From contig JBLFWS010000099.1 in assembly GCA_047611865.1 (NCBI GenBank), positions 1 through 12,604 on the forward strand: 12,604 bases of DNA, read 5' to 3'. The first letter of the stretch is position 1. Every line of letters begins with the position of its first letter. Source of the stretch: Chlamydiales bacterium. GTDB lineage: Bacteria > Chlamydiota > Chlamydiia > Chlamydiales > JBDQID01. The position numbers and the translations under genes were made by a program. The notes beneath the pieces are model-generated. The model searched no databases, was not told the origin of the DNA, and was given only the letters and a program-made list of their open reading frames with translations. Below are positions 1 to 12,604 of this stretch, piece by piece.

Positions 1-1
1 C

Positions 2-235
2 TTCAGTGAGATCCCCTTGGGGACCAATATCACAGAAGTAGAAGCTAAAATCGGCAGAGCCTATAAAACACGCCCCGTGCCTACAGGCACTGAGCACCTG
101 TATATCGAAAGAATCTCCTTGGGTAAAGACCACAATCTCCAGAAACACTACACCTTCACCTACTCCAATGGCTTAGTAATAAACAAGTCGGCCAAGGAAA
201 TAGAAGAACCTACCCTCAAAGCAAACTTTTATTGA
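2..235 (+). CDS. 3' part of a small hypothetical protein, possibly SmpA/OmlA (BamE)-like; truncated by the window edge
   Basis: Frame is open from position 2 (FSEIPLGTNITEVEAKIGRAY...) to TGA at 233-235, so the TTG at 17 is probably internal. 'IPLGTNITEVEAKIGRAY' resembles the 'I..G.s..eV...lG.P' start of SmpA/BamE-like folds, followed by predicted beta strands (HLYIER, HYTFTYSNGLVINK). Confidence 0.5.
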   Translation, partial: FSEIPLGTNITEVEAKIGRAYKTRPVPTGTEHLYIERISLGKDHNLQKHYTFTYSNGLVINKSAKEIEEPTLKANFY

Positions 236-240
236 GTATT

Positions 241-717
241 ATGGAAAACACCAAACAGATTTTCATGGAAAAGGCAATCGCAAGTGCCCGGGAGGGTATC
301 ACTTGCAATCACGGTGGCCCATTTGGAGCCTGCATTGTTAAGGATGGAGAAGTTATTTCCACCGGACACAATACTGTCATCCGTGACAACGACCCTACTT
401 GTCATGCAGAAATGAATGCCATTCGTGAAGCCTGCAAAAAACTCAACTCTCATATTCTCAAAGACTGTGAACTTTACACCACCGCAGAGCCCTGCCCCAT
501 GTGCCTGGCAGCGATATATTGGGCCCGCATCCCCAAAATCTTTGTTGGGGCTCACCGGGAAATAGCTGCCAATTTTGGATTCGATGATGACTTTTTCTAT
601 AAAGAGCTTGTTCTTCCTTTCAGTGAACGGCAGGTGGAAACGGTCGAAAATATTTTAAGCGATGAGTGTCAAAAAGTCTTTTCCGAGTGGAAAGAACTAC
701 AGCGTCCTCTATACTAA
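241..717 (+). CDS. guaD: Guanine deaminase / zinc-dependent nucleoside deaminase (cytidine deaminase superfamily)
   Basis: GGPFGACIV, DPTCHAEMNAIREAC (HAE motif), EPCPMCLAAIYWARI (PCxxC) and GFDD, typical of Bacillus-type GuaD. ATG at 241 is preferred over TTG at 232. Confidence 0.85.
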   Translation: MENTKQIFMEKAIASAREGITCNHGGPFGACIVKDGEVISTGHNTVIRDNDPTCHAEMNAIREACKKLNSHILKDCELYTTAEPCPMCLAAIYWARIPKIFVGAHREIAANFGFDDDFFYKELVLPFSERQVETVENILSDECQKVFSEWKELQRPLY

Positions 718-758
718 TTTCCTGACGTCATCATCTTCTAACATCAAGGTAAGCTATT

Positions 759-2210
759 ATGCCAGAAGCAGACATCGGACTTATCGGCCTCGCCGTCATG
801 GGTCAAAATCTCGTTCTTAACATGAGCGATCACAATTACACCGTTGCCGTTTTCAACCGCACAACTTCAAAAGTTGACGATTTCCTGGATGGAGCAGCAA
901 AAGGTCATAATGTCATAGGGACTCACTCCCTTGAAGAATTCTTTAAGACGCTCCGTCGCCCACGAAAAATCATTCTAATGGTAAAAGCCGGAGCTCCTGT
1001 CGACTCCTTTATCGAGATGTGCATGCCCTTTCTTGAAGCAGGCGATATTCTGATTGACGGAGGCAACAGCCACTTTCCCGACACGAATCAACGCTGCCTC
1101 GCTTTGAAAGAAAAGGGAATTCTTTTTGTCGGAGCCGGCATTTCCGGTGGTGAAGAAGGCGCCCGCCACGGTCCATCAATTATGCCAGGTGGAGATCTAA
1201 ACGCCTGGGAACATCTAAAAGCAATTTTTCAATCTATCTCTGCACGTTCTCAAGATAATCTTCCCTGCTGTGATTGGGTAGGGGATGAGGGGTCTGGCCA
1301 TTACGTTAAAATGGTTCATAATGGCATCGAATATGGTGACATGCAACTAATTTGCGAAGCTTATAACCTCATGGCTCAAGGCCTAAACCTTTCTGCCAAT
1401 GAGCTACATCTCACCTTCAAAGAATGGAACGACAAAGAACTCAATAGCTACCTTATAGAAATTACCAGTCATATTTTCAGTTGTAAAGATGGTGATGGCT
1501 CTCCACTTATTGATAAAATCCTTGACGTTGCTGGACAAAAAGGTACAGGTAAATGGGTAGCTGTTAATTCTCTAGAGATGGGCTTTCCTCTGAGCTTGAT
1601 CACTGAAGCCGTTTTTTCTCGATGCCTTTCTTCAAAAAAAGAAGAGCGGGTTGAGGCTAGTAAAAAACTCTTAGGACCAGGAACAAGCTTTACTGGAGAT
1701 AAAGAAGAATTTATTCAAAGCATTCGCGAAGCTCTATACGCCTCCAAAATAGTTAGCTATGCCCAAGGCTTTGCTCTTATCCAAGAAGCCTCCAGAGATT
1801 ACGGGTGGTCAATAGACCTCAAAAACCTGGCAGTCATTTGGCAGGGTGGATGTATCATCAGAAGTCGCTTTTTAAATAAAATCAAAGATGCCTACCAAAA
1901 AAACCCCTCATTAAAAAATCTTCTTCTGGACGATTTCTTCCTGGAAGAAATTCATAATGCTCAGAAGGGATGGAGAAAAGTAGTCTCTATGGCAGCAGAA
2001 CTTGGAATTCCCACCCCCTGCTTCAGTACCGCTCTAGCATATTATGACGGTTACCGGACTGCACGCCTACCAGCCAATTTACTCCAAGCGCAAAGAGATT
2101 TTTTCGGAGCGCACACCTATGAGCGCGTAGACAAGCCGCGAGGGGAATTTTTCCACACCAATTGGACAGGGACTGGGGGGAGCATCAGCTCCACACAATA
2201 TACTGTGTAA
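759..2210 (+). CDS. gnd: 6-phosphogluconate dehydrogenase, NADP-dependent, decarboxylating
   Basis: GLIGLAVMGQNL Rossmann motif, NRT, IDGGNS, SGGEEGARHGPSIMPGG, KMVHNGIEYGDMQ, GQKGTGKW, QAQRDFFGAHTY; 483 aa. Confidence 0.98.
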   Translation: MPEADIGLIGLAVMGQNLVLNMSDHNYTVAVFNRTTSKVDDFLDGAAKGHNVIGTHSLEEFFKTLRRPRKIILMVKAGAPVDSFIEMCMPFLEAGDILIDGGNSHFPDTNQRCLALKEKGILFVGAGISGGEEGARHGPSIMPGGDLNAWEHLKAIFQSISARSQDNLPCCDWVGDEGSGHYVKMVHNGIEYGDMQLICEAYNLMAQGLNLSANELHLTFKEWNDKELNSYLIEITSHIFSCKDGDGSPLIDKILDVAGQKGTGKWVAVNSLEMGFPLSLITEAVFSRCLSSKKEERVEASKKLLGPGTSFTGDKEEFIQSIREALYASKIVSYAQGFALIQEASRDYGWSIDLKNLAVIWQGGCIIRSRFLNKIKDAYQKNPSLKNLLLDDFFLEEIHNAQKGWRKVVSMAAELGIPTPCFSTALAYYDGYRTARLPANLLQAQRDFFGAHTYERVDKPRGEFFHTNWTGTGGSISSTQYTV

Positions 2211-2226
2211 AAGGGTTATTTTATCA

Positions 2227-2260
2227 TTCCCTGTGTGAGGACTCGTCAGCGCACAGGGAA
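2227..2260 (+). terminator. Stem-loop downstream of gnd (possible terminator or mRNA-stabilising hairpin)
   Basis: TTCCCTGTGTG (2227-2237) pairs with CGCACAGGGAA (2250-2260): 11 bp with one G-U, 16 nt after the gnd stop. No classical U-tract follows. Confidence 0.45.
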
Positions 2261-2306
2261 ATCATCTATCCTTAAATTAGTATCACTTATAATAATAAGC
2301 CCATAC

Positions 2307-2335
2307 TTGAATTTATTGATAAAATGTATTAAGTT
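2307..2335 (+). promoter_or_regulatory. Candidate sigma70/sigma66 promoter of lepA
   Basis: TTGAAT (2307-2312) - 17 bp - TAAGTT (2330-2335), about 40 nt before the lepA ATG. The region is very AT-rich, so chance matches are possible. Confidence 0.3.
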
Positions 2336-2374
2336 CTTATCAAAAATAATTAAGATTTCGGGATACTCTAAAAA

Positions 2375-4186
2375 ATGACCAAATACGACATAAAAAAAAT
2401 TCGCAACTTCTCCATTATCGCCCATATTGATCACGGGAAGTCCACTCTTGCAGACCGTATGCTTGAACTGACAAGAACTGTGGCATCACGTGACATGCAA
2501 GAACAACTTCTGGATGATATGGATTTAGAACGGGAACGCGGTATTACCATCAAAGCTCATCCCGTAACTATGTCGTACAAAGCAAGCTCTGGAGAAGAGT
2601 ATCAAATTAACTTTATCGACACTCCTGGCCATGTGGACTTCACATATGAAGTTTCCCGCTCTCTTGCAGCCTGTGAAGGAGCTCTTCTTGTTGTTGATGC
2701 CACTCAAGGGGTCCAGGCCCAAACCATGGCCAACGTCAACCTGGCTGTAGAACGCAACCTTGAGATTCTCCCTATACTTAATAAAATTGACCTCCCAGCC
2801 TCTGACGTAGAACGCGTAAAAGAACAAATCGAAGAAGTTATTGGCATCCCCGCTGCCGATGCTCTTACGTGTTCAGCGAAAACTGGATCCGGGGTCATTG
2901 AAATCCTCGATCGAATAGTTGAAGTCATTCCATGTCCGGCTGAACCAAAAGATGATATCCTTAGGGCTCTCATTTTTGACTCCCACTACGACAACTATCG
3001 CGGTGTCTTGGTTTACATCCGCGTTGTCAGTGGAGAGATCCGTAAAAAAGATGTAATCAAGATGATGGCCACGGATAAGCAGTTCGACATCAATGAAGTC
3101 GGGATATTTGCTCCGGATGAAACCGCTGTTGATGTACTCAGGCCTGGTGAAGTAGGCTACTTTGTTGCCAACATCAAAAAAACATCTGATGTAAAAATCG
3201 GAGATACGGTCACCTTACAAAAAAAGCCCGCGTCAGAACCTCTCCCTGGATTCCGCCTAATTAAGCCCGTTGTCTTTGCTGGAATATACCCCATCGATTC
3301 CTCTGATTTTGAAGCATTAAGGGATGCTGTTGTCAAATTACAACTTAATGATTCAGCACTGCATATCGAACAAGAAAGCAGTATGGCCCTCGGTTTTGGA
3401 TTCCGCTGTGGGTTTCTCGGTCTTCTTCATCTGGAAATTATTTTTGAAAGGATACAACGAGAATTTGATCTCGACATTATCACAACAGCACCAAGCGTAG
3501 TTTACAATGTTATCTTGCAAGACGGAACTAAAGTCAAAGTAGACAATCCCGTACACTTTCCTGATCCCAGCATCATACAATGCGTCGAAGAGCCTTGGGT
3601 AACTACCCATATCATAGCTCCATCAGAATATCTGGGTGCTATTATGAGCCTGGGAAAAGATAAGCGAGGGCTCTGCGTTAAAACAGATACTATAGACCAT
3701 TCTTCACGCCTGCTTTTGACATACCGTTTCCCCCTAAATGAAATTATCACCGACTTCAATGACAAGCTTAAATCCGTCACTAGAGGATACGGCTCCTTCG
3801 ACTACGAATTCGACGCCTACGAATTGAACGACATTATAAAACTCGAAATCCGAGTGAACGATGAACCAATCGACGCTTTTTCCTGCCTCCTCCATCGCAG
3901 CAAAGCTGAAAGCAAAGGAAGAGCTCTCTGTAAAAAACTCAAAGAGGTCATTCCAAGACAGCTTTTCAAAGTACCCATCCAAGCTGCTATTGGAGGGAAA
4001 ATCATTGCCAGAGAAACCATCGGTGCCCTTTCCAAAAACGTTACAGCAAAATGCTACGGTGGTGACATCTCTCGTAAGCGCAAGCTGTGGGATAAGCAGA
4101 AAAAGGGTAAAAAACGCATGAAAGAATTTGGTAAAGTCAGCATCCCACAACATGCGTTTATGGAAGTACTAAAAGCCAACGAATAA
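2375..4186 (+). CDS. lepA: Translation elongation factor 4 (LepA)
   Basis: [69 protein letters not shown]; 603 aa. Confidence 0.99.
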
Positions 4187-4188
4187 CT

Positions 4189-4923
4189 ATGTTAAAAATC
4201 ACTAAGCTTTCCTTCGGTTTCGAAAGTAATAGGGTCTTGAAGGACCTTTCTTTACACGTAAAAAAAGGCGAAATCGTTAGCATTCTTGGCCCTTCGGGAT
4301 GTGGCAAGACAACGCTATTTCGACTTATCTCCGCCCTTCTGCCACTCCAGAAGGGATGTATTAGCATATCGGGAAAATCATCCCCTGAAAGCAGTCAAGA
4401 TATCAGTTACATGATGCAAGAAGATCTTCTTATCCCTTGGCGGACCATCCTGGATAATGTCACCCTTTTACATGAGCTCGGAAAAGAAAAAAAAGACCTC
4501 GTGGCTATTAAAGCTAAAGCTCTCGATTTGTTAAAAGAGTTGGGCTTAGAAGGCTGTGAATCTCTCTATCCAAAAGAGCTCTCCGGAGGAATGCGCCAAA
4601 GAGTAGCACTGGCACGCAGCCTACTGCAAAATAGGCCTTTGCTCCTCCTCGATGAACCTTTTGGTGCTCTAGATTTTAGAACACGAGAAAATATGTATCA
4701 GCTGATAGTTAACTTACAGCAGCGCTATAAGAAAACTATTCTTCTTATCACCCATGACTTCAATGATGCCTTAGCTCTTTCCCACAAAATTCATGTCCTC
4801 TCAGATGGAAAGCTTAGCGAAGCATGGGATGCCCCTTCGGTAAAATCTTTCGAAAACAACTTCGACACCCACCTTTCTCTTCGAAAGATACTTCTCCAAA
4901 CATCTAGTTCACATGATTCCTAA
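4189..4923 (+). CDS. ABC transporter ATP-binding subunit, NitT/TauT/SsuB(ThiZ)-like
   Basis: Walker A GPSGCGKT, Q-loop YMMQEDLLIPWRT (TauB/SsuB-like), signature LSGGMRQR, Walker B LLLLDEPFGALD, H-loop ITHD. Starts 2 nt after the lepA stop. Confidence 0.92.
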   Translation: MLKITKLSFGFESNRVLKDLSLHVKKGEIVSILGPSGCGKTTLFRLISALLPLQKGCISISGKSSPESSQDISYMMQEDLLIPWRTILDNVTLLHELGKEKKDLVAIKAKALDLLKELGLEGCESLYPKELSGGMRQRVALARSLLQNRPLLLLDEPFGALDFRTRENMYQLIVNLQQRYKKTILLITHDFNDALALSHKIHVLSDGKLSEAWDAPSVKSFENNFDTHLSLRKILLQTSSSHDS

Positions 4924-4932
4924 GACTCAGTT

Positions 4933-4990
4933 AAAGCCAGAAAAATCTACGCTTTTCAACCCTCAACCTTAAACTTGACAGAGCACTAGA
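4933..4990 (-). repeat. Solo/degenerate arm of the palindromic element family
   Basis: CTTGACAGAGCACTAGA (4974-4990) is the exact 17-bp reverse complement of TCTAGTGCTCTGTCAAG (5038-5054). Weaker similarity extends leftwards (AAAGCCAGAAAAATCT vs AAACCAGAAGAAAAAATCT of the full element arm). Confidence 0.7.
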
Positions 4991-5038
4991 ATTTATATAA
5001 GCATAGACTTAAAATAATATTTACAAGCGAGTAACAAT

Positions 5039-5207
5039 CTAGTGCTCTGTCAAGGTTGAATTTGTGGGGATATTTACTGAGATTTTTTCTTCTGGTTTCG
5101 CATGGAGATCGAAGTCAAACATTGGGATGTTGCTGAGATCGAATGTAAGACCAGAGGATAAAAGATCAGTGAAGATACCTACAAATTCAATTTTGATGGC
5201 GCACTAG
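5039..5207. mobile_element. 169-bp palindromic non-autonomous element (MITE / Rickettsia-palindromic-element-like), CTAG at both ends
   Basis: Arms 5039-5103 and 5143-5207 are ungapped inverted repeats with 49/65 identity. The 39-nt centre has a small hairpin AACAT-TGGG-ATGTT flanked by a direct repeat GAGATCGAA. No transposase in the window. Confidence 0.8.
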
Positions 5208-5270
5208 TTCGTGTATCTAAATTAGAGAATGTCTGATTTTGAGGACATTTTATTTTAAAAGGCCTTTCTT

Positions 5271-6344
5271 ATGGATGAGTGTGATTTTTTTAAGCGTGCT
5301 ATTTTGACCCAATTCTATGAAAAAATGCATGTTATGGAAAAAAATAATTGGGATGCCTTTCGTTACCAGAATGATCCAGATGAGCAAAAAGGGCACTTTA
5401 ACCATAATCTACATACAGATTACCTTTTGTTTTTTCTAAAACATTGTCCAGAGATTTACGAAACCTATAAAAGTTTGGAAGATGGCCTATCAAAAATTTG
5501 GATGCAAGACCTTCTGCTGTTTAGACTTTTAGGACATCTCCATGTAAAGCTCTTAAATAATAACAGTCAATTTCTAGGAGCACACAAAAAAGCACAAGCC
5601 CACTTTGTCAAAAAATCCGAATTAAAATTTCGCAGCTATGTGGGTGGAGAACTTTCACTATGTGAAGTCGAATTCTGTGGAGAAAAAATCCAAGTAAATA
5701 CCTGGGTCGAAGCCATAGCTAACATTTTTTATCATAAACAATACTACTTCTCCAGAGAGCAAGAAGTTTGTGCTCCTGAAGTTGGAGATTATGTTATCGA
5801 TGCGGGAGCTTGTCTAGGAGATACAGCTCTTGCTTTTGCTGCAAGTGTTGGCCCTGAAGGGAAAGTTTTTAGCTTTGATATTGTCCCAACCCATCTTGCT
5901 ATTATGAAAAAAAACTTTACAGCTAATCCAAACCTGTCAGACCGTCTTCATATCATTCCAAAGGGCCTGTCTAATAAAACTGTGAAAGCCGATAAAATAG
6001 TGAGTGAACTGAAAGATATCGACCCTGGGGCCCGATTTACTACCGCTGGGATTATTCAAGATTTAACCTCTATTGATGATTTTGTATTCAATGGAGAAAA
6101 GACTTTACCTAGAGTGGATTTTATTAAAATGGATATTGAAGGAGCCGAATTAGAAGCGCTGCAAGGAGCAGAAAAAACATTGCGTATTTTCCGCCCCAAA
6201 TTAGCCATTTCTATTTACCATAAAAATTCAGATTTTACTGATATCCCACGGTTTCTTCGAAATTTATCCTTGGCATATCGTTTTTACATTGACCATCATA
6301 CTATTTACGCAGAAGAAACCATTTTGTATGCCAATGCGAGATAA
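5271..6344 (+). CDS. FkbM-family SAM-dependent methyltransferase with N-terminal extension
   Basis: VIDAGACLGDTAL (motif I), VFSFD, SIDDFV, VDFIKMDIEGAELEALQGA and FRPKLAISIYH, hallmark FkbM/Methyltransf_21 motifs. AAAAGG upstream of the ATG. Confidence 0.92.
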   Translation: MDECDFFKRAILTQFYEKMHVMEKNNWDAFRYQNDPDEQKGHFNHNLHTDYLLFFLKHCPEIYETYKSLEDGLSKIWMQDLLLFRLLGHLHVKLLNNNSQFLGAHKKAQAHFVKKSELKFRSYVGGELSLCEVEFCGEKIQVNTWVEAIANIFYHKQYYFSREQEVCAPEVGDYVIDAGACLGDTALAFAASVGPEGKVFSFDIVPTHLAIMKKNFTANPNLSDRLHIIPKGLSNKTVKADKIVSELKDIDPGARFTTAGIIQDLTSIDDFVFNGEKTLPRVDFIKMDIEGAELEALQGAEKTLRIFRPKLAISIYHKNSDFTDIPRFLRNLSLAYRFYIDHHTIYAEETILYANAR

Positions 6345-6358
6345 CTCCTAAAAGCAAA

Positions 6359-7033
6359 TTAACCAGAACTACCCACCCTCTGATATTGCTCTAACTTTTT
6401 AATAACCTTCTGAATACCCTTAAACATACCCGCCAAGTCATCTGGTTCCATGTATGCTGGTGTCGTAAAAACTTTATTTTTTTCATCAGCAACCATCTCC
6501 TCAACACCCGCTTCCTGAGCTATCATGCCCATTTTTGTTAAATTTTCATTCGCATCAGGGCTTCTACCGAGTGTCATTGTAACCGCTGTGACATCCTGGA
6601 AAATTTTCCCTAAAGCCGCTGGTGCTATGCATGTTGCACCAATCGGTTTAGCCGATTTATAAAAAGAAAGAACTGCTTTCTTACAATCTTCGTTAACAGA
6701 ACAATTCTCCTGCTCTTCGGCAAAAGAGCTGATGTTCAGTGCAACACCAAAGCCCCCAGGAATAAGTAACGCATCAAATTCATCCGAACGAAGTGCAGAA
6801 ACAGGAGATATATTCCCTCTAGCTATCCTAGCCGCCTCAGTAAGAACATTCCTTCTCTCATTGCCTTCATCCTTCCCCGTACGATGATTTACTACCTTTA
6901 CTTGCTCAATATCGGGCGCAAAGCAATGAAATTCATGCCCATTCTGGGCAAGAGCCAAAAGACATAAAACTGACTCATGTATTTCGGCCCCATCGAGATA
7001 ACCACATCCAGATAAAACTACAGCCACTTTCAC
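6359..7033 (-). CDS. elbB: ElbB/ES1-type glyoxalase (DJ-1/PfpI superfamily)
   Basis: KVAVVLSGCGYLDGAEIHESV, RRNVLTEAARIARG, PGGFG, GATCIAP (nucleophile-elbow Cys), TTPAYM. GTG start with Shine-Dalgarno GGGAGGT 4 nt upstream. Confidence 0.93.
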   Translation of the reverse strand: MKVAVVLSGCGYLDGAEIHESVLCLLALAQNGHEFHCFAPDIEQVKVVNHRTGKDEGNERRNVLTEAARIARGNISPVSALRSDEFDALLIPGGFGVALNISSFAEEQENCSVNEDCKKAVLSFYKSAKPIGATCIAPAALGKIFQDVTAVTMTLGRSPDANENLTKMGMIAQEAGVEEMVADEKNKVFTTPAYMEPDDLAGMFKGIQKVIKKLEQYQRVGSSG

Positions 7034-7122
7034 ATTGACCTCCCAAAAGTTGAAGTTCTAAAATTTATTATCTGTATAGCATATTCTCTCTCAGACAAGT
7101 ACAAAAAGCTGCAAGAAAATCA

Positions 7123-7151
7123 TTCACAATCAAATAGATTTCATGTATTCT
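7123..7151 (+). promoter_or_regulatory. Sigma70/sigma66-type promoter driving the structured RNA / uppS-cdsA-cmk
   Basis: TTCACA (7123-7128) - exactly 17 bp - TATTCT (7146-7151). Predicted start near 7157-7158, just before the closing stem at 7162. Confidence 0.55.
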
Positions 7152-7157
7152 TTTAGC

Positions 7158-7268
7158 GTTCGAGCAGGCAAAGATAGTTTCCCAACGACTTTCATTCAGC
7201 ACTTTGTGTCTTTTTATCTGGCACAGATGTTCTACCCCTTCGAGATCCTCAGCTTGCCCTGCTTAGTT
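7158..7268 (+). ncRNA. Candidate ~105-110 nt structured RNA (rod with central bubble; 6S-like sRNA or uppS leader)
   Basis: Closing stem GAGCAGG-CAA (7162-7171) with TTG-c-CCTGCTT (7254-7264); weak mid stem GAT..TTC (7173-7181) with GAGATC (7242-7247); unpaired bubble 7182-7197 / 7232-7241; apical stem AGCA-c-TTTGTGTC (7198-7210) with GGCACAGA-TGTT (7220-7231). Folded by eye; family not recognised. Confidence 0.45.
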
Positions 7269-7292
7269 TAAAAATATAAAGGAAATACTATC

Positions 7293-8072
7293 GTGACCTC
7301 CCTATTTTCTGTAGATACTATAGAAGACAGTTCCAAGCTTTTTTCAGCAGAGCAATTACTTTCTCTGGATCCCACAAATATCCCAAACCATGTGGCTATT
7401 ATCATGGATGGAAATCGTCGTTGGGCAAAAAAACGCTTCTTTTCTACAGTCTTAGGACACTCAAAAGGTGTCGATGCTCTTATGGATTCTGTCAAAGCAG
7501 CCAAAGACTTAGGGGTAAAGGTCCTCACTGTTTATGGTTTCTCTACTGAAAATTGGAAACGCTCCAAGCTCGAAGTTAAGATTCTTCTGGATATCTTTGA
7601 GCAAGCATTGTTAAAACACACTGAGCCAATGACTCAAAATGGAGTTCGCCTCCACAGTATAGGTGATGTATCTCCTTTCCCCCCTAGATTTATCAAAATG
7701 CTTGAAGAAAGTAAAAAACGCACTTCACACTGTGAAGGCATTGACCTTGTCCTCGCTCTGAATTATGGAGGACGAGACGAACTCCGAAGAGCCCTGACTT
7801 CCATAGCTGACGACTTAGAAACGGGGAAACTCAATAAAAATCAAATTGACGAACAGCTGATTAGCAGTTACCTTGATACTGCTCAATGGAAAGACCCCGA
7901 CTTATTGATTCGGACCAGCGGAGAAAACAGAGTTAGTAACTTCCTTTTATGGCAACTATCGTACACTGAACTCTACGTTACCAATCGCTTATGGCCGGAC
8001 TTTTCCCCTCAAGATCTTTTAGAAGCTATAGTAGAATATCAAAACCGCGAACGTAGATTAGGAGAAGGATAA
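7293..8072 (+). CDS. uppS: Undecaprenyl diphosphate synthase (cis-isoprenyltransferase)
   Basis: HVAIIMDGNRRWA, FSTENWKR, ALNYGGRDE, DPDLLIRTSGENRVSNFLLWQLSYTE. GTG start with AAAGGA upstream. Confidence 0.97.
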   Translation: MTSLFSVDTIEDSSKLFSAEQLLSLDPTNIPNHVAIIMDGNRRWAKKRFFSTVLGHSKGVDALMDSVKAAKDLGVKVLTVYGFSTENWKRSKLEVKILLDIFEQALLKHTEPMTQNGVRLHSIGDVSPFPPRFIKMLEESKKRTSHCEGIDLVLALNYGGRDELRRALTSIADDLETGKLNKNQIDEQLISSYLDTAQWKDPDLLIRTSGENRVSNFLLWQLSYTELYVTNRLWPDFSPQDLLEAIVEYQNRERRLGEG

Positions 8073-8075
8073 ATT

Positions 8076-8939
8076 ATGGATACGGGCAAACTCAAACAAC
8101 GTGCCATAGTCTCCTCACTGTCTCTCACCCTCTTAATTATCACTCTCTGCCTCTCCTACCATGCGATCTTCAAATATCTCGTTATCGCAATATTCGCTTC
8201 ATGCATCGCTCTTGCACTATGGGAATTTTACCAGCTCGCCCTTCATAAAGGTTTTAACCCTAGTATAAAACTAGGTGTTGCCTCTGCTGTTTTCTATTCT
8301 TTCGCAACATTTGCTGAAACCCAGAACACTATTTTTCACAATTATTCCCAATTTGCCTTTGCTCTTGCTCTTTTTGCCATTTTTATTCGCCATTTCATCA
8401 AAAGAGAAGATGCCATCGCCAACCTTTCCATAAGTTCGTTTGGCTTTCTTTATGTTGCAGTGTCCTTAAGCTTTCTCATTCAGATTCTTCACTACTTCCC
8501 TGAGCCTAATGTCACCAACGGTCGCTGGTGGTTTATTTACTTACTAGCCGTCACAAAAGTGACTGATACGGGAGCCTACTTCACAGGTTCTTACTTAGGA
8601 AAAAGAAAGCTAGCTCCTCATCTAAGCCCCGGTAAAACCATTGAAGGTGCTGTAGGTGGCCTGGTTTCCGGTATCATTGCCAGTCTCATCCTTTTCTACC
8701 TAAGCAGAATGAACCAAGCCCTACCTTTACACTTCACCCTGATCCAAGCCATAGGCCTAGGTGCCGTACTATCTATTTCTGGCCAAGCTGGCGACCTGGG
8801 AGAATCACTATTAAAACGTGATGCATCTGTCAAAGACAGCAACACCTTGCCTGGTCTTGGTGGCATGCTCGACACGGTCGACTCCCTATTGTTTACAGGA
8901 CCCATACTCTATCTTTTCCTTGAGGCTACTACACCATGA
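8076..8939 (+). CDS. cdsA: Phosphatidate cytidylyltransferase (CDP-diacylglycerol synthase)
   Basis: Polytopic hydrophobic protein with DTGAYFTG, LSPGKTIEGAVGG, GDLGESLLKRDASVKDS and GGMLDTVDS; canonical position after uppS. Confidence 0.96.
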   Translation: MDTGKLKQRAIVSSLSLTLLIITLCLSYHAIFKYLVIAIFASCIALALWEFYQLALHKGFNPSIKLGVASAVFYSFATFAETQNTIFHNYSQFAFALALFAIFIRHFIKREDAIANLSISSFGFLYVAVSLSFLIQILHYFPEPNVTNGRWWFIYLLAVTKVTDTGAYFTGSYLGKRKLAPHLSPGKTIEGAVGGLVSGIIASLILFYLSRMNQALPLHFTLIQAIGLGAVLSISGQAGDLGESLLKRDASVKDSNTLPGLGGMLDTVDSLLFTGPILYLFLEATTP

Positions 8940-9610
8940 TCATTACCATTGACGGTCCTGCAGGATCAGGAAAAAGCTCTGTAGCAAAAAATCTAGCTGA
9001 GAAAATCGGTTATATTTTCTTTGATTCAGGAGCCATGTACCGTGCTGTGACCTACGGACTCATAAAAGAAGATATCGACCCTCATAACAGCGAACTTCTC
9101 TCACAATTTCTCCAAAATTTCAACTATTCTATTTCCTCTGAAGCGGGAGAAAAAATATACCATGTTAATGGAGAGGATGTGACGCAACATATTCGCTCTC
9201 GGATTGTTACAAATCGCGTTTCTGAAATCGCAGCCATTGCCGAAGTCCGCAACTCTCTTGTCCATATTCAACGCAATTGTGCAAAAGATGTTAACGCCGT
9301 TTTTGAAGGAAGGGATATGGGCACTGTCGTCTTCCCCAAGGCGCAACTAAAAGTTTTCCTCATTGCCAGCCCTCGAGTCAGAGCAGAAAGACGTTTTAAT
9401 GAAATCATGGCAAAAAATTCAGAAGAAGCAAAAGCCTTATCACTCAAGCAGGTAGAGGATGACATCATCCGACGCGACCACCTTGACTCCACCCGAGAGC
9501 ATTCTCCCCTCCGGGAACCTGAAAATGCCAAGGTTATTGACACTTCTAATCTTAGTATTGCCGAAGTTATCAAAAAGATCATCGATTACAAAGATGAGAT
9601 CAATAAGTAA
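8936..9610 (+). CDS. cmk: Cytidylate kinase
   Basis: IITIDGPAGSGKSS P-loop, DSGAMYRA, EGRDMGTVVFP, RAERR, RRDHLDSTREHSPL, IDTS. ATGA overlap with the cdsA stop. Confidence 0.97.
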   Translation: MIITIDGPAGSGKSSVAKNLAEKIGYIFFDSGAMYRAVTYGLIKEDIDPHNSELLSQFLQNFNYSISSEAGEKIYHVNGEDVTQHIRSRIVTNRVSEIAAIAEVRNSLVHIQRNCAKDVNAVFEGRDMGTVVFPKAQLKVFLIASPRVRAERRFNEIMAKNSEEAKALSLKQVEDDIIRRDHLDSTREHSPLREPENAKVIDTSNLSIAEVIKKIIDYKDEINK

Positions 9611-9725
9611 GCTTTTCTCCTGTCCTCGCCTGATTAGGAGTTGGCTCAGGAACTATCAAGAAATAACTTGGATACCTTGGGATGCTGAAACCCTCCAAAA
9701 AGACCAAATTATCTCTTAATGCTTC

Positions 9726-10400
9726 CTACCCTACTGGCTTCTTGTTCAGGCAACAAAGTAGATCACCTTTCTCAACTGTGACAGAAAACTTGTTTGAAGT
9801 GCATTGATTGGATATACCTAAAAAATTTTTATGCATGGAAGCCTTTTCCAGCTCCCACTTTAACCCAACTGTACTAATCCCCTCCACCTTACCATTAAAA
9901 GGAATAAGGGACACCGTCTGACCTTTCTGACAGCTTAGCTCCGTAGTCCTATTTACCACAAAAGCCAGCTCACCTTCTGTCTCCAAGAAAACTTTTCCTG
10001 GATAACGCGTCAATAGGATCACATTTCCAAGCAAATGATCCAGCCTTCCACCCAAAGCCCCGTATACATAAGCTCTTTGAACATCACCTTGAAAAACTAA
10101 TTCCAGCGCCAGCTCTAAATCTGTCTCATCTTTTTCCACAGGAAAAAAAACTGTCCGCACATGAGAGTAAACTTTTAAAAGATCCTGGGGAATAGAATCG
10201 AGATCTCCCACAATTAGCTCAGGAGTAATCCCTAAGACATGGCAGTGGACTAAACCTCCGTCCACCGCGACAACTCCTTTATGAGAGAGCAAGAAATTCG
10301 CTGTTACCTCTCTATCACCTATCTCACCACTTGCAACTAAGGCCTTTGTCGTACCAGTGAAAAATTCACGCGCTGCCTCAAACTGGCCCACTATCACCAT
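9726..10400 (-). CDS. thiN: Thiamine pyrophosphokinase
   Basis: VAVDGG, PELIVGDLDSI, EKDETDLELAL, GALGGRLDHLLGN, VSLIP, GLKWEL, GISN. The ATG lies 23 bp inside the upstream gene, so the exact start is uncertain. Confidence 0.93.
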   Translation of the reverse strand: MVIVGQFEAAREFFTGTTKALVASGEIGDREVTANFLLSHKGVVAVDGGLVHCHVLGITPELIVGDLDSIPQDLLKVYSHVRTVFFPVEKDETDLELALELVFQGDVQRAYVYGALGGRLDHLLGNVILLTRYPGKVFLETEGELAFVVNRTTELSCQKGQTVSLIPFNGKVEGISTVGLKWELEKASMHKNFLGISNQCTSNKFSVTVEKGDLLCCLNKKPVG

Positions 10401-12537
10401 CCGCCCAGTTTACGGCAGCAGCAATATCTGTTGGATCTTGCGCCCCCTTCACTCCAAACATAGCCCTCGCAGCCTTGACAGCCCCGTCTGCGCCTCCCTT
10501 TGAACCCCAAACGACACCTGAATAATCTGGTCCCATCCTTGCCAAAGCGCCGATGGTGGCGAATATATAGCCCGAAGCTTTCATGCTGTCCACCATGCTA
10601 AAGAAAGTAGAAAAGTCAGCAAGAAAAACTGTTTGACCTTGATAAAACCCTAGCCCTTTGTATTTCTTTTTATCTACAATCAGCCCTTCCCCAACAAGAC
10701 GCTTTTCTGTCTCAGTGAACATTGAGCTAGGTGCTTCAAAATTAAAGCCTATATCTTTAACAACGGTCACTATCTGATGTCTTGGGAACTTATCACGAAC
10801 TAATTTCGTATGTTTTCCCTGCTGATCATCAAAAACGAGAAATAATGTTTCCTGACGTACATCTTCTGTGGTATGCGTCAAAAATTCGATCACATCTTTT
10901 TCTTTCCATATTCGATCAATCGGAATTTCCATATCTAACTTAATCACAGACTTCAGACACTGGTCATTCAGATAACGCTTAATGGCTTCATAATTTCCAA
11001 GAAAAGTACCGCTACAACCAACGTCTGTTAATCCCACAATACGATGAGAAAGGGGTAAGCTCAGATAGGCTTCTTTATATGCAGCATCCCCTTCACTCGC
11101 AACAACCACCAAATGTAAAGCCTTTTTCAGTTGAGGAGATCCTGGAGTGAACAGGTCTGTGCTCCAAATGTCGTGAGGATTAATGCTTGCGAGTTTACTG
11201 CCTGTCCAGTATCCAAAAAATTTATTACAGACCATATCTGAAAGAGCATTCGGAATTTTATTAACAATAAAATCCGTTCTCAAATTAACTTTTCTCAACA
11301 AAACGTCGTACTCTTCCTGCGACCTAAAATCTTCAAGATAGCTATCTGCAATGCCGACAGGAACAATATAAGGATTTATATCCAATTTAAGATCTCTTTG
11401 CCTTTGCTCCCTTTCTCCCCCTCTATCAAACAACTTCCTTCTTTCATCAGCCCTACGTTTTTGCCTTTCTACTTTTGCTGCCGCCTGTTCTTCTTCAGTT
11501 AATGAGCCTCCTGCTACTTCAGGTTCTTTAGGTTTTTGAGGAATAGGCTCTTCTTTTGGATCCCTTTTTCTGGCCACTTCAGGCTCTTTATCAACTTCGA
11601 TCTTCTCTGTTTTTTCCAATTCCTTTTCCTCAGGACTCCCCGCCTTAGGAACCTCCACATGCCTTTGCACATGAACTTCGTCAAGATTCCCAGCAATCTG
11701 CTCTAAGCCTTCACGGACTTTCTCATCTATCAACTGATTCATTTTTCGAATCCTGTCTGCCATAATAATGGCAAGCTTCGCAAAAACCTTTTGCCGCAAT
11801 ACATAGCTTGTATCACTGAAGATATGTTTACCCACTTCAAGAACTATACAATCATTAGCCGCTACACACCATGCTGAACGTGTACAATTGTCAAGTATGG
11901 CCATTTCTCCGAAAGGACTCCCTGCTCCAACAGGAATATCAATAATTGTATGATCTTGTCTAAAAATAATGACCATTACCTTCCCTTGCAAAAGCACAAA
12001 GAAATTGTCTGCAGGGTCTCCTTTCGTAATGATCTCCTCTCCAGCCTCAAACCTACGAGGAGCCGAAACGGCATACATAGCCTCACATTCTTCCTCTGAA
12101 AATTCGCTAAAGAATTCCGACTCTCTAATTAAGGCCTTAAGATTTGGTAATTTAACACTCCTTAAACAACTTTCCAAAGCCTTCTTAGCATCCTCAATTT
12201 CTGCAAGAGGATCCATAAGGACAGAAGCACCTGCAATGATTAAACTCCGAACAAATTCAGAATCCTCGGACTTTGTTTTAAGGATAAAAGGGATCTCTCG
12301 ATCAGGACAGTGCAATTTTAAAAAAGTAATGATCTTAGGAGCTGTCGTACCAGCAAAATAGTCAGAAATAACAACTATATGAAATTCTTCATCAGCAAGT
12401 CTCTGCCCAGCTTTCTTAAAATCACTCTCTGACTGAACATCATTTAATCCTACTTCCTTAAATACGCTCTCTATCCTGACCCTTGAATCAGTATCAGGCT
12501 CAACAATTAAGACATTCAGCTCCCCAAAATCTTTCAC
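10378..12537 (-). CDS. Multidomain signalling protein: degenerate receiver (REC) domain + cyclic-nucleotide-binding domain + charged linker + ~320-aa unrecognised C-terminal domain
   Basis: REC-like: NVLIVEPD, FHIVVISDY, IPFILKT, AGAS. cNMP: FFSEFSEEE, GEEIITKGDPADNFFVLLQGKV, FGEMAIL, TRSAW. E/K/P/R-rich linker follows. GTG start with GGAGA upstream. Confidence 0.85.
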   Translation of the reverse strand: MKDFGELNVLIVEPDTDSRVRIESVFKEVGLNDVQSESDFKKAGQRLADEEFHIVVISDYFAGTTAPKIITFLKLHCPDREIPFILKTKSEDSEFVRSLIIAGASVLMDPLAEIEDAKKALESCLRSVKLPNLKALIRESEFFSEFSEEECEAMYAVSAPRRFEAGEEIITKGDPADNFFVLLQGKVMVIIFRQDHTIIDIPVGAGSPFGEMAILDNCTRSAWCVAANDCIVLEVGKHIFSDTSYVLRQKVFAKLAIIMADRIRKMNQLIDEKVREGLEQIAGNLDEVHVQRHVEVPKAGSPEEKELEKTEKIEVDKEPEVARKRDPKEEPIPQKPKEPEVAGGSLTEEEQAAAKVERQKRRADERRKLFDRGGEREQRQRDLKLDINPYIVPVGIADSYLEDFRSQEEYDVLLRKVNLRTDFIVNKIPNALSDMVCNKFFGYWTGSKLASINPHDIWSTDLFTPGSPQLKKALHLVVVASEGDAAYKEAYLSLPLSHRIVGLTDVGCSGTFLGNYEAIKRYLNDQCLKSVIKLDMEIPIDRIWKEKDVIEFLTHTTEDVRQETLFLVFDDQQGKHTKLVRDKFPRHQIVTVVKDIGFNFEAPSSMFTETEKRLVGEGLIVDKKKYKGLGFYQGQTVFLADFSTFFSMVDSMKASGYIFATIGALARMGPDYSGVVWGSKGGADGAVKAARAMFGVKGAQDPTDIAAAVNWADGDSGPV

Positions 12538-12604
12538 AGTGACTTCTCCAGATTTTTTGGGTTGACCCTTTTTCCAGGTAGAGGGGATAGATAAAAAAAC
12601 TTTT

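Follow-up and report, generated by a model that had tools for sequence, protein, structure and literature searches.

What does a bacterial sensor module control when the output domain attached to it matches no characterised family? This question is raised by a gene encoding a protein of 719 amino acids in the stretch of 12,604 nucleotides from a Chlamydiales bacterium that we analysed (hereafter, the window). To our knowledge, regulators recognised in the Chlamydiae are very few, and little of their second-messenger signalling has been charted. The second messengers tied to chlamydial development in the partial texts covered by our literature search came down to c-di-AMP, which an excerpt of one paper presents as a driver of that development (PMC12422730). 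An excerpt of another describes how, in Chlamydia species, cAMP changes both the growth of inclusions and the balance between developmental forms, through no known mode of action (PMC4527707), and the main text of PMC8242063 mentions neither cyclic nucleotides nor response regulators.

The open reading frame at 10378..12537, proposed in the initial annotation, is real: it is a single intact gene on the minus strand, the strand on which all features described below are located, with a GTG start and a stop codon at 10378-10380. On the plus strand the same span contains stops throughout. Direct reading of the sequence places a Shine-Dalgarno-like GGAGA (12545..12549) 7 nt upstream of the GTG, which aligns with the first residue (Met) of P0003, an 87%-identical relative; the start is therefore backed both by this box and by the same aligned start in the relative. 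All of the motif strings quoted in that annotation are present in the translation. The protein consists of four parts, namely a receiver, a cyclic-nucleotide-binding (CNB) domain, a charged linker and a C-terminal output domain, and no transmembrane-like stretch was found in it. Its domain composition, the intact phosphate-binding cassette, the degenerate receiver, the disordered tether and the confident compact fold of the output domain are established by computation.

The N-terminal part (aa 1-125; 12163..12537), delimited by profile searches against the PDB and by the model, had been called REC-like. The receiver fold is confirmed: a profile of nine family N-termini (A4) matched 271 PDB chains at E<=0.1, with the receiver of Sln1 at E 4.3e-16 and CheY at approximately 1e-12, and in the full-length prediction aa 8-125 are arranged as (beta-alpha)5, at a pLDDT of about 90. 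The domain is nevertheless degenerate and lacks the conserved Lys. The active site of CheY comprises D57, D12/D13, T87 and K109. In the 719-aa protein, E13-P14 are found at the acidic pair, D59 is at the phospho-acceptor position and T88 is retained, while D109 occupies the position of the conserved Lys; the full set of acceptor Asp, acidic pair, Thr/Ser and Lys is thus incomplete. Across the family, the acceptor Asp and the Thr are each present in 19 of 30 sequences and the Lys (CheY-K109 column) in one. Pfam Response_reg (PF00072) did not match the 719-aa protein at E<=0.1, NCBIfam gave weak matches only (PleD, aa 6-115, E 0.002), and among 17 proteins scanned the Response_reg cut-off of 30.2 bits was passed only by P0036 (31.4) and P0062 (30.7).

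The receiver is followed by the CNB domain (aa 133-245), which continues into a long C-terminal helix (aa 246-283; together 11689..12141), as delimited by Pfam, PDB and Foldseek matches and by the model. For aa 161-241, Pfam cNMP_binding (PF00027, CAP_ED) gives E 6.1e-16 and a score of 58.6 bits, compared with a gathering cut-off of 27.5. Searching PDB sequences with this part identified 118 chains at E<=0.01, among them PKG, PKA-R, CRP/Vfr, Pat and Bd1971, and Foldseek aligned its model with solved CNB domains at E 3.1e-10 and probability 1.00, with target-normalised TM scores of 0.48-0.74 to PKA RI-alpha, GlxR, CRP and PKG II; solved domains with cAMP or cGMP bound are matched at E of about 1e-10. 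The phosphate-binding cassette of CNB domains is defined by Gly-Glu and Arg-[Ser/Thr/Ala]-Ala, and the cassette proposed initially is indeed intact, since F-G-E ... R-S-A is read in the translation at aa 209-222 (11872..11913). From this we infer that the domain binds cAMP or cGMP. Within the family the Glu is present in 24 of 30 sequences and the Arg in 25, the cassette having decayed in several relatives (5-6 of 30 lack Glu or Arg).

A CNB domain of this kind invites three readings borrowed from better known proteins. Some sources name relatives 'Crp/Fnr family transcriptional regulator' or 'CRP-like cAMP-binding protein', and the NCBIfam CRP model matches with E 2.5e-9, as would be expected if the protein were a transcription factor of the CRP/FNR type. 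However, at 36.9 bits this match is below the cut-off of 266, and it spans only the nucleotide-binding half of the model (positions 13-136 of 214); none of the helix-turn-helix families is matched at E<=0.1, and the C-terminal 329 aa match neither DNA-binding families nor DNA-binding structures. We regard a CRP/FNR-type factor as very improbable, and the database name is, judged from the sequence, a mis-annotation by partial match. A Pycsar-like anti-phage effector, in which a cNMP-binding domain is fused to a killing domain of the TIR or membrane type and encoded beside a pyrimidine cyclase, is suggested by matches to the PADLOC PycTIR and TIR-effector models (E 9e-13 to 7e-6), but all PADLOC matches are confined to aa 149-274, within the CNB part, the C-terminal domain alone matches nothing, no adjacent cyclase is present in the window or in the scanned neighbours, and several chlamydial genomes have the gene within a conserved order of housekeeping genes, making this role exceedingly improbable. 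The third reading, an effector secreted into the eukaryotic host cell to sense the cAMP or cGMP of the host, would suit an organism of the obligate intracellular type, and eukaryotic PKG and PKA regulatory subunits rank among the best sequence matches of the CNB domain; moreover, exogenous cAMP alters Chlamydia development, according to an excerpt of PMC4527707. Yet bacterial CNB domains score similarly per domain, the ranks of PKG and PKA-R being inflated because several domains match per chain, and a regulator that acts in the bacterial cytoplasm typically has such a receiver domain and such housekeeping synteny. Secretion is a role that we consider highly unlikely.

Between sensor and output lies a charged low-complexity linker of 107 residues (aa 284-390; 11368..11688), defined by pLDDT and composition. 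It had been described beforehand as charged and partly coiled-coil. The charge is evident, with 47% K/R/D/E over residues 272-394, whereas a coiled coil is not supported as a conserved feature. In the full-length model, aa 284-346 have pLDDT <50 and are without secondary structure, aa 348-386 form a low-confidence helix with block means of pLDDT between 44 and 70, and pLDDT again falls below 50 at aa 372-382; in the 30 sequences of alignment A1 the linker varies from 39 to 187 aa (median 80). The linker is accordingly predicted to be mostly disordered, without conservation and variable in length across the family.

The remaining 329 residues (aa 391-719; 10381..11367) form the orphan output domain. 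As anticipated from the sequence alone, this region is a globular alpha/beta domain: AlphaFold2 models it as a compact fold with pLDDT 91.8 and pTM 0.87, compared with a pTM of 0.49 for the full-length model. Despite this confident model, four HMM libraries, including Pfam, NCBIfam and PADLOC, contain no matching family, PDB sequences gave no match either with the single protein or with a profile, and Foldseek found nothing at E<=0.001 in PDB or BFVD, the best matches being at E 0.010 (PDB) and 0.023 (BFVD) with TM of 0.36 or less. Queried with the domain and with the standalone relative P0052, the ESM Atlas gave neither a usable match nor a model. Helix-turn-helix, GGDEF, EAL, HD, cyclase, kinase and patatin families are absent from aa 391-719 at E<=0.1 in Pfam and NCBIfam, in agreement with the earlier reading by eye. 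The suggestion in the initial annotation that the domain is possibly undescribed is upheld, since no confident match to a characterised family emerged, and a literature search of titles and abstract openings found no paper on it. The best Foldseek match is Sar1b (E 0.010, target-normalised TM 0.35); a P-loop GTPase of the Sar1/Arf/Rab type was rejected, with the Walker A pattern GxxxxGK[ST] in 0 of 50 members and Era at an hhalign probability of 0.4%. SIS-domain and CheB-esterase identities were rejected likewise, GmhA and CheB being at noise by hhalign, as was an internal duplication (0.2% probability when the halves were aligned).

Across 44 relatives the region shares 40-87% identity, and 18 columns are invariant in 55 complete domains, which goes beyond chance; seven of these columns are polar or charged (K416, H475, D535, R542, H555, D559 and T577). 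Together with glycine-rich loops, these seven residues are located where strands end and helices begin in a Rossmann-like alpha/beta core. One such loop, W-G-S-K-G-G-A-D-G-A at aa 677-686 (10480..10509), leads into a helix; W677, G678, G681 and G682 are invariant, and the model is less confident there (pLDDT 68-81). Another stretch, at aa 565-577 (10807..10845), comprises a strand, an acidic residue, a Gly-x-x-Thr loop and a helix start, a pattern present in 47 of 50 family members, with D570, G574 and T577 conserved and T577 found in 55 of 55 domains. Conservation of this kind is enzyme-like, and the domain may be catalytic. Against an enzyme-like reading, no catalytic family, cofactor motif or ligand was matched, and no conserved neighbour hints at a pathway.

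The stretch at aa 565-577 is the only one with even a weak resemblance to an established motif, namely the PRPP loop of E. coli Gpt, raising the question of whether the domain is a very divergent type I phosphoribosyltransferase (PRTase) fold that binds PRPP or a nucleotide and links cNMP to nucleotide salvage or sensing. In hhalign comparisons with six E. coli PRTases, run alongside 95 and then 27 comparison proteins, aa 562-595 align with the PRPP-loop region of Gpt at a probability of 24.8-28%, which places Gpt at the top of the 95 comparison proteins (median 0.2%, 95th percentile 0.73%), and Hpt aligns with the same region. PRTases also recur among the best, insignificant Foldseek matches (PDB ranks 3, 19, 21, 22 and 49; BFVD ranks 1, 41 and 47), although with E of 0.013 or worse and target-normalised TM of 0.29 or less. 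Moreover, Gpt is the only one of the six type I enzymes above noise, the five others reaching 0.8% or less (Hpt 0.4-0.5%), and with Apt, Upp, PyrE and Prs the motif stays unaligned. The PRPP motif of type I PRTases is a hydrophobic strand and an acidic pair followed by [TS]-G-x-T, and this acidic-pair-[TS]-G-x-T pattern occurs in 0 of 50 family members; nor does Pfam Pribosyltran match any of 11 members even at E<=10. A PRTase identity is thus distinctly unlikely.

The distribution of the family bears on the autonomy of the output domain. When 1.84 billion representative proteins were scanned exhaustively with the C-terminal domain, only 43 matched, and a genome scan with one narrow peptide pattern, which is an undercount, gave at least eight loci (L001-L008). 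Amongst the 55 complete domains, 37 are preceded by >=299 aa of N-terminal extension and 10 by a shorter extension, one is located behind a PAS domain and seven have <70 aa in front. Locus L006 carries two tandem standalone copies, and on the tree the standalone label needs five changes, at least three of which are forced by well-supported branches. Since it occurs behind REC-CNB, behind PAS or alone, the C-terminal domain is an autonomous output module. When the N-terminal 280 aa were used as the query for other outputs, only six family members and P0073 were recovered. The chlamydial origin presumed at the outset is borne out: all named sources of relatives are Simkania negevensis, Waddliaceae or 'Chlamydiales bacterium', six of the eight loci are labelled Chlamydiales, Waddlia or Waddliaceae, and the window has the gene order lepA, elbB, uppS, cdsA, cmk in common with L001, L006 and L008. 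One variant lies on a contig of 57.5% GC labelled Thermodesulfobacteriota, so restriction to the Chlamydiae is either not strict or not certain.

The genomic context is vertical and housekeeping. Immediately downstream, at 9726..10400, is a thiamine diphosphokinase gene (TIGR01378, 163 bits) whose ATG lies inside the 719-aa gene, the two sharing the final 23 nt of the latter, and no terminator-like site was found in 9500-12604. The overlap makes co-transcription likely here; it is specific to the window, as no thiamine diphosphokinase homologue is found in L001-L008, and does not mark a conserved partner. No partner gene is conserved, the neighbours (two to three per locus in L002-L008) being housekeeping genes that differ between loci. 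A nucleotide cyclase was found neither in the window (Pfam) nor among the two to three neighbours per locus in L002-L008, and Rfam and tRNA scans of the window returned nothing.

These observations also bear on whether the C-terminal domain is an enzyme at all or a non-catalytic adaptor or scaffold that binds proteins and that becomes exposed, or dimerises, once cNMP is bound by the sensor module. An adaptor would account for the failure to match any catalytic motif or family, its recruitment role would fit a long flexible tether, the tandem standalone paralogues of L006 could form a heteromer, and a narrow, lineage-restricted family (43 matches) is common for lineage-specific interaction modules. 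On the other hand, seven invariant polar or charged residues and several glycines, kept in 55 of 55 domains, go beyond what a binding surface usually retains at 40% identity, and no conserved partner gene lies nearby. We consider an adaptor credible but unlikely. Such an adaptor might, for instance, be a partner-switching module whose target is a protein specific to chlamydiae. The flexible tether is equally compatible with a scaffold.

The reading we prefer, to which we give an even chance, is that of a one-component sensor in which cNMP gates a tethered effector, the output likely being an enzyme or a small-molecule-binding module. The protein would act in the cytoplasm of a chlamydia-like bacterium as a one-component signalling protein, with a sensor module made up of the degenerate receiver, probably independent of phosphorylation, and a putative cAMP/cGMP-binding domain with its long C-helix; this module would control the family-specific 330-residue output domain through the long disordered tether. 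Because the tether is long, disordered and non-conserved, control through a rigid signalling helix is unlikely. As for the direction and mode of regulation of the C-terminal domain, it is more probable that the sensor docks on and masks the output domain, or shifts its oligomeric state. In the PKA regulatory subunit, cNMP releases an inhibited catalytic partner; cyclic-nucleotide binding may release the output domain in a similar manner, but within one chain. The ligand of an output domain that is most likely an enzyme or small-molecule-binding module would be phosphorylated or nucleotide-like. Control by cNMP is not universal in the family, given the decayed cassettes in 5-6 of 30 sequences and the seven forms without a sensor.

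In the environmental chlamydiae (Simkania, Waddlia and their relatives), the family represents a concrete, conserved putative cNMP receptor, and with a compact, confidently modelled, uncharacterised and soluble domain of 330 residues, cNMP control in chlamydiae becomes a testable question. The naming in databases is corrected in that the members are not Crp/Fnr transcription factors. More speculatively, and with considerable doubt on our part, the C-terminal domain might found a new enzyme superfamily with a fold absent from solved structures and (almost) confined to the Chlamydiae, acting as the output of a cAMP/cGMP pathway that turns a bacterial or host cyclic nucleotide into a metabolic or developmental switch.

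Among known systems, mycobacterial Pat (CNB-GNAT) and Bdellovibrio Bd1971 (CNB-EAL), both of which turn up when the CNB part is compared by sequence and by fold, similarly fuse a single CNB domain with an intact cassette to an output that the domain is expected to gate. They differ in that their outputs are known enzymes (GNAT, EAL) reached through short structured linkers, whereas the 719-aa protein has an orphan output on a 107-aa disordered tether and a receiver that precedes the CNB domain. The CNB domains of PKA-R and PKG are among the best matches of the CNB part (sequence E 3e-21 to 1e-10; Foldseek target-normalised TM 0.69-0.74), but the 719-aa protein contains no kinase, inhibitor sequence or tandem CNB pair, and its partner is in the same chain. 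With CRP/FNR proteins it shares a CNB domain followed by a long C-helix, and the cassette of E. coli CRP likewise ends in R-S-A-W, although the helix-turn-helix is missing. An N-terminal (beta-alpha)5 receiver is held in common with PleD-type response regulators and pseudo-receivers (PleD and CheY are among the profile matches), from which the family is set apart by loss of the conserved Lys (kept in 1 of 30), replacement of the second acidic residue, an acceptor Asp in only 19 of 30, and a CNB domain interposed between receiver and output. The likeness to E. coli Gpt is restricted to a local element of strand, acidic residue, glycine loop, helix and strand, as the defining PRPP motif is found in 0 of 50 family members and the fold match is not significant. 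The type of protein is already known, and it is the output domain that is new.

The gene studied lies intact on the minus strand at 10378..12537, where it forms an open reading frame of 719 aa, and the plus strand across the same interval contains many stops. It begins with a GTG codon preceded, 7 nt upstream, by GGAGA, and this start aligns with the first residues of P0003, the closest relative, which is 87% identical to the window protein across the C-terminal region. A thiamine diphosphokinase gene, also on the minus strand (9726-10400; TIGR01378, 163 bits), starts with an ATG inside the gene studied and overlaps its last 23 nt; no homologue of this enzyme was found in the fetched flanks of eight related loci (L001-L008), and no terminator-like site was detected in 9500-12604. 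The housekeeping remainder of the window (232-9610) encodes a TadA-like deaminase, a 6-phosphogluconate dehydrogenase-like ORF, LepA, an ABC ATPase, ElbB, UppS, CdsA and Cmk, and the window contained no tRNA or Rfam matches. An FkbM-family methyltransferase gene on the plus strand (5271-6344) lies where the GC content of the window is lowest (0.36-0.38 versus 0.40-0.45 elsewhere), and since its counterpart is absent from the related loci, it may be a recent acquisition. Gene order is common to the window and related loci: lepA, elbB, uppS, cdsA and cmk stand beside the gene at L001, with uppS-cdsA-cmk in the same order as in the window, while lepA, elbB and uppS accompany the family gene at L008 and cmk does so at L006. 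The other neighbours at these loci are unrelated housekeeping genes, and no cyclase or conserved partner was found among the 19 neighbour proteins scanned. The idea that the window protein is a Pycsar-like effector is contradicted by this genomic context.

The motif strings quoted in the initial annotation were all found in the translation of this gene. In its sensor half, Pfam detects a cyclic-nucleotide-binding (CNB) domain that spans aa 161-241, with E 6.1e-16 and a score of 58.6 bits where the cut-off is 27.5, and aa 1-390 match 118 chains among PDB sequences at E<=0.01, including PKG, PKA regulatory subunits, CRP/Vfr, the acetyltransferase Pat and the EAL enzyme Bd1971. A full-length AlphaFold2 model (mean pLDDT 81.7) was matched by Foldseek to solved cAMP- and cGMP-bound domains with E about 3e-10, a probability of 1.00 and target-normalised TM-scores <=0.74. 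The phosphate-binding cassette, described earlier as intact-looking, is indeed intact: aa 209-222 carry the Gly-Glu and Arg-Ser-Ala elements with which characterised CNB domains contact ribose and phosphate, and of 30 aligned relatives 24 have the Glu and 25 the Arg. In the model the CNB barrel is followed by a long C-helix (aa 246-283), which in CRP-type proteins provides the dimer interface; dimerisation of the window protein is plausible. The names given to relatives, 'Crp/Fnr family transcriptional regulator' and 'CRP-like cAMP-binding protein', derive from the CNB half alone, and a CRP-type regulator is contradicted by the missing helix-turn-helix (HTH).

The REC-like domain proposed at the N-terminus is a receiver by profile and by model. 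The window protein itself has no match to Response_reg (Pfam) at E<=0.1 and its NCBIfam receiver matches are weak (PleD, E 0.002), but a profile of nine family N-termini matched 271 receiver chains in the PDB at E<=0.1 (Sln1, E 4.3e-16; CheY, about 1e-12), and aa 8-125 are modelled as a clean (beta-alpha)5 pattern. The active site is degenerate: compared with the CheY active site, E13-P14 occupy the acidic-pair positions, D59 occupies that of the acceptor and T88 is kept, but D109 replaces the conserved Lys. In the corresponding columns of 30 relatives, Asp and Thr each occur in 19 and Lys in one. We read this as a degenerate receiver, the phosphorylation of which is doubtful.

The C-terminal region (C-domain, aa 391-719), noted initially as unrecognised, has no family match in the libraries searched. 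Pfam and NCBIfam gave nothing at E<=0.1 except one spurious sub-threshold match, PADLOC gave no match, the ESM Atlas gave no usable one, and phmmer against PDB sequences found none (best E 0.32). An 11-member family profile retrieved nothing from PDB sequences even at E<=10, and the 11 members searched singly against Pfam at E<=10 yielded five unrelated families, each in one member. AlphaFold2, using a 50-sequence alignment, predicts a compact alpha/beta domain with confidence (mean pLDDT 91.8, pTM 0.87), the glycine-rich last 50 residues being the sole less certain part (pLDDT 63-81). Foldseek with this model returned nothing at E<=0.001 from either the PDB, where the best matches were a glucokinase-regulator SIS protein and Sar1b (E 0.010, TM <=0.36), or BFVD, where the best was a phage Hpt (E 0.023). 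Since the same pipeline, given the full-length model, recognised its CNB domain (E 3e-10), the method works on this protein, and we regard it as established for the predicted structure that no solved or viral-predicted structure resembles the C-domain, although comparison with these two libraries does not establish a new fold.

Across 55 complete C-domains, 18 columns are invariant, including K416, H475, D535, R542, H555, D559, T577 and four glycines of the W-G-S-x-G-G loop. In the model these sites map to the first core strand and the next loop, the loop behind a beta-hairpin, the strand-to-helix turn at aa 570-577 and the region before the helix at aa 678-694; strand-end and loop positions of this sort are typical ligand sites in Rossmann-like domains. 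No transmembrane-like stretch was found in the protein and no internal duplication in the C-domain. A minor rival to an orphan domain is a divergent type I phosphoribosyltransferase (PRTase)-like nucleotide binder, as aa 565-577 recall the PRPP loop of these enzymes. Using hhalign, the family profile aligned this region with E. coli Gpt at a probability of 24.8-28%, the top value among 95 comparison proteins (median 0.2%, 95th percentile 0.73%), Hpt aligned the same region at 0.4-0.5%, and PRTases recur among the top, insignificant Foldseek matches in both PDB and BFVD. However, the motif was not aligned with Apt, Upp, PyrE or Prs, the canonical PRPP pattern occurs in none of 50 members, the Pribosyltran HMM matched none of the members scanned and the Foldseek TM-scores of PRTases are <=0.29. 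The likeness would therefore be no classification. A P-loop GTPase was rejected (Walker A absent in all 50 members; Era at hhalign noise), as were relations to SIS-domain proteins and CheB, with GmhA and CheB at the same noise level.

The family HMM matched 69 of 73 collected proteins, 55 of them with a complete C-domain. In architecture groups set by length only, 37 of these domains follow an N-terminal extension of at least 299 aa, 10 a shorter one, and seven are preceded by fewer than 70 residues, though some short forms may be truncated gene models; the remaining one (P0042, at L007) lies behind a PAS domain in place of CNB. In P0019 (977 aa) a second, decayed REC-CNB unit stands in front. 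Two standalone copies occur in tandem at L006 (3-1022 and 1041-2174, 18 nt apart), which hints that the C-domain works as a pair. The first of these copies (P0052 type) has a long branch in its own clade and lacks the N-P-H and W-G-S motifs, yet keeps all seven invariant polar residues. In the distant relatives P0056 (534 aa) and P0062 (497 aa), good REC and CNB domains (REC up to 30.7 bits) are combined with a shortened C-domain from which the beta-hairpin region, the glycine-rich tail or both are missing; their outputs may be decayed or differently built. P0073 (1030 aa), found with the sensor half, joins a TLC-type nucleotide transporter, HEAT repeats and a cNMP-binding domain, and is a further example of a link between CNB domains and nucleotide handling. 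On a maximum-likelihood tree of the 55 domains, whose bootstrap is not fully settled, the standalone label needs five changes, at least three of them forced by well-supported branches. The C-domain thus folds and works apart from its sensors, which relatives have exchanged or lost on several occasions, a pattern that marks it as an output module.

A phmmer search with the C-domain of 1.84 billion representative proteins gave 43 matches at E<=0.001, the four weakest being three unrelated repeat proteins and P0062. Word-indexed searches of 5.8 billion clusters retrieved 44 proteins by single sequence (395-1259 aa; PF00027 precomputed in 40) and 29 by profile (174-669 aa), all of the same family. 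The chlamydial lineage proposed initially is borne out by every source name given in both cluster searches (Simkania negevensis, Waddliaceae or 'Chlamydiales bacterium'), by the common gene order and by six of the eight locus titles. These loci, which came from scanning a single genome per species for one peptide pattern, comprise four Chlamydiales MAGs, one Waddlia chondrophila MAG, one Waddliaceae MAG, one 'uncultured bacterium' and one 'uncultured Thermodesulfobacteriota' (L007, contig CAZFIB010000081.1). L007 has a GC content of 57.5%, versus 36-51% at the other seven loci and 42% in the window; either the family extends beyond Chlamydiae, or the contig is mis-binned or comes from a relative of high GC. 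P0042, the only PAS-fused variant, is encoded there (L007:7329-8960). Because no such name appears among the source names, which are given for a minority of matches, absence of the family from Chlamydiaceae is suggested.

The linker was described initially as charged and partly coiled-coil. Its charge is clear (47% K/R/D/E in aa 272-394), but a conserved coiled coil is not: aa 284-346 and 372-382 have pLDDT <50, aa 348-386 are modelled as one long low-confidence helix, and in 30 relatives the linker is 39-187 aa long, with a median of 80, and its sequence is not conserved. It is thus predicted to be a flexible tether. The pTM of the full-length model is 0.49 compared with 0.87 for the C-domain alone, and therefore the model does not define how the domains are placed relative to one another. 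The best-supported reading is that the window protein would be a one-component signalling protein, in which an enzyme-like orphan output domain would be controlled by the degenerate receiver together with a ligand-competent CNB domain; a rival reading makes the C-domain a non-catalytic adaptor. Given the length, disorder and variability of the tether, we infer that this signalling protein would not be regulated through a rigid helical relay; its regulation would instead involve reversible docking or masking, or a shift in oligomeric state.

In Chlamydia pecorum and C. trachomatis, according to PMC4527707, which cites Kaul and Wenman 1986, cAMP changes growth and the proportions of developmental forms, with no mode of action known; neither species is among the source names given for C-domain family members. 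A secreted sensor of host cAMP is a further rival to the one-component reading. By term search, the main text of a chlamydial pangenome study (PMC8242063) contains neither cyclic nucleotides nor response regulators, and no published account of the C-domain family was found among titles and abstract openings. The C-domain is new as a described family: none of the libraries searched contains a model for it, nor does it have a solved structure. The kind of protein to which it belongs, a CNB sensor with an output, is already well known from examples such as Pat, Bd1971 and CRP.
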